64,000 nucleotides of DNA, from positions 5,552-69,551 of the forward strand of contig JBGSRU010000007.1 in assembly GCA_041737385.1 (NCBI GenBank). Direction: 5' to 3'. The position numbers were made by a program, and so were the translations under genes. Under the pieces are notes generated by a model. That model ran no database searches and was not told the origin of the DNA. It saw only the letters and a program-made list of their open reading frames with translations. This DNA is from Candidatus Saccharimonadales bacterium (GTDB lineage Bacteria; Patescibacteriota; Saccharimonadia; Saccharimonadales; SZUA-47). Below are positions 1-64,000 of this stretch, piece after piece. The first letter of the stretch is position 1; each line of letters begins with the position of its first letter.

Positions 1-71
1 TAGTCGCTCTCGCACAGATTATCGTACGATTTATCGTAGGACGAGCAACGGGAACCACCACAGAAGAGTAA
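1..71 (+). CDS. C-terminal fragment (cut by the window edge) of a T4SS-pilin-like small membrane protein; tandem paralog of the next ORF
   Basis: Reading from nt 3 gives VALAQIIVRFIVGRATGTTTEE-stop (TAA 69-71). This closely matches the C-terminus VALAQVIVRFVVDRATLTGSTTTVD of ORF 182-619. Confidence 0.55.
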   Translation, partial: VALAQIIVRFIVGRATGTTTEE

Positions 72-98
72 GTAGTTTTAATTCGTTCAATCGAACTT

Positions 99-127
99 AA
101 AAGAGCGGCCTTCGGTCGCTCTTTTAA
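99..127 (+). terminator. Rho-independent-type hairpin after the truncated pilin-like gene
   Basis: AAAAGAGCGGCC-TTCG-GTCGCTCTTTT: GC-rich stem with a tetraloop, followed by a T-run. Confidence 0.6.
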
Positions 128-181
128 GTTGAAGCTAAGCTATATCTCTGTTAAACTTCAAGTTATATAAAAGGATCAAAC

Positions 182-619
182 ATGAACACGCTTAAAAGAA
201 TATCATTCACCATTGCCCTCTCACTCGGCTTCATCGCGCCGTTAGCTGCTCCGATAGCCGTTAGCGCTCAAGAAATTGAAAAGAACCTACAGTGTGGTGC
301 TAACCTAGAGTTCGTCGTACCAGAAGGCGGCTGTGCAACGGACATAAACGGTGCCAGCGCCGCAGAACGTGTTGACGAAATCGTCTCTCAGGTTATTAAC
401 ATACTATCGCTCGCAGTTGGTGTAGTAGCTGTAGTTATGATTATCGTTGGTGGCCTTCGCTACATCACTTCTGGTGGTGATTCAGGCAATGTGACTGGTG
501 CCAAAAACACAATTCTCTACGCTGTTGTAGGTCTAGTGGTCGTTGCACTCGCACAAGTCATCGTACGATTCGTTGTCGATAGGGCAACTTTGACGGGCTC
601 CACAACCACAGTTGATTAG
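182..619 (+). CDS. TrbC/VirB2-type T4SS-pilin-like protein (signal peptide plus two C-terminal TM helices)
   Basis: N-terminal signal peptide ending AVSAQ. Two hydrophobic helices (VINILSLAVGVVAVVMIIVGGL and ILYAVVGLVVVALAQVIV) are separated by a GGDSGNVTGAKN loop. This is the typical architecture of Gram-positive/CPR conjugative-type pilins. Confidence 0.6.
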   Translation: MNTLKRISFTIALSLGFIAPLAAPIAVSAQEIEKNLQCGANLEFVVPEGGCATDINGASAAERVDEIVSQVINILSLAVGVVAVVMIIVGGLRYITSGGDSGNVTGAKNTILYAVVGLVVVALAQVIVRFVVDRATLTGSTTTVD

Positions 620-640
620 GTAAATCATTACTAGTATTTA

Positions 641-670
641 AAAACCGCCTACGTGAATAGGCGGTTTTTT
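641..670 (+). terminator. Rho-independent terminator
   Basis: AAAACCGCCT-ACGTGAAT-AGGCGGTTTTTTT. Confidence 0.75.
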
Positions 671-753
671 TATAGTAACTCTACAATTAGGCATACTAGA
701 GCACTTAGAGCTTCCCCATCAGTAAGCTAGAAGCAACTACGGGGCCTAGGAAC

Positions 754-1245
754 TTATAAAACTTGGATCTTCTTCACGGTATCTTGCTTCATTTTCGTAA
801 AGCTGACGGTAAGTACACCGTCTTTTAATACGGCTTCGATCTCGTCTTCTTTGACTGGCACAGGTAGCGCAATGCTACGGCTGAATTCACCCCAGTAACA
901 TTCTTGTACAAAATAGTTCTCGACACCAGACTCTTCGCCTGCTGAAAGTGTTCCACGAATACTAAGCGTGTTGTCAGCAATGCTCACGTCGAGCTCGCTT
1001 TTATTAACGCCTGCTGTTCGTGCTTTGACAACTAGTTTCTCTTTTGTTTCAAACACGTCAACAGCTAACTGCCCAGGAACTGCTTCATCTTCTTCCCATT
1101 CATCTTGAACGGCAGTTGGCTCGTCCATACCCATATCGTCATCGTTAGGCATAACTGCCATATTTGAATTATCTTCTTCACCCAAAAACGCAGCGGTTAG
1201 CTCGTCTTCTAGTAATAGGTCGTCGTCGCGAGTCTTTCTCGCCAT
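754..1245 (-). CDS. Hsp20/alpha-crystallin small heat-shock protein with an acidic N-terminal extension
   Basis: C-terminal ACD-like sequence (AVDVFETKEKLVVKARTAGV...ADNTLSIRG...GEFSRSIALP...AVLKDGVLTV). Start moved to the ATG at 1245 (MARKTRDD), which is preceded by AAGGAGGGA. The longer 754-1401 ORF has an implausible Cys-rich leader. Confidence 0.85.
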   Translation of the reverse strand: MARKTRDDDLLLEDELTAAFLGEEDNSNMAVMPNDDDMGMDEPTAVQDEWEEDEAVPGQLAVDVFETKEKLVVKARTAGVNKSELDVSIADNTLSIRGTLSAGEESGVENYFVQECYWGEFSRSIALPVPVKEDEIEAVLKDGVLTVSFTKMKQDTVKKIQVL

Positions 1246-1411
1246 AGTTAGTTCCCTCCTTAAGCTAGTAGAGGCTTGAGAGTCAGACAATCTATTTTTG
1301 ATTGCCTTATTTTCAAGCGTTTTTATGTTATAACCAGTATAGCGGAGTATTACCGCTATGGGCAACTGTTTGCAACCATATTTACAACATATTAAACACA
1401 ACGGACGAGAT

Positions 1412-2092
1412 ATGTATCAGTTAATCGATAAAATAGTCGGATTAGTCGCACCACATACCTGCCTTTCTTGCGGCGTAGAGGGAACGACGCTCTGTCGATC
1501 CTGTATAGATAACTATCAGGAGCCAGTCCAACCACGCTGCGCTGGCTGTCGCGCGCTGATGGAAGACTTTAGAACCTGTGAAAAATGTCTCTCTTGGCTA
1601 CCAGTTAGCTCAGTTTTTGTCACGAATCACTATGAGTCCATCGGTGAACTATTAGTAAAGTCACTAAAATTCGATCATAGACGTCAGTCTATAGAGCCAA
1701 TGGCGGACAGCATGTATGACCTAGTGAAGAATTTTGAGTTCCCCGAGGGTACGGTTATCTGTGCTATCCCGAACGCGCCGTCTCGAGTCAGACAGCGAGG
1801 GTTCGATCATACTGCCCTTCTAGCCGAGCGTCTAAGTAAAAAACTAGGCATGAAGCAAGGTACCCTGCTTGGTCGTCATACCAATACAAGACAAGTGGGC
1901 TCGTCTAGAAAAGCTCGATTTGAGCATATGTCCCAAGCATTTGATCTGAGAAAGACACATCAGCAGAATAAATACGTGCTACTGGTTGATGACGTGGTGA
2001 CGACCGGAGCGACGATTAGTGCGGCAACAAAACTACTGAAACGCTCGGGTGTAAAGCGCGTCTACGCAGTGGTTTTTGCTCAAAAAAACTAA
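1412..2092 (+). CDS. comF: ComF-family phosphoribosyltransferase-domain protein (competence protein ComFC-like)
   Basis: N-terminal paired CxxC zinc-finger motifs (CLSC..CRSC, CAGC..CEKC). C-terminal PRPP-binding loop VLLVDDVVTTGATI. Confidence 0.8.
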   Translation: MYQLIDKIVGLVAPHTCLSCGVEGTTLCRSCIDNYQEPVQPRCAGCRALMEDFRTCEKCLSWLPVSSVFVTNHYESIGELLVKSLKFDHRRQSIEPMADSMYDLVKNFEFPEGTVICAIPNAPSRVRQRGFDHTALLAERLSKKLGMKQGTLLGRHTNTRQVGSSRKARFEHMSQAFDLRKTHQQNKYVLLVDDVVTTGATISAATKLLKRSGVKRVYAVVFAQKN

Positions 2093-2278
2093 TTTCGCTT
2101 CTCTTTCGCTAACGGATACGGTAAGATAGGATAGCATAAAAGTTGTTGTCTGCAGCTTCACAAATTCGAGAGAAGAATCTCGAATTTGAAGAATTGCCGG
2201 CATGATATGGTAGTTATTTTTGCCCAACAAATTTATTTTGTGGGCGGAAAAGCTACCATATCTGTACACGGCAATTCA

Positions 2279-2371
2279 GGAGAGGTACCCAAGTGGCTGA
2301 AGGGGACGGTTTGCTAAATCGTTAGTGGGGCGAAAGTTCCAGCGAGGGTTCGAATCCCTCTCTCTCCGCCA
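2279..2371 (+). tRNA. tRNA-Ser (anticodon GCU), class II with long variable arm, CCA encoded
   Basis: Manual cloverleaf: GGAGAGG/TCTCTCC acceptor, anticodon stem ACGGT/ATCGT with loop TTGCTAA, 21-nt variable arm, T-arm GAGGG-TTCGAAT-CCCTC, then G-CCA. Confidence 0.9.
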
Positions 2372-2750
2372 GAGAGAGACGCTCTGCACCATAAGGTGCG
2401 GGGCGTTTTTCTTTGTCAAAGAAAAGGATTCGAACGCCAAGGGTTCGCTCATTAGTCCTATGCCCGAATTCTATTCGGCGCATAGATTAAGGAGGTAAAC
2501 CATCCCTCTCTCTCCGCCAAAAGAAAGAACAGCCCAAAGCGGCTGTTTTTTCTTTTGGTACGGGGAGTGAGAGATTCGAACCCGAGCGGTCCAGCTGTTC
2601 TCAGCTGGAGGAAGCGAGGAGGTTCGATGACAAGTCTGTTGCCCGAGCAAGCCTCGGCGCACAGATTTATCGTGTAGCATATATCCCTCTCTCTCCGCCG
2701 TCATACGGCAGACGGGCGGATTTCCCCCCTTCCCTCTCTCTCCCCGCCAA
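2372..2750 (+). repeat. Three stacked tRNA-Ser(GCU) 3'-end cassettes (terminator hairpin, inverted pseudo-3'-end, interrupted direct pseudo-3'-end)
   Basis: ATCCCTCTCTCTCCGCCA (2354-2371) recurs at 2502-2519 (18/18), 2683-2700 (17/18) and 2731-2749 (1-nt insertion). Inverted decayed copies lie at 2414-2435 and 2556-2589. Terminator hairpins lie at about 2379-2410 and 2529-2551. Confidence 0.85.
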
Positions 2751-2808
2751 AATCCCGCATACCTCATCTATTTTTAAGTTTAGCGCCAATATTGTCTTTT
2801 GATGTACA

Positions 2809-3327
2809 ATGATGCTTATGGATGAAGGTGATAACCAAGAAGAGAATCAAGGCCAAAGTCAAAACGAAATAGCTCCGGTTTCGTGGTCTGCCTCTGAGTA
2901 CATCAATCACGAGAAATCTTCGACTTGGCACGGCATCTTATTTGTCTCTGCCGGTGCTATAACGTTTATAGTGTTTTTAATATCACGTGACATACTTGCT
3001 TCGATAGTTATATTACTCTCAGCAACTGCTATGAGTGTCTATGCACGAAAGCAGCCACAAACAAAACTGTATTCATTAGATGATCAAGGTGTTTCTGTAG
3101 ATGGTAGGTCATATCCCTATTCAATGTTTAAGTCTTTTTCTGTAGTTGAGGAAGGTAGTATAAACAGTATTTGGTTAAAACCCATACAGCGATTATCGCC
3201 AACAACAGTAATCTACTTTCCACCTGATGAAGGCGATAATATAACCGAACTTTTATCGTACTTTCTACCATTCGAGGAAAAAGGACTTGATACGATAGAT
3301 AGGCTAACAAAGCGGATACGTTTTTAG
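2809..3327 (+). CDS. Hypothetical membrane protein (two TM helices, then a small soluble domain)
   Basis: ORF with hydrophobic segments ILFVSAGAITFIVFLI and ILASIVILLSATAMSVY. No motif recognised. Confidence 0.5.
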   Translation: MMLMDEGDNQEENQGQSQNEIAPVSWSASEYINHEKSSTWHGILFVSAGAITFIVFLISRDILASIVILLSATAMSVYARKQPQTKLYSLDDQGVSVDGRSYPYSMFKSFSVVEEGSINSIWLKPIQRLSPTTVIYFPPDEGDNITELLSYFLPFEEKGLDTIDRLTKRIRF

Positions 3328-3331
3328 AGCT

Positions 3332-4147
3332 GTGAAATCTCGTTTGCACCGTTTTTTGACCTGGATAACAGCATCTTATATTGGAAGCATGTTTGGCTTG
3401 ATGGTTGTCTCGGTATTTTTTTGGGTAACTTTTTCAACTTCAGGAACGATTAATACCGTCCTTCATACTGTAGAGTTCGACTCCGCGCTTCAGGCTTATA
3501 CTTCAGAACAAAGCGGCGTAGACGTATCAAAAAGCAGTGCTGAAAATGAGCAACAAAACTTCTCTGTAGTGGTACATCAATGGATTGAAGGCCCTATAGC
3601 AGAATTTCAATACGAATCAGACTTTTCAGAGCTTAAAAACACCGATCAGATAAGCTTGATTTATTCTCCAGAAGATTCATCAGTCAAAATTAAACCTCAG
3701 AGAATATATTTCTTCGCTAAACTGTACGCAATTATCTCCTTGCCTGTTCTTAGTTTGTGTATTTTGATCATGTATTTATTGCACCGCTCGAAGTTGTATA
3801 TTGTCTATCGTCTCGAGCGCATAGCACTCCTGAGTAGTATTTCGCTGCTAACATCTCTGCCCTTTTTATTCGTTTTCTGGAAATTTACAGCAGAAAGATT
3901 ATCGACATACCCACAAGCTCATCCGATTGCTATGAAGTTAGTTGTTCCACTTGCAAACGAGCTACTTCTCCGTTACGCAATCATTTCTCTTTCTTTTTTC
4001 GCTTTCTATTTCTTGCTCTATCAGATGCTAAAACGAGTATTACGTCACTATCACTACGAACCACCCCACCAGCACAAAAAGCGAAATGACCTACTGTGGT
4101 CCTCAACTAAGCTTGGCCGCATGTACATAAAAAAAGTCTTGAAATAG
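3332..4147 (+). CDS. Hypothetical polytopic membrane protein
   Basis: GTG-initiated ORF immediately after the previous gene. Several hydrophobic helices; no motif recognised. Confidence 0.5.
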   Translation: MKSRLHRFLTWITASYIGSMFGLMVVSVFFWVTFSTSGTINTVLHTVEFDSALQAYTSEQSGVDVSKSSAENEQQNFSVVVHQWIEGPIAEFQYESDFSELKNTDQISLIYSPEDSSVKIKPQRIYFFAKLYAIISLPVLSLCILIMYLLHRSKLYIVYRLERIALLSSISLLTSLPFLFVFWKFTAERLSTYPQAHPIAMKLVVPLANELLLRYAIISLSFFAFYFLLYQMLKRVLRHYHYEPPHQHKKRNDLLWSSTKLGRMYIKKVLK

Positions 4148-4179
4148 GAAGAGTCCATCTTTGCAGATGGACTCTTCCT
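4146..4179 (+). terminator. Perfect 15-bp hairpin after ORF 3332-4147
   Basis: AGGAAGAGTCCATCT-TTGC-AGATGGACTCTTCCT. No clear T-run follows, so it may be a bidirectional or structural terminator. Confidence 0.5.
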
Positions 4180-4180
4180 A

Positions 4181-4369
4181 TGGTGGACACGGCAGGATTT
4201 GCCCACCAATGGCGACCCCGGAAAAACTTCTTAGAAAATAAATTTTCAAGAGTTTGTTCCCTTGCGGACTGCACGAATGACAGCCCTCACTTCCGACCTC
4301 ATCGGTCGTAGATTCAAATCTTCCAAGTAAAGCCAATAAAAAAGCCGGTCAGATGACCGACACTTTTAT
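4181..4369 (-). repeat. tRNA-Arg 3'-end cassette (same architecture as the tRNA-Ser cassettes)
   Basis: 4181-4201 TGGTGGACACGGCAGGATTTG matches the tRNA 3' end TGGTGAACCCGGCAGGATTTG (4370-4390) at 19/21. An opposite-strand decayed copy of the T-arm/acceptor lies at 4303-4335 (21/32). A terminator hairpin lies at about 4341-4362. Confidence 0.8.
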
Positions 4370-4446
4370 TGGTGAACCCGGCAGGATTTGAACCTGCGAC
4401 CTCTTGTACCGCAAACAAACGCTCTATCCAGCTGAGCTACGGGTCC
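4370..4446 (-). tRNA. tRNA-Arg (anticodon GCG), CCA encoded
   Basis: Reverse complement folds as GGACCCG-TA-GCTC..GAGC-G-TTTGT-TTGCGGT-ACAAG-AGGTC-GCAGG-TTCAAAT-CCTGC-CGGGTTC-A-CCA. Confidence 0.85.
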
Positions 4447-4584
4447 TAAACTTTCTTATTACGCCGGTAAAGTGCAAAGAACAGGGGTAATAGTACCAGA
4501 AAACGAAGAAAATAGCTAGTTTAATGATTGCCTTATTCACAAGCTTTCGTCGTATACTGCATCTATAACTTAAAAGGAACCGTC

Positions 4585-4755
4585 ATGGGCAATGGGTTGA
4601 TAGCGTTTTTATTTGGTATTGGAGTCGCTAGCTGGGTCGCAAACAAGTTTTATAAGCGAACGGGTGGTAACACGCTAAAAAGTATTGGCGCTGGTGCTAT
4701 TACAGGCATTTTGGTCTTCTTTTTAATACTGTCTATCTTGTGGCAGATCCCCTAG
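4585..4755 (+). CDS. Small membrane protein (two TM helices)
   Basis: ATG at 4585 preceded by AAAGGA. MGNGLIAFLFGIGVASWV...GAGAITGILVFFLILSILW. The longer ORF from 4528 lacks an RBS. Confidence 0.5.
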   Translation: MGNGLIAFLFGIGVASWVANKFYKRTGGNTLKSIGAGAITGILVFFLILSILWQIP

Positions 4756-4827
4756 ATAGTTTCATCGACTAGCCGTTTCATACTATTTTCTTCTCTTTTT
4801 TCAATAAAAACTGGTATTATGTAGCTA

Positions 4828-5679
4828 ATGGATGAGGTGGGCCTTGGAAAGGCTTTACAACGGGCGAGGAAAACAGCCGGATTGACGCAGCAAGAGTTGT
4901 GTCAGCGTGCTGGTTTATCTTATTCAACATTAGCAAAAATCGAGCGAGGAGCGATCAAGACACCTTCGGTATTTACCGTTGCGCGTGTTGCATCGGTCTT
5001 GGGCACATCGCTTGATGCATTGCTAGGAACAGTAACAACAACTGATCATATGCAGGTAGCCTCGCGTAAAAGTACATCTGGTATTTCGTTCCTGTACGTC
5101 GATATTAATGGCTGTATGGTGCACTTTTTTCACGCTGCGTTTACTCGATTGGCTTACGAAACAGGCATCGCAGCAGATGGTATTGAATCAGCCTTCTGGC
5201 ACTATAATGATGCAGTCTGTCGCGGCGAGATGACGCTTGACGAATTCAACGATGTGCTCGCGAGTCGGCTCGGGCTGCCAGCCATAGCTTGGGCAGATTA
5301 TTATCTTGAAGCAATTGAGCCAATCACAGAAATGCACGAACTTCTCATATGGGCGGCTCAGAACTTTAAAGTTGGGCTATTATCAAATATCATGCCCGGG
5401 TTTATCGACGAAATGATCAAAAACGGTAGCTTGCCAGCTATACGCTATGACGCAATTATTGATTCTTCCGAAGTCGGTGCAATTAAGCCAGAGTTAGACA
5501 TATATAAGCGAGCACAGCTCAAAGCAGGTGTCCCAGCTGATGAAATCTTGTTTGTCGACGACAGCCGTACAAACCTGATGGCAGCTGAACGTCTCGGCTG
5601 GAAAGTACTTTGGTTCAACGACATGCAGCCAACAGAATCGGTTGCACGTATCAAATCATCTTTAGAATTAGCGCCTTAG
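4828..5679 (+). CDS. XRE-family HTH domain fused to a HAD-superfamily (subfamily IA-like) hydrolase domain
   Basis: N-terminus LGKALQRARKTAGLTQQELCQRAGLSYSTLAKIERG is a Cro/C1-type HTH. C-terminus carries the HAD motifs YVDINGCMV, LLSNIMPG, K-P and FVDDSRTNL. Confidence 0.7.
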   Translation: MDEVGLGKALQRARKTAGLTQQELCQRAGLSYSTLAKIERGAIKTPSVFTVARVASVLGTSLDALLGTVTTTDHMQVASRKSTSGISFLYVDINGCMVHFFHAAFTRLAYETGIAADGIESAFWHYNDAVCRGEMTLDEFNDVLASRLGLPAIAWADYYLEAIEPITEMHELLIWAAQNFKVGLLSNIMPGFIDEMIKNGSLPAIRYDAIIDSSEVGAIKPELDIYKRAQLKAGVPADEILFVDDSRTNLMAAERLGWKVLWFNDMQPTESVARIKSSLELAP

Positions 5680-8232
5680 CTAGTCGGGTTTACTGAATCT
5701 TGTAATCTCTGTTGTCATGTTTTCAATTTGGGTAGTAATCTCCGCAAGTTGCGCTTTCGTTTCGTCTATAAGTTTTTTAGGAGCTTTACTCGTGTAATTT
5801 TTGTTGCTCAGCCGTTTCTGAAGCCCCTCAGCACGTTTTACAACCTCATCACGACTCTTAGCTAGTTTCTGCGCATATCGCTCAGCACGTTCGCGGTCAA
5901 TGTCTAGCCAGCAACGATGCGAAGTGCTGACAAGGTGCAACCCCTTCCCGTCTTCAACTTGGTGAACGCCGTCTATCCGAGCAAGTTGTGAAATAAGCTT
6001 TGCGTGCTCTTGCAAGAACGTCACACCCTTATGGTAAAGGGACGTTTTGTCCAGCTGCATCGCTGAAACAATAGTTCTGGTTTCTACGACAATATTCTTG
6101 ATCTCTTCGAACTCAGTTGCTTTTTTGACGTCGTGCTTCATTATTGATGGCCACTTTTGGGATACCAATAGTGAATCGCCAGTTATGTCTAGTGTTTGCC
6201 AGATGGTTTCCGTCACGAATGGCGCAAACGGATGTGCGAGCTTCAGCACAGACTCTAGCGCATACAGGAGTAAATCGGGGTTAAGCTCTTGTTTGCTTGC
6301 TTCAATATACCAATCAGCAAAATCATCCCACACAAAGTGGTAGAGGGTTTCATACGCTTCACTCATCCGATATTCATCTAAGTGAGAGGAAATAACAGAT
6401 ATAGTATGTTGTAATTTATTCAACATCCAATGATCAGCAGGAGTGACAGGACTCGCCTTTGCTGAATCAGGGCTTTTCTCTTCGAGCATACCTTCAACAA
6501 ATCGTGCGATATTCCATATTTTGTTACAGAAATTTCGTGCAGCAAGTGATTTTGCTGGTGCATAAGCTGAGCTATCGCCCGCGCTTCTTCCAGAAATCAT
6601 CCCCATCCGTAGCGCATCAGATCCAAATTCTTCAATGACGGTGTGTGGGCTTATGACATTTCCTAGCGACTTGCTCATCTTTCGACCATCTTCTGAGCGG
6701 ACCATTCCATGCAAATATATATCCTTGAACGGCACATCACCGGTTATATACAACCCAAGACAAATCATACGCGCACCCCACTGGTAGAGGATGTCTGTGC
6801 CCATTTCCATAAGTGTATTAGGATAGAAATCTTTGAAGTCTTTTCCGTCAGGGAAATCTAGAGTTATAAATGGCCATTGACCACTTGAGAACCACGTATC
6901 AAAAACATCAGGATCTCTTCGGTAGTTTTTACCGTCACGCTCAATCACTTCTTCGGAAACCTGCTCATCAAATATCCAATCATCAGGATCATCGACATTT
7001 TGAAATGCTGGTATTGGGATTCCCCAAGCAATTTGTCTACTTATGTTCCAGTCACGAACGTTTTCAAGGTATGTGATCGTTTGTTCTTTTTTACTTGATG
7101 GATAAAAGGTGATTTTGTTGTCTTTTATGGCTTTTATTGCAGGGCCTGCCAGTTTCTTCATATCAACAAACCACTGTTCGAGAAGCATCGGCTCAATCAC
7201 AGTGCCACATTTGTAGCATGTCCCTACCCTGTTTTGATAGGTCTCGTCGACTTTTGTGAGTAGCCCCTTTTCTTTTAGTGCCGCTACCACTGCCGTGCGT
7301 GCCTCGAGCACAGTCATTCCTTCGAACTGACCGGCTCGGTGGTTCATCGTTCCATCATGGTTGATAACTCTTATTGCTTCGAGGTTATGTCGCTTAGCAA
7401 CTTCCCAGTCATTTTGGTCGTGGGCAGGTGTTATTTTAACGACACCAGTACCAAATGTTTTGTCTACCATGTCATCGGCCAGCACTCTGATCTCGAATGG
7501 TCCGTTTATACCTTCAACTTCTATCACCTTGCCGACGTATTCGCTATAACGCTCATCGTCAGGGTGTACTGCAATGGCCGTATCGCCGAACTTTGTTTCT
7601 GGGCGGGTTGTCGCAAGCTCAAATGGGCCATATTTGAGGTAATACAGCGGGGTGGTCCTGTCGACATGAGCGACTTCAATATCTGCGAATCCAGTTCGGT
7701 GTTCGGTGCAGTAGTTTACGAGTCTTTCACCTCTGTAAATAAGCCCATCGTCCCACATTTTTTTAAAAGTGTTGTAGGCGGTTTTGACGACTTTATCTTC
7801 GAGAGTAAACGTAAACCTACTCCAATCAACACTTGCGCCAAATGAGCGAAGCTGTGACTCAAATACTCCTCGATTATTTTCTACGAATTCCCAAATCTGT
7901 TCATATAACTCTTCTCTGCTGAAATCAAATCGACTTTTACCCTCTTTTGCTAGGTGTTTTTCGTAAACAACCTGTGTTTCGAAGCCTGCATGATCAGCAC
8001 CAGGCAGAAACAGTACATTCTTACCCACTGCCCTGTTATAACGAGCCAGAATATCCATTATTGAGTAGTTTAGCGAATGACCAATATGCAGTGGTGCATT
8101 TGCATTTGGCGGTGGCATTACCATGACAAATGGTACGCCCTTCCCTGTTGGCGCAAAGGCTTCGCTTTTCTCCCAAAGTGCGTAAATATCAGCTTCGTAA
8201 GCGTTTGGTTCGTAGTTTTTGGGTAATTTCAT
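5680..8232 (-). CDS. valS: Valine--tRNA ligase
   Basis: 850 aa. HIGH-type motif PLHIGH, KMSKS motif, editing-domain sequence, C-terminal coiled coil. Confidence 0.95.
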   Translation of the reverse strand: MKLPKNYEPNAYEADIYALWEKSEAFAPTGKGVPFVMVMPPPNANAPLHIGHSLNYSIMDILARYNRAVGKNVLFLPGADHAGFETQVVYEKHLAKEGKSRFDFSREELYEQIWEFVENNRGVFESQLRSFGASVDWSRFTFTLEDKVVKTAYNTFKKMWDDGLIYRGERLVNYCTEHRTGFADIEVAHVDRTTPLYYLKYGPFELATTRPETKFGDTAIAVHPDDERYSEYVGKVIEVEGINGPFEIRVLADDMVDKTFGTGVVKITPAHDQNDWEVAKRHNLEAIRVINHDGTMNHRAGQFEGMTVLEARTAVVAALKEKGLLTKVDETYQNRVGTCYKCGTVIEPMLLEQWFVDMKKLAGPAIKAIKDNKITFYPSSKKEQTITYLENVRDWNISRQIAWGIPIPAFQNVDDPDDWIFDEQVSEEVIERDGKNYRRDPDVFDTWFSSGQWPFITLDFPDGKDFKDFYPNTLMEMGTDILYQWGARMICLGLYITGDVPFKDIYLHGMVRSEDGRKMSKSLGNVISPHTVIEEFGSDALRMGMISGRSAGDSSAYAPAKSLAARNFCNKIWNIARFVEGMLEEKSPDSAKASPVTPADHWMLNKLQHTISVISSHLDEYRMSEAYETLYHFVWDDFADWYIEASKQELNPDLLLYALESVLKLAHPFAPFVTETIWQTLDITGDSLLVSQKWPSIMKHDVKKATEFEEIKNIVVETRTIVSAMQLDKTSLYHKGVTFLQEHAKLISQLARIDGVHQVEDGKGLHLVSTSHRCWLDIDRERAERYAQKLAKSRDEVVKRAEGLQKRLSNKNYTSKAPKKLIDETKAQLAEITTQIENMTTEITRFSKPD

Positions 8233-8538
8233 TCTTATCAGTTTACAGCATATCCCCTACCTCTTAACAGGGTTGAAGGTAAAAATGTTATTATAAGGGT
8301 TATGAGCACTCTTTCACGTGAAACAGACGCGCACTAAAAAGCAGGAAGATCCTACTATCCCCTCCACTGTTTAAAAGAAAGAATTTCACATGAAACCACG
8401 AAAATCCTTTGCTAGCACAATATTTACATAAAGTGTTCGCTTTTTGTTCGAAAGAGCTATCTGGTAGTTAATCAGATACTACTTAGCCACTATTTGTTTG
8501 TAAGTCCAGTATAACGGGGGTGTGCATCATAAGCAATA

Positions 8539-8567
8539 TTGACAAAACGAGTAAAATTTGCTATTAT
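8539..8567 (+). promoter_or_regulatory. Sigma-70-type promoter for ORF 8595
   Basis: TTGACA-17 nt-TATTAT. Confidence 0.6.
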
Positions 8568-8594
8568 ATAATTTATTAACTTATAAAACAAAAA

Positions 8595-9986
8595 ATGCCA
8601 GAAACAACATCATCAGAGCCACAGCAGTCCAGTCCTAGCATCATTGTTGATGGTTCCAATCAGGTGGAACAGTTATTATCAGATTACACTGGAGATCAAG
8701 TTGCAGTATTGCCGCAACCCTCTCAAGTGATCTTAAAAATTGAAGAATTAGCTGGATCCATTGACGAAGAAGGAAGAGAGTTGCCAGCGTTAACCAGCGA
8801 GTCTAAGCTTTCGGGAAGAACAACATCAAAAACCTATAAGAATGAAAGAAATGAATATGTTGGATTTTCGCATACCGTTTTTAATGAACATACTATGCAG
8901 GCATACTTTCAGGGCATCGAGCTATCTGCTGGAGAAGGCTATGGGAGATCAGCATATCTTGAAGCTATTAGATACTCTCTTCAAAAAGGATATGATTTTC
9001 GCTCAGATACAGGGACCACTTCAGCCGAAGCTGTAAAAATGTGGAAATGGCTAGAAGAGCAGGGGATCGCAGTGTCTGTAGATGAGTTTGAGCAGCAAAA
9101 AGACATGGCTGGTCAGGCGATGGAAGACACGTACGACGGATATTACGTCGTGAACGGCAACAATCAGCCAAAGATTGCTAAGCAAGGTGTTATACACACG
9201 TCTGATCAATCGGATAAGACGAACGATCAGTTTCCCGAAAAAAAATTCCAGGATGCGTATGAGAAGCAGCGAGGGCTACTAGAAGCACAGCGACAAAGAC
9301 AAAAACAAAGGGAAGCTGAACACATACAGAAATTACAAGATTTGCCTGTTGATGCCGCACCGCGTGTACGTGGAGTCTACGAAGGAAATTTAGCTATGGT
9401 GCGCAGGGGGATGAGGCTTACTGAAGGAGATCTGGAGTTTATGCGTCCTAGCTCAGCCGATGATGTCGCTTATCGTCTCAGGGTGTATGAAACGCTGCCA
9501 AAGGCTATCAGAGAAGCAGTCCCGAAGGGCACGCCGATTCGGTTTCACGGTAGTCCATTTCCTAGAGCTAGAGACATTATAAAAAGCGGTCAGATCTCTT
9601 CATCGGTAGACAGAGAAGGGATTGAGACCAGTTATGACGTTGGTGGTCAAATATCGGTGACAATGCCAGAAGATATCAGCACAACTGTTCATGATTTTAC
9701 CGGCATATTAGCAATGGAGTGCACGGTTCCGGCCGGATGCATTTTTGTGCTTTCTCCAGCGTCTGAAGCAGATGCTCAATCTGGAAGCAGTCAGTTGATG
9801 GGGAGCGTGTATTTTGATGAACAACCAGAACGGCTGTTGGGGATTATGACGTCACCTGAAAATATACCGACAGTACAGGAGTGGGCAGAAGGAGCTGGAA
9901 TAGACACTTCAAAGGTGCACGAATTTTTCGCCTATGCTGACACGTTACGTACCGTGTATCCTCCGGTTCCAGAAGCAATTACATAG
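8595..9986 (+). CDS. Orphan hypothetical protein (463 aa)
   Basis: Long ORF with coding-like composition. Disordered S/P/Q-rich N-terminus. A possible GNAT-like GEGYGRSAYLEAI segment is a weak call. The C-terminal domain is not recognised. Confidence 0.55.
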   Translation: MPETTSSEPQQSSPSIIVDGSNQVEQLLSDYTGDQVAVLPQPSQVILKIEELAGSIDEEGRELPALTSESKLSGRTTSKTYKNERNEYVGFSHTVFNEHTMQAYFQGIELSAGEGYGRSAYLEAIRYSLQKGYDFRSDTGTTSAEAVKMWKWLEEQGIAVSVDEFEQQKDMAGQAMEDTYDGYYVVNGNNQPKIAKQGVIHTSDQSDKTNDQFPEKKFQDAYEKQRGLLEAQRQRQKQREAEHIQKLQDLPVDAAPRVRGVYEGNLAMVRRGMRLTEGDLEFMRPSSADDVAYRLRVYETLPKAIREAVPKGTPIRFHGSPFPRARDIIKSGQISSSVDREGIETSYDVGGQISVTMPEDISTTVHDFTGILAMECTVPAGCIFVLSPASEADAQSGSSQLMGSVYFDEQPERLLGIMTSPENIPTVQEWAEGAGIDTSKVHEFFAYADTLRTVYPPVPEAIT

Positions 9987-11034
9987 ATAAATTAGGGGCG
10001 ATGTCGAGAGAGTAAGGGTCGGCGGTTGGCTGGTTGAGCATCGCTTTGTAGCAACCAAGTGTCGCAATCATTGCGCCGTTGTCGGTGCAAAGTTTCATGT
10101 CGGTGTATTCGATAGCGATAGGCAATCTGTCTGACAGTTGCCGTCTCAGTTCATGATTAGCGGCCACACCACCAGCAATCACGACTGATGCTGGAGCAAA
10201 CTCCTTGTAAGCTTCAATTGTCTTGTCAACAACTGTTTCTATGGCAATACGCTGGAAGCTTGCTGCGATATCACGCTTTTGGCGCTCTGAGAGCCTGCCA
10301 GGCACTTGATGTGAGGGATAGGTGAAATCTTCCCCAATTTCACGTTGCGCAAGCCGTAGAACGGCTGTTTTAAGGCCTGAGAAGCTAAATTCGTACTTGC
10401 CGTCTAGTTTAGCTTTCGGCAGTGTGTATTTATTGGCGTCACCATGAACGGCCGACTGAGCTACTGACGGCCCACCAGGGTAGGGGAGACCGATTATTTT
10501 AGCGACCTTATCAAACGCTTCACCAATCGCGTCATCACGTTTACGGCCCAATATTTCATAGGTGAAATGATCTGTGAACAAGACCAGCTGTGTGTGGCCG
10601 CCAGAGACAATTAACGCCAGTAGCGGGAATTCAGGTTGCTTAGCGGGAAGGGAATAACCGGCCAGATTGGTTGTCGTCAAAAAGTTAGCGTAGACATGGG
10701 CTTCAACATGATTAATCCCGTAAAGTGGCTTTTGTTTCGTGATTGCAAGCGTTCGTGCGCTCATGACACCGACGAGTAGACTGCCACCCAGTCCAGCGCC
10801 GTACGTCACCGCAATAGCATCAATAGTGTCCCATCCAACAGGGTTAACAGCCGCCTCGATAACCGGTATGATGCTTTCGATATGACTACGTGCAGCTATT
10901 TCAGGCACAACACCACCGTAAACCTTATGTAGATCCATGCTTGAGTACACCGCGTTCGATAACAGTTCATTGCCATCTTTTACGACTGCAGCTGCTGTCT
11001 CGTCACAACTAGTTTCAATACCAAGTACTATCAT
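9979..11034 (-). CDS. tsaD: tRNA N6-adenosine threonylcarbamoyltransferase (Kae1/TsaD family)
   Basis: N-terminus VLGIETSCDETAAAVV, HxxxH metal site (INHVEAHV), ASKHA fold length. Confidence 0.92.
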   Translation of the reverse strand: MIVLGIETSCDETAAAVVKDGNELLSNAVYSSMDLHKVYGGVVPEIAARSHIESIIPVIEAAVNPVGWDTIDAIAVTYGAGLGGSLLVGVMSARTLAITKQKPLYGINHVEAHVYANFLTTTNLAGYSLPAKQPEFPLLALIVSGGHTQLVLFTDHFTYEILGRKRDDAIGEAFDKVAKIIGLPYPGGPSVAQSAVHGDANKYTLPKAKLDGKYEFSFSGLKTAVLRLAQREIGEDFTYPSHQVPGRLSERQKRDIAASFQRIAIETVVDKTIEAYKEFAPASVVIAGGVAANHELRRQLSDRLPIAIEYTDMKLCTDNGAMIATLGCYKAMLNQPTADPYSLDIAPNLSM

Positions 11035-11052
11035 TGTATACTTCTCATATAT

Positions 11053-11727
11053 ATGTTATCATTTGCATTAATTATGTCACAGTCTCTAGATAACTCTGGT
11101 GAGTTTCCTCGCCCAACCGAACAAATGCCTAGTGAAATCATACAGCATCAGTGTGATAGCATTTTTGGTGCAGTTCAAGAGCTATTGGAAATATTAGACT
11201 TCGATCCAGATGAAAACTATACCATTGAAGCAGCACTCTATTTTATCGAAGACGATGACGGAACGTTTGAGTTCATCAGTGCAGCTGATAGCGATCCAAC
11301 TATGAGCTTTGGTGAGGGAGATAAGGTTACCGTAATGATTGTAGGAGTTGATAGCTGCCGCGAGGTAATTGACGACGATTTATATTACGTCAGATTATAT
11401 GAGCCGGTGGCCGTGACAAATGATCATTTAGACCCGAGCACAAATCAAGGTACAGATGAGCTAGTTCCTCGAAGCGGATGGGAAAGATTTAGTGCGGAAG
11501 TTACAAAAGCAAAGTCGCTACTGCTTAGCCAAGAGGCTATAGAGGGAACATATGACAAGGAAACAATCATTCGCTCAGTAGCAGATGGCACCGCAGAAGT
11601 GTTGTTTGATTCAGAGAGAACTCTGATTAGTCCAGCTGTACTGGCTTCTGTAAATGAAAGCTTGCAATCGATGCTTGCAGATGAGAAGCATGGCAGCGAA
11701 ATCGCACAAGCCAGAGCTGCTGTTTAA
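11053..11727 (+). CDS. Acidic hypothetical protein
   Basis: ORF only. The start is uncertain (ATG 11053 or 11074). Confidence 0.45.
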   Translation: MLSFALIMSQSLDNSGEFPRPTEQMPSEIIQHQCDSIFGAVQELLEILDFDPDENYTIEAALYFIEDDDGTFEFISAADSDPTMSFGEGDKVTVMIVGVDSCREVIDDDLYYVRLYEPVAVTNDHLDPSTNQGTDELVPRSGWERFSAEVTKAKSLLLSQEAIEGTYDKETIIRSVADGTAEVLFDSERTLISPAVLASVNESLQSMLADEKHGSEIAQARAAV

Positions 11728-11882
11728 TTTGGATTTTCTACAGTTGGAATAAGCGCGGTAGACGTTGAGTACATCGACGGCGCTGTAACTGTACCGTTCG
11801 ATCGAAGCATGATTAATACATTTGCCGAGATTGCAGCGCTCAAAAAACGCCTTTCTAACAGATAAGGAAGCCATAAGTTGTA

Positions 11883-11911
11883 TTGACAAAAGTGACTATT
11901 TTTGCTATAAT
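11883..11911 (+). promoter_or_regulatory. Perfect-consensus sigma-70 promoter
   Basis: TTGACA-17 nt-TATAAT. Confidence 0.65.
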
Positions 11912-11959
11912 GCATTTGTTAATCAAAAACAAACAAAATAACTCAAGAAAATAAGAATC

Positions 11960-12085
11960 ATGACACAAAAAAATATTCCAATACAGTATGTAGACACCGA
12001 ACCGGTAGTTGTCACTTTTCGCCTCGACTTTGAAGATATCCCAGTTTTTACCACCTCTCCACGTAAAAGCAATAATACAAAATAA
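11960..12085 (+). CDS. Possible 41-aa small protein downstream of the consensus promoter
   Basis: ATG...TAA gives MTQKNIPIQYVDTEPVVVTFRLDFEDIPVFTTSPRKSNNTK. No convincing SD. It may instead be a 5' leader. Confidence 0.25.
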   Translation: MTQKNIPIQYVDTEPVVVTFRLDFEDIPVFTTSPRKSNNTK

Positions 12086-12091
12086 TAAACA

Positions 12092-12120
12092 TTGACAAAA
12101 TGTCAAATCTATGATAAGAT
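12092..12120 (+). promoter_or_regulatory. Sigma-70-type promoter for ORF 12172
   Basis: TTGACA-17 nt-TAAGAT. The -35 element is part of the palindrome TTGACAAAATGTCAA. Confidence 0.55.
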
Positions 12121-12171
12121 GTAGCCATAAGCAACATAAGTTCATAAGTACAAAGGATAAGTAAAAACACC

Positions 12172-13434
12172 ATGTCAGTAGAAGCACCAATAGCACCAAC
12201 AACAGAAGTTACAGATTTAAGATTAGTTCCTACAATGGACACTGTAAATGCTCCATGGGAAGCACCGAAAGCTGGCGACGCAGTTGAAGGCCTTAACGCG
12301 CCTGGCGCACTAGCAACCGAACAAGACGCTACTGATAATAGTGACCGATTCATGGCACGCGTTGCTTACCGTACTGCTGAGATTATGGAAAATATGGGCG
12401 ATAAGTTAGCTGCAAGCCGAACTCCACGTGAAGTACTATCTGATGTTGCCGTTAAAGCGAAGGAAGCAGCTGCTAATAGCGCTGAAAAATCTGGTGAAAC
12501 TTACGCTGCAACTAAGCAAAAGCTTAAAGGTGTAGGCGAGAAAATTACTTCAGGACTTGTCTCTACTAAAGAGAGCGTTGGTAACAAATTATCAAATGGA
12601 AAAGAACGAACTAAAGAATCTATAGCTGAAGCTAAAAAATCAGTTAAAGAGAAAGCTGAAGCAGCAGTAGCAAGTAAAAATGCTCGTAAAGCAAAGCGTG
12701 CTGATAATCGTGAAGCTCGAAAGAATGAACGTGCTAACAACAAGAACGCCAACAAACTCGCTAAAGTAAAAAGCAAGCTTGGCGACACCTCCGATGTGCC
12801 TGAAGATGCAACCGAACAAGACCTTAAAGACCTACTGGAAGCGAAGCAAAAAGAGCTTGCAGAGAAGAAAGTTGCCGACGCTGTGAAAAAAGATGCAGCT
12901 GCAGAGAAGAGAAAAATTCAGCGTAAAGAAGCCCGAACTCAGAGAATCGAAGCTGGCAAAGAACGACTTGTAAATGGTAAAAATCATGCAAAAAGTGTTG
13001 GTAAGTTTGCACTTAAGGGAATGATCGCAGTACCAATTGGCTTGACGGTTGCTGGTGTAGAAGCAGCAAAAGTAGTTGGAAAAACAACTAAACAAGCAGG
13101 ATCTGTAGCAGGAAGGGGCGTCGCTGGAGCTATGCGATCTACTGCTGAAGCCGCTGGGACTGCAGCGACTAAAACCAAAGAATACAGCAGCGCTAAAGTG
13201 CAGAGTGCTGTAGAAAAAGTGAAGGCATCCACAGATATAGCTGTTGGTGAAGTGCAACGCTTACGACTAGCGCGACTTGTGGGCCAGGCCGACAAAGAAG
13301 CAGTGAAGTTTGATAAGATCAATAGAAAAATTGAGAACTTCGATAAGAACAAAGTATATGCTGGAAAAGATGTTGATGAAATCGGTGAGAGGCAAGAAGT
13401 TACGCCGATTGATCAAGTCAATTTCACAGCGTAG
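12172..13434 (+). CDS. Lys/Ala/Glu-rich coiled-coil hypothetical protein with one hydrophobic segment
   Basis: 420-aa ORF of low complexity. The many antisense ORFs are artefacts of this composition. Confidence 0.6.
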   Translation: MSVEAPIAPTTEVTDLRLVPTMDTVNAPWEAPKAGDAVEGLNAPGALATEQDATDNSDRFMARVAYRTAEIMENMGDKLAASRTPREVLSDVAVKAKEAAANSAEKSGETYAATKQKLKGVGEKITSGLVSTKESVGNKLSNGKERTKESIAEAKKSVKEKAEAAVASKNARKAKRADNREARKNERANNKNANKLAKVKSKLGDTSDVPEDATEQDLKDLLEAKQKELAEKKVADAVKKDAAAEKRKIQRKEARTQRIEAGKERLVNGKNHAKSVGKFALKGMIAVPIGLTVAGVEAAKVVGKTTKQAGSVAGRGVAGAMRSTAEAAGTAATKTKEYSSAKVQSAVEKVKASTDIAVGEVQRLRLARLVGQADKEAVKFDKINRKIENFDKNKVYAGKDVDEIGERQEVTPIDQVNFTA

Positions 13435-13475
13435 AATAGATAATTAGAACAAAAAAATAAAAAAGGAAAAATAAA

Positions 13476-13778
13476 ATGTTACAAATCAATAAAGAATTAC
13501 TAGAAGATCTCGGCATCAAGCTACCAGAAGACGAAGCAGAGAGTTTGGTTATCGAACTCATGGAACAGCTCAACGTACGCGTTGGTGCAGAACTAATTGA
13601 CTTACTCGACGATGAGGAAGCTAAAGAGTTAATCCGACTTGAGTCAGAAGGCACACCTGAAGAGTTACAGAAGTTCTTAGACACGAATGTCCCTGACTAC
13701 AAAGATATCGTTCAAGACGAATATGATATCTTGATCGGTGAGCTTGCCGAAGGAACAGACGCCGTTAACAACAGTTAA
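13476..13778 (+). CDS. Small acidic hypothetical protein
   Basis: AAAGGA RBS before the ATG. A 100-aa helical acidic protein. Confidence 0.55.
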   Translation: MLQINKELLEDLGIKLPEDEAESLVIELMEQLNVRVGAELIDLLDDEEAKELIRLESEGTPEELQKFLDTNVPDYKDIVQDEYDILIGELAEGTDAVNNS

Positions 13779-13796
13779 TGTTTAAGTAGTTTGATA

Positions 13797-13827
13797 GAAA
13801 ACACCCGTTTTGTTTACGGGTGTTTTC
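13797..13827 (+). terminator. Rho-independent terminator
   Basis: GAAAACACCCG-TTTTGTTTA-CGGGTGTTTTC. Confidence 0.8.
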
Positions 13828-13861
13828 TATTTATAGTGCCCTCTAGCGTACAATAACAGTC

Positions 13862-15217
13862 ATGAAGAAGCTTATGAAACGACTGGTTCCTATAGGGTTA
13901 TTTAAGGCGTTGATTCCGTATTGGCATTTATCAAAAGCGGTGCTGTATCAGACGAAGGCTTGGTTCCCAGCGCGTAAAATCACCGTGATTGGGGTAACTG
14001 GTACTGATGGCAAGACGACAACCAGTACACTCATCACCAATATGCTCCGACAATCAGGCAAAAAAGTCGCTATGATGACGACGATTTCTGTCGATTACGG
14101 AGACGGAAAAGGAGCGATTCCTAATCCAACGCGTCTGACGACATTTAGTGCTGATCAGCTGGTTTCTGCCCTCAAGCAGATGAAACGTGAAGGCGTCGAA
14201 TTCCTCGTGCTTGAAGTGACCTCACATGCGCTCCACCAACGTCGTGTTTGGGGAGTGCCTTTTAGTGTCGCAGTGTTTACCAATCTTGGGCATGAACACC
14301 TTGATTATCACGGCACATTTGAAAATTACCGCGATGCTAAACGGAGATTATTCAAACTCGCAAACAAAAATCGCAGCGGTAAAAAGGTGGGTATCATCAA
14401 TGCCGATGATGGGACTGCCTCGTTTTTTGCAAGCGATATTGAGCATCCGCTGATGTATGGAACTAAACAGGGGAATCTACTTGCAAAGAACGTGAAACTC
14501 TCTCCAGCCGGCAGTAGGTACACGGCAGTCTTGGGTGATGAGACATATGATATTGAGTGTCATTTGCCGGGAAGTTTTAATATCTATAACAGCCTCGCAG
14601 CGGTTGGGGTAGGGCATACGCTTGGCTTATCAAAGGATGAAATAGAACAAGGCATAGATAGTTTAAAGGAAGTAGAAGGGCGCATGACGAGAGTAGACGA
14701 AGGACAAGATTTTGCAGTAATTGTTGACTATGCGCACACACCAGAAAGTTTTGATAAGTTGTTTGCAGAAGTGAAGCCGCTGGCAACAAATAGACTGATA
14801 GGCGTGTTTGGCTCTGCTGGAAGACGCGACGAAGAAAAGCGGAGCAAGCAAGGTGCTATCGCAGGAAAATGGTGCGATATCGTTATCGTGACTGAAGAAG
14901 ATGATCGAGATATCGATGGTGAAACGATCATGAGACAGATTGTCGCCGGCGCTGAAAGCTCAGGAAAAACACTGAATAAAGACGTGCTGATGGTGCATAA
15001 CCGTGAAGAAGCGGTGCGCATGGCGATCAACGCAGCACGTACAGGCGATCTTGTCATGTTGCTGGGTAAAGGTCACGAGAAATCAATCCTGTATAACGGT
15101 CCACAAGCCAAAGAACTGGCGCATTTACCGCAGGATGACGGTGACGAAAAACGAGTATTGAAGCGCGACTATGATGAAGTGACAGTTGCACGGGCTGCTA
15201 TCAAAAACAAACAATAG
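13862..15217 (+). CDS. murE: Mur-ligase family protein, MurE-like (UDP-MurNAc-tripeptide synthetase)
   Basis: P-loop GVTGTDGKTTT, HEHLDYH, DYAHTPES. Central and C-terminal Mur ligase domains are present. The amino-acid specificity motif is not canonical DNPR. Confidence 0.7.
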   Translation: MKKLMKRLVPIGLFKALIPYWHLSKAVLYQTKAWFPARKITVIGVTGTDGKTTTSTLITNMLRQSGKKVAMMTTISVDYGDGKGAIPNPTRLTTFSADQLVSALKQMKREGVEFLVLEVTSHALHQRRVWGVPFSVAVFTNLGHEHLDYHGTFENYRDAKRRLFKLANKNRSGKKVGIINADDGTASFFASDIEHPLMYGTKQGNLLAKNVKLSPAGSRYTAVLGDETYDIECHLPGSFNIYNSLAAVGVGHTLGLSKDEIEQGIDSLKEVEGRMTRVDEGQDFAVIVDYAHTPESFDKLFAEVKPLATNRLIGVFGSAGRRDEEKRSKQGAIAGKWCDIVIVTEEDDRDIDGETIMRQIVAGAESSGKTLNKDVLMVHNREEAVRMAINAARTGDLVMLLGKGHEKSILYNGPQAKELAHLPQDDGDEKRVLKRDYDEVTVARAAIKNKQ

Positions 15218-15256
15218 CCCCCAGCATACTACTGGAGGCACATTTCCTAGAGCTGG

Positions 15257-16132
15257 CTAAACTCGGTGCATATTATGGTTGACGGTACCACTATATATTG
15301 GTCTGATAACGTCTTCAGCTAGCTCTCTTGCTTCATACGCCGCCTCTGTATCAAACTGCCCTCTAGCAGTCCTTGATTCTACGGCAGCAATAACTTTAAC
15401 TGATTCATCGACTAGATACTCGACATCGGCTTTTTTAGCAGCTTTAAGCTCGTCTTTGTCTAGCTCGCCAGGGAATATATATGTTTCCGGGTCGATAAGC
15501 ACTGAAGTTAGTATGGGGTTTCCTCGTTCGTCGACATCGTCTTTAAACGCGTTATTTCTAGGAGCTGCGTCACCGTTAATGACGTCGGCGTTGTGGAGTG
15601 CGCCTAGTGCAGAAGCAGAGGCCGCTAACATTGTCTGAGCATCAACCCACGTGCCCTCTGGAGATAGTTGCCTGTACCTTTGCTCTAAATCATACATGCC
15701 GGGTACGAAAAGTGTTCCCATGAGCACGACTCTGCCATAATTAGCGATAATCTGCGGGCTAAGTGTTTCAAGTCCTGATCTCTTGGCGAATTCGTGAGCA
15801 GCGATTTCTCTTCGCCATATCTCTGGATCATTAACTCTATCCCATTTCTTTTTATACGTTTTGAGCGCGACTTGAATCGGATCTGCATCACCGACGGATA
15901 AGTCCGCGAAGTATATTTGGTGTTTCGTGTCCCGTTGGCTTGGTAAATCGGGGTTCAACGAAACCCTGAAGGTTTCTGCGTCTGCATGTGCAGGGAGAAG
16001 AGCGTGCTTAGGTGGCACAATAAGACTTTGCATTGTTGCTAGAGGTTCGGCACCTGCATCAAACCCGAAATCACGTTGCATTACAACAAATTCAGGTGAT
16101 GACGGTTCTCGTTGCATTACCATAGTGGACAT
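15257..16132 (-). CDS. Hypothetical protein, possible protein-kinase-like (APH/choline-kinase-type) fold
   Basis: LHNADVINGDAAPRNNAF and VLIDPETY resemble the HxDxxxxN catalytic loop and the DxE/D metal loop. Weak call. Confidence 0.4.
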   Translation of the reverse strand: MSTMVMQREPSSPEFVVMQRDFGFDAGAEPLATMQSLIVPPKHALLPAHADAETFRVSLNPDLPSQRDTKHQIYFADLSVGDADPIQVALKTYKKKWDRVNDPEIWRREIAAHEFAKRSGLETLSPQIIANYGRVVLMGTLFVPGMYDLEQRYRQLSPEGTWVDAQTMLAASASALGALHNADVINGDAAPRNNAFKDDVDERGNPILTSVLIDPETYIFPGELDKDELKAAKKADVEYLVDESVKVIAAVESRTARGQFDTEAAYEARELAEDVIRPIYSGTVNHNMHRV

Positions 16133-16223
16133 GCATTGATTATAGCATATTATTTGTGAAAAAGCAATAAGATGTTGCTAGAACTTAGCTCTTTGGTAGT
16201 GAAAGAATAGAATTACGGGTAAT

Positions 16224-17081
16224 CTATAATGAGAGGCTGGTGCAGCGGATGAAGCCGCCACCTTTCATAAGCTCCGTGACATCAGGAGCGAGGACTTTGA
16301 AGCCTCGTTTTTCTAGCGCTGTGCGAAGCAGTGGAGCACGAGCACCCATAATCACCGTCTCTCCAGTAGAGACGAGATTACAGGCGGATGCTTGCATGGC
16401 TTCTTCGATAGTGACTTCGATTTTATCTATATCATTCATGGCATGAATTCTTTCTTGGCTCTCTGGAGTGAAAGCTTCGGGGCACCAGGCGATAAGTGTT
16501 GGCGTAATAATTGAAATTGCTAAATCAAGGTCGTAGAAAAAACTATCTGGCCAACCAGTCACTGGGTTAATCACCGGCTGTAGCTGCTCGTCATAATGAG
16601 GAACAGTTTGCACGCTGATTACTTCGAGGCCTGTTTCCTTCGCGAGTATCGGATGAACCTCCGGAGCGGTTCGGTAGCCCGTGCCAACAAACAGATAACC
16701 GCCACATGGCAGAGCGTCACCCTGACCGCTAAACGGAAACTGCTTTGGTATGTGCACAATGTCATATCCAAGTTCTGAAAGTACTTTTTCTGCATATGGT
16801 TCCTCAGGCTGACGTTTGATCGGGAGGTTGCTCATAATAGCTTTATTGCCGTGGGTGAGCGCCCAGTTTGCCGTATAGACAGCGTCTTGGCAGTTTAATG
16901 GAGCAGGAACTATGCGCACTTCTATACCAGCTTCTTTAAAGGCTCGTTGAATATCACTATGTTCTTCAATCGCTTTTTGCTGGTCAACTGGTACGTTGTC
17001 ATCCATATAAGCATTAATAGCATCGTGATTATCGAAGTACTCGGCGCCTGACATGAGAACTTTAGTATTTATTTTGGTCAT
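16224..17081 (-). CDS. Guanidino-group-modifying enzyme superfamily protein (DDAH / amidinotransferase / arginine-deiminase-like)
   Basis: C-terminal GGGFIRCTSLSL carries the catalytic Cys signature. At 285 aa the length fits DDAH-like enzymes. Confidence 0.7.
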   Translation of the reverse strand: MTKINTKVLMSGAEYFDNHDAINAYMDDNVPVDQQKAIEEHSDIQRAFKEAGIEVRIVPAPLNCQDAVYTANWALTHGNKAIMSNLPIKRQPEEPYAEKVLSELGYDIVHIPKQFPFSGQGDALPCGGYLFVGTGYRTAPEVHPILAKETGLEVISVQTVPHYDEQLQPVINPVTGWPDSFFYDLDLAISIITPTLIAWCPEAFTPESQERIHAMNDIDKIEVTIEEAMQASACNLVSTGETVIMGARAPLLRTALEKRGFKVLAPDVTELMKGGGFIRCTSLSL

Positions 17082-17186
17082 AGTGGTTATAGTTTAGCCC
17101 ACCATCAGGAAAATTGTGAAAAAAACTTTTTTAATCTTATAGAAACAGGGTATATTGACAAATAATATATAAAGGAGTGACAAGTC

Positions 17187-17639
17187 ATGGGATGGTCAAA
17201 AAAACACAGAAAAGGTAGTTCAGCAAGAGTGAAGAGAGACGCAGCAGCAGCTGAGCTTGTAGCTCAAGCACCTGCGGGATACAGAGAAGAAGTGCTTGAT
17301 GCGATTACCGGAGGTTCACTTAGACACAGAAGGCGAATCGTTCAGCGCGTCGGGCAGAGAGCTATTGATCAACAACCAGAACCTGCTCCTGAAAGAACAA
17401 CTGTTGCAGCAGCTGTAAAACCAAGATTTTTACCACTCTCATTACTGGGTGGCTCTAGTGCAGCCGATGGTCGTTCCGTGTTCCCGCGTCCAATTGATGT
17501 TTGCATTCCAGATGCAGAAGCTGCTTGGGGACTCAACGAAGGAATCGCCTTTATAGGAAGTGTTAATACGGTTCGTGAAGTGCTTGATGACTTCCACGCC
17601 CCTGATTTACCAGAACAAGATTTTCCTGGCTATCTTTAA
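17187..17639 (+). CDS. Hypothetical protein (Arg/Ala-rich N-terminus)
   Basis: ORF preceded by AAAGGAG and a TTGACA promoter-like box at 17152-17157. Confidence 0.45.
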   Translation: MGWSKKHRKGSSARVKRDAAAAELVAQAPAGYREEVLDAITGGSLRHRRRIVQRVGQRAIDQQPEPAPERTTVAAAVKPRFLPLSLLGGSSAADGRSVFPRPIDVCIPDAEAAWGLNEGIAFIGSVNTVREVLDDFHAPDLPEQDFPGYL

Positions 17640-17664
17640 TCAACCACAACCCTTGACGAAGTTA

Positions 17665-17691
17665 TTAGCAGTCATGTACGATGAGTGCTAG
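17665..17691 (+). promoter_or_regulatory. CIRCE (HrcA operator) upstream of groES-groEL
   Basis: TTAGCAGTC-N9-GAGTGCTAG versus the consensus TTAGCACTC-N9-GAGTGCTAA (16/18). TTGACG lies just upstream. Confidence 0.85.
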
Positions 17692-17787
17692 AAACGGGTG
17701 TAAGTAAGCGCCAATTAACGCTGTATTACTGCGAGAACACCCGTCTCTACTTTTAGAGACTTATTTGTAAGAGGGAGTTTATAGCAC

Positions 17788-18057
17788 ATGGGAAAAGTTC
17801 CGATCACACCACTAGCGGACTATGTTGTGGTACAACAAGAAGACGCAAAAACGAAAACAGCGAGCGGGCTTTTCTTGCCAGATAGCGGAGCAGAAAAGCC
17901 AAAAATTGCCCTTGTCCTAGGCGTCGGACCACTCGTCAAAGATGTAAAAGTTGGTGACCGAGTTATTTTTGGTGGCTACAGTAATACAGACATTAAGATT
18001 GAAGGCGCTGAATACATGCTTGTCAAAAACGAAAATATCTACGCGAAAGTAAACTAG
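17788..18057 (+). CDS. groES: Co-chaperonin GroES
   Basis: 89 aa. PLADYVVVQQEDAKTKTASGLFLPD mobile-loop region. Adjacent to groEL. Confidence 0.95.
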   Translation: MGKVPITPLADYVVVQQEDAKTKTASGLFLPDSGAEKPKIALVLGVGPLVKDVKVGDRVIFGGYSNTDIKIEGAEYMLVKNENIYAKVN

Positions 18058-18060
18058 AAT

Positions 18061-18222
18061 ATGGACGTTGTATACAATTTGACGTTTAGCTTGTTGCTGG
18101 TGATTGTATTATTTGGATTATTGTATATCGTAGTTAAGAAATCAGGAATTTCACCCTACTCTTCGCGTAGAATTAATGAGCTAGAAGATAAAGTTGAAAA
18201 ATTAGAGAAGGAGAATAAGTAG
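18061..18222 (+). CDS. Candidate 53-aa membrane/coiled-coil micro-protein filling the groES-groEL spacer
   Basis: MDVVYNLTFSLLLVIVLFGLLYIVVKKSGISPYSSRRINELEDKVEKLEKENK. It starts 3 nt after the groES stop, and its TAG stop abuts the groEL ATG. The SD is weak. Confidence 0.4.
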   Translation: MDVVYNLTFSLLLVIVLFGLLYIVVKKSGISPYSSRRINELEDKVEKLEKENK

Positions 18223-19860
18223 ATGGCTAAAAAGGTATTTTATGATGAAGACGCGCGGCGAAGAGTGCTCGGCGGTGCTCAGGCGCTGTATGAAGCGGTC
18301 AAAACAACTATGGGACCAAAGGGCCGCAATGTCGTCATAAGCAAAAGTTACGGTGCTCCTACTGTGACGCATGACGGTGTAACCGTTGCTAAAAGCGTCG
18401 ATATCGCTGATGCAGACGACGAAACACTTGGCTATAAAGTTGGTGCAGAACTGATCAAAGAAGCGGCTAGTAAGATGAACGACGTCGCTGGAGATGGTAC
18501 AACGACTGTGACTGTTCTGACGTATCATATATTGAACGAAGCTAATAAATTGATCGCAGCTGGTCACAACCCGATGCAACTCCGCAAAGGTTTAGAAAAG
18601 GCCTCTGCTGATGTCATAAAACAGCTTGAGGGAATGAGTGAATCGATTACTGGCAAAAGCGACCGAGTGGCTGAAGTCGCAACAATTAGTGCAGGGGACA
18701 AAGAAATCGGTGCGCTGATCGCAGATGTGATGGCCAAAGTTGGTAGAGAAGGTATCGTTACCGTTGAAGAAGGCCAAGGATTAGAGCTAGAAAGCGAAGT
18801 TGTTGAAGGCTTTACGTTTGATCGTGGGTTTGTTAGTCCGTATATGGTTACTGATACAAACCGCATGGAGGCGGCTTTCATGAAGCCAACTGTCGTGATT
18901 ACAGACAAGAAAATCAGCAACATACAAGAAATTTCAGGGCTCATGGAGCAGCTTGCTCAAGCAGGCAAGAAAGACCTTGTGCTGATCGCAGAAGATGTTG
19001 AAGGTGAAGCGATGACCATGCTAGTACTAAATAAACTAAAAGGCGTGTTTAATACCGTTGCAGTCAAAGCTCCAAGTTTTGGTGATCGCCGCACTGATAT
19101 CTTAGAAGATATCGCGATTTTGACTGGTGCAACGGTTATCTCAGAAGAGCATGGGCATAGTTTTGATAGCGTTGATATGAATTTTGTTGGAAGTGCTCGC
19201 AAGATTATTGTCGGTAAAGACGGCACAACTATTATTGAAGGTGCAGGTCCAGCAAAAGCAATCAAAGCTCGAATCGCGCAGATAAACGAACAGATCAAAG
19301 CCACGACCAGTAAGTATGACCGAGGTGAGCTAGAGAAAAGACGCGCTGCATTGGGCGGTAAAGTTGCTGTCATCAAAGTTGGTGGAGCTTCTGAGACCGA
19401 GATTGAGGAAAAGAAATATCGTGTTGACGACGCAGTTGCAGCAGTCAAAGCTGCCATGAGTGAAGGCGTTGTCGCCGGTGGCGGAGTGACTCTGGTTAAC
19501 TTAGCAGCAACGGTTAAGACCCTGAAAGACGAAACCGAGAACGCGGGTGCGCAACTTCTTGCCCGCTCCTTAGAGCAACCGTTCAGAATACTTATGGAGA
19601 ATTCAGGAGAAAATCCGGATGAATGGCTCCCGCAAGTACGGAAAGCAGGCAAAGGTCAAGGTGTTGATGTCACAAAACCTACGAAACTCGTTGATATGAA
19701 GAAATCTGGCGTTGTTGATCCGGTACTAGTCACGAAACAAGCGGTACAGAACTCAGTATCAATAGCGGGTACAAGCATGACAATGGGCGCATTAGTTGTC
19801 GATGTTCCTGAAAAAGAAACTTCTCCTGCCTCGAGCGGCCAAATCGGCTTAGGTATGTAG
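18223..19860 (+). CDS. groEL: Chaperonin GroEL
   Basis: 545 aa. AGDGTTTVTVL, VAVKAPSFGDRR. The C-terminus lacks the classic GGM repeat but ends GLGM. Confidence 0.97.
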   Translation: MAKKVFYDEDARRRVLGGAQALYEAVKTTMGPKGRNVVISKSYGAPTVTHDGVTVAKSVDIADADDETLGYKVGAELIKEAASKMNDVAGDGTTTVTVLTYHILNEANKLIAAGHNPMQLRKGLEKASADVIKQLEGMSESITGKSDRVAEVATISAGDKEIGALIADVMAKVGREGIVTVEEGQGLELESEVVEGFTFDRGFVSPYMVTDTNRMEAAFMKPTVVITDKKISNIQEISGLMEQLAQAGKKDLVLIAEDVEGEAMTMLVLNKLKGVFNTVAVKAPSFGDRRTDILEDIAILTGATVISEEHGHSFDSVDMNFVGSARKIIVGKDGTTIIEGAGPAKAIKARIAQINEQIKATTSKYDRGELEKRRAALGGKVAVIKVGGASETEIEEKKYRVDDAVAAVKAAMSEGVVAGGGVTLVNLAATVKTLKDETENAGAQLLARSLEQPFRILMENSGENPDEWLPQVRKAGKGQGVDVTKPTKLVDMKKSGVVDPVLVTKQAVQNSVSIAGTSMTMGALVVDVPEKETSPASSGQIGLGM

Positions 19861-19941
19861 TGACAAAATAGTTGCTTTTTTGTAAAGTTTGTAGTAGAAT
19901 AGGTTAAAAGGTGGGCTTAATTCAAGGAGTTTTTAGCTATT

Positions 19942-20469
19942 ATGGCACTATTCAACCGCAAGAAGACACAGACAATTTCAGAACTAGAAGATTATTATGC
20001 AAACAAGCGTAACCGCAGTGGCATGGCTTGGTTAATGGCTTTCTTGAGTTTGCTTATAACTGTGCTCGTCATAGCTGCACTTTTCTTTGGTGGCCGTTGG
20101 TTATACCGAACAATATCTGACAGCGACAACTCTACTGATAGCCCAGTTTCAACGGTCAATACAGGAACAGTTGCTACGAGTAACGACAGGGATGATGTCA
20201 TAATTTCTGACTCACAAGTTGATAGCTCTGACTCGTCTAGTGACACAACAACTTCAACTTCAGAAGGTACTGTGTCTGACGAAGCAGCCAGCACTTCAGT
20301 ACCGAACACTGCGACCAACAATGGCCGAACTGCTGGGGCTACGACCACTCCTCCAAGCTCATCTAGCCAGATACCAAACACCGGTGCTGGTGAATTGATT
20401 ATTCTCGCTCCGCTTATCGCTGTAATTGCTGGCTACTTATTCTCTCGAAATCGACAAATACAAAGATAG
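19942..20469 (+). CDS. Ser/Thr-rich surface protein with an LPXTG-like sorting signal (IPNTG)
   Basis: N-terminal TM anchor and an S/T/D-rich spacer. C-terminal IPNTGAG plus a hydrophobic helix plus an RNRQIQR tail. Confidence 0.7.
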   Translation: MALFNRKKTQTISELEDYYANKRNRSGMAWLMAFLSLLITVLVIAALFFGGRWLYRTISDSDNSTDSPVSTVNTGTVATSNDRDDVIISDSQVDSSDSSSDTTTSTSEGTVSDEAASTSVPNTATNNGRTAGATTTPPSSSSQIPNTGAGELIILAPLIAVIAGYLFSRNRQIQR

Positions 20470-20504
20470 ATTAGTCGTTTATTATAATTTTATGATCTGA
20501 TTGT

Positions 20505-20765
20505 AAGCGTGGCTAGTGAAAGCCTCCTTCGTCGCTTTTCGCGCGACACTCGACTATCTTTTTGCTACAGATCAAAAAGATAGCAAAAACTCCGCGGCTG
20601 ACACTTCATCAGCGATGAAAACAGTACAAAAAGCGTCGTGCTTGCGGAACGCTAAAGCGGCCAAAAATGTTTATTATAATTGCTTATTTTTGACTAGTCC
20701 TCAGCAACGATTCGACGCTTTTTGTACTGTTTTCTCGGATGAAAGTGTTTTATGCCGAGAGGCCG
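20505..20765 (+). ncRNA. Candidate structured RNA / repeat element, copy 1 (homolog at 52397-52645)
   Basis: Hairpins at 20531-20547 and 20554-20583 (loop contains CTACAGAT), 20597-20613, and 20617-20638/20713-20734 (22-bp perfect). The element is alignable with the second copy, with compensatory changes. The overlapping 84-aa ORF looks non-coding. Confidence 0.45.
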
Positions 20766-20803
20766 CATAGGCTACGGATATATCGTGTTGGTATAATGAT
20801 TAT

Positions 20804-21322
20804 ATGAAGAAGTTTTGCCATTTGTGCGGTGCTCGATATGAAGAGGGAAAATCACAGCCGTGGGTTTGCTTTAGTTGTGGGAATGAATCCTACACTAACT
20901 CGGTACCATCTACAGAAATCGTGTTTTTTAATGAAAAAGGACAGCTACTCATCTGTAAGCGGGGGATTATACCTAATAAGGGGAAATATGATGTTCCGGG
21001 TGGATTCAATAATTTTAGAGAGTCTTCAGAAGATACCCTCAGAAGAGAAATCAACGAAGAACTTGGTCTTAGCGACGCAGATTACTCGGAACCACAGTTT
21101 GTAACGAGCTGGGTAGGCGAAGAAGGCTATAAGTTTAGCGTTGAAGTAATCTTTCCGCTCAACTCAGTGTTTGTTGCAAAACTATATACGACTGAATTAG
21201 TGGCTCAAGATGACGTTGAAAGCGTTGAGTTTGTAGATATGGATGAATTGGACACGGTAGATTTCTCGTTCAAAGATTACCCAATCATCATTCGAAAAGC
21301 TCACAAAGTGTTATTCGGCTAA
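20804..21322 (+). CDS. NUDIX hydrolase with an N-terminal zinc ribbon
   Basis: CHLCG...CFSCG zinc ribbon. Nudix box GGFNNFRESSEDTLRREINEELGL. TGGTATAAT extended -10 at 20787-20795. Confidence 0.85.
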   Translation: MKKFCHLCGARYEEGKSQPWVCFSCGNESYTNSVPSTEIVFFNEKGQLLICKRGIIPNKGKYDVPGGFNNFRESSEDTLRREINEELGLSDADYSEPQFVTSWVGEEGYKFSVEVIFPLNSVFVAKLYTTELVAQDDVESVEFVDMDELDTVDFSFKDYPIIIRKAHKVLFG

Positions 21323-21982
21323 ACCGGCCTGAGAGAAGTAATTGATTTCGTTGATGATATCTAGCATGGCTTGAGCACGTTCTTTATCGTCGCTGATGTC
21401 TTTTGCTGCTGCAAGTGCTTTATCAAGAAGTGTGTGGTTGTCGTTTGCCTGGATCATCATCATGGTCGTCTTGAAGGTTTCTTCAGGTGTTCCACCGACA
21501 TGATCTGCTAATGGTTCGAGGTGAGCAAGTGCTTGCTGTTTAATGTCAGCTAATTTGTCGTGATCGATTGGCCCAGCTGTATTTGTCGTGTTATCACTAT
21601 CAGATAGTGCTGCGATATAGCTCGTTTGGTCTTGCGAGTCGTCTTCGCTAACAACCGGTGGAGCAACAGGACCAGAGGAAGAACTTGCAGTAGAAGCAGG
21701 CTCTTCAGCTGTAGGCATAATTGGTGTATTATTCTCTTCCGGTGCTGCTTCGTTGGTTGCAACCTGTGCTTCAACAGGGCTTTGAACAAAAGGATTGTCG
21801 GTTGTTATGTGGTGATCGTCTGAAGTTGTGGTATTTTGGACGGGATCAGTGGGCGCAGGCGTCGTTGCCACTTGTGTTGGATCGGGCGACTGAAAATCTT
21901 GCGTTGATACATTATCAAGCATTGACGGGTTCTGTACCGTTGAGCTCCCCATTACTGCTTGATCGTCATTATGTCCGAACAT
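21311..21982 (-). CDS. Hypothetical protein with a T/P/S-rich disordered N-terminal half
   Basis: Start set at ATG 21982 (GGGGTGG RBS upstream). The C-terminal ~90 aa are helical. Confidence 0.5.
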   Translation of the reverse strand: MFGHNDDQAVMGSSTVQNPSMLDNVSTQDFQSPDPTQVATTPAPTDPVQNTTTSDDHHITTDNPFVQSPVEAQVATNEAAPEENNTPIMPTAEEPASTASSSSGPVAPPVVSEDDSQDQTSYIAALSDSDNTTNTAGPIDHDKLADIKQQALAHLEPLADHVGGTPEETFKTTMMMIQANDNHTLLDKALAAAKDISDDKERAQAMLDIINEINYFSQAGLAE

Positions 21983-22151
21983 TTCCACCCCCTGTATCGC
22001 TTCGCTCGAAATTCGAAGCGCTAAATTATAAAATCGAAATTTACTCATATTTTATCATAAGCGTTACTTATAGTGTAGCCAGTTTTTGGGTTCGTGCTTT
22101 ATACTTTGTTTAGAGTTTCTAATTTCAAAATTCGAGTTTGGAGAGTTAAAA

Positions 22152-23198
22152 ATGTTAGATGATTTGAAGTATATAAACCAAAAAGATACATATGACGCAC
22201 TAGGTGTTGTCAGTAAACAGTGGGAGCAACTGCTTCAGAAATACACCCTGCCAAAAATAGAAAACAAGTTTGAAAATATTGTTCACGCAGGTATGGGTGG
22301 TTCCGCGCTGTGGGCGATAGTTGCTCAGAGTTGGCCAGGATTTACGATTCCGTTTGAGATTACAAAAGATTACGATATTCCGTTCTATGTGAACGAAAAA
22401 ACGCTTTTTATTGCAGCTAGCGTCTCTGGAAACACCGAGGAAACGCTATCGTCGTTAGCTCAAGCTGAGGCGAAAGGTGCATTTATCGTAGTAATCGCTG
22501 CTGGAGGTAAGCTTGCGGATATCGCTAGAGAAAAAGGGTATCCATTTATTGAGCTACCTGAAGTCCGACCCCCTCGTTATGGAATGTTTAATGGTCTAAA
22601 GGGTCTGACTATTTTGGGCGAACAGCTAGGATTACTTCAACAAGAAAATGCCATCTCTGAGATTGAATCTGCTGCTGAATTTGTAAAAACTGTAATGCAA
22701 GGATGGGCTGCTGATGTGCCTGAGTCAAAAAACCTTGCTAAACAATTGGCGCATGAGTGTGCAGGTAAATCTATTGTGATTTATAGCGGTCCAATGCTTG
22801 CTCCAGCCGCACATAAATGGAAGATTGGTTTTAATGAGAATGCAAAAAATGTTGCTTGGGAATATACTTTTCCTGAGTTTAATCATAATGAATTTACCGG
22901 CTGGACGTCTCATCCTATAGAGAAACCTTATCAAATTTTCTACTTACTTTCATCTTTTGATAACGACCGAGTCAAAACCCGCTTTGACTTGAGCGAAAAA
23001 CTTTTAAGTGGACGCTGGCCTTCGCCAACAAGGCTTGAAATTAAAGGCAAAACAAAGCTAGAACAGCTGCTGTGGGCGATATCGCTTGGTGATTTTGTCA
23101 GCGTGTACACAGCACTTCTAAACGGAACTAGCCCAATTGACATGGGCAACGATGACATAATTGAAAAGTTCAAAACGGAGTTAGGTCATCCTGTATGA
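22152..23198 (+). CDS. Bifunctional phosphoglucose/phosphomannose isomerase (SIS-domain, archaeal-type PGI/PMI)
   Basis: GMGGSALWA and SVSGNTEETL SIS motifs. Start moved to ATG 22152 after GGAGAG. Confidence 0.8.
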   Translation: MLDDLKYINQKDTYDALGVVSKQWEQLLQKYTLPKIENKFENIVHAGMGGSALWAIVAQSWPGFTIPFEITKDYDIPFYVNEKTLFIAASVSGNTEETLSSLAQAEAKGAFIVVIAAGGKLADIAREKGYPFIELPEVRPPRYGMFNGLKGLTILGEQLGLLQQENAISEIESAAEFVKTVMQGWAADVPESKNLAKQLAHECAGKSIVIYSGPMLAPAAHKWKIGFNENAKNVAWEYTFPEFNHNEFTGWTSHPIEKPYQIFYLLSSFDNDRVKTRFDLSEKLLSGRWPSPTRLEIKGKTKLEQLLWAISLGDFVSVYTALLNGTSPIDMGNDDIIEKFKTELGHPV

Positions 23199-23635
23199 GT
23201 GACAAGGCACCAATTTTTGACCCAAGCGGATTTAGCAATGATTCCTATGTAAAACGAGTTGAAAAACCATGGGGTTATGAGTTGCACTTTGTCCGTGAAG
23301 GCTTGCCATACATGACAAAGCTTGAACATATAAATAAAGGTCATCGTCAAAGTATGCAAATTCATGACACAAAAGAAGAAACTTTCATCTTAATAAAGGG
23401 CCGAGGCGGAGTTATTTGGGAAAACAACAAGGGTGAACTAATAACAACAGAGTTTGAGCCATTTAAGGGATATACAATACCCATCGGTCAGAAACATCGT
23501 CTGATCTCTATAACGGATTGTGACATCATTGAAGGTTCAACGCCAGAGGCAGGAACAACATGGAGACTTGAAGACGACTATGCACGTCCAGATGAAACAC
23601 CTTCGCAACGCAAGAAAGAACGCGGTGAAGAATAG
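23195..23635 (+). CDS. Cupin-domain protein (mannose-6-phosphate-isomerase type II C-terminal-like)
   Basis: KPWGYE...QSMQIH...H cupin motifs. ATGA-type overlap with the upstream isomerase. Confidence 0.65.
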   Translation: MSDKAPIFDPSGFSNDSYVKRVEKPWGYELHFVREGLPYMTKLEHINKGHRQSMQIHDTKEETFILIKGRGGVIWENNKGELITTEFEPFKGYTIPIGQKHRLISITDCDIIEGSTPEAGTTWRLEDDYARPDETPSQRKKERGEE

Positions 23636-23684
23636 CACTATATGGCTCATGGTTATCTAACGTCTAAGTGAGATAATATAATTT

Positions 23685-24620
23685 ATGAGTGAAACAATTG
23701 AATTTGGTGTTGAGCTAGGCCTGACGCCTATTAAATCGACAATGAGAATGCAGCCTGATGCGCTGGTTTTCGATGATAACGGAATGTTTGGTGATAGAGA
23801 ATTAATGTTCGTCGAGGCTGAGGGCAAACATGTTGGTCAGTTTATCTCGCTGAGAGCTGATGGAGTTATGGCGCTTGTAGAATCTGTCATTACTGATGAT
23901 AGAGCGCTTCTCGACCATCCTGATGCTGGTTTAGAAATAGTTCCTAGACTGATAGAAACTGACGAAAATAGAATAGATGTTTCAGTACACAAATGGCACG
24001 GTGTGGGAGTTGACCAAGGGAATCAAGCAGCTGAATGGGGTAGAGCGGTTTTTGGTAGAGCTGTAAGACTTGTACGAGTGAGCGAAGAAAAACCCCGTTT
24101 TGTAGAGGACAACCAAAGACTTGGAAGAGTTGGGTTTTCAGACGGCTATCCACTGCTTGTCGTTAGTTAGGGTTCGGTCAATGCAATCAGTGATTTTATA
24201 GTTGAACAAGGCGCTGACCCTATAGAAGCGAGAAACTTTGGACCAAATATTCTTCTCGACAGCGATACACCGTTTATCGAAGACTATATAAAGTCAATTA
24301 CATTTGAATCAGAGGGTTTGCTGTGGGAGCTAATTAGAAGAAAAGCTTGCGGACGATGTGTCATGCCAAGTAGGCGCCCAGAAGACGGTGAGATGAGAAA
24401 AGGTATTACAGTTCTAGGAGCGTTGGCCGAGATGGGACGTAAGGGAACTCACGTTAATATTACTGACTTTGGAATTAGGCCTGAGCGATTTTTCGGTCAG
24501 AACTTCATAGTTAGACCACCGCAAGATTTACCTCCTAGACGAACTGGCATATTGCATGCTTCAACTCAGGTAACTGCACACATAAACGACAGCACAAACT
24601 GGGAGCCTGTTGCTGCCTAG
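23685..24620 (+). pseudogene. MOSC-domain protein interrupted by a single in-frame TAG (24168-24170)
   Basis: ORFs 23685-24170 and 24318-24620 are in the same frame. Translation between them continues as GSVNAISDF...RNFGPNILLD...CGRCVMP, a MOSC-like sequence with the conserved Cys. Confidence 0.6.
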
Positions 24621-24760
24621 AAACTGTCGACGAAGTTTTCGCTGTATTGGTTTCTGGTCCAGATGATAAAACCGATAGCGAAGATAAGTAGCAGTAGCAG
24701 GATAATTGTTCTTTGTCGTTCGCTCACCCGCCAGCTCAACAGGTTTCTCAGGTGTTTCAT
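24617..24760 (-). CDS. Candidate 47-aa single-TM protein translationally coupled to the sortase
   Basis: MKHLRNLLSWRVSERQRTIILLLLLIFAIGFIIWTRNQYSENFVDSF. Its ATG overlaps the sortase TGA (ATGA). Confidence 0.45.
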   Translation of the reverse strand: MKHLRNLLSWRVSERQRTIILLLLLIFAIGFIIWTRNQYSENFVDSF

Positions 24761-25368
24761 ATAATTTCTCCGCGTTCGTTCACCGGTTTTGCTATCAGGA
24801 CGAGTCGGTTTTTAGCGGTCCAAATCGGGTCACAGGTGTAGATAGTAAGTTGCTTTTCCGTTGTTGGTGCCTCTATATCGACGGCTGATGCATCGACTAC
24901 TTTAACTTCGACTACTTCATACACTATCTCTTCACCCTCCCAGTATATTGCGAGTTTTTTGCCTTTTAGTACTTTGTCTAGGTGATAAAACGTCGAGACA
25001 TTATTACCAAAATAACGGTGTCCGACAACCACTGAGTTGCCGTTTTCATTTGGAGCAGCTGTTTGTGGTCGTCGCCATGTGCCGCCGTCATTTATAACGC
25101 CGATTGAGCTACCTTCTTCGATTGGTTCATTTACTTGTATCGATGGTATGACAATTCGGTTATCGTTGGGTTTTTCAGTTGCAGTGCTAGAACCCTCAGA
25201 GTCAGCCAAGCTGCCGACATATGGCGCCGAAGCTTCAGCCGATTTATCGCGGAAGATAAAGCTAAGCTGTGGCAAAAACGGCGACAGGGCAATATACAGC
25301 CCAAGTGCAATCACGACTACAGAGAGGAAATTATTAAAACGTCTCAAATTCATGTACACAAGTATCAA
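24757..25368 (-). CDS. Sortase (transpeptidase)
   Basis: N-terminal TM anchor. VVGHRYF catalytic His, LTIYTCDP (TLxTC-type Cys), and a downstream R. Confidence 0.85.
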   Translation of the reverse strand: MILVYMNLRRFNNFLSVVVIALGLYIALSPFLPQLSFIFRDKSAEASAPYVGSLADSEGSSTATEKPNDNRIVIPSIQVNEPIEEGSSIGVINDGGTWRRPQTAAPNENGNSVVVGHRYFGNNVSTFYHLDKVLKGKKLAIYWEGEEIVYEVVEVKVVDASAVDIEAPTTEKQLTIYTCDPIWTAKNRLVLIAKPVNERGEII

Positions 25369-25392
25369 GTATCATAGTGAAGATATCAATAG

Positions 25393-26610
25393 TTAAGCAT
25401 CAGTTCGCAGTGAAGTAATCGGATCCTTACTTGCCGCTTTAGCTGCGGGTAGTAATCCAGAGACGATACCAGTTGCTATCGATAGTCCCCCAACAAGCAA
25501 AACGACATTTAGTGTGGTGACTGGCTGTAAGTCGGTCGTTAGTCGTATGACAGCATTTGCCAAGAACGCTATCGCGATACCGATGACACCGCCGACGACG
25601 CTCAAGACGACAGACTCCATGATAAATTGACCAAGTATTTGGGAGTAAGTTGCGCCAATTGCTTTTCTGATACCGATTTCTCTTGTGCGCTCACTAACGG
25701 TTGCGAACATGATATTCATAATGCCAATACCACCAACAATGAACGAGATGAATGCGACACCAGCAATGAACAGGGTTATTTGGTAGAAGACTTCATTGGT
25801 TGCTTCTAGGGCTTCTTCTTTTTCGAGTATGGTGAAATCTTCTTGACCAGCATGGTTTGCTTTGAGGGTTTCACGGACGCTTTTTGAAACAGTTGATACG
25901 TCTTCTGGAGAAGCTGCCTCAACATAAATCTGCATGAGCTGAATCGATCCACCGACACCGCGTGCTGCCTCGAACGGCAAGAACACAGAGTTATTAACGT
26001 TTAAAGCAGCAAAAGAACCAGATTTTTGTTGTTCGAAAATACCTTGGACGATGAAGCTTTTACCTCTAATTGTGAGTGATTTACCGACAGGAACGTTTTC
26101 TTTGAATAGTTTTTCAGCGACGTCTTTCCCGATAACTGCAATGTTTCGTGCATAATCTTTTTCAGTGAAAAACTCTCCAAATTCGACTTTTTGGTTAAGT
26201 AGCTCAGGTAATCTCTCGGTTGTTGCGACGATATTACCTCCGGCGTATTCGTCGGTTTCATAGCTCACTATCCCGCTCAATATACCGACGGGCACGGCTG
26301 AACTAACTCCTTCGACTTTCTCAGTATCACGCCAATCTTTCTCACTAAGTGAGCCGGTACTGCTAACAAACGAACGAAGTGCGTCAAGGCTAAAAGCTCT
26401 GGCTTCTGTTTGTTTGCCCGGTCGTACAACAATTAAAGCGTCTGAAACAGTATCAACTTGCGAGGAGACTTGTTGTTTAACTCCTTCACCAAGTCCAACA
26501 ATCGTGACCACAGAACTAACGCCGATGATAATCCCAAACATAGTTAGCGCGCTTCTGAACTTCGCACCTCGAATTGAGGTAAGTGCCATTTTGAAATATT
26601 CGTTAATCAT
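25393..26610 (-). CDS. ABC transporter permease, MacB/FtsX family
   Basis: 405 aa. N-terminal TM, large periplasmic-type domain, C-terminal FtsX 3-TM module (REIGIRKAIGA). Confidence 0.9.
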   Translation of the reverse strand: MINEYFKMALTSIRGAKFRSALTMFGIIIGVSSVVTIVGLGEGVKQQVSSQVDTVSDALIVVRPGKQTEARAFSLDALRSFVSSTGSLSEKDWRDTEKVEGVSSAVPVGILSGIVSYETDEYAGGNIVATTERLPELLNQKVEFGEFFTEKDYARNIAVIGKDVAEKLFKENVPVGKSLTIRGKSFIVQGIFEQQKSGSFAALNVNNSVFLPFEAARGVGGSIQLMQIYVEAASPEDVSTVSKSVRETLKANHAGQEDFTILEKEEALEATNEVFYQITLFIAGVAFISFIVGGIGIMNIMFATVSERTREIGIRKAIGATYSQILGQFIMESVVLSVVGGVIGIAIAFLANAVIRLTTDLQPVTTLNVVLLVGGLSIATGIVSGLLPAAKAASKDPITSLRTDA

Positions 26611-26615
26611 GGCGG

Positions 26616-27470
26616 TTATTTTTTACCTTTCTTTTTTTTGCTTTTGCGGCGCTTTTTTTTGCTTTTCTCTGGAGAAGCTGAATCTGGCATAGTCTCAATC
26701 ATGGCGCTGACGTTGGCGAGTTTTTCGTCGTCGTCAGATTTGCGTAGCGCACTGATAGCCTTCTGAACTCGACTTGGAACTTCCCCGACAGCGCTGGCTT
26801 CATCGTAGACGATACTACCGTCAAGCATATAAATAATTCGGTCTGCATAGCGAGTCAAGGAAGGGTTGTGAGTAACCATAATAACGGTATTACCAAGTTT
26901 ATGGACTTCGCTCAATAGCTCCATAACAACGCGGGCACTAACACTGTCTAGGTTGCCTGTTGGTTCGTCCGCGATGATAATACTCGGTCCGTTGACGAGT
27001 GCACGGGCTATAGCCGCACGTTGCAATTGACCACCAGATAGCTGTGTAGGGTAGTAATATTCGCGGTCTCTTAAGCCTACTTGCTCTAGCGCCTGCCCAG
27101 CTGCTTTGAGCCGGCGAGTTTGTGATACTCTTTTATAAAACAGGGGTAGAGCAACGTTTTCTAAGACCGTAAGTCGCGGAAGAAGGTTGAAAGATTGGAA
27201 AATAAACCCAATATTGTCTCGACGAGTTTTAGCTTGTCTTATTTTAGTGAGACGAGCAACGTTTCTGTCGTTTAATTTATAGATGCCGTGAGTTGGTCGA
27301 TCAAGAAGACCGAGTATATTCATGAGTGTTGTTTTACCAGAACCACTTGGGCCCATGACCGCAATAAACTCGCCTCGCTTCACTTCTAAACTGACTTCGT
27401 CGAGTGCGACAGTTGTCGCGTCTCCGAAACCATATACTTTGGACAATTCTTCAATTTTTATGAGTGACAT
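26616..27470 (-). CDS. ABC transporter ATP-binding protein (MacB/LolD-like) with a Lys-rich C-terminal tail
   Basis: Walker A GPSGSGKTT, signature LSGGQLQR, Walker B IIIADEPT. Tail KSKKKRRKSKKKKGKK. Confidence 0.92.
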   Translation of the reverse strand: MSLIKIEELSKVYGFGDATTVALDEVSLEVKRGEFIAVMGPSGSGKTTLMNILGLLDRPTHGIYKLNDRNVARLTKIRQAKTRRDNIGFIFQSFNLLPRLTVLENVALPLFYKRVSQTRRLKAAGQALEQVGLRDREYYYPTQLSGGQLQRAAIARALVNGPSIIIADEPTGNLDSVSARVVMELLSEVHKLGNTVIMVTHNPSLTRYADRIIYMLDGSIVYDEASAVGEVPSRVQKAISALRKSDDDEKLANVSAMIETMPDSASPEKSKKKRRKSKKKKGKK

Positions 27471-27585
27471 TAGTCTCTATTCTAATCTGTTAGAAGGGGT
27501 AACACAAGCATAAGAACGAAACTTATCTAAAGTTTAAGTCCAAAAGTGTAATAGTATATACATTTTGCTAGAATGACTATAGTAT

Positions 27586-27675
27586 GGAGAGGTGTCCGAG
27601 TGGCTTAAGGAGCACGCTTGGAAAGCGTGTAGGTCAGCAATGGTCTCGCAGGTTCGAATCCTGTTCTCTCCGCCA
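27586..27675 (+). tRNA. tRNA-Ser (anticodon GGA), CCA encoded
   Basis: GGAGAGG acceptor, anticodon stem CACGC/GCGTG with loop TTGGAAA, long variable arm, T-arm GCAGG-TTCGAAT-CCTGT. Confidence 0.9.
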
Positions 27676-27814
27676 GGAGAAGAACGGCCAGCATAAGCTG
27701 GTCTTTTTCTTTTAAGAAACAAAGGATTCGATCCGAAAAGGTTCGCTAAATAGTCTTATCACCCTGAAAGGGCTGATAGATTATTTAGGTCTCCTCATCC
27801 TGTTCTCTCCGCCA
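27676..27814 (+). repeat. tRNA-Ser(GGA) 3'-end cassette
   Basis: ATCCTGTTCTCTCCGCCA (27658-27675) repeats perfectly at 27797-27814. Terminator GGCCAGC-ATAA-GCTGGTC plus T-run. Inverted decayed copy at 27714-27734. Direct GGTTCG at 27740-27745 followed by a hairpin insert at 27752-27783. Confidence 0.85.
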
Positions 27815-27818
27815 AGTA

Positions 27819-27847
27819 TTGACTTTTATAATCATAAGTAGTATAAT
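27819..27847 (+). promoter_or_regulatory. Sigma-70 promoter giving a leaderless or near-leaderless mRNA for ORF 27857
   Basis: TTGACT-17 nt-TATAAT. The ATG lies 9 nt after the -10 element. Confidence 0.6.
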
Positions 27848-27856
27848 ATATTAATT

Positions 27857-28423
27857 ATGCTCAAATACACTCTACCGGATGTGCATATAGCGCAATCTTA
27901 TGATGAAATGATAGCTTTTAATGGTATTTCAACTTTTACAAGCCCCGAAATCGCAGAAGAGTTAATCGCTCAAGGTGATGGTCGTTACGACAGAGTAAAC
28001 TACGTTCTGCAAAATAGAGGTAGGTTCTTTACTGGTTTACCGGGTAAGAACGCTCGTACATTTGGGACAAGAGATATCGGCTTAAGTGAAGCTTCTCAAC
28101 TACATATCGATCCTGAGGGTAGAGGAGTAGCTCTTTGTGCAATGGGTGAGATGGCCGCAAAGCTTACTCAGCTTGATCTATCAGATGAACCGATAGAGCA
28201 TATTCCTTTTGATATTATGAATATCAACCAAGTTAGGTACGTACAATTAAAAGCAAGAATTGTTGATAATCCACCTTCTGACAGTGATGTATTATCTTTA
28301 ACCGCTCCAGTCGGAACATATATTGCGTTCAACGGTGGTCTTAAATGTGATCCAGCAAAGTTGAACCCTCATGGATTTTCAAGTTCAATATCTCCTAGAG
28401 CTAGTGTTTCTAGCTATCTTTAA
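27857..28423 (+). CDS. Orphan hypothetical protein (188 aa)
   Basis: ORF only. Lies between two tRNA-Ser genes. Confidence 0.45.
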   Translation: MLKYTLPDVHIAQSYDEMIAFNGISTFTSPEIAEELIAQGDGRYDRVNYVLQNRGRFFTGLPGKNARTFGTRDIGLSEASQLHIDPEGRGVALCAMGEMAAKLTQLDLSDEPIEHIPFDIMNINQVRYVQLKARIVDNPPSDSDVLSLTAPVGTYIAFNGGLKCDPAKLNPHGFSSSISPRASVSSYL

Positions 28424-28854
28424 TTTGTGGAGTTTAACAACAGTTTAATTTTATGTTCTTCTTTCGGGGTTACTGATCTACGACCGTCAAAACATTTCAT
28501 AAAAAGATATTCATCACCTTTATCATTTAGCGTATATAGCCAATCATATGCATACTTTTTCGTTTTTTTAATAACATATCCTTGAGAATTAGAATGAATT
28601 CTTCTAAGTTCAACTAACTTGCCTGAAAAGAATCTCACTTGAACTTTTTTTAATTTTCCTTCGTAATCAACCACAATATCGTAGGCTGCTGATTCTGTTA
28701 TTGGTAAAGAAACATCATACCCAGCTTTAGTAAAAGTGGCTATTGCTTGTGTGACTGCATAATCACCTTTGTGCTGAGTAGTTCTCATACACTCATAGTA
28801 CGGTATAGCATACCGTTCTTGCAAATATAATCTGTTATTGTTATAATTTGGCAA
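28420..28854 (-). CDS. PD-(D/E)xK-type nuclease-like protein (start possibly at 28788)
   Basis: GDYAVTQAIATFTKAGYDVSLPITESAAYDIVVDYEGKLKKVQVR fits the E...D...(E/Q)xK pattern of small stand-alone or intron-associated PD-(D/E)xK endonucleases. Confidence 0.5.
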   Translation of the reverse strand: MPNYNNNRLYLQERYAIPYYECMRTTQHKGDYAVTQAIATFTKAGYDVSLPITESAAYDIVVDYEGKLKKVQVRFFSGKLVELRRIHSNSQGYVIKKTKKYAYDWLYTLNDKGDEYLFMKCFDGRRSVTPKEEHKIKLLLNSTN

Positions 28855-28859
28855 GTTCT

Positions 28860-28949
28860 GGAGAGGTGTCCGAGTGGTTTAAGGAAATAGTCTTGAAAAC
28901 TATCGAGCCCGCAAGGGTTCCGAGGGTTCGAATCCCTCCCTCTCCGCCA
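28860..28949 (+). tRNA. tRNA-Ser (anticodon UGA), CCA encoded
   Basis: GGAGAGG acceptor, anticodon stem ATAGT/ACTAT with loop CTTGAAA, long variable arm, T-arm GAGGG-TTCGAAT-CCCTC. Confidence 0.9.
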
Positions 28950-29240
28950 ATAAAATAACCCCCACATGCAAAACATGTGAGGGTTTATTTTTTGGGAGAG
29001 CACAGAGACAACTTCTTGTCTCTGTGGGGATTCGAACAGCTTAAGCCTTGTTCCGCCCAATGTGCGGAACGGCGCGCCGAGCTCACGAGCATATTGCAGA
29101 GCAATATGACTTGGGAGGTGGAAATCCCTCCCTCTCTGCCAGAGAGAATCGCCTGGGTCTTTTTACGCAGGCGTTTTTCTTTTGCTAAAGAAAAAGGATT
29201 CGAATCACAGGTTCATGAGGTAAAGCATCCCTCCCTCTCC
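28950..29240 (+). repeat. Two stacked tRNA-Ser(UGA) 3'-end cassettes
   Basis: AATCCCTCCCTCTCCGCCA (28931-28949) recurs at 29123-29141 (18/19), and as ATCCCTCCCTCTCC at 29227-29240. Inverted decayed copies at 28993-29036 and 29183-29206. Terminator hairpins after each CCA. Confidence 0.8.
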
Positions 29241-29274
29241 TTGAATATAAAATAACTACTGTACAATAGCGTTT

Positions 29275-29589
29275 ATGGTAATGCACAAAAAACACCATCA
29301 CATATACACGAGAGCGCTAAAATCATTTGATCAAATGACGACATTCGAGAAAATAGTAACTACAGTCGGATCTATAGAGCCAATAACTTCAATTCCTCAG
29401 GTTACTCTTGTTTATTCTTTAAAGTCCGCAGAAGAACTATCTTTATTTAGCTGGGCTTTTGGAATTTTTGGGACTGTATTATGGCTCATATATGCAATAA
29501 AGAAAAAGAGCTGGCCACTGATAGTATCTAGCTTATTATGGTTGCTCATATATATTCCTATAGTTGTAGCTATAGTCCTCTACGGCTAA
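29275..29589 (+). CDS. PQ-loop / SemiSWEET-like 3-TM membrane protein
   Basis: About 100 aa with three hydrophobic helices and a PQ motif (SIPQVTLVY) in the first. Confidence 0.5.
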   Translation: MVMHKKHHHIYTRALKSFDQMTTFEKIVTTVGSIEPITSIPQVTLVYSLKSAEELSLFSWAFGIFGTVLWLIYAIKKKSWPLIVSSLLWLLIYIPIVVAIVLYG

Positions 29590-29655
29590 TCTATCTAATT
29601 TACTTTGAATCCACTAAGCACGTTGCGTATACTTGAAACATAAAGAGGAGATAGT

Positions 29656-30573
29656 ATGGGTTTTTTAGCTGTAGTTATAGTAGTTCTAGTTTTAGTAGCT
29701 CTCACGGGGTTATTTACAGTAACGCAGCAGACCTCTGCGATAATTGAGAGATTTGGTAAATTCAAGCGAATTGCGGGCGCAGGCTTGAACTTCAAGATTC
29801 CACTCATAGACAGAGTCGCTGGTCGGCTTTCACTCCGCGTACGACAACTCGATGTACGGGTTGAGACAAAGACGAAAGATAATGTGTTCGTGTTTGTGAT
29901 TGTTAGCGTGCAGTATTTTGTTATTCCAGAAAAAGTTATTGATGCGTTTTATAAATTGCAGAACGCAGAAGCGCAGATTACTAGTTATGTATATGATGTC
30001 GTTCGAGCGAGAGTGCCAAACGTTATATTGGATCAGGTGTTCGAGACGAAAGATGACATCGCTCAGGCGGTAAAAGTCGAGCTAGAGCAAATTATGGATG
30101 ATTTTGGGTATGGGATTCTGAAAGCATTGGTAACGGACATTGATCCAGATGCAAAAGTAAAAGAAAGTATGAATGAGATAAACGCCGCTCAAAGATTGCG
30201 TGTTGCCGCCGTTGAGCAAGCCGAAGCCGATAAAATCCGTGTTGTCAAAGCCGCAGAAGCTGAAGCAGAGAGTAAAGCACTGCAGGGTAAAGGTATCGCT
30301 GACCAGAGAACCGCTATCGTTAACGGACTAAAAGAAAGCGTCACAGAGTTCCAAAACGACGTCGACGGTACAAGTGCTCAGGATGTAATGAACCTAGTGC
30401 TCATGACACAGTATTTTGACACCCTAAAAGATGTGGGGCTCAGTTCAAACAGCAACACAATCATGATCCCGCACAGTCCATCTGGAATGAACGATATTTC
30501 TGAACAACTTCGTAACGCGATGATTACTGCCAACGAAGTCAGTAAAAAATCTGGCCACAGGCCAACGGCTTAA
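29656..30573 (+). CDS. SPFH/band-7 (stomatin/prohibitin-like) membrane protein
   Basis: N-terminal TM, SPFH core (IIERFGKF...LDVRVETKTKDNV), Ala/Glu-rich coiled coil. Confidence 0.88.
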   Translation: MGFLAVVIVVLVLVALTGLFTVTQQTSAIIERFGKFKRIAGAGLNFKIPLIDRVAGRLSLRVRQLDVRVETKTKDNVFVFVIVSVQYFVIPEKVIDAFYKLQNAEAQITSYVYDVVRARVPNVILDQVFETKDDIAQAVKVELEQIMDDFGYGILKALVTDIDPDAKVKESMNEINAAQRLRVAAVEQAEADKIRVVKAAEAEAESKALQGKGIADQRTAIVNGLKESVTEFQNDVDGTSAQDVMNLVLMTQYFDTLKDVGLSSNSNTIMIPHSPSGMNDISEQLRNAMITANEVSKKSGHRPTA

Positions 30574-30581
30574 ATCTAAGA

Positions 30582-31151
30582 ATGCAAAAAAGTAGATGTG
30601 AATGGGTGGGGGATGACCCTATCTATATTCAGTATCACGATACTGAGTGGGGAGTACCGGTTCACGACGATACAAAACAGTTTGAGTTTCTGACACTTGA
30701 GAGCGCACAAGCGGGACTGAGCTGGGTCACTATACTAAAACGTCGAGAAGGCTACAGGCGAATATTCAAAGATTTTAACCCTCACGCTGTTGCAGAAATG
30801 ACCGAGTCAGAAATTCAGGTTGCCCTTCAAGATACTGGCATCATTCGAAACAAGTTAAAAGTGCGAGCAGCCGTAAAAAATGCACAGGTATTTCTAGAGT
30901 TACAGGCTGAGTTTGGTAGTTTTAGTAAGTATATCTGGGGGTTTGTGGACGGCAAGACGGTGCAGAACAGCTTGAAAGAGCTAAACGCTGTACCAGCAAC
31001 ATCGGTCGAGTCAGATAGCTTAAGCAAAGATCTCAAAAAACGAGGTATGAGCTTTGTTGGATCGACAATTATATATGCACACATGCAAGCAACTGGCTTA
31101 GTGAATGACCACACAACTGATTGCTTCAGGTACAATATAAGTTATGAATGA
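30582..31151 (+). CDS. tag: DNA-3-methyladenine glycosylase I
   Basis: CEW...YHDTEWGVPVHDD...FEFLTLE signature. 189 aa. Confidence 0.9.
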   Translation: MQKSRCEWVGDDPIYIQYHDTEWGVPVHDDTKQFEFLTLESAQAGLSWVTILKRREGYRRIFKDFNPHAVAEMTESEIQVALQDTGIIRNKLKVRAAVKNAQVFLELQAEFGSFSKYIWGFVDGKTVQNSLKELNAVPATSVESDSLSKDLKKRGMSFVGSTIIYAHMQATGLVNDHTTDCFRYNISYE

Positions 31152-31785
31152 TAGATTTACGGTAATATTTGATTTCGATGGAACGCTGGGTGATACAATC
31201 GAGCTCGTATCGCGTATTTATAACGAAAATGCTCATTTATATGGTGCTTTACCAGTAAGTAAAGATGAGTTCCCGGAACTCCGAAAACTCGGCTATAAAA
31301 AGGCCATGAAAGCAAAAAAAATCCGTTGGTCTGTTCTCCCAAAACTTGTGCTATTTGTGAGCCGAGAAATGAAACAGCATATGGGAGAAGTGAAACCATA
31401 TCCGGGGGTAGTGTCGATGCTTAAAGAACTACAAGCATCCGGAATTTCTATCGGAGTATTGACGTCTAACGATGGAGCTTTGGTGCAAGACTTCTTGAAC
31501 AGTAACAATTTCCCTGTATTTGACTTTGTGGTGAGCGAGAAAACGATGTTCGGTAAAGAAAAAGCACTAAAGCGTATTATGAAGCGGCATAAACTAATCA
31601 AAGAAAAAGTCATCTATGTCGGTGATGAGTCGCGGGATGTCGTTGCCTGCAAAAAAGCCGGTATAAAAATAATCGGGGTGACATGGGGCGCTGGTGGCAA
31701 AGAGTCGTTTATTGCAACGCCGCCAGATAGACAAGTTGATACAGCTGGTGAGCTAAAAGCAGCCATCATTGAAGCAAGACAGTAG
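31144..31785 (+). CDS. HAD-superfamily hydrolase (phosphoglycolate-phosphatase/PpaX-like)
   Basis: FDFDGTLGDT, LTSN, VGDESRDV motifs. Confidence 0.8.
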   Translation: MNDRFTVIFDFDGTLGDTIELVSRIYNENAHLYGALPVSKDEFPELRKLGYKKAMKAKKIRWSVLPKLVLFVSREMKQHMGEVKPYPGVVSMLKELQASGISIGVLTSNDGALVQDFLNSNNFPVFDFVVSEKTMFGKEKALKRIMKRHKLIKEKVIYVGDESRDVVACKKAGIKIIGVTWGAGGKESFIATPPDRQVDTAGELKAAIIEARQ

Positions 31786-31791
31786 TAGCGG

Positions 31792-32241
31792 TTATGGGTG
31801 GTGGTAAGGATGGCCAGTATGGATGCTGTAAGCTCGGTATAGCTGTTCAGCGATAATAATACGAACAAGTTGGTGCGGATAGACAAGCTTTCCTAGAGAC
31901 CAGACGAGTTTTGCTTCTTTTCTGACAGTTTCATCCACTCCGTAAGCTCCACCAATAATAAAAGTGATATCGTGCCCTTTATCAAACACCTCATTTGCAA
32001 GTTGTGGTGAGCTTAGTTGCGTGCCATTCTCGTCGAGTAATATGACTCGACTCTTTGGTGCTATCGCTCTCAGGATTAACTCAGCTTCATGCTTTTTACT
32101 TAGAGCTGGTGTTCCTTGACCATGTTTTATATAGTGCCAATCTACGTGAACATGGGAAGGAAGCCGTTTTACAAAGTCGTTCATGAGTGACGAAGTTTCT
32201 TGTTTTGGTCGAGTACCAACTGACAGGATTCGTAGGTTCAT
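31792..32241 (-). CDS. rlmH: 23S rRNA (pseudouridine1915-N3)-methyltransferase (SPOUT)
   Basis: 149 aa. FIIGGAYG and the C-terminal PHQLVRIIIAEQLYRAYSI..GHPYHH signature. Confidence 0.88.
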   Translation of the reverse strand: MNLRILSVGTRPKQETSSLMNDFVKRLPSHVHVDWHYIKHGQGTPALSKKHEAELILRAIAPKSRVILLDENGTQLSSPQLANEVFDKGHDITFIIGGAYGVDETVRKEAKLVWSLGKLVYPHQLVRIIIAEQLYRAYSIHTGHPYHHP

Positions 32242-32275
32242 CAGTATATTATAACAGATACAGATGTTGTAGAAA

Positions 32276-32302
32276 TTAGCACTCTCGTATGGCTATTGCT
32301 AA
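32276..32302 (+). promoter_or_regulatory. CIRCE-like inverted repeat
   Basis: TTAGCACTC-N9-TATTGCTAA: left half 9/9, right half 7/9 against the consensus. Confidence 0.45.
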
Positions 32303-32373
32303 TCAAAACAATGTCATGTATCATGAATTAACGACCAACCATATACATAGGTTAAACAACAAGGAGGGAATAT

Positions 32374-32814
32374 ATGTATTCAGCAGCAGTTAACGCCCAC
32401 ATTCGAGAATTGATTGAACAAGTTATGGAGTATAGAGATCAAGGACAATGGGGTAAATTAGAACAATTATTTACCGAAACTCCATACATCGACGAAAGCG
32501 TATTCACTAAAGAAGCACCCGGCAAAAAAGCCGCATCGAGTGTTCTTTATGGATGGCGACGTATGATTCGTGATCTGTATTACAGCGCACGACACAAACT
32601 TGGTGCAATGGATATCGAACGAACAGGCAAAAAAGAAGTCGCAGCAACAAGTGAAATTGAAGCGCGATACTACACGCTAAAAGACGGTGAACGATATGTG
32701 CATAAAATGAACGGTAGCTACGAATATAATTTTCGTAAAGTAGCTGGTCGTTGGAAGATTGACAGCTTAAAGCTTAAAATCAACAAACAGTCATTTGAAC
32801 CAATTGGTTCGTAA
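32374..32814 (+). CDS. SnoaL/NTF2-like fold protein
   Basis: 146 aa. Strong AAGGAGGGA RBS. C-terminal GRWKIDSLKL is typical of NTF2-like proteins. Weak family call. Confidence 0.5.
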   Translation: MYSAAVNAHIRELIEQVMEYRDQGQWGKLEQLFTETPYIDESVFTKEAPGKKAASSVLYGWRRMIRDLYYSARHKLGAMDIERTGKKEVAATSEIEARYYTLKDGERYVHKMNGSYEYNFRKVAGRWKIDSLKLKINKQSFEPIGS

Positions 32815-32864
32815 AGTACCACGCAAAGTTTAAGCATAAGCTCTAGCTATGCGATAATGCATGC

Positions 32865-33545
32865 ATGAATGTTTTGTTTGTCTATGCGCACGAAGATCCA
32901 AAGTCTTTTGGTGCAGCTATGCATAACCGTGCGCTGAGTTATTTTGAGCGCGGAGGACACACGACCATCGTGTCTGATTTATATGGCTCAGGCTTTCATG
33001 CGGTTGCGGCTAAATGGGATTTTAAGGTCTCAGGTGGTGCTCACCAAAATTATATGCTTGAACAGAACCGTGCGGCATCTGAAGAAGAGTTTAGCGCCTT
33101 CGCTGAGGATATTAAGTCTGAGATAGCTAAGGTCCGCGCAGCAGATTTGCTACTTATTGAGTTCCCACTATGGTGGAGCGCTCCACCAGCTATTTTAAAG
33201 GGTTGGTTCGATAAAGTCTTCGCAATGGGAGTGACGTGGGATGGAAATCATAGGTACGAGAGCGGATTATTACGGGGTAAAAAGGTTCTCGTTGTTGCTG
33301 GCGCTGGCGATCCAGAAAGTTACTATACAGCAGAAGGCCTACACGGCGCGACGGTAACGCAACATTTGTATCCCTTGCTCCATAGTACTTTAGCGCACGC
33401 TGGACTTGACGTTGTTACTCCTTTCATAGCAGCTGGGTTAACTTCAGCCAATGACGAAGATAGACAGAATTTATTAGAAGACGTCGAGAGACATCTTGAA
33501 AAAGTCGTGTCATCACCTGAATTTATTTATAAACACTCAAAGTAG
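32865..33545 (+). CDS. Flavodoxin-like-fold NAD(P)H dehydrogenase (quinone) family protein
   Basis: MNVLFVYAHEDPKSF... and FPLWWSAPPAILKGWFDKVF are typical of the NQO1/MdaB-type Flavodoxin_2 family. Confidence 0.8.
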   Translation: MNVLFVYAHEDPKSFGAAMHNRALSYFERGGHTTIVSDLYGSGFHAVAAKWDFKVSGGAHQNYMLEQNRAASEEEFSAFAEDIKSEIAKVRAADLLLIEFPLWWSAPPAILKGWFDKVFAMGVTWDGNHRYESGLLRGKKVLVVAGAGDPESYYTAEGLHGATVTQHLYPLLHSTLAHAGLDVVTPFIAAGLTSANDEDRQNLLEDVERHLEKVVSSPEFIYKHSK

Positions 33546-33551
33546 AACCAT

Positions 33552-34106
33552 CTAGTATGGTTTTTCTTGCAAGCGAAGCAGCCACGCGAGTATGTTGAAC
33601 GTCGGATGAAGCACCAAAGCAATTATCACTCCAAGCAGGTATTTATCGAGTGGCAAACTAAGAAATGGCAGCGATGTTAGCATGCCTCCTATAACAAAAT
33701 CTAACTGATCAAATGGTACCCAACTTTTACCTGGAGCTATCCCTATTTGCCGTTTAAAAAAGCTTTCAACAGCGTCTCCTGCAACCGCGCCAAATCCCAT
33801 ACTCATGCCCATAACAATAACAATCGCTGAGCGATAGTCTACGAACAGAGAATAGGTATCAAACAAAGAATAATTCCGGGCAAGTAGTAGTTGTATCGCT
33901 CCGACAATTCCTCCCATAACGATGCCCGCTAATATGCCCCTAATTGTTTTGTGCTCGCCGAATATACGCTTTCCACGAAATGTTTTATTGAAATCAAGTG
34001 GCTGATTATAGCGAGTAATATAGGGTAGGTTATTGGCGATGACTGGCGCCATGTTTGCCACTCCGAGCGGGAGGAATAACCAAAGTAATGTTAAGACATC
34101 TTGCAC
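33552..34106 (-). CDS. CDP-archaeol-synthase-like (CarS / DUF46 family) membrane cytidylyltransferase
   Basis: LFLPLGVANMAPVI...PLDFNKTFRGKRIFGEHKTIRG...GAVAGDAVESFFKRQIG...DQLDF parallels the conserved blocks of archaeal CarS. Confidence 0.65.
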   Translation of the reverse strand: MQDVLTLLWLFLPLGVANMAPVIANNLPYITRYNQPLDFNKTFRGKRIFGEHKTIRGILAGIVMGGIVGAIQLLLARNYSLFDTYSLFVDYRSAIVIVMGMSMGFGAVAGDAVESFFKRQIGIAPGKSWVPFDQLDFVIGGMLTSLPFLSLPLDKYLLGVIIALVLHPTFNILAWLLRLQEKPY

Positions 34107-34112
34107 CTTAGA

Positions 34113-34820
34113 TTACGGCCTTTGTATTAGTTTTTTAAAGCGATTAAGTTTCGGAGCTAGCATATCAGCAAGTGTAGGTCGCGTATAAATCTTACGCGCA
34201 GTACGAGCAAGGCTAATTAGTTGCTGTTTATCAGGAATTTCGTTGAGTATACTGTATGTTTTACCAAGCGCTTTCGCGTGGTGTGCATCACTACTAGCGA
34301 GGACTGGTACACTCTGTACGCGCGCCCATGTATGCGCTTCTGGACCTCGGTTTTGAAAATATGCACGTCCGTTTGCACTTTCAACTATGTCTATTTGGTC
34401 TCTTATTCGATCTAGCGAAATACGCGAAACGCCGCTCCTTACAGTTTCAAAAGGGTGAGGGATGTAGACAATAGCATCTTGGGCCTTAATATCTTTTATC
34501 GTCGATTCTAGAGACCGGTTTGGTTCTACTCGTCTAGTGAGGAACAAACCAATAACTTCGCCGTCTAAGGTCATTATCTCTTCGCCAACAATTACTTTAT
34601 CCGGTCCAAGTTTTTCTTGAAGTGATTGTGCGAAATCGATGCGATTATGATCAGTAACTGCGACACAATCAAGCTGGCCATTGTTAAGCACCTCTTCATA
34701 TTGTTGTGCAGTTATAGAACCGTCGGGTGAAGCTATTGAGTGAGTGTGTAAGTCTACTTTGTACAAATCAGCTATATCATTTCTTTTTTGTATTACTTTT
34801 CGCTGTATAATCTTCAGCAC
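34113..34820 (-). CDS. PHP-domain phosphoesterase
   Basis: VDLHTHS..SPDG, AVTDHN, HPF, SDAH metal-ligand motifs. Confidence 0.8.
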   Translation of the reverse strand: MLKIIQRKVIQKRNDIADLYKVDLHTHSIASPDGSITAQQYEEVLNNGQLDCVAVTDHNRIDFAQSLQEKLGPDKVIVGEEIMTLDGEVIGLFLTRRVEPNRSLESTIKDIKAQDAIVYIPHPFETVRSGVSRISLDRIRDQIDIVESANGRAYFQNRGPEAHTWARVQSVPVLASSDAHHAKALGKTYSILNEIPDKQQLISLARTARKIYTRPTLADMLAPKLNRFKKLIQRP

Positions 34821-35439
34821 TGAGTAACCGCGAAACCTCTAAAAAGCGCATAGCGGCAGTGATGAGGTTAATAGCAATAATCAGATTTAGGATAGATGGA
34901 ACAAAACCGGATACAAGCCCAATAATCAGTAGCGACATTCGTATCTCATAACTTGCAACTCCTTGGGAGAAAGCTCGGTTTAAAAGCTGTTTGTCATGAG
35001 CGTCTGTAGAAATTGCCATTTCTCCTTTGGCTTTGACGTAACTTACCAATAAACTCGTACCAACAACCGCTGGAACGACCCATGGACCAATGATAGGCAG
35101 ATCATTGTTCACGTAGACGGCAAGCGCACTGTAGATGAGTACTTCTTTTAGTCGATCTGTCGTTGCGTCAAAGAACATCCCCATCTTTGAGGCAGATTTT
35201 TGCTCACGCGCTAATGCACCGTCTAACGCATCCATGAGCCCGAACACTGCAATTAACAGAGCACCTAAGACTGGCTGACCAGTCCAAAGTGCCCAAGCTG
35301 CAGGGAAGTGACCGAGCAGAGACAAGGTTGTTATGTGGGCTGGTTTAATTTTGCCTTTACTCACTTTGTTAAGATACGTTGCAAGCTTGGCCATCAGTAT
35401 CTTAATAGTGTTTGTGATGCTTTCGACGGGATCATTCAT
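34777..35439 (-). CDS. CDP-alcohol phosphatidyltransferase family protein
   Basis: Complete DGx2ARx8Gx3Dx3D motif (DALDGALAREQKSASKMGMFFDATTD). Polytopic. Confidence 0.88.
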   Translation of the reverse strand: MNDPVESITNTIKILMAKLATYLNKVSKGKIKPAHITTLSLLGHFPAAWALWTGQPVLGALLIAVFGLMDALDGALAREQKSASKMGMFFDATTDRLKEVLIYSALAVYVNNDLPIIGPWVVPAVVGTSLLVSYVKAKGEMAISTDAHDKQLLNRAFSQGVASYEIRMSLLIIGLVSGFVPSILNLIIAINLITAAMRFLEVSRLLSAEDYTAKSNTKKK

Positions 35440-35577
35440 AATAAGTAGTATATAGAAATCACGTGTGCGTATCTAGTAAGTGCTTCAGGTAAGTGCCTGA
35501 AGCAGAAGATGTGTTATATTAGAACATAATACGTAATTAATTAAAGCGAGACGACTACAGAACACATAGAACCAGTT

Positions 35578-36072
35578 TTGGAGCAATTTATCAGCCCTCC
35601 AATCCCATATGAACTATTGCATGGCCCATTGACTGCACCTGATATAGCCAGTGCAAGACAAAATGGAGCTAATTGTTATGCTTTGTATCGTCTTGCGCGT
35701 AAAGCGTTAGGCGTAGAAGAGAACTTGCCGAGTGAAGGGTTGTATGAGGCCGTTTTAGCGGTTCCGTCTTTAGGTGCAGAAGATAGAACTGGAGATCTTA
35801 GAGTGGGTGACGGTATATCGTTCGGTCCCCAAGCTCCAAAGATAGCGATTGATAGGTTCATGCCTGAGTTTGATGAGCAAGGATATCTTATGAATTGGAG
35901 AGATTTTCCAATTCGTCATATAGGAATTGTTGCTTCGGTTGGCGGAGATACGGGTCCGCAAATTCTTCATGCAAGTCAGTACGATGGTAAAAGTACAATT
36001 TGGCCGCTTGACATGTTTCAAAACTTTCCTCGTTACGCTAGACAATTCGGCACACATCGCACAGAAGTATAA
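35578..36072 (+). CDS. NlpC/P60-like (papain-fold) hydrolase candidate
   Basis: GANCYALY (Cys), VGDGISFG, RHIGIVAS...ILHAS follows the C...GD.hF...HhGIh...hHA pattern. The TTG start is uncertain. Confidence 0.5.
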   Translation: MEQFISPPIPYELLHGPLTAPDIASARQNGANCYALYRLARKALGVEENLPSEGLYEAVLAVPSLGAEDRTGDLRVGDGISFGPQAPKIAIDRFMPEFDEQGYLMNWRDFPIRHIGIVASVGGDTGPQILHASQYDGKSTIWPLDMFQNFPRYARQFGTHRTEV

Positions 36073-36149
36073 AATATAAGCTATAAATTTGACATATAAC
36101 CATAGGAGTGTTTTAATCATAGTATGATACTTATTGCAATTTCAGTTCA

Positions 36150-36246
36150 AAACCGCCGCCGCTCACGTATATATGGGAGCGATGCTTGTAGTTGTTAAAT
36201 AATAAAACTTAAATGCCTTTCATCGCTCCGACAACGGGGCGTTTTT
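36150..36246 (+). promoter_or_regulatory. Structured leader / possible attenuator upstream of argH-argG-argS
   Basis: 9-bp stem GGAGCGATG/CATCGCTCC (36176-36184 / 36231-36239). GGGGCGTTTTT follows immediately before the argH RBS. TTGACA lies at 36099-36104. Confidence 0.3.
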
Positions 36247-36263
36247 AATTGAAAAGGATTTAC

Positions 36264-37484
36264 ATGAAACATTTAAAAAAACAAACTCTCACGACTAAAT
36301 TATGGGGAGAATACGATACTGACGAGCTTATATCGTCGTTTACGATTGGCGATGACCTAAAATACGATGCACTGTTACTCAAATACGACATTGTTGCAAC
36401 TAAAGCTCACATTAGGATGCTTGAGAATATTGATATTCTCACGAATATAGAGGTTGAGAAATTAGATATTGCACTAGATGAACTAGAAAAGAAGTTAACA
36501 GATAATAGTTTCATGATACCTGCTGTTTTTGAGGATGGTCATAGCTTCTTAGAAGCATTTTTAGTTGATAAATGCGGAGAAGTTGGTAAAAAAATACATT
36601 TTTTAAGAAGTAGAAATGATCAATCACTGGTTATGATGAGATTGTTTATGAAGCAAAAACTCGACGATATTCATGCTCTGACAGCAGAAGTTATTGGTGC
36701 ACTAGAAAAACAAGCAGAGAAAAATAAAGAAATGTTGATGCCGGGGTATACACATATGCAGAAAGCCATGCCGACGAGAGTAGATACTTGGTTGCTTTCT
36801 TTTGCTGCAGGGCTTACTGACGCACTTTTATTGGTTAATGCTTCAAAGCAGATAGTTAATCAAAACCCACTTGGTTCAGGTGCTGGTTTTGGATTTATCG
36901 GTCAGCAAGTTATACCAAATCGCGAAATAACAACACAACTTCTCGGCTTTAAGAAGACTCAGCAGAATCCTATGTATTGTGGATTGAGTAGAGGGCTATA
37001 CGAGCTCATGATTCTGCAATCTATTCAGCCAGTTTTATCGTTAATGAGCCAGCATGCGTCTGATCTACTGCTGTATACCATGAAAGAGCTAAGCTACTTT
37101 TCTTTGCCCAAAAATTTGACGACTGGGTCTTCGATAATGCCACAAAAGCATAACTATGATGTATTTGAACTCATGAGGGGAAGTGAAAGTGTATTCAACT
37201 CATATGTTACGCAAATTTACGGAATTATTTCGCACAGGACCAGTGGTTATCAGCGAGATTTGCAACTGACTAAAAAACCATTCATCGAAGCGATCGCATT
37301 AGTTGAAGAAGTGCTAAATGTTTGGATTTTGACTATTAATAGTTTGAAGACAAATAAAAGAACTCTAAGTCGAGCTGTAAGTCCCGAACTTTACGCCACT
37401 CAAAAAGCGAATGAAAAAGTTATGCAGGGAATGAGCTTTAGAGATGCTTATATAGAAATTAAACAAGAACTGGAGCAATTATAA
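36264..37484 (+). CDS. argH: Argininosuccinate lyase
   Basis: Fumarate-lyase family (GYTHMQKAMP, GSSIMPQKHN). Start at ATG 36264 after AAAGGA. Confidence 0.9.
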   Translation: MKHLKKQTLTTKLWGEYDTDELISSFTIGDDLKYDALLLKYDIVATKAHIRMLENIDILTNIEVEKLDIALDELEKKLTDNSFMIPAVFEDGHSFLEAFLVDKCGEVGKKIHFLRSRNDQSLVMMRLFMKQKLDDIHALTAEVIGALEKQAEKNKEMLMPGYTHMQKAMPTRVDTWLLSFAAGLTDALLLVNASKQIVNQNPLGSGAGFGFIGQQVIPNREITTQLLGFKKTQQNPMYCGLSRGLYELMILQSIQPVLSLMSQHASDLLLYTMKELSYFSLPKNLTTGSSIMPQKHNYDVFELMRGSESVFNSYVTQIYGIISHRTSGYQRDLQLTKKPFIEAIALVEEVLNVWILTINSLKTNKRTLSRAVSPELYATQKANEKVMQGMSFRDAYIEIKQELEQL

Positions 37485-38749
37485 TGAATAAGCAAACGTC
37501 CTATCTAAAAATAGGGTCACACGAAGCTAGCAAGGGAGAATTTGACACCTGTCTACTGCTTTATTCAGGAGGATTAGATACGAGTGTTATGCTCAAATGG
37601 ATTCAGGAAGAATATTCTTGCAATGTCATAACACTAACACTTGATATAGGCCAGAAATCCGATGATCTCGAAGAAATTAAACAAAAAGCGCTCAAGCTTG
37701 GAGCAATAAAAGCAATTGTATACGAGGCTAAAGAAAGATTCGCAAATGAATTATTGAGCATAGCTATTAAAGCAAACGCAGACTATCAGGGCGGTTACGC
37801 ACTAAGCACACCACTCGGGAGAGTAATAATTAGTGAAGTTGCTGTGCAAATAGCTAATGAAAACGACTGCCAGGTCATCGCCCATGGTTGTACTGGTAAG
37901 GGCAATGATCAAATTAGATTTGAAACATATATTACGACGCTCAATCCAGAACTAAAGATAATTGCACCAGTAAGAGAGTGGTCAATGGGCCGTGATGAGG
38001 AAATTAACTATGCTAAAAAGCACAATATTCCAGTGAAGCAAACGGCTGAAAAGCCATATAGCTATGATGAGAACATGTGGGGAAGCACTGCTGAAGGTGG
38101 AGCGATAGAAGATCCATCAAAGATTCCAGTATTGGAGGATATACTACAATGGTCACATTCGCCATTTGCCAGTTCAGTCAATCCTACTGATTTGACGATA
38201 CAGTTTAGTAAAGGGCTGCCAACCCATTTGAATGGAAATAAAAAATCACTTGTTGCAATAATCATGGAGCTGAACAGATTGGGAGGTGAACATGGAGTTG
38301 GTGTTTTTAATCTAATAGAAGACAGAATGGTCGGCTTAAAAGTAAGAGGTATTTATGAAAATCCTGCTGCAACAATACTAATTACTGCCCATAAAAAATT
38401 AGAGATGCTAGTTAGCACGAGACAAGAGAACGAACTAAAATCATTCATTGATACGAAGTGGGCATATCTGACCTATGCTGCGCACTGGTATGATCCTGTT
38501 ATGAATAATCTAAAGGCATTTATTGAAATGCAGAATCAAAAAGTTTCAGGATCGGTCACTGTAAGAATAGGAAGTGGAAACGTATCAGTTGCAGCGCTTG
38601 ATTCTAAAAACTCATTGTTTGATGCAAGTTTTGCCACGTTTAATAGTGACGCGTCTTTTAACCAGAATGCGGCGGCAGGGTTTATAGAAATACATGCGTT
38701 GCCTCAAAAAACAGCTTACAATGTTGTATTGACGTATAATAGGAAGTAA
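37484..38749 (+). CDS. argG: Argininosuccinate synthase
   Basis: LLYSGGLDTSV PP-loop, AHGCTGKGNDQIRFE. Confidence 0.93.
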   Translation: MNKQTSYLKIGSHEASKGEFDTCLLLYSGGLDTSVMLKWIQEEYSCNVITLTLDIGQKSDDLEEIKQKALKLGAIKAIVYEAKERFANELLSIAIKANADYQGGYALSTPLGRVIISEVAVQIANENDCQVIAHGCTGKGNDQIRFETYITTLNPELKIIAPVREWSMGRDEEINYAKKHNIPVKQTAEKPYSYDENMWGSTAEGGAIEDPSKIPVLEDILQWSHSPFASSVNPTDLTIQFSKGLPTHLNGNKKSLVAIIMELNRLGGEHGVGVFNLIEDRMVGLKVRGIYENPAATILITAHKKLEMLVSTRQENELKSFIDTKWAYLTYAAHWYDPVMNNLKAFIEMQNQKVSGSVTVRIGSGNVSVAALDSKNSLFDASFATFNSDASFNQNAAAGFIEIHALPQKTAYNVVLTYNRK

Positions 38750-38751
38750 TT

Positions 38752-40410
38752 ATGGATGAAGAAATTAAAAAGATAGTCAAAGAGCTATTTGATATAGATG
38801 TTGCTCCAAGCGTTTCTATCCCTGAAGAGCAGTTCGGCGATGTGGCGACCAATGTTGCGATGCAACTAGCAAAGCAGCTCGGCCAAAATCCCCGTGATAT
38901 AGCGGATCAAATTGCGACAAAACTGCAAAATGCACCATTTGTATCAGAGGTGAGTGTCGCAGGTCCGGGGTTCATTAATATCAAACTCACCGACGCGAGT
39001 TTGATAGAACAAGCTTATTCAGCACCAAAAAAGATACTTGAAGGCAAAAAGGTGCTTGTTGAATATTCGGATCCTAACCCATTTAAGCCGCTACATGCAG
39101 GCCATCTATACACAACGTTAGTTGGCGATGTTCTCGCTCGACTCGTGCAGAACGCAGGCGCTGAGACAATTAGATTGAACTTCGGTGGTGATGTTGGAAT
39201 GCACGTCGGTAAAACAATGTGGGCGGTCGTAAAGACGCTAGGCGGGGAAGATGCTGCAGCAGTACAAGCACTACCCGTCGATACACTAGGCGAATGGATG
39301 GGTGCACGTTACGTTGAAGGAAACAATGCTTACGAGGATGACGAGCAAGCTCAGGCCGAAATTAGAGAAGTGAACAAACATGTGTATCAACTGCACAATG
39401 ACAACGATCACGAGTCAACGTTTGCGCAAATATACTGGTATCTACGCGACCAAAGCTATGAGTTTTTTAAGAAACTGTATACAGAACTACAAGTCGTTGA
39501 GTTCGATAGGTTCATGCCCGAGAGCGAAGTTGCTAACCCTGGACTAGAAGCGGTCAAAGCACATATTGGAGACGTTTTTACAGAGAGCGAAGGCGCGGTT
39601 ATTTTTGAAGGCGAGCAGTATGGACTGCACACTCGTGTATTCATAAATAAAGAGGGATTACCGACGTATGAAGCAAAAGATGTTGGATTATCGCTGACCA
39701 AGTGGAACGATTATCACTTTGACGAATCGATAATTATCACAGCAACTGAACAAGCACAGTACATGGAAGTCGTCATCAAGGCTATTGAACAATTTGCGCC
39801 TGAGCCTGCTCACAAAACCCGTCATTTGACGCACGGTGTCGTCAAGCTAAGTGGTGGAGTTAAAATGAGCTCCCGAAAAGGCAATATCCTGAGTGCTTTT
39901 GATATCTTACAAGCCGCTCGAGATGCTGGTGAAATATCTGGACAAGCAACGCAGGAAAACGTCATGCTGGCGGCAGTGAAATACGCATTGGTGAAGAACA
40001 GACTGGGCGGTGATGTTGTCTATGATCCAAAAGAATCGATAGCTACAGAAGGCAACAGCGGTCCGTATCTACAATACGCACACGCTCGTGCAAGAAGCAT
40101 CTTGCGGAAGTCCGAAACTCGAAACTCGAAACTCGAAACAAATCAGAAATTAGAACATGGCGAAAGAACACTTGTTCGGAAAATGGCAGAGTATTCAAGC
40201 GCAGTCGAGCTGGCGACCCGCGAACTTGCACCGCATCATATCTGTACATATTTATATGAACTTGCCCAAACATTTAATAGGTTCTACGAAAACAACAAAG
40301 TTATCGGTGACGATCGTGAAGCAATCCGCCTGAGTTTAGTCACACTATACACAGATATACTCAAAAAAGGCTTAACCCTACTCGGAATCACCGCCCCAGA
40401 GAAGATGTAA
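38752..40410 (+). CDS. argS: Arginine--tRNA ligase
   Basis: YSDPNPFKPLHAGH (HIGH-type), MSSRKG (KMSK-type), C-terminal DALR anticodon-binding domain. Confidence 0.93.
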   Translation: MDEEIKKIVKELFDIDVAPSVSIPEEQFGDVATNVAMQLAKQLGQNPRDIADQIATKLQNAPFVSEVSVAGPGFINIKLTDASLIEQAYSAPKKILEGKKVLVEYSDPNPFKPLHAGHLYTTLVGDVLARLVQNAGAETIRLNFGGDVGMHVGKTMWAVVKTLGGEDAAAVQALPVDTLGEWMGARYVEGNNAYEDDEQAQAEIREVNKHVYQLHNDNDHESTFAQIYWYLRDQSYEFFKKLYTELQVVEFDRFMPESEVANPGLEAVKAHIGDVFTESEGAVIFEGEQYGLHTRVFINKEGLPTYEAKDVGLSLTKWNDYHFDESIIITATEQAQYMEVVIKAIEQFAPEPAHKTRHLTHGVVKLSGGVKMSSRKGNILSAFDILQAARDAGEISGQATQENVMLAAVKYALVKNRLGGDVVYDPKESIATEGNSGPYLQYAHARARSILRKSETRNSKLETNQKLEHGERTLVRKMAEYSSAVELATRELAPHHICTYLYELAQTFNRFYENNKVIGDDREAIRLSLVTLYTDILKKGLTLLGITAPEKM

Positions 40411-40468
40411 ACTTGCTTTTTTATCGTTTTTATGCTATATTCATATAGTTAACCAAAAATAAATAACT

Positions 40469-41827
40469 ATGACACTAGCTCAAACTGAAATCGACACACT
40501 AATTGTTCCGCTTCTTCCTGAGTCTTCTCCGATTACTGAGCGGCGAGTGTTCAATGCCGAAATTGGTGTTGAACATGCGCTCGGTGCTCAAGTAGTGCGA
40601 AATATAGAAATAGATAGCCTAGCAACCAGTATAATAGATGATTCAGCTAGACTTATAATCCCTGATCCAAATATAGGACGAATAACTCGTGCAGTTGGTT
40701 TTGTTAACCGACATTTTGTTCCTGGCTCCGTTGAAGCGGTGATAGCAGCACGGGCAGCAGAAGACGCTGAAACAGCGAGAGTTGCCAAAACACTTGCTGG
40801 ATATAAGATTGAGAACGGCCTTGATGACGCTAGGGCTAAGTTGGCACACAAGGCAAAAGACATAGATATGGTGTTTAACAGAGTATATGAACGTGATTTG
40901 CCTGAAGATTTGCAGACTGATTATAGTAGGCATGTCAGAGAAGATTCAGGACTACCTAAAGATGTTCAAGATTGGATTACTGAAGAAACACCAGAAGGGA
41001 ATAATAGACTGCGTGCTTATTTAGAGCACCAAGTCACTGGTAGAGAAGAGGTACAAGATCATGAAACTTTAAATAGAGCGCTCGAAACTCAAAAGCGACT
41101 TTGGCTTCAAGCTACGAAAAAATCTATTAATGCAGGCTGGAATAGCGGTGATATGCAAAGAGCCGAGCGTGGAATGCAAGAGTTAACTACCGTATTCGGT
41201 GATTATTTTGATCTATATATGCATGAATTAGGCGGTTACGCATATATTGACAAGAACTACATTGTTCTAGGAGCTTCAGAGAATGAAATTGATTCATTAG
41301 CGATGCATGAATTTAACCACGTACGTTTTGGTAAACTTGAAGGAAAGTGGGCAGATGAAGCAATCACTGAACACGTTGCTCAAGTCTTCAAGGGCTTACG
41401 AGGCATAGAAAATATATCTGGAGGACAGATTGACCCCGAAACTCAACGTGTACTAAAAAGTAGATCAGATCGGACATACAGGGCTGCTCGACACATAGTA
41501 GGAAACTTGATTTGGATGGCGCGAGATAATTTGACAGTTTCAGATTTCACTAGAGCAAGTAGCAAGAATGTTGGTGACAGCAACGTAGGTCAAATAGAAA
41601 TCGAACAATTACTAGATGATTTGTTCGGTGTTGAGGGAGTATATAAATCTATAACGAAGTATGTTAAAAAAGCAGAAAATTCATATAGGCTGCTTGGACA
41701 AGGCCGCACTAAAGCATTTAATAATGCATGTGAAGACGTTTCACACTTGCTACAAAATGATCCTATTTCCATTTTTGGTGAAGGATTTAGACTTCCAGAA
41801 GTTGGCGCACGTTACATTCAAGTATAG
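40469..41827 (+). CDS. Orphan protein with an HEXXH zinc-metallopeptidase motif
   Basis: AMHEFNHVRFG followed by EAITEH. No signal peptide. AT-rich leader. Confidence 0.5.
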   Translation: MTLAQTEIDTLIVPLLPESSPITERRVFNAEIGVEHALGAQVVRNIEIDSLATSIIDDSARLIIPDPNIGRITRAVGFVNRHFVPGSVEAVIAARAAEDAETARVAKTLAGYKIENGLDDARAKLAHKAKDIDMVFNRVYERDLPEDLQTDYSRHVREDSGLPKDVQDWITEETPEGNNRLRAYLEHQVTGREEVQDHETLNRALETQKRLWLQATKKSINAGWNSGDMQRAERGMQELTTVFGDYFDLYMHELGGYAYIDKNYIVLGASENEIDSLAMHEFNHVRFGKLEGKWADEAITEHVAQVFKGLRGIENISGGQIDPETQRVLKSRSDRTYRAARHIVGNLIWMARDNLTVSDFTRASSKNVGDSNVGQIEIEQLLDDLFGVEGVYKSITKYVKKAENSYRLLGQGRTKAFNNACEDVSHLLQNDPISIFGEGFRLPEVGARYIQV

Positions 41828-41890
41828 ATTCTGCTTGTGCTAAATCTCGCGTACTGGCACAATAGAGGATAGTAAATGTGGGAAAAATAA

Positions 41891-43405
41891 ATGTCACAAA
41901 GTCAAAACGTATTATTATTGTATCCGCATCAGCTGTATGCTGCTGATTTGCTGCCGAGAGAGGTTGATCAAGTCTATCTAATTGAGGACCCTTTATTGTT
42001 TGGACGTGATGCTCAATATCCGCTCTATCTGCATAAGCAGAAGCTCGTGCTTCACCGTTCGTCAATGCGCCGCTATGTCGAAGAGGTGTTATGGCCCGCC
42101 GGCTACCAAGTTGAATACATAGAATTCCATCACATGAATGAGACGGGCGATATCGTTAATAAACTTTCTCATGCGGCTAGAGTTGAATATTTTGATCCTA
42201 CTGATGATGTACTGTGTCGTCGATTGACTGAGGCGCTACAAGGCTTAGAGAATCAACCAGAAATTAGACAACTCGATTCACCCAACTTTTATCTGACTCG
42301 CTCAGAGGTAAAGTCTTTTTTTGCAAAGAAAGATAAAGCCAGCTTTACGAGTTTTTATCAATGGCAACGTGAGCGGTTCAACGTGCTTATAAATCAAGAA
42401 ACCTATAAACCGCTTGGCGGTAAGCTGAGCTTTGATGCCGATAACCGTAAAAGGCTCCCGAAGGATCATGTTTCACCAAGCTTCCAAGTATATGGTTCAA
42501 ACAAATATGTTGATGAAGCAAAAGAGTATGTTCAACACCATTTCACCGATAATCCTGGCAGTATCGATGAATTCCCATGGCCAACGAATCACGAAGAAGC
42601 CGCTGCATGGCTTGATGAGTTTGTCGAAACGCGCCTAGAAAAGTTTGGTCCATACGAAGACGCTATAGATGGTGAAGCACCTTGGGTGTATCACAGTGCA
42701 CTATCTCCGGTGATTAACATTGGTCTCATAAGTCCAATGGAAGTGGTGAATAGAGCAGTTGCGTACAGCGAAAAGAAAGAAATACCAATCGCAAGCTTAG
42801 AAGGTTTTATAAGGCAAATACTAGGTTGGCGTGAATACATGCGGGGAATGTATATCGATCGACATGTACAGCTTCGAACAACGAACACATTTTCGCACCG
42901 TCGTGGTCTCACTAACGACTGGTACGCTGGTACAACTGGTGTTGTGCCACTCGATGACGTTATCAAAAAAACACTCGCAAGGGGATATGCACATCATATA
43001 GAGCGGCTGATGGTGGTTGGCAATATGATGTTTTTATCCGAAATTCACCCGACAGAAGTTTACCGCTGGTTTATGGAAATGTATGTTGATGCCTATGATT
43101 GGGTGATGGTGCCAAACGTCTACGGTATGAGTCAATATTCAGACGGTGGCAGTATGACAACCAAGCCGTATGTAAGCAGTAGCAACTATATTCTGAGCAT
43201 GAGTCACTACGAAAAATCTGGCTGGTGCGATGTGTGGGACGGACTATATTGGCAGTTTATCGAAAAGAACAGTGAGCGTTTCGCTAAAAACCCACGCATG
43301 CGAATGATGGTGTCGCAACTTGGTCGTTTACAGGAGAATCGTAAGCGAGTGATTAGCTATAGAGCGCAAGATTTTATCGCTGAAAAAACCTCCGAACCAT
43401 CCTAA
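41891..43405 (+). CDS. Cryptochrome/photolyase-related protein (COG3046, PhrB/CryB-like lineage)
   Basis: N-terminus LLLYPHQLY..., GWREYMRGMY, HHIERLMVVGN, KPYVSSSNYILSMS blocks. Confidence 0.75.
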   Translation: MSQSQNVLLLYPHQLYAADLLPREVDQVYLIEDPLLFGRDAQYPLYLHKQKLVLHRSSMRRYVEEVLWPAGYQVEYIEFHHMNETGDIVNKLSHAARVEYFDPTDDVLCRRLTEALQGLENQPEIRQLDSPNFYLTRSEVKSFFAKKDKASFTSFYQWQRERFNVLINQETYKPLGGKLSFDADNRKRLPKDHVSPSFQVYGSNKYVDEAKEYVQHHFTDNPGSIDEFPWPTNHEEAAAWLDEFVETRLEKFGPYEDAIDGEAPWVYHSALSPVINIGLISPMEVVNRAVAYSEKKEIPIASLEGFIRQILGWREYMRGMYIDRHVQLRTTNTFSHRRGLTNDWYAGTTGVVPLDDVIKKTLARGYAHHIERLMVVGNMMFLSEIHPTEVYRWFMEMYVDAYDWVMVPNVYGMSQYSDGGSMTTKPYVSSSNYILSMSHYEKSGWCDVWDGLYWQFIEKNSERFAKNPRMRMMVSQLGRLQENRKRVISYRAQDFIAEKTSEPS

Positions 43406-43490
43406 ATAGCCGTAATCTATAGTTGCTGAAGTCTGCCTGCGTAGCGTACTGTTGAAGTAGTCACTTAAAGTAAAATTGAGGTATAAAATC

Positions 43491-44705
43491 ATGCTTGAAA
43501 CAGCACAAAACGCAATCAAAGCAGCAGCCGTAACGCTCGGTCTTTCGCAGACAGACACTGATGAGTTACTAACTGTTAATGAGGCCCACGAATTTGAAAT
43601 TGAACTAAAGAATGGTAAAAAGTTCCATGGGTTTCGGTTGCAGCACAATAACGCCAGAGGTCCGTATAAAGGAGGTGTTCGATTTCATCCTGAAGTCGAC
43701 TTGGATGAGGTGAAAGCTCTTGCAACACTCATGAGTCTAAAGACAGCCCTTGTCGATATCCCTCTTGGTGGCGGAAAGGGCGGAGTACAAGTGAACCCTA
43801 AAGAGCTGTCTTCCGAAGAGCTGGAGGAGTTATCTCGAGAGTATGTGAGGCACCTTGTTGATCATATTGGTCCAGACAAAGACATTCCAGCGCCAGACGT
43901 CAATACTACACCGCAGATAATGGATTGGTTTGTCGATGAGTACAGTACACTAACGGGTGACACAACAAAAGGAAGCTTTACCGGAAAAAGTCTCGATAAA
44001 GGTGGCAGTGAAGGCCGTGGTCAAGCAACCGGAAGAGGTGGTCTATACGTACTCGATGAAATCTTCGAAGCAGATAAACAATCAGGTGAGCCAATTACCT
44101 ATGCAATACAGGGATTCGGAAATGCTGGTTCGGTATTTGCTGAACTTGTGTCTGAGCAACATCCTGAATGGAAGCTCATTGCTGCGACAGATTCAGGTGG
44201 TGGAGTCCAAAGTCACGAAGGCTTAGACGTGGCTGATTTGGTTGAGTTTAAGAAGAATAAGGGGAGCTTTAGGGACTATTCGAAAGACGGCGTCAGCAGT
44301 ATCGACGGGAAAGCGGTTATTGCCCAAGAAGTGACTGTTTTAGTGTTAGCCGCACTCGGCGGTGCAGTGGATGAGTCTAACCAGTCGCAGGTAAAAGCGA
44401 AAATGATACTTGAGCTTGCAAATGGTCCCGTAACGACAGAAGCACAGAACGAACTGGTTGCAAGAAATATCCAAGTTATTCCTGATTTTCTCTCAAATGC
44501 TGGCGGTGTTGTCGTGAGTTATTTTGAGTGGCAACAAAACATGAGCGGTGAGCACTGGGAGCTTGATGCCGTGAACAACAAATTAGAACAAGTCATGAAA
44601 TCGGCAACGAAAGCCGTACTCTCTAAGTCAAAAGAGACGGAAACGAGCCTTAAGCAGGCCGCTTTTATCATTGCCGTTGATAGATTACACAACGCGATGC
44701 ACTAG
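43491..44705 (+). CDS. gdh: Glutamate dehydrogenase (Glu/Leu/Phe/Val dehydrogenase family)
   Basis: RGPYKGGVRFHP, PLGGGKGG, GFGNAG Rossmann motif. Start at ATG 43491 after GAGG. Confidence 0.9.
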   Translation: MLETAQNAIKAAAVTLGLSQTDTDELLTVNEAHEFEIELKNGKKFHGFRLQHNNARGPYKGGVRFHPEVDLDEVKALATLMSLKTALVDIPLGGGKGGVQVNPKELSSEELEELSREYVRHLVDHIGPDKDIPAPDVNTTPQIMDWFVDEYSTLTGDTTKGSFTGKSLDKGGSEGRGQATGRGGLYVLDEIFEADKQSGEPITYAIQGFGNAGSVFAELVSEQHPEWKLIAATDSGGGVQSHEGLDVADLVEFKKNKGSFRDYSKDGVSSIDGKAVIAQEVTVLVLAALGGAVDESNQSQVKAKMILELANGPVTTEAQNELVARNIQVIPDFLSNAGGVVVSYFEWQQNMSGEHWELDAVNNKLEQVMKSATKAVLSKSKETETSLKQAAFIIAVDRLHNAMH

Positions 44706-44770
44706 GGTTATTTGCCTTTTTATAAAAGATTGGTATACGATTCAACCATAAATAAACGGAGAGCAGGTCA

Positions 44771-45097
44771 ATGTACAGTTATATTAAAGGATTTTCTGAT
44801 TTCGTAAGAGAACAAGGCATTGTTGGTTTAGCGGTTGGACTAGCAATCGGTGTGCAAGCAGGTAGTACTGTATCAGCGCTTGTGAAGAATTTTATCGATC
44901 CTATTGTTGGATTTATACTTGGTGGAGCTGACCTTAGCAATCTTGTCTGGGAAACTGGTCTAGAGCGCGGTGGAAACGAACTCGTGTTCGGTTGGGGTGC
45001 AATCGTGAGCGCGATTATCACACTTCTCGCAACAGCATTCGTCGTCTACTTTATCGTCGAAAAAGCAGGGCTAACAAAGCTCGATAAAAAGAAATAG
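44771..45097 (+). CDS. mscL: Large-conductance mechanosensitive channel
   Basis: FSDFVREQGIVGLAVGLAIG N-terminus and a 108-aa two-TM layout. Confidence 0.88.
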   Translation: MYSYIKGFSDFVREQGIVGLAVGLAIGVQAGSTVSALVKNFIDPIVGFILGGADLSNLVWETGLERGGNELVFGWGAIVSAIITLLATAFVVYFIVEKAGLTKLDKKK

Positions 45098-45121
45098 TAT
45101 ATCTTGCAAAAGTTTTAAACA

Positions 45122-45154
45122 AAAACTGCCCTTATAAAAATGGAGGCAGTTTTT
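45122..45154 (+). terminator. Rho-independent terminator after mscL
   Basis: AAAACTGCC-14 nt-GGCAGTTTTT. Confidence 0.55.
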
Positions 45155-45167
45155 GTATACTAGTAGT

Positions 45168-45545
45168 ATGACTAAACAACTCAACCCAGATTTATCAGAA
45201 GAGCAAAAGAACGTGCTATTAAACAAGGCAACGGAAACACCTTTTAGTGGAGAATTACTTCATAATGATGAAGATGGTGACTATCTTTGTGCGAACTGTG
45301 GCACAGCTGTGTTTGGTGCTGAGACAAAATTTGATTCAGGTTCAGGTTGGCCGAGTTTCTATGACGTTAAGAACACAAAAGCCGTTAAGTTGATAACCGA
45401 TACGTCACTTGGTATGGAGCGTGTTGAGGTGACTTGCGCCACTTGCGGCGGCCATTTAGGACATGTATTTCATGACGGTCATGATCAGCCAACGGGTATG
45501 CGATTTTGTATCAACTCCGTGTCGCTTGATTTCAAGAAGAAGTGA
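45168..45545 (+). CDS. msrB: Peptide-methionine (R)-S-oxide reductase
   Basis: CANCG...GWPSF...CATCGGHLGHVF...RFCINS signature. Confidence 0.92.
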   Translation: MTKQLNPDLSEEQKNVLLNKATETPFSGELLHNDEDGDYLCANCGTAVFGAETKFDSGSGWPSFYDVKNTKAVKLITDTSLGMERVEVTCATCGGHLGHVFHDGHDQPTGMRFCINSVSLDFKKK

Positions 45546-45602
45546 TGTAATTCACTAGAACAATCGACTCAGGTGCTTCATACTAAGGAGTAGTAAATAT
45601 GA

Positions 45603-45986
45603 GGTGAGATTATCTACTACACACTGACTAACAACACACTAGCGTTTATTCTTGAAGGAACCGAACAGATCGCAGCTTTGCGCGCTAAAATAAGTATCGC
45701 CAAAGAGGATATTACATCTATTGAGTGGCATGAAGTTTTTTCCCAATGGAACACGCTGTCTGTGCGTATGCCCGGAAGCTATTTACCGCGATGGATTATG
45801 GCCGGCAGCTATTGGTCTGATGATGGATGGGATTTTGTCTACGCCAAGAAGCCTCGAGGTATGCTGAAGCCAATTCTCCATAACGTTCTGGTAGTGACCA
45901 CAACTAAAGATCGCTATAAAAGAATTATTGTCGAAATAACGAAAGAGAATGCAAACGAAATTACGCACTGGTTAAATGAAAAATGA
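45603..45986 (+). CDS. PH-like-domain hypothetical protein with an unresolved start
   Basis: The open frame begins right after TGA 45600-45602 and encodes a conserved-looking N-terminus (IIYYTLTNNTLAFILEG). The first canonical starts are CTG 45624 and TTG 45678. An SD-preceded ATG at 45599 is out of frame. Confidence 0.45.
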   Translation, partial: GEIIYYTLTNNTLAFILEGTEQIAALRAKISIAKEDITSIEWHEVFSQWNTLSVRMPGSYLPRWIMAGSYWSDDGWDFVYAKKPRGMLKPILHNVLVVTTTKDRYKRIIVEITKENANEITHWLNEK

Positions 45987-47209
45987 TTCCTTATCCGCGT
46001 AGTTCTAGAAAAGGCTGGTCACTAATCAAGCTGGTTCTCCTCGCACTTGTCATTTCGGCTGGAGTGTATTTCTCGATTGCACTAGTCGTGTCTGGACGCG
46101 AGTCAGCAGTGGTGATTCAGGAAACAACACTTACAACAGAATCTGTGGCTCCAAAAGAGCTAAAAGGAACACTTGAAAGTCGGTTCATGTTCAGTGGTAC
46201 GGTCGTGACCGCTCGAGCCGTCGAAAACGAAGCTCGAGATTCTAGCGGTACGGTTAATTGGGCATCTGTTTTTAGTCAGTTTGCAAGCTTTCAACCAGAA
46301 AAGTATTCAGAATGGTTTATCGATATGGAGTGTCCTGTAACGACGAACACGATTCCGTATCGTACACAGGTAGAAAACACCGTATTTAACTGTCCGCCAA
46401 GTGTATTTCCTGAGATGTCAAAGTTTATTACTGTTGCGAATATCGCGAACAACCATACACGTGACCAAGGGGATGATGGCTTCACCGAGACAAGGAAAAA
46501 CGTACTGGAAGGTGGACTTCAGGCAGTCGGCAACTGGGATCCTCGCGAGAAAGATGACCTATGTGAAGTAATGGGGCTTACCTATACACTGACGATCGAA
46601 GCCACCGAACCGCGCGATGTCGAAGTGCCAATTGCAGTTTGTGCATTTCATTACTTTGAGAAAGAGCCTCGGGATGACGAGCTAGACGAAGTCAGTCAGT
46701 ACTCAGATATAATGCCGGTGATTGGGCTCATGCAGGTTGGTGTAGAATACCGACCAAATGCTGATGATCGTCAGATTGAGGTTGGACGCGCGTTGATTGA
46801 TCGAGGTGTAGATTTTGTGGTGGGTAACTCGCCACACTGGGTGCAAAATACTGAAGTCTATAAAGATAAACTGATTGTATATTCAACGGGAAACTTCATA
46901 TTTGACCAACTAGATGATGAAACGAACAGGGGATTGAACCTCGATGTGCAGGCCGTGGCGGAATATAATGAAAATCTTGAATCTTGGATTGAACTTGGCA
47001 AGAACTGTAAGCCAGAAGTATTTAAAGATGATTGTTTCCAGCAAGCCAAGCAAAACAATTTAGAGAAAGTAAACTTTTCGTATAACTTCTCTATTGTTGC
47101 CAGCACAGGTGGGTTTGGAGAGATTACTGCTAGAGCAGATTCAGTGACACAAGCCGCTGTAGAAGTCCGCGCAAATTGGGCACAGTCACTAAGCGCACTA
47201 GGGCAATAG
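45983..47209 (+). CDS. CapA-family (PGA_cap) metallophosphatase-like protein
   Basis: N-terminal TM. ANIANNHTRDQG, GNSPHWVQ, STGNFIFDQ motifs. Confidence 0.8.
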   Translation: MIPYPRSSRKGWSLIKLVLLALVISAGVYFSIALVVSGRESAVVIQETTLTTESVAPKELKGTLESRFMFSGTVVTARAVENEARDSSGTVNWASVFSQFASFQPEKYSEWFIDMECPVTTNTIPYRTQVENTVFNCPPSVFPEMSKFITVANIANNHTRDQGDDGFTETRKNVLEGGLQAVGNWDPREKDDLCEVMGLTYTLTIEATEPRDVEVPIAVCAFHYFEKEPRDDELDEVSQYSDIMPVIGLMQVGVEYRPNADDRQIEVGRALIDRGVDFVVGNSPHWVQNTEVYKDKLIVYSTGNFIFDQLDDETNRGLNLDVQAVAEYNENLESWIELGKNCKPEVFKDDCFQQAKQNNLEKVNFSYNFSIVASTGGFGEITARADSVTQAAVEVRANWAQSLSALGQ

Positions 47210-47231
47210 ATACAGTGATATACTGTGTTCA

Positions 47232-47792
47232 ATGAAAAAACCGAAATTTAAGCCTACCAAATATCTATGGCTCGACCTTGAAATGACAGGACTTGTTCCT
47301 GAGCTAGATGTTATCTTAGAGGTCTCTGCTGAGATAACAGGTACAGATCTAGAGACAATCGACTCTTATGAGGCGACTATTCAGCATGACCGCGATTTGG
47401 TTCTGAGACGCATGCAAGAAAACCCTTGGTGGAAAGATTATCCAGAGAACAGAGATGCTTTCATGGAGGGACTTTCTAAGTCCAAGTCACTGGCTGCGGT
47501 CGAAAAAGAGTTGATAGCTGTTGTTGATCATCATTTTAAAAACGAACCAGCTGTTCTTGCGGGTAACTCAATTCAGAGTGATCGAGCATTTATAAAGCAA
47601 TGGATGCCAGAGCTGGAGCTTCGGTTGCACTATCGTATGCTAGACGTGACGTCATGGAAGATAGTTATGGAAACTATGTACGATGTTGAGTTTGAGAAAC
47701 CTGAAGTGCATCGTGCCTATGAAGACATACAAGCAAGTATTGCTGAACTTCAGTACTACTTAGAATGGTTCAAAAAGAATGCAGAATCGTAA
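47232..47792 (+). CDS. orn: Oligoribonuclease (DEDDh exonuclease)
   Basis: YLWLDLEMTGL, GNSIQSDRAFI, HRAYEDI. Confidence 0.88.
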   Translation: MKKPKFKPTKYLWLDLEMTGLVPELDVILEVSAEITGTDLETIDSYEATIQHDRDLVLRRMQENPWWKDYPENRDAFMEGLSKSKSLAAVEKELIAVVDHHFKNEPAVLAGNSIQSDRAFIKQWMPELELRLHYRMLDVTSWKIVMETMYDVEFEKPEVHRAYEDIQASIAELQYYLEWFKKNAES

Positions 47793-48138
47793 GGAAATAG
47801 AAGATTATATTTTGAGCCTACCAAACACTCGGCTCGACTATCCATTTGGTGAAGATGTCGCGGTCTACAAGGTGAGTAATGGTGAAGATAAAATGTTTGC
47901 GTTAATACCAGAAAACAAAGAGCCGATACACTTGAGTCTAAAATGTGATCCAACACTTGCGGTGACGCTAAGAGATAAATACGAGTCGATCATGGAAGGC
48001 TATCACCTCAACAAAAAGCATTGGAACACGATGCTCATGACTGGACAGTTAGAAGATCAGGATGTCAAAGATCTCATCCTCCACAGTTATCAGCTTGTAC
48101 TTGGCGTACCCGGTCACGTACCAACTTTCAAAAAATAG
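47779..48138 (+). CDS. MmcQ/YjbR-family protein
   Basis: YPFGEDVAVYKV..KMFAL...LKCDP...HLNKKHWNT. Confidence 0.75.
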   Translation: MQNRKEIEDYILSLPNTRLDYPFGEDVAVYKVSNGEDKMFALIPENKEPIHLSLKCDPTLAVTLRDKYESIMEGYHLNKKHWNTMLMTGQLEDQDVKDLILHSYQLVLGVPGHVPTFKK

Positions 48139-48141
48139 CAC

Positions 48142-48720
48142 TTATTGAATTGTTGTTTCTAGATTCTCGATTGCAGTTTTGAGCAGTTGTTTTTCTTTAG
48201 CAGTCGATGCTTCGGCAAAAGATGTTTTGAGCGCGCTATAATATTTGTTGCTTCTTGAGCTGACCGCTTCTTGAACGACGGCGTCATATGTCCCATCCTG
48301 TCGTGCCGACTCAAAAGATGCATCAATATCTTTATCGGTGAGAGCATTTAATTGCAGTTTTGTGACTATTTCTTTACGGGTTGTTAACAGATCGCTCACC
48401 TGTTTTTCATCAGTAGTGACTATAGCATCTAAAGTAGCCAGTTTATTTTTTACTGTTATATCACTCAGGTTTTTTTGTCCAAGATTTATAATACGAAGCA
48501 GTTCTGTCTGCTGAGCCTGTACATTGATAAGATCTTGATTGTTTGTTTTTCCAATCGAGGAAAGTAGCGAAAAAGCGACAATAATAGCGGTGATAATGAA
48601 TACGAGAAAAAGCGCAATAGGAATAAACTTTTGTTTTAGAGCCCCAGCAGGAGAAAGCGGAGCATTACGTTTTTGAGCCGGATCCATAATGAAATCATAG
48701 GGCGTTTTTTCGGGATTCAT
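48142..48720 (-). CDS. Membrane-anchored hypothetical protein
   Basis: Single TM (FIPIALFLVFIITAIIVAFSLL) followed by a helical domain. Confidence 0.5.
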   Translation of the reverse strand: MNPEKTPYDFIMDPAQKRNAPLSPAGALKQKFIPIALFLVFIITAIIVAFSLLSSIGKTNNQDLINVQAQQTELLRIINLGQKNLSDITVKNKLATLDAIVTTDEKQVSDLLTTRKEIVTKLQLNALTDKDIDASFESARQDGTYDAVVQEAVSSRSNKYYSALKTSFAEASTAKEKQLLKTAIENLETTIQ

Positions 48721-48786
48721 GACTATAATAATAACTCATAACGCTTATACTAGCTACTACAGGCTTTTTGCGAGATAATGTAGTTC

Positions 48787-50511
48787 ATGACGGATGCAGT
48801 AACAGAAATAAAAGCAAAGCTCGGTATTGAAGACATTGTGAGTGAATATGTCCAGTTAAAGCGTTCAGGTAGGAATTTTAAGGGCCTCAGCCCATTTACC
48901 AATGAAAAGTCACCAAGCTTCATAGTGAGTCCAGAAAAACAGATCTGGCACGACTTTAGCTCAGGAAAAGGCGGCGATATGTTTAGCTTTATCCAAGAAG
49001 TTGAGGGCTTAGATTTTAAGGGTTCGCTGGAGTTACTTGCGAGGAAGTCCGGTATAGACCTTGCTGATTTTCAGACAACAAAAACAAGTGGAGATGGAGA
49101 CAGAAAAGCAAAAGATAGATTATTTGAAGCAGTAGAGCACGCTGTCAAATTCTACCAAGTACAACTGACAAAACACACTCCTTCGCTAAAGTATTTACGT
49201 GAACACCGAGGGTACGAAAAGCAGACATTACTTGATTTTCGTTTTGGCTACTCACCGAGTAGTGGTAAAGCGCTCAGTAATTACTTAGCGACAAAAGGCT
49301 ACAGTACTTCAGAGCTGCAGAAAGCTGGACTCATTTCAAGCCGCGGCAATGATACCTATGATATGTTCCGTGACCGAATCATGATTCCATTATTAGATCC
49401 ACAGGGAAGGGCAGTCGGATTCACTGCTCGACTTCTTACGGAAGATAAAAATGCTCCAAAATACATCAATACCCCAAGCACGCCACTGTACGATAAGGGT
49501 CGCCAAGTATTTGGGCTCTCACAAGCCAAAGAAACCATAAGAAAGACCGGTTACGTAGTTGTCGTTGAAGGTAATCTAGATGTTGTTGCAAGCCATCAGG
49601 CTGGTGTTGCTCAAGTTGTTGCATCTGCAGGCACCGCCTTAACCACGTATCACCTGAAATCACTGCAGCGGTTCACTGGAGATATACGCTTAGCGTTTGA
49701 TGATGACAGAGCAGGGCAAGATGCCGCGGAACGTGCAATCCCGCTGGCTCAAACGCTTGGACTGGAGCTCAGCATCGTGAGGTTGCCAAATGGTAAAGAC
49801 CCAGATGACCTTATTAAACAAGACGTATCAGCATGGCAGAAAACAGTCGACTCGTCTCAGTATATGGTTGACTGGCTTATTGATAGGATTGCAGAAACTG
49901 TTGATCTATCGAGTGCTCAAGGTAAAAGGCAGTTTACACAGAGAATTTTGGTGCTGGTCAGGCAGCTGAAAGATACGGTTGAACAGGAACATTATGCACG
50001 AGTTATTGCCGAGAAAACCCACACCAGTTATGAAACGATACAGTCAAAACTATCAGAACAACCAGCGGTGCAAACACGACTGAAATCTGTCAAAGTCGAT
50101 ACAGACGAGCCAAAGACGAATAAAGAGCAACGAGTGAGGGAGCAACACTTGCTCGCAATGAGCATGCACTCAAGCAATATCGGCCAAAATTTAGCAAAAT
50201 TACCGCTTGATGTATTCTCGGCAGAAGCGCAAGAAACAGCAAGCTACATACAACAGCATCCAGGTGTCTCGCCAACAGAGTCAGAATATGGTACAATGTT
50301 GCTACTTCTATTTGAGGAATATTACCAGCATACTGACGAAGACGAGCTTGCCTATCAGGCAAAACAGCTTCTCACCAGACTGGTAACAACGTACACGAAA
50401 CTAAAAAAACAAGCTCTCGCCAACGAACTGGCAGAAGCTGATGATGAAAAACAGAAAACATTATTACAAGCAGTTAAACAGCTAGATGATCTAGTTGTGC
50501 AATTTTCATAG
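48787..50511 (+). CDS. dnaG: DNA primase
   Basis: Zinc-binding N-terminus (region [13 protein letters not shown]), TOPRIM ([16 protein letters not shown]). Confidence 0.92.
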
Positions 50512-50533
50512 AATTTTTAAAAGGAGTCTATTC

Positions 50534-51697
50534 GTGGCGAAGAACCCATCTAAAAAAGCAGAAACTAAACCTGCAAAGAACAACAAAGCTGACAAGGAAC
50601 ATCCAATGGAGGAAGTTGCTAAAGATTTGCTTGAGAAAGCAATAAAGTCAGGCAAGATTGACCAAAAAGAGATAGTGAAGCACATTTCTGAGAAGCCAGA
50701 AAATCTCGATATCTTAGATAAACTATATGGTGACTTAGCAGAAGCTGATGTAGAGATAACAGGTGCTACTGAACCAAACCCAGCGCTGTTTACCGATGAA
50801 TGGGGCGACGACGATGAAGAAGAAGAAAAGACAACCATCAAACAAGATACAAGCTATCTTGACGATGTTGCTGACGACTCAGTACGTCTATACCTACGGG
50901 AAATTGGTAAGATTCCACTTTTGACTTCTGAAGAAGAACTAGCATTAGCGCACCGCGTCGTAGCAGGTGAAAAGCGTGCAAAAGACAAAATGGCAGAAGC
51001 AAACATGCGCCTTGTGGTGTCTATTGCAAAGCGCTACGTTGGTCGTGGGCTAGATTTACTCGACCTAATCCAAGAGGGAAACACAGGACTGCTTCGCGCA
51101 GTAGAAAAGTTCGATCCAGACAAAGGATTTAAGTTTTCAACATACGCAACATGGTGGATTCGACAAGCTATTACGCGTGCTATTGCTGACCAAGCCCGAA
51201 CTATCCGTATCCCTGTACATATGGTTGAGACAATCAACAAACTCCTTAGAACTCAACGTCGACTTACACAAGACCTGAACCGTGAACCAACTAACGAAGA
51301 GATTGCTGAAGAAATGGAGCTTGACGTCGAAAAAGTTGAGCACATCATGAAGATCAAGCAAGACATCAGCTCTCTTGACGCTTCTGTGCGCGACGATGAA
51401 GAAGATTCAGTATTGCAAGATTTTATCGAAGACGAGGACACGGTCACTCCTGAAGAATCAGCGACAGGGCAGCTACTAAAAGAACAGGTAAAAGGTTTGC
51501 TTGGGAGTTTGAGTGAGCGCGAGCAAAAGATTCTGCGCCTCCGATTCGGCCTAGAAGATGGCAAAAATCACACGTTAGAAGAAGTAGGACAAGAGTTTAG
51601 CGTGACTCGTGAGCGAATTAGACAGATTGAAGCTAAGGCGCTTGCTAAGCTAAAAAAGCACAAAGATTCTCGTAAATTTATGGAATACCTAAAGTAA
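50534..51697 (+). CDS. rpoD: RNA polymerase primary sigma factor
   Basis: GTG start after AAGGAG. Regions 1.2-4.2 are present ([40 protein letters not shown]). Confidence 0.93.
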
Positions 51698-51805
51698 CCC
51701 TGTAGGGCTACTAAATCTGATAATTGATAGAAAATATCTAAGGATAGCTCCAGCTAAGAACCCCTCAAGTATCAAGTATTAGGTATTTACTATATAATTT
51801 CAGAT

Positions 51806-52387
51806 ATGAAGTTAATTGGATTATCTGGAACGAATGGCAGCGGTAAAGATACGGTTGCTGAATTATTAGCAAAACGACACAATTTTTTGTTCATTTCTGT
51901 CAGTGACTTACTCCGCGATGAAGCGAGAACAAGAGAGTTATCAAATGAACGTGAAATACTTCGAATGATTAGTGCTGAATGGCGCCGTGAGCACGGGCTA
52001 GGGGCACTTATTGACAAAGCCGTCGAACTCTACAACGAAAAAGGCGGCGACAATGAATTTAACGGCCTTGTAGTCTCAAGTATTCGTAATACTGGTGAGA
52101 TAGAGCGCATACATGAATACGGTGGAGAGCTTATATGGATAGATGCGGATCCGCAGATTCGCTATGATCGTATCAACTCGCGGGGACGAGAAGACGATAA
52201 AATTTCATTCGAAGAGTTTCAAGCACAAGAAAAGGTTGAGATGGAGCGAAGTGGTGACGCGGCAACACTGAACATGGCTGATGTTAAAAAAGGTGCAGAT
52301 AGAACATTCATGAATAATCATGTAGATATCGAATCTCTCGATAAAACAGTTATGGATGATTTAAAGCATCTCCGGTCAGGAAACTAG
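51806..52387 (+). CDS. P-loop nucleotide/nucleoside kinase-like protein (CoaE/dNMP-kinase-like)
   Basis: IGLSGTNGSGKDTV Walker A. About 190 aa. Substrate not assignable. Confidence 0.5.
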   Translation: MKLIGLSGTNGSGKDTVAELLAKRHNFLFISVSDLLRDEARTRELSNEREILRMISAEWRREHGLGALIDKAVELYNEKGGDNEFNGLVVSSIRNTGEIERIHEYGGELIWIDADPQIRYDRINSRGREDDKISFEEFQAQEKVEMERSGDAATLNMADVKKGADRTFMNNHVDIESLDKTVMDDLKHLRSGN

Positions 52388-52396
52388 ATGCATTAT

Positions 52397-52645
52397 GTGG
52401 CTTTGCGCGCCACACCTCGCCTCACTTTTACCTACAGATGCAAAAGTAAGCAAAAGATCCGCGCCCGGCTGACAAGAACATGATTGAAGCAAGATACTAG
52501 GTACGGCTTGCGCAGTGAGGACGCAAGCGGTCCTCGGTTGTTTCCTTAGTTACTTACCTCGGACTAACTCACTGCTTTACTCAAGCCATACCTGATTTAC
52601 TTCATCAGTTTCGCAGAGGGTGGCCGAACACATAAGGGCCACCTG
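52397..52645 (+). ncRNA. Candidate structured RNA / repeat element, copy 2 (homolog of 20505-20765)
   Basis: GTGGC-TTTGCGC-GCCAC hairpin. A second hairpin has a CTACAGAT loop. Shared GGCTGACA...ACTTCATCAG, with about 125 nt inserted relative to copy 1. Terminal hairpin GGTGGCC/GGCCACC. No ORF. Confidence 0.45.
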
Positions 52646-52669
52646 TAAAGATTATTCCTAAAGATATTG

Positions 52670-52698
52670 TTGACAAAAAATACATTATATGCTAAGAT
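52670..52698 (+). promoter_or_regulatory. Sigma-70-type promoter for ORF 52772
   Basis: TTGACA-17 nt-TAAGAT. Confidence 0.55.
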
Positions 52699-52771
52699 TC
52701 ATACAAGTTATTAAAACAAAAAGATAACAAAAACATAAAATAAAAACAGTACGTAAGAAAAAGGAAATAAT

Positions 52772-53674
52772 ATGTCAGCAACAGGCGAAGCACCAGCACC
52801 ACAGCCATTACCAACAGAAGGAACAGTCTCAAATATTCCAGGAGAAGCATTAGCAAATTTTGATGAAAATCCTGTTGATCCGAATACAGTTAAGAATACA
52901 GGCTCGTTTATGCTTGATGCTTCAAAACTGAAATCATTTACTAGTGAGACTGAAGCAACTAATTTTGACGCTAAAATTGATGCTGATGACAGAGAAGCTA
53001 ATGCTAGATTAATAGAAGAGATTGAAACAACGACCGGTTCTGGCCCAGACGATATATTGAGACTATTAACAAAATATAGCCATAATCAGGCAGGTGCTTT
53101 AGTGGATGCTGACGGAAATACTGCTTCAGATAGGATGGCAGCAACAAGAGCAAGTGCGATAAAGACTCTCAAGCTTGATCCAATGAAGTTTGAGGCGCTT
53201 GAGAGATATGGCATTACAAAAGTGCGAGAGGAAGATGGTGCTGATTTTGTAGAAAATGCACGTATAAATCTGGCTGAATTAGATCTTGATCCTGCAACCG
53301 TGGACAAGATGACTAAAACCATAGTAGAGCTCGGAGATAAATTAGATAAAATTTACACTACACCAAAACCTACGGGTATTAAAGATACTGAAATGTATCC
53401 ACCAAAAATGTATAGTGCAGGTGGAATAGAAAACGCCGTTAAAGATAGACTTCCACAAGGTAATGCTGATGAGCTACGCTCAATGGAAGAGATTACCGGA
53501 ACTGGTCCAGATACGATGATTAGAGTCTTGAACGACCAAGAAGTAGAAGGAGTCTCAGACGAACAAAAAGCTCTAATTAAAGAGGCTTTAAGAAATCCTA
53601 ACGTGATAGCAGCTCTAAGAGCTTACGACCGCATAAAAACAAAACCTGAGGCTAGCTCAGAAGAAAGCAACTAA
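52772..53674 (+). CDS. Orphan protein with an internal duplicated motif
   Basis: EEIETTTGSGPDDILRLL and MEEITGTGPDTMIRVL repeat. Disordered P/E/T N-terminus. Confidence 0.5.
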   Translation: MSATGEAPAPQPLPTEGTVSNIPGEALANFDENPVDPNTVKNTGSFMLDASKLKSFTSETEATNFDAKIDADDREANARLIEEIETTTGSGPDDILRLLTKYSHNQAGALVDADGNTASDRMAATRASAIKTLKLDPMKFEALERYGITKVREEDGADFVENARINLAELDLDPATVDKMTKTIVELGDKLDKIYTTPKPTGIKDTEMYPPKMYSAGGIENAVKDRLPQGNADELRSMEEITGTGPDTMIRVLNDQEVEGVSDEQKALIKEALRNPNVIAALRAYDRIKTKPEASSEESN

Positions 53675-53702
53675 CGAGAAGTTGTAAAATACTTCAAAAA
53701 CA

Positions 53703-54599
53703 ATGTCAGATACGTTGCCACCACCACATCTACCAGATCCAAACACACCTCGACCGGATGTTAAGGCAATTGGTTCGCCTCACGCAACAATAAGAGATGA
53801 GTTTATGGATGGTTTGAGACTCCTCACAGATGCTGCTGAATATACTGATACGGTATTTGCCAGTTCTTCAGACCTGAAGCGACTCGGTGAGCTAGGCGTA
53901 ATGCTAGCTCATGATCATGAGCGCCTCGAGTCAACGACAAAGATTGACCATAAGACAGGCCTCATTAACTTTGGAACCGCTCAGCTTGAAGTTGAACGAG
54001 CGACAAATGATAGGCAGCGTCAAGTAGAGAAAAATCCAGAACTTGCTGATATACCTTTCGGATTCTATGCATTTTTAGACATTGACAATTTCAAGCAAGT
54101 TAATAAAGTTCTAACTAATCCGGTTGTGGATTCCATAATCCTTAAACAAGTTGGTGCTAGCTTAAACCGGAGTATGGAAAATTCTCGAATGGGTGACATG
54201 GCTATGAGACACGGAGGAGATGAATTCGGTCTGTGGTTCAATAACGTGCTTGGTTCAGCTGAAGATGCTAGGCCAACAACACAAACACAGTTTGAAAAAG
54301 TCGTCGAAATAGCAAGGAAACTACAAGCAGATGTTAACGCAGGGTTGCGAGAGCCTATGCGAGGGTTATCGATGGCTCAGCTTGAAGAACTTGGAGAAGT
54401 AACTTTCTCGTTTGGTTTTGTTTTTCCGACAATAAGACAAGTTAGACAAGTGCAAGCAGAGAGTGGACTATCCGCTTCAGACGCTATATTTACATTAGCA
54501 ACTCGCCAAGAACAAATAGCTAAAGTTGATAAAACTACGACCACAATCGCAGTTAATGGTGCTGTTTATGATGTTATGACAAACCAAAAGGTGGCTTAA
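53703..54599 (+). CDS. GGDEF-domain protein (putative diguanylate cyclase) with an intact I-site
   Basis: FLDIDNFKQVN, and RMGD-x5-GGDEF (RxxD I-site spaced as in PleD-type cyclases). The N-terminal ~110 aa are unassigned. Confidence 0.75.
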   Translation: MSDTLPPPHLPDPNTPRPDVKAIGSPHATIRDEFMDGLRLLTDAAEYTDTVFASSSDLKRLGELGVMLAHDHERLESTTKIDHKTGLINFGTAQLEVERATNDRQRQVEKNPELADIPFGFYAFLDIDNFKQVNKVLTNPVVDSIILKQVGASLNRSMENSRMGDMAMRHGGDEFGLWFNNVLGSAEDARPTTQTQFEKVVEIARKLQADVNAGLREPMRGLSMAQLEELGEVTFSFGFVFPTIRQVRQVQAESGLSASDAIFTLATRQEQIAKVDKTTTTIAVNGAVYDVMTNQKVA

Positions 54600-55186
54600 T
54601 CAAAATCAGTGAAGCCTAGTACTTTCTGCCAGGAGTCATAGTAGGGTTTTAGTTCTTTGCGGATGTCGTCGTGAAAGATTTTTTGCGCGTAGTCGCGCTC
54701 AATCTTTTTACGCGCCCATTCTAGCATCCATTCGTAATCACCAAACCCTGAACCATTTCTGAATGCGTGAAAGTAGAAGTCAGTCATGTAATGCGACGCT
54801 GCATCAGCCGCAACCATCAGTTTACCTTCTTCGGATTCTGGCACTACTCCGTCATGGCAACTGTGTTTTAGAGCAATATCATCAATTATCGCAGTTATAT
54901 CCTCAGTAGAATAGCCTGCTTGGCTGCACAGGTCTCTACCTATTTCTAAGCTTTTTTGTTCGTGCCCTGCTTCTTCGCGTTGCATTATGCTATCGGCGAT
55001 ATCGTGAACTAGCGCAGCAGCAACTGCAATATTCTTGTATGTACCAAACCGGTCGCAGTATTCTTCGGTTTTGTTTGCTACCCACAGCACATGATTTTCA
55101 TAGAGCCAATCTGCCCAGTCATCACGCTTTGGATGCTGCTGCTTATATTGCTGCTCAACTAGATTTCGTAGTTTTTCTAAGTTCAT
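54596..55186 (-). CDS. HD-domain metal-dependent phosphohydrolase
   Basis: AALVHDIAD HD signature. No GYP motif. Confidence 0.7.
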   Translation of the reverse strand: MNLEKLRNLVEQQYKQQHPKRDDWADWLYENHVLWVANKTEEYCDRFGTYKNIAVAAALVHDIADSIMQREEAGHEQKSLEIGRDLCSQAGYSTEDITAIIDDIALKHSCHDGVVPESEEGKLMVAADAASHYMTDFYFHAFRNGSGFGDYEWMLEWARKKIERDYAQKIFHDDIRKELKPYYDSWQKVLGFTDFD

Positions 55187-55242
55187 AGATGTAGTATAGC
55201 GCAGGGATTGTATTGTTTCGGGGTAGATGACACTATTAATTT

Positions 55243-55764
55243 ATGGACAAAAAACTTATTCGCGAGAAAATGCTTGCAGTTCGAGCGAGTATGTCTGATC
55301 ATGATGTAAGGCGAGCAAGTGACGTTATCCAACAAAAAGTCATAGATTATTTAAAAAATCTTAAGGAGAGTCCTTTTACAGATAGGGCAAAGGTACACAT
55401 CTATACGCCGATAGCAAAAAACAAAGAAGTTTCTACAGATGAGATAATTAACTATCTGAAGATGGCTAGTTACGTTTCGGTGCTTCATACTTTTATACAA
55501 ATAAACGGCGCTTGGCAGAACACCTCACTAAAAAAACAGGACACCGTGATAGAAGAGTTTGTGAACTATGATCTGATTATTGTGCCAATGCTGGCGGGCG
55601 ACCAAGAACTAAACAGACTTGGCTACGGCAGCGGGTTCTATGATAAATTTCTGAGCAGTCAGCCTAAAGCAGTGAAACTTGGTCTTTGCTTCCAAGAAAA
55701 TATCGTAGATAAGCTTTTGATTGAACCTCACGACATGACTATGGACCTAATAGTTTCTGCATAA
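55243..55764 (+). CDS. 5-formyltetrahydrofolate cyclo-ligase
   Basis: KKLIREKMLAVR..., IVPMLAGDQELNRLGYGSGFYDKFL, HDMTMDLIVS. Confidence 0.8.
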   Translation: MDKKLIREKMLAVRASMSDHDVRRASDVIQQKVIDYLKNLKESPFTDRAKVHIYTPIAKNKEVSTDEIINYLKMASYVSVLHTFIQINGAWQNTSLKKQDTVIEEFVNYDLIIVPMLAGDQELNRLGYGSGFYDKFLSSQPKAVKLGLCFQENIVDKLLIEPHDMTMDLIVSA

Positions 55765-55807
55765 GAAGATTTGACTTAATAGATATACTACATCATAATA
55801 TATTTAT

Positions 55808-56662
55808 ATGAGTTTAGATAGACTACGAGCAATACACGCAAATCCTTTGCAAGCAGAGCGAATAGCACAGCCTTTTACTTTTGAGACGGGGGTTGAGGCT
55901 TCTATGGCAAGGGATCCGAATGCATATATTGATCAAGTGAGAATGATCGATCCACGATATGCGAGTAGCACTGGCGAAAAAAGAAACATCTCAAGGCAGC
56001 AAGCGCAAACGGGCCACCTAGCAATGAGTGAGTTACTTATACCAGCATTAATGAATACTTGTGATGAGCTGGGCATTACGGAGCCAGAATATCCGTTTGA
56101 ACATAACGCTGAATTCGATATCGAACTGGATGCAATCTTGGTTACCGGAGGTGCATTGACAGCTTATGATGATAGAATCAGCTTCGCATATGAAGGACCC
56201 GAGGTCGATACCTTTATTGTTGGTGGAACTAGACCGTTAGAAGTGAGCGAAATTGAGGCACTAGTAGCAGAGGGTTTTAAAAGAGATGATTTTAAAACAG
56301 AAAGTGATATTGCAACTCTTAGAGCAGAGCAGCAGTGGGCATCGTCTTTAAGAGACATTTTGCCATTTATCCCTAGAACATTTAATCCAGATAACAGAGA
56401 TGTAATCCGAGAATTTATACTACGATTGCCTGCCATCAAGCGCATTGGTGTTGTTACAACAGCCTTGTATGTACCCTTCACATCTTATGATGCGGGTGCA
56501 GTTTCTGCTGAATTTGATGGTGCAGTTGACCTAAGTGTGTATGCAGGCGCATCAGATCCGGCCAAGGTCGCAAAGAGAAATCAAAATACCTATCGCAGTG
56601 AGCTAGCTCGAACGCTGGTTGGCGCAGCTAGAATGTATCAAGAACAAGAACGCCGACGCTAA
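55808..56662 (+). CDS. Hypothetical protein (possible DUF218/YdcF-like Rossmann core)
   Basis: AILVTGGALTAYDDRI resembles the ILVLGG block of DUF218. Weak call. Confidence 0.35.
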   Translation: MSLDRLRAIHANPLQAERIAQPFTFETGVEASMARDPNAYIDQVRMIDPRYASSTGEKRNISRQQAQTGHLAMSELLIPALMNTCDELGITEPEYPFEHNAEFDIELDAILVTGGALTAYDDRISFAYEGPEVDTFIVGGTRPLEVSEIEALVAEGFKRDDFKTESDIATLRAEQQWASSLRDILPFIPRTFNPDNRDVIREFILRLPAIKRIGVVTTALYVPFTSYDAGAVSAEFDGAVDLSVYAGASDPAKVAKRNQNTYRSELARTLVGAARMYQEQERRR

Positions 56663-56755
56663 AAAAGTATTTATATTGTAAATTTTCTCTGTATGTATTT
56701 ATAAACATTAGCACTTTGTTTTTTATGTTCGTTACTAAAAGTAGGTACAACATTA

Positions 56756-56784
56756 TTGACAATTAAGCATAAGTGTGATAAAAT
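56756..56784 (+). promoter_or_regulatory. Sigma-70-type promoter for ORF 56833
   Basis: TTGACA-17 nt-TAAAAT. Confidence 0.55.
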
Positions 56785-56832
56785 TAAAGAGTAAATTTAA
56801 AATCAAAAAAGCTAAAAAAATAAAGAACAATA

Positions 56833-58611
56833 ATGCCTGCACCAGAGTCTTTACATGATACAATCCCGACTCAACAAGTAGTTAGTCACATAGAGGGTAA
56901 CGAGTTAGGAAGGTATTTGCCTCCTGATATAGTTGAATTTTCGCTTGATTCTCGAAATAAAAGACTGTCTAATGATATTGTTATTGACGCAGAGAGACCC
57001 TTACTGAAAGGAGTCGTACTCAATGAGGACGGGGTTCATAGTGAAGTAGATGTTCTGGCTAGAGTTAGGTGTGGGGATAATGGCGAGACAAAAGATATTT
57101 TTATTCAACGTCAAAAGGGTAAGGTAAGCTTAGGAATCGGCCATCTGTCATTATCAGAGCAAGGCGAATTGCAGGTCATTCGCTCTAACGATGAACCCAC
57201 TACCCGAAGAAGTAAAAGACGCGGTCTAAAGATAATTGATTTTGCGACAAAAGACTTTTCATTTAAGTTATATCGAGATAAAGACCGAAGCGTAAGTGCT
57301 ATCACAATGTATTCAGACGAGGACACTACGATAATGTACTCGAAGCCGTCTGAAGGCTCTAAAGAGAAATTAGAAGAGTGCTTTAATAGAGAATATGTAC
57401 CTAAAAGTAGAGATTATTCAAAAATTAAAAAAGCATTGGCGAGAGTAGGACTTGCATCTTTAGCATTAACTGCAAATAACGGTCCTGTAAACGAAATATT
57501 TGATGTCTTTCACACTCCTGACAAAAAAGTCGAGCAAGTCATGGATGATATGTTGCGCTGGAATCCTGATCAATCTGTTGAAGAGCAAACTTCAGCATCT
57601 CCTGACTATCCACTAAGCTCTTACGAAAGAGATCAAAAATTTGTTGACGACATGAAAGAGCTGATGCAGACGAGGGACAATGGTGAAAATGAAATAATTC
57701 ATGAACAAGCCCAAGAGTACAGACAAGCAGTAGTAGATGCTGGAGGTTTTAATGAAACAGACATTAAGCAACTGCAAGAGGCAATTAATACGGCGACAAG
57801 TCAAAGTGAACTGATTACTGTTACTAAACGTTTTTTTGAAACATATGGAGTGGAATTGCAGTTCGATTTACGAGAAGGTGATGCTCCACCCAAAACTACA
57901 CCATTGGTTGGAGAGATTGGCAACTCCCGTGAAGTTGTTTCTGCATTTATAGATTTTGCTAGTATTTTTCCTCCCAATTTTTTTGATTCAGAATTTAAGA
58001 TTAATAGGCTGGTTCCTGTAAAAAGTCAATCCTACGGACTTGTTGGTGGAGTAGCAAATTTAAGTTCAAATACAATATTCATATCCACAGAAGGCTTATT
58101 CCCATTACTCAGTAATACAAAAGAAAGCGTTATTCATGAATCTCAGCACACAAGGCATGGACGCTATAGTCCTATAGAATCATCTAACAGCCTAGTCAAG
58201 ACAGCTCTATTAAGCCCGTCCAGTTGGGTAGGCCTCGATACGCAGACATCTTATTACGGTGCCATGGACGACAACGAACAGGCGCCCGAAATATTACGAA
58301 ATCTATTTAAGGAGGGTCCTCCAAATCCAGATTATGCATTTGGTTTTGAGCACTCTCCTCTCCAAAGAGATATGCTATCAATGATGTTTGGTATTGAGCA
58401 TGAAATGAGAACAAGTTCAGGGCCAGAAGGTTTCTCTGCCTTTATGGTTTCGCAGCAAATAGACAAAGGCTATGATATCATTCCTTTTCCTATCTCTTTT
58501 AGCGCATTAAACGACTCTGATTTCCAAAGACTATTGATTGCGGGTCTTTTATTCAAAAGAGCTTTTCCAGATGGAATCAAGGGTGACAAACGTAGAAAAT
58601 CAATTAAATAG
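56833..58611 (+). CDS. Orphan 592-aa protein with an HEXXH motif
   Basis: VIHESQHTRHG. No signal peptide. AT-rich leader. Confidence 0.5.
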   Translation: MPAPESLHDTIPTQQVVSHIEGNELGRYLPPDIVEFSLDSRNKRLSNDIVIDAERPLLKGVVLNEDGVHSEVDVLARVRCGDNGETKDIFIQRQKGKVSLGIGHLSLSEQGELQVIRSNDEPTTRRSKRRGLKIIDFATKDFSFKLYRDKDRSVSAITMYSDEDTTIMYSKPSEGSKEKLEECFNREYVPKSRDYSKIKKALARVGLASLALTANNGPVNEIFDVFHTPDKKVEQVMDDMLRWNPDQSVEEQTSASPDYPLSSYERDQKFVDDMKELMQTRDNGENEIIHEQAQEYRQAVVDAGGFNETDIKQLQEAINTATSQSELITVTKRFFETYGVELQFDLREGDAPPKTTPLVGEIGNSREVVSAFIDFASIFPPNFFDSEFKINRLVPVKSQSYGLVGGVANLSSNTIFISTEGLFPLLSNTKESVIHESQHTRHGRYSPIESSNSLVKTALLSPSSWVGLDTQTSYYGAMDDNEQAPEILRNLFKEGPPNPDYAFGFEHSPLQRDMLSMMFGIEHEMRTSSGPEGFSAFMVSQQIDKGYDIIPFPISFSALNDSDFQRLLIAGLLFKRAFPDGIKGDKRRKSIK

Positions 58612-58727
58612 CGTTTTCTCTGAATTTCTCCTGAGCTTGTAAACTATGCCTTCTTGGGCGTAAAGGGGAATCTTACCTCTATACTTAAGCAGTATTATCT
58701 TCAGTTATATAACGCTATACTGTCTGT

Positions 58728-61427
58728 ATGAGTGAGCGGAAAAAGTTGGCAATTATCGATGGGAAGAGCGTTTTCTATAGAGGCTATTATGCTATGCCGA
58801 ACCTCAGCACTAAAGACGGCACGCCGACTGGTGGGGTGTATGGATTTTGTGCGTTGTCGCTGGAACTGATTAAGAGATTGAAGCCCGACTATGTCTGTGT
58901 AGCGTGGGACAAACCAAAGACAAATATCCGTAAACGATTAGAAATATTCCCTGACTATAAAGCAGGGCGTAAACCGGCTCCACCTGATTTCTACGCGCAG
59001 ATTCCGATACTCCATGAGGTACTGCAAGCGTTTAACTGGCCGTTGTATGAGTTTGATGATTATGAAGCCGACGATATTATGTGCACATTAGCCAAAAAGG
59101 CGGCTAGTGAAGATATAGAAACGATGCTGATCAGCAGCGATCTCGATATGTTGCAGTGCGTTGGTCCGCTGACGCACATGTATGCGCTAAAAAAAGGCCT
59201 CACCAACATCGAGCGCTTTGATATCGAAGCCTTTGAGACGAAGTACGGTATACGGGTTGATCAATTTTTGGATTCAAAAGCGCTTAAAGGCGATAGTTCT
59301 GACAATATCCCGGGTGTTCCGGGCATTGGCGAGAAAGGTGCGTCACAGTTACTGCAAGAATACGAAACGCTTGATGGCATCTATGATAACCTAGCGCTTA
59401 TTAAACAAACGCTCGCAAAAAAGCTGGAAGCGGGCAAAGATTCTGCCTACATGAGTAAGGAAGTTGCACGGTTGTTCGACGATGCGCCGATGAGCCTCGA
59501 CCTTGAACAAATGGATGTGAATAAGCTTGATGTGAACGAGCTGGCTGCTATACTAAAACGACTAGAGTTCAAGAGTTTACTCAGAAATCTTCCTGAAGGA
59601 ATGCGCACCATTAACATCGATAATGTAGCACCAGCGAGTGCAACGCACGAACTACACGTACCGGATGTTGTTCACGTTTCAAATAACTCTGATCTCAAGA
59701 AAATACAGCTAGATGGCGACATTGTTATCCATGGCCGCAGCGCAGGAAAGCACGGCAAAGAGCCAACGACGCTACTGCTTAGCGACGCGCAGACCTGCTA
59801 CGTGATTGATCTGCATAAAATATCAAACCTCAAACCCCATCTATCAAATATCCAAGCAGTCATCGGTTATGATCTCAAAAACTCCCTTAAAATATTGTTA
59901 GAGCTTGGTGTTGAAGATTTACCTAGGGTTAGCCATGACTGCTTGATTGGCGCATTCATCGTTAATGCACTTAGGCGTGACCAGTCACTCAGTGAACAAG
60001 CGAGCAATGATCTCGGCTATGAAGTCGAGCTCGAAGACTTAGATAATGATGAATTTATACGAAAAGCTGGTGAGATTGTGGCCGTGATACGAGAACTTGC
60101 AAATTTGCAGGGTGAGCAAATGAGTGAAGTGACGAGCCTGATTAAAATGGCAGAGATAGTTGATTGGCCAGTCATACCGGTACTCGCTCGATTAGAGCGA
60201 ACAGGCATGAAACTAGATCCAGCATTCTTTGCAAAGTTATCTGAGCAACTAGGTGATCAAATAAGTGACGTTGAGCAAACGATTTACGGCTATGCTGACC
60301 AAGAATTCAACATTTCGAGTCCATCACAATTGAGCGAAATATTGTTTGTGCAACTTGAGCTTCCGACAAATGTCACGAAGAAAGGCAAGTCAGGCCACTA
60401 CAGCACAGCGAGTAACGTACTAGGCAAGCTCAAAGGCCTGCACCCAATCATTGAAGAGATTGAAAAGTACCGCGAATATACAAAGCTGAAGAGCACCTAT
60501 GTCGACCCGTTGCCAAAGATGGTTGATAGCAATGACCGCGTGCACAGCACGTTGAACCTAACGGTTGCTGCAACAGGTAGGTTGTCGAGCATTGATCCAA
60601 ACTTACAGAACATCCCAGTGCGAACTGAACTTGGTCGAGAGATACGCAAGGGCTTCATCGCAGAGAAGGGTAATGTCATAATTAGCGCGGATTATAGCCA
60701 GTTTGAGCTACGAATAGCTGCTGCGATGAGTAATGACGAACCGATGATAAAAGCATTCAACGAAAACCGCGACATCCACACCGAGACGGCAGCGTTAATT
60801 CAGGGAGTGCCGGCGGAAGAGGTCACAAAAGAAATGCGCTACGCGGCTAAGGCGGTGAACTTTGGCATACTCTACGGCCAAGGTGTGCATGGTCTAGCTG
60901 AAGGTTCAGGGATAAGCTATAAAGATGCAAAAGAGTTTATTGATAAGTATTTTGAAGTGCGCCCCAGTTTGAAAGCGATGATAGACCGGTTCCGTGATGA
61001 AGCCAAGAACAAAGGCTACGTCGAAACGGTCATGGGGCGCAGACGGCCAACGCCAGATGTGCAGTCGAGCAATTTTATTGTGCGCGAGGGCGCATACCGT
61101 GCTGCTATCAACATGCCGATTCAGGGCAGTGCTGCTGATCTTACTAAAATGGCAATGTCTAAATTGGATGAACAATTTAGGCAGAATTATGAATCTAGAA
61201 TTACGAATAATGAAAAGAAGCAAGATTCAAAAAACAAGATTCAAGATTCTTTTGACGTTCCTCGTCAAATCATGCAGATCCATGACTCCATTATGGTTGA
61301 GTGCAAGCAAGCAGATGCAGAAAAAGTAAGTAAAATGATGGTAGAAACAATGGAGTCAATCAAGCCAGACCTCGGCGTAAACCTAAAAGTGGATGTGAGC
61401 ATAGGAAAAAACTGGAGCGAGCTGTAA
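58728..61427 (+). CDS. polA: DNA polymerase I (5'-nuclease, 3'-5' exo-like and polymerase domains)
   Basis: 899 aa. N-terminal FEN-like DGKSVFYRGYYA, polymerase motifs DYSQFELRI, RYAAKAVNFGILYG, QIHDSIMVE. Confidence 0.95.
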   Translation: MSERKKLAIIDGKSVFYRGYYAMPNLSTKDGTPTGGVYGFCALSLELIKRLKPDYVCVAWDKPKTNIRKRLEIFPDYKAGRKPAPPDFYAQIPILHEVLQAFNWPLYEFDDYEADDIMCTLAKKAASEDIETMLISSDLDMLQCVGPLTHMYALKKGLTNIERFDIEAFETKYGIRVDQFLDSKALKGDSSDNIPGVPGIGEKGASQLLQEYETLDGIYDNLALIKQTLAKKLEAGKDSAYMSKEVARLFDDAPMSLDLEQMDVNKLDVNELAAILKRLEFKSLLRNLPEGMRTINIDNVAPASATHELHVPDVVHVSNNSDLKKIQLDGDIVIHGRSAGKHGKEPTTLLLSDAQTCYVIDLHKISNLKPHLSNIQAVIGYDLKNSLKILLELGVEDLPRVSHDCLIGAFIVNALRRDQSLSEQASNDLGYEVELEDLDNDEFIRKAGEIVAVIRELANLQGEQMSEVTSLIKMAEIVDWPVIPVLARLERTGMKLDPAFFAKLSEQLGDQISDVEQTIYGYADQEFNISSPSQLSEILFVQLELPTNVTKKGKSGHYSTASNVLGKLKGLHPIIEEIEKYREYTKLKSTYVDPLPKMVDSNDRVHSTLNLTVAATGRLSSIDPNLQNIPVRTELGREIRKGFIAEKGNVIISADYSQFELRIAAAMSNDEPMIKAFNENRDIHTETAALIQGVPAEEVTKEMRYAAKAVNFGILYGQGVHGLAEGSGISYKDAKEFIDKYFEVRPSLKAMIDRFRDEAKNKGYVETVMGRRRPTPDVQSSNFIVREGAYRAAINMPIQGSAADLTKMAMSKLDEQFRQNYESRITNNEKKQDSKNKIQDSFDVPRQIMQIHDSIMVECKQADAEKVSKMMVETMESIKPDLGVNLKVDVSIGKNWSEL

Positions 61428-61430
61428 AAA

Positions 61431-61964
61431 ATGCTCCTTCTGTTATTGGTTTCATTCTTAGGCACCAACGGGACAATGTACTATATTCTGTTTAGACATA
61501 GGTTTGACCGAAAATCATCTGTTAGTTTACACGCAGCAATTGACAACCATTCGCACGCTACATTTGCTATTGGCCACTTTATAGGAGGAATGTTATTTTT
61601 ATATATTGCCTACGAATATTTCTACGTAGATAATGAATCATTACTTTTATTGACATTAGCCTGTCTTGGCGTACTAGCTGAGCAGCTCCAAGCTTTCCTG
61701 CCGGATAGAAAAGATTTCAAGAAAATACATAAAGTTGCTGCGGCTTCTATGGCCGGGTTTATCTTGCTTATAGTACTTACCGCCCCGTTTATTATTAAGC
61801 TCGGTACCGCAGGGTTGATTGCCTATATAGGTTTAATAGCACTACTTTGTATATCAGGCGTGTATGCAGTTTTTAATAGGAAAAAATTTTATATAATACA
61901 AATGCTGTTTTTCACTTCTTTTTACCTTTTCTTACTAATACTGCTTTACGGTACGGTAGACTAA
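61431..61964 (+). CDS. Polytopic membrane protein (paralog of 62905-63444)
   Basis: Five or six hydrophobic helices. Shared block IHKVAAASMAGFILL versus IHRLAAFSMATLFL. Confidence 0.5.
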   Translation: MLLLLLVSFLGTNGTMYYILFRHRFDRKSSVSLHAAIDNHSHATFAIGHFIGGMLFLYIAYEYFYVDNESLLLLTLACLGVLAEQLQAFLPDRKDFKKIHKVAAASMAGFILLIVLTAPFIIKLGTAGLIAYIGLIALLCISGVYAVFNRKKFYIIQMLFFTSFYLFLLILLYGTVD

Positions 61965-61975
61965 GTGTTTATATG

Positions 61976-62000
61976 AAATGCACTTCAAGTGCATTTTTTG
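61976..62000 (+). terminator. Rho-independent terminator
   Basis: AAATGCACT-TCA-AGTGCATTTTTT. Confidence 0.75.
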
Positions 62001-62074
62001 TTAGTATTGATGAAGTTAAAGGAATAATATTGATTAAAAAGGAGCCGATGGCTGAATAAAAGAAATGAACGTTT

Positions 62075-62899
62075 ATGAAAACGAGTGAAGTTAAAAACGG
62101 TAGAATTGCTGGAATAAAGTTTTCAAAAGACTTGAGTGATGAAGTGTGTTTTGTTGTCTGGAATCAGTGGCGGAGTGGGGCCAAATCATTATTTTCTAAG
62201 TACTTAGCAGAGCAATTAGTCTCAAATAAAAAAGTTGGCGCCGTTTACTGTCTAGATAGGATAGCTTCTGGTGGCATGAGCGACAACGCACTTACGAAAA
62301 CTGAACTAAAAAATATGCAAAATAAAGCTGATCTACAGTTTATGGAAGACTATACAGATGCTGTAATTAAGCTCACCAAAAACTATAAAAAAGTGGTAAT
62401 TGTTGGATCCTCGGGTGGTACATTGGCAGTTCAGGCGTGCATTGAAGGTTTACAAAAAGTTAGTAACAACAAAAAATATAGTGCCGTTATGGTTGAACCA
62501 ACTGGCCTGCGGCCTCACGGAGTATACGGGAATAAACATACATCACTTGTACACGGGTTTGGAAGACACGTATTTGCTTATCGACACAGGGTCGGAAGAG
62601 GCTGGTGGACACCGATGAATAGAGAGCAATATTTTACTAAAGGAGCTATGCTAGAAAAGAGAGGCATATATTATGCTTCTGGGAAATCTTTGAATGAGTT
62701 AGTTGATTTAGTTGAAATCAATAACCTTGAGCTAGAAATTTATATATCAGACGATAGTCATATGCACTCAGCAAAAGAAAGAGAAATATTGAAAGCTTTG
62801 AGTGCCGGATCTACTACAATTCATGTGATACACGGAAATCACGACAAAATCTGCCAGCCTGTCCCGTTAGCAAAACTGTACTTGAAAGGAACTAAGTAA
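62075..62899 (+). CDS. Alpha/beta-hydrolase-like hypothetical protein
   Basis: VVIVGSSGGTLAV contains a GxSxG nucleophile elbow. A His lies near the C-terminus (HGNHDKI). Confidence 0.4.
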   Translation: MKTSEVKNGRIAGIKFSKDLSDEVCFVVWNQWRSGAKSLFSKYLAEQLVSNKKVGAVYCLDRIASGGMSDNALTKTELKNMQNKADLQFMEDYTDAVIKLTKNYKKVVIVGSSGGTLAVQACIEGLQKVSNNKKYSAVMVEPTGLRPHGVYGNKHTSLVHGFGRHVFAYRHRVGRGWWTPMNREQYFTKGAMLEKRGIYYASGKSLNELVDLVEINNLELEIYISDDSHMHSAKEREILKALSAGSTTIHVIHGNHDKICQPVPLAKLYLKGTK

Positions 62900-62904
62900 C
62901 AGCA

Positions 62905-63444
62905 ATGGATCATTTAGGCTTATTTACGATTATTATTTCCTGGGCTGGACTAATGTTTTTGATTTGTAGATGGAAGGGAAATAGCAGCATGACATTTAGT
63001 CAACATGCTGCTCAGCATAAGTCATCAAGCGCGTACTATTTGCTGCTTTGGGTGCTAATTTTACCGCCACTTTACCGGTTTCTGATTACTGATTTCTACG
63101 ATGAGTTATCTTTAACGCCTTTGTTTATTTTGCTTTCTACTGCTACTTGTCTGTTGATGCTTATTGCGGCAGCAGTACCTGAAACTGGCGGGACAAAAAC
63201 TACCATTCACCGTTTGGCTGCATTTAGTATGGCCACTTTATTTCTCCCAGCCGTTTTACTGATAGCACTAACTGGCGACGTCAGTAGTTTTGCTAAGGTT
63301 ACTTTACTACTATCCGCAGCGGTTATGTTGACAGAAATCATTGTTCTAACCGTATATAAACGCAAACATCCCAAGATGCTATGGATACAGGGCTCCTACA
63401 TAGCTATTTTTTATATATCAATATTGATAGCGTATTATTTATAA
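62905..63444 (+). CDS. Polytopic membrane protein (paralog of 61431-61964)
   Basis: Hydrophobic helices and the shared motif noted for 61431-61964. Confidence 0.5.
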   Translation: MDHLGLFTIIISWAGLMFLICRWKGNSSMTFSQHAAQHKSSSAYYLLLWVLILPPLYRFLITDFYDELSLTPLFILLSTATCLLMLIAAAVPETGGTKTTIHRLAAFSMATLFLPAVLLIALTGDVSSFAKVTLLLSAAVMLTEIIVLTVYKRKHPKMLWIQGSYIAIFYISILIAYYL

Positions 63445-63445
63445 G

Positions 63446-63997
63446 ATGACTAAATTTTATTTTGTAAGACACGGACAGAGCACAGCAAACGCAGCATTAA
63501 TAGTTGCCGATAGTACGGCATTATTGACAGATGATGGCATTGAACAGGCTAAACGAACAGGCAAAGAACTTAAAGATATAAATATAAAGCTAATTGTTAC
63601 GTCTCCGTATATTCGTGCACAACAAACTGCAGAAACGATTGCTGGAGAAATAGGTATTCCAGTAACTAACATAGAAATAGTCGAAGAACTTAAAGAGCGA
63701 TTTCTCGGTGAGTGTGAAGGCAAGCTAAAAGATATGGAAAGTGAGCGATTTTTTGAAATAGATACTGAACGTGGTTTTGAATCTCAGAAAATTTTAGTAC
63801 TACGTATGAAAAAAGCCTTAAACATAATCAGTAAATCAGTAAATTGTATTGATGGTGGGGTTGTCGTCGTAGGCCATGCGATTTCTGGATTTTATCTGCG
63901 ACAAGTTGCAAAAGGCTTCACAAACGTTTCTGATTTTGAAGATTATCACCATATGAACAACGCGGACTTTACAGAAGTTGAGATTATGAATGATTAA
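63446..63997 (+). CDS. Histidine-phosphatase (phosphoglycerate-mutase-like) family protein
   Basis: FYFVRHGQSTAN (RHG catalytic motif), and a downstream VVVGHA His. Confidence 0.82.
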   Translation: MTKFYFVRHGQSTANAALIVADSTALLTDDGIEQAKRTGKELKDINIKLIVTSPYIRAQQTAETIAGEIGIPVTNIEIVEELKERFLGECEGKLKDMESERFFEIDTERGFESQKILVLRMKKALNIISKSVNCIDGGVVVVGHAISGFYLRQVAKGFTNVSDFEDYHHMNNADFTEVEIMND

Positions 63998-64000
63998 AGC

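Follow-up and report, generated by a model that had tools for sequence, protein, structure and literature searches.

Tandem structured cassettes behind the tRNA genes of a Saccharimonadales genome: possible protein-less miniature integrative units

Partial duplications of tRNA genes that begin in the T-loop are a footprint of integration (PMC9897764). In the att repeats of tRNA-targeting elements (the T-loop class) and in CIMEs, the 3' portion of the tRNA is repeated directly from the T-loop onward, the tRNA itself stays intact, the ancestral flank is displaced distally, and tandem arrays occur without recombination genes of their own. Such duplications are said to have been set out as a classic integration footprint by Williams in 2002. 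A different principle is seen in integron attC sites and in attP(+) of the CTX phage, which exist as recombination sites only in the form of folded single strands. Fold-back MITEs, REP/BIME sequences, and Rickettsia palindromic elements are small, noncoding, structured, and repeated and have inverted terminal arms. Finally, tRNAs may carry introns, which include bacterial group I introns and archaeal introns at noncanonical positions such as the T-loop. The Saccharibacteria genome measures about 1 Mb, and its tRNA genes are single copy.

The stretch of DNA analyzed here, a 64,000-nucleotide piece of a Candidatus Saccharimonadales genome that we call the window, contains four tRNA genes (Ser-GCU, Arg-GCG, Ser-GGA, and Ser-UGA; ARAGORN and Rfam). 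All four are trailed by short cassettes, seven in total, which in the window occur solely behind tRNAs; the original prediction that the cassettes are real units recurring across loci was thereby borne out. The units are 99 to 192 bp long, and the open reading frames inside them are overlapping and spurious. Each consists of a terminator, an inverted tRNA 3' portion, a structured insert, and a direct tRNA 3' copy. The terminators are intrinsic, with A and T tracts that lengthen the stem. The inverted arm always includes the reverse complement of the T-loop (GATTCGAAC; ATTTGAA with tRNA-Arg and ACTTGAA with tRNA-Leu). Ahead of the structured insert, a direct copy covers the 5' strand of the T-stem and the first part of the T-loop; behind it come the rest of that loop, the 3' strands of the T-stem and of the acceptor, and in most cases CCA. 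Pairing between the inverted and direct arms makes each unit a fold-back, closed by a helix of the paired tRNA 3' portions that constitutes terminal inverted repeats as in a MITE.

Integration into tRNA genes leaves a repeat beginning in the T-loop, a tRNA that is still intact, and a flank that has been displaced, and the cassettes share all of these, as well as the tandem arrangement without recombination genes, with att repeats and CIMEs. They differ in being gene-less units instead of kilobase elements with genes, in carrying a tRNA 3' copy in inverted orientation and, at the T-loop position, a conserved structured insert, and in that neither an integrase nor an autonomous partner element was found for them in the searches reported below. 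The likeness to attC and CTX attP(+), which is structural only, lies in a possibly strand-specific structure with conserved mismatches and bulges, in inverted and direct arms that can pair into a mimic of the duplex target, and in one-way accretion at one fixed entry site. Unlike integron cassettes, these units hold no credible open reading frame, have no IntI or attI among the flanking genes, and target a tRNA gene, and nothing in attC or attP(+) matches large branched inserts such as L1 (described below). Unlike MITEs and palindromic elements, which are dispersed regardless of context, the copies cluster at tRNAs: they stand only beside tRNA genes, are nearly always co-oriented with them, and have tRNA-derived arms that usually match the local tRNA. 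We favor, at about even confidence, the reading that the cassettes are tRNA-linked, protein-less miniature integrative units that occur across Saccharibacteria and accrete at tRNA genes. The family appears to be undescribed so far; no description of such cassettes was found in the searchable literature.

The features of the four tRNA loci in the window are as follows.

2372-2750, + strand: tRNA-Ser(GCU) array, composed of S1 (2372-2520), S2 (2521-2700), and a degenerate fragment (2701-2750)
4181-4369, - strand: tRNA-Arg(GCG) cassette, with an L1 insert at 4188-4292 (covariance model, 82.5 bits, E 1.5e-20)
27676-27815, + strand: tRNA-Ser(GGA) cassette, full S type
28860-28949, + strand: tRNA-Ser(UGA), intact, CCA encoded, the anchor of the array (ARAGORN; Rfam tRNA, 58.7 bits)
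28950-28993, + strand: terminator of cassette 1, a two-way hairpin (terminator scan matches on both strands; inverted repeats I1 and I4)
28994-29040, + strand: inverted degenerate tRNA 3' portion (inverted repeats I5 and I6)
29041-29123, + strand: L2 insert (ortholog at L008 2108-2222)
29124-29141, + strand: first extra tRNA 3'-end copy (ATCCCTCCCTCTCTGCCA), which closes cassette 1 (repeat search)
29142-29183, + strand: start of cassette 2, with GAGAGAA, a terminator hairpin (29150-29173), and a T-run (inverted repeat I2; fold)
29174-29206, + strand: TTTTTCTTTT/AAAGAAAAA hairpin and then the inverted T-loop motif AGGATTCGAATC (29195-29206) (direct repeat D2; S-cassette alignment)
29207-29226, + strand: degenerate direct T-stem/T-loop start (ACAGGTTCA) and linker GAGGTAAAGC (alignment A5)
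29227-29240, + strand: second extra tRNA 3'-end copy, short of GCCA, which closes cassette 2 (repeat search; 14-mer scan)
29247-29256, + strand: ATAAAATAAC, a second occurrence of the 10 nt just downstream of the tRNA (direct repeat D3)

At the tRNA-Ser(UGA) locus, a repeat search found ATCCCTCCCTCTCC in three copies, at 28932, 29124, and 29227. The copy at 29124 has CTCT in place of CTCC and is followed by GCCA; that at 29227 stops ahead of GCCA. The two extra 3'-end copies that had been noticed in the sequence are thus present, and chance does not readily produce them: with up to one mismatch, the 14-mer has six matches in the window, every one at a tRNA-Ser locus, against 0.01 expected from 100 shuffles. 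The repeated segment extends from A58 of the T-loop through CCA, a direct repeat downstream of an intact tRNA as an integration scar would have it, and in the window it continues for 10 nt more. Since ATAAAATAAC stands both after the tRNA (28950) and after the last copy (29247), the repeat reaches beyond CCA, and its distal occurrence probably marks the ancestral downstream flank. An independent assembly (L225) has the identical sequence, which excludes an assembly artifact; an exact-protein look-up for strain variants of the window yielded a single contig, an identical one. Identity of the SPFH protein (29656-30570) with proteins of Saccharibacteria genomes reaches 92%. Within 29241-29270, the last tRNA copy has TTGAAT where GCCA would stand, and this, together with TGTACAAT 15 nt on, forms a promoter-like pair for a PQ-loop gene (29275-29589).

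Cassette 1 (28950-29141) carries the insert of the L2 family. The terminator first described for it, ACCCCCACATG/CATGTGAGGGT plus a T-run, is there, its stem lengthened by an A tract and a T tract up to CCA/TGG, as is the inverted pseudo-3' end TGGGAGAGCAC...GTGGGGATTCGAAC with the hairpin CACAGAGACAA/TTGTCTCTGTG between its halves. Of the inverted repeats in this portion, I5 is a perfect 11-nt inverted match to the tRNA T-loop, and I6 is an 11-bp hairpin (29001-29026) that splits the inverted tRNA 3' portion; in the minimum-energy fold, the inverted portion pairs with the direct copy. Both of the internal hairpins originally pointed out, GTTCCGC/GCGGAAC and CATATTGC/GCAATATG, were recovered. 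The L2 insert has hairpins at 29050-29070 and 29090-29108 and a conserved GGCGCGCCGAGCTCA; it also supplies the 5' arm GGGAGG (29113-29118) and the loop of a T-arm-like hairpin, the 3' arm of which, CCTCCC (29127-29132), falls within the next tRNA 3' copy. The ortholog in L008 has a mean column identity of 77%, gapped columns counted, and its changes preserve the hairpins. Compared with shuffles, cassette 1 folds with a z of -6.9 on the + strand and slightly better, with a z of -7.6, on the complementary strand; going by the two L2 sequences, this insert is probably under a single-strand folding constraint in the tRNA sense.

Cassette 2 (29142-29240) contains every part attributed to it, namely, GAGAGAA (which complements the acceptor 3' strand), the terminator, the TTTCTTT/AAAGAAA hairpin, AGGATTCGAATC, and GGTTCA. 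In alignment A5, the S hairpin is absent from 29207-29226, its place in the full S type.

Family membership was assessed by removing the terminal tRNA copy and comparing local alignment scores with those of dinucleotide shuffles. Cassette 2 significantly resembled Ser-GCU cassette 1 (z 11.9) as well as the Ser-GGA cassette (z 7.7), in agreement with the short type originally proposed, and was also similar to a cassette in L005 (z 5.8). The long type that had been thought common to cassette 1, Ser-GCU cassette 2, and the Arg cassette broke up under the same treatment, as cassette 1 gave a z of 1.2 with the former and -0.1 with the latter, neither being significant. The sole relative of cassette 1 is cassette 2 of L008, in another Saccharibacteria genome (z 26). 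The Arg cassette belongs with cassettes behind the Ser-UGA and Arg tRNAs of L004, L005, L007, and L008 (the L1 family), and Ser-GCU cassette 2 (S2) has the S hairpin and has orthologs in L262 and L250/L252. By sequence comparison, what was called the long type comprises no fewer than three insert families (L2, S2, and L1), which are unrelated and have architecture alone in common. The idea that long forms are short forms plus an insert holds within the S family, where a multiple alignment makes cassette 2 an S type minus only the central hairpin of about 48 nt, but not for the long type, which is no single family. Likewise, two element forms or two stages of decay are too simple an account of seven cassettes that split into at least three families; successive entry of several insert families, followed by deletion and decay, fits them.

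The L1 insert forms a four-way junction of about 95 nt. It is housed in the T-loop of an incomplete tRNA copy, where it follows G53/T54 and is closed by the T-stem of that copy. A metagenome scan with the L1 pattern yielded about 16 true loci behind Lys, Leu, Pro, Ala, Thr, Arg, and Ser tRNAs, and the covariance model yielded 60 matches, 39 of them distinct. Paired cells amount to 94.4% in L1, 75% in shuffles, and 30 to 48% when the partners are slid; 27 of 34 pairs are altered on both sides (covarying), and a G·U pair is retained in 29 of 32 sequences. In the S hairpin, a G·U pair is invariant, a bulged C is conserved, and 10 of 25 pairs covary, and in all three S-type cassettes tested the tRNA-sense strand folds better than its complement. 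Because G·U becomes an A·C mismatch on the other strand, the constraint on L1 and S acts on the tRNA-sense single strand. L1 has the orientation of the nearest tRNA in 32 of the 33 copies with a tRNA in the locus and lies 66 to 81 nt behind CCA or 11 to 92 nt in front of the tRNA. Most of these 33 matches are within about 100 nt of a tRNA; tandem units reach about 360 nt, and one pair of units is about 1.8 kb away. For the copies upstream of tRNAs, a 5' fragment of a tRNA, in some cases with a duplicated promoter, serves as host, and L1 may sit in its D-loop or D-arm or follow its first 5 nt (CGGGG). The host copies miss a 5' or 3' part, T55 is absent at the junction, and many copies are truncated or chimeric.

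Several L1 loci have peculiarities of their own. The sole L1 cassette opposing its nearest tRNA (L212 915-1160) converges on a tRNA-Arg(CCU), and a two-way terminator is common to both. L1 units can be tandem or mutually nested (L206 4136-4520, L214 1134-1320, and L256 90-290), and hairpin D is sometimes enlarged by an additional hairpin, so that the motif is modular. At L220 876-1000 and L214 2780-3050 there are chimeric pseudo-tRNAs, in which L1 links the 5' part of tRNA-Glu or tRNA-Val with the 3' end of another tRNA, suggesting recombination between L1 copies of different loci. On the minus strand of L215 (900-1200), an intact tRNA-Thr(GGU) is nested within the D-loop of a degenerate second tRNA, and L1 occupies the T-loop of the latter; the nested gene is bordered by a 5-nt duplication (GTAGA).

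L1 and the S hairpin lie within the T-loop of a tRNA-like sequence in the sense orientation, as tRNA introns may. Nevertheless, a group I or archaeal-type T-loop intron was rejected, since the tRNA copies that host the inserts are incomplete or degenerate and lack one T-loop base where the insert joins, and the group I core is absent; removal of the insert does not restore a complete host tRNA. Unlike the situation with introns, an intact intron-less tRNA always stands beside the interrupted copy, save in L220 and L014, where none was found in the locus, and at L214 2858-3030, where the nearest is about 1.8 kb away. The Patescibacteria tRNA introns of PMC13011429 are confined to the anticodon loop. 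A tRNA or tRNA-like gene on the opposite strand was also rejected, as acceptor pairing is absent there, ARAGORN and Rfam gave no match, and G·U pairs turn into A·C.

The strong sense-strand covariation of L1 and S and their conserved G·U pairs would also be seen if the cassettes were functional structured RNAs that are transcribed with the tRNA, by read-through or from duplicated promoters, and freed by tRNA-processing enzymes, their tRNA-like ends being handles for processing or recognition, or else decoys that draw off factors binding to tRNA 3' ends. Such a role would suit the nearly constant co-orientation of L1 with the tRNA and its location either within a 5' leader that is transcribed or downstream of a duplicated promoter of the tRNA in L214, L218, L008, L001, and L258, as well as the acceptor-like closing helix of folded S cassettes and the free, CCA-bearing 3' tail that the Ser-GCU and Ser-GGA cassettes keep in their folds. 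Against it, a strong intrinsic terminator stands ahead of every downstream cassette, promoter-like sites are absent inside the Ser-GGA and Ser-UGA cassettes, and the many truncated or chimeric copies, together with presence, type, and number that vary among close relatives (three genomes are empty), are unlike a conserved RNA gene. We judge an RNA function unlikely.

The reading as accreting integrative units draws on the polymorphism of the same sites in related genomes. The orthologous Ser-UGA site has no cassette in L001, L226, and L230 and is filled by differing families in L002 to L008, L229, L231, L250 to L253, L258, and L262. The terminator that stands next to the tRNA in the empty L230 lies beyond the final repeat in L004 and L231, where insertion would place it, so that in these two the ancestral flank follows the last repeat. 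L229 is an exception in that its ancestral-type terminator is tRNA proximal, contrary to this prediction. From the tRNA outward, the arrays are ordered as follows.

Ser-GCU, L262: tRNA, S2
Ser-GCU, window: tRNA, S1, S2, fragment
Ser-GCU, L250: tRNA, L1, S2
Ser-UGA, L262 and L006: tRNA, a single cassette type
Ser-UGA, L252: tRNA, L1 ahead of the L262/L006 cassette type
Ser-UGA, L008: tRNA, L1 ahead of L2

The order of entry can be read from these arrays: distal cassettes are shared and older, and proximal ones are lineage specific. Terminators that follow successive copies are unrelated to each other. Differences occur even at nearly strain level: contigs encoding an identical SPFH protein diverge after the repeat ATCCCTCCTCCTC, with a whole cassette in one case and a 147-amino-acid gene in the other. 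In L258, a cassette trailing tRNA-Ser(UGA) terminates in a Ser-GCU 3' end, and a tRNA copy in L222 has its own compensated T-stem, which indicates that cassettes travel with their own tRNA-derived arms.

Some of these observations could be accommodated by local replication errors, in which snap-back of the terminator or T-arm (tandem inversion duplication) creates immobile cassettes in place. A tRNA 3' end followed by an inverted and then a direct copy has the direct-inverted-direct arrangement expected around palindromes, the inverted T-loop motif tracks the local tRNA variant (TTCAAAT in Arg and TTCAAGT in Leu), and the repeat in the window continues 10 nt beyond CCA. Snap-back leaves unaccounted for, however, the insert families conserved between different tRNAs and genomes, and the successive terminators would not be unrelated; moreover, since the L258 and L222 copies derive from another tRNA, not all copies are of local origin. 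We consider this explanation very unlikely.

Two further observations concern exchange near these sites. There are two xenologous types of the tRNA-Ser(GGA) gene (L008 740-1109, L001 3690-3950, and L258 1830-2098). In L008, type 1 is a truncated, L1-interrupted pseudogene immediately upstream of an intact type 2; the roles are opposite in L001; and in L258 a type 2 pseudogene with L1 in the D-arm lies upstream of an intact type 2. These pseudogenes suggest that an essential tRNA gene has been replaced repeatedly. In L243 and L244 (1346-2245), a DDE transposase gene is located upstream of the SPFH gene and the arrangement differs in other strains, a further sign of a recombinationally active neighborhood.

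If the cassettes are integrative units, a unit would enter by recombination within the segment of the tRNA gene from the T-loop to CCA. The incoming DNA would bring a replacement 3' end or flank and a terminator, which would keep the tRNA intact, and the older 3' end and older cassettes would be shifted downstream. Repeated entry would make the array grow, and deletion between direct repeats and within units would erode it; the S hairpin of cassette 2 may have been lost through such a deletion. The recombination substrate would be a folded single strand whose inverted and direct arms mimic the double-stranded tRNA target. We infer this substrate by analogy with integron attC and CTX phage attP, and the recombination chemistry, the enzyme, and the intermediate implied here are likewise inferred. 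Some points sit uneasily with accretion: at 100 to 190 bp, a double-stranded circle is so small that it would not recombine readily, and simple T-loop integration does not account for the L1 placements upstream of tRNAs, in the D-loop or D-arm or after CGGGG. A bolder formulation, possible but doubtful in our view, is that these are previously undescribed protein-less elements of 100 to 200 nt in Saccharibacteria that are directed at the part of tRNA genes from the T-loop to CCA, integrate as folded single strands, and continually turn over tRNA genes and replace them xenologously. Equally tentative is its extension, in which the L1 four-way junction, the S hairpin, and L2 would be new modules and the arrays would consist of superseded tRNA fragments.

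Candidate enzymes and larger relatives were sought in several ways. Pfam searches of the genes flanking the four tRNA loci revealed heat shock, ComF-like, HTH-HAD, ValRS, PD-(D/E)XK, and PQ-loop proteins but no integrase, transposase, or reverse transcriptase beside the tRNAs, and neither an integron integrase nor an attI site with promoter was found among them. A crude motif scan of the whole window gave no recombinase. In viral contigs, the two family-specific patterns used, those of L1 and S, had zero matches or chance matches in coding sequence and thus gave no true cassette match that would represent a free or autonomous form. The 18-nt tRNA-Ser 3' end alone matched 120 viral loci, presumably because this end is widespread. 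BLAST of the 291 nt spanning both cassettes had no match in phage and plasmid collections, and an origin from phages or plasmids was set aside on the basis of these scans. Rfam 15 reported only tRNA at threshold and nothing credible over the cassettes, so that a known RNA family was rejected as well.

These results bear on whether the cassettes are ordinary attR/attL scars of prophages or other elements with tyrosine integrases, nearly all of whose DNA has since been deleted. The T-loop-start duplications are what such elements leave (PMC9897764), and genes do occur after such repeats, such as the 147-amino-acid ORF in L250 and the PD-(D/E)XK gene with ORF188 between two tRNAs of the window. 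Independent deletions, though, would give random remnants and not complete units that, with stereotyped spacing (66 to 81 nt) and covarying hairpins, are found again and again in many genomes behind Ser, Arg, Lys, Pro, Leu, and Ala tRNAs, and no integrase or phage or plasmid relative was found in flanking genes, viral scans, or BLAST searches. Scars of this kind are a quite improbable explanation; in our ranking, functional RNAs are the likeliest of the alternatives, followed by remnants of full-size elements and then by local snap-back duplication.

Genes near the arrays were considered separately. The region between the tRNA-Ser(GGA) cassette and tRNA-Ser(UGA) (27857-28854) holds an ORF of 188 amino acids and the PD-(D/E)XK gene (PF11645); in six relatives, the spacing between the two tRNAs is only 42 to 51 nt. 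The homing endonuclease I-Ssp6803I, encoded by a tRNA intron, belongs to PF11645. A gene of this kind occupies the corresponding spot in L230 (2408-2758), where cassettes are absent, and it is missing from most cassette-bearing loci; a tie between it and the cassettes was rejected for these reasons. Pfam was uninformative for possible cargo genes after the repeats, and a regular-expression search for S hairpins was too noisy for use. Directly upstream of tRNA-Ser(GCU), the gene at 1358-2089 combines a double zinc ribbon with a phosphoribosyltransferase domain, which is the architecture of a ComF-type competence protein and would be relevant if the cassettes are fed by incoming single-stranded DNA. 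Several tRNAs are immediately preceded by a conserved structured leader (window 2150-2278, L001 3560-3690, L250 1650-1817, L258 1700-1830, L262 1230-1364, and the tRNAs of L216 and L208). It comprises the hairpin AAATTCGAGAGAAGAATCTCGAATTT, a long hairpin, and ACAC...TCA abutting tRNA position 1; the apex of the long hairpin is AAACTTGTTTT in most relatives and AAATTTATTTT in the window, and Leu examples have CTGACGA.

L1 and S provide at least two well-supported structured nucleic acid motifs that are new to Rfam. Arrays are present at four of the four tRNAs of the window, gain, loss, and exchange are constant among related genomes, and the reciprocal tRNA-Ser(GGA) pseudogenes suggest that essential tRNA genes are often replaced. 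Should the cassettes prove mobile, they would rank among the smallest site-specific elements known, and tRNA loci would be the main recombination hot spots of these reduced genomes. Their mobility would also account for the misannotated tRNA fragments and the assembly breaks at tRNA genes in metagenome-assembled genomes.
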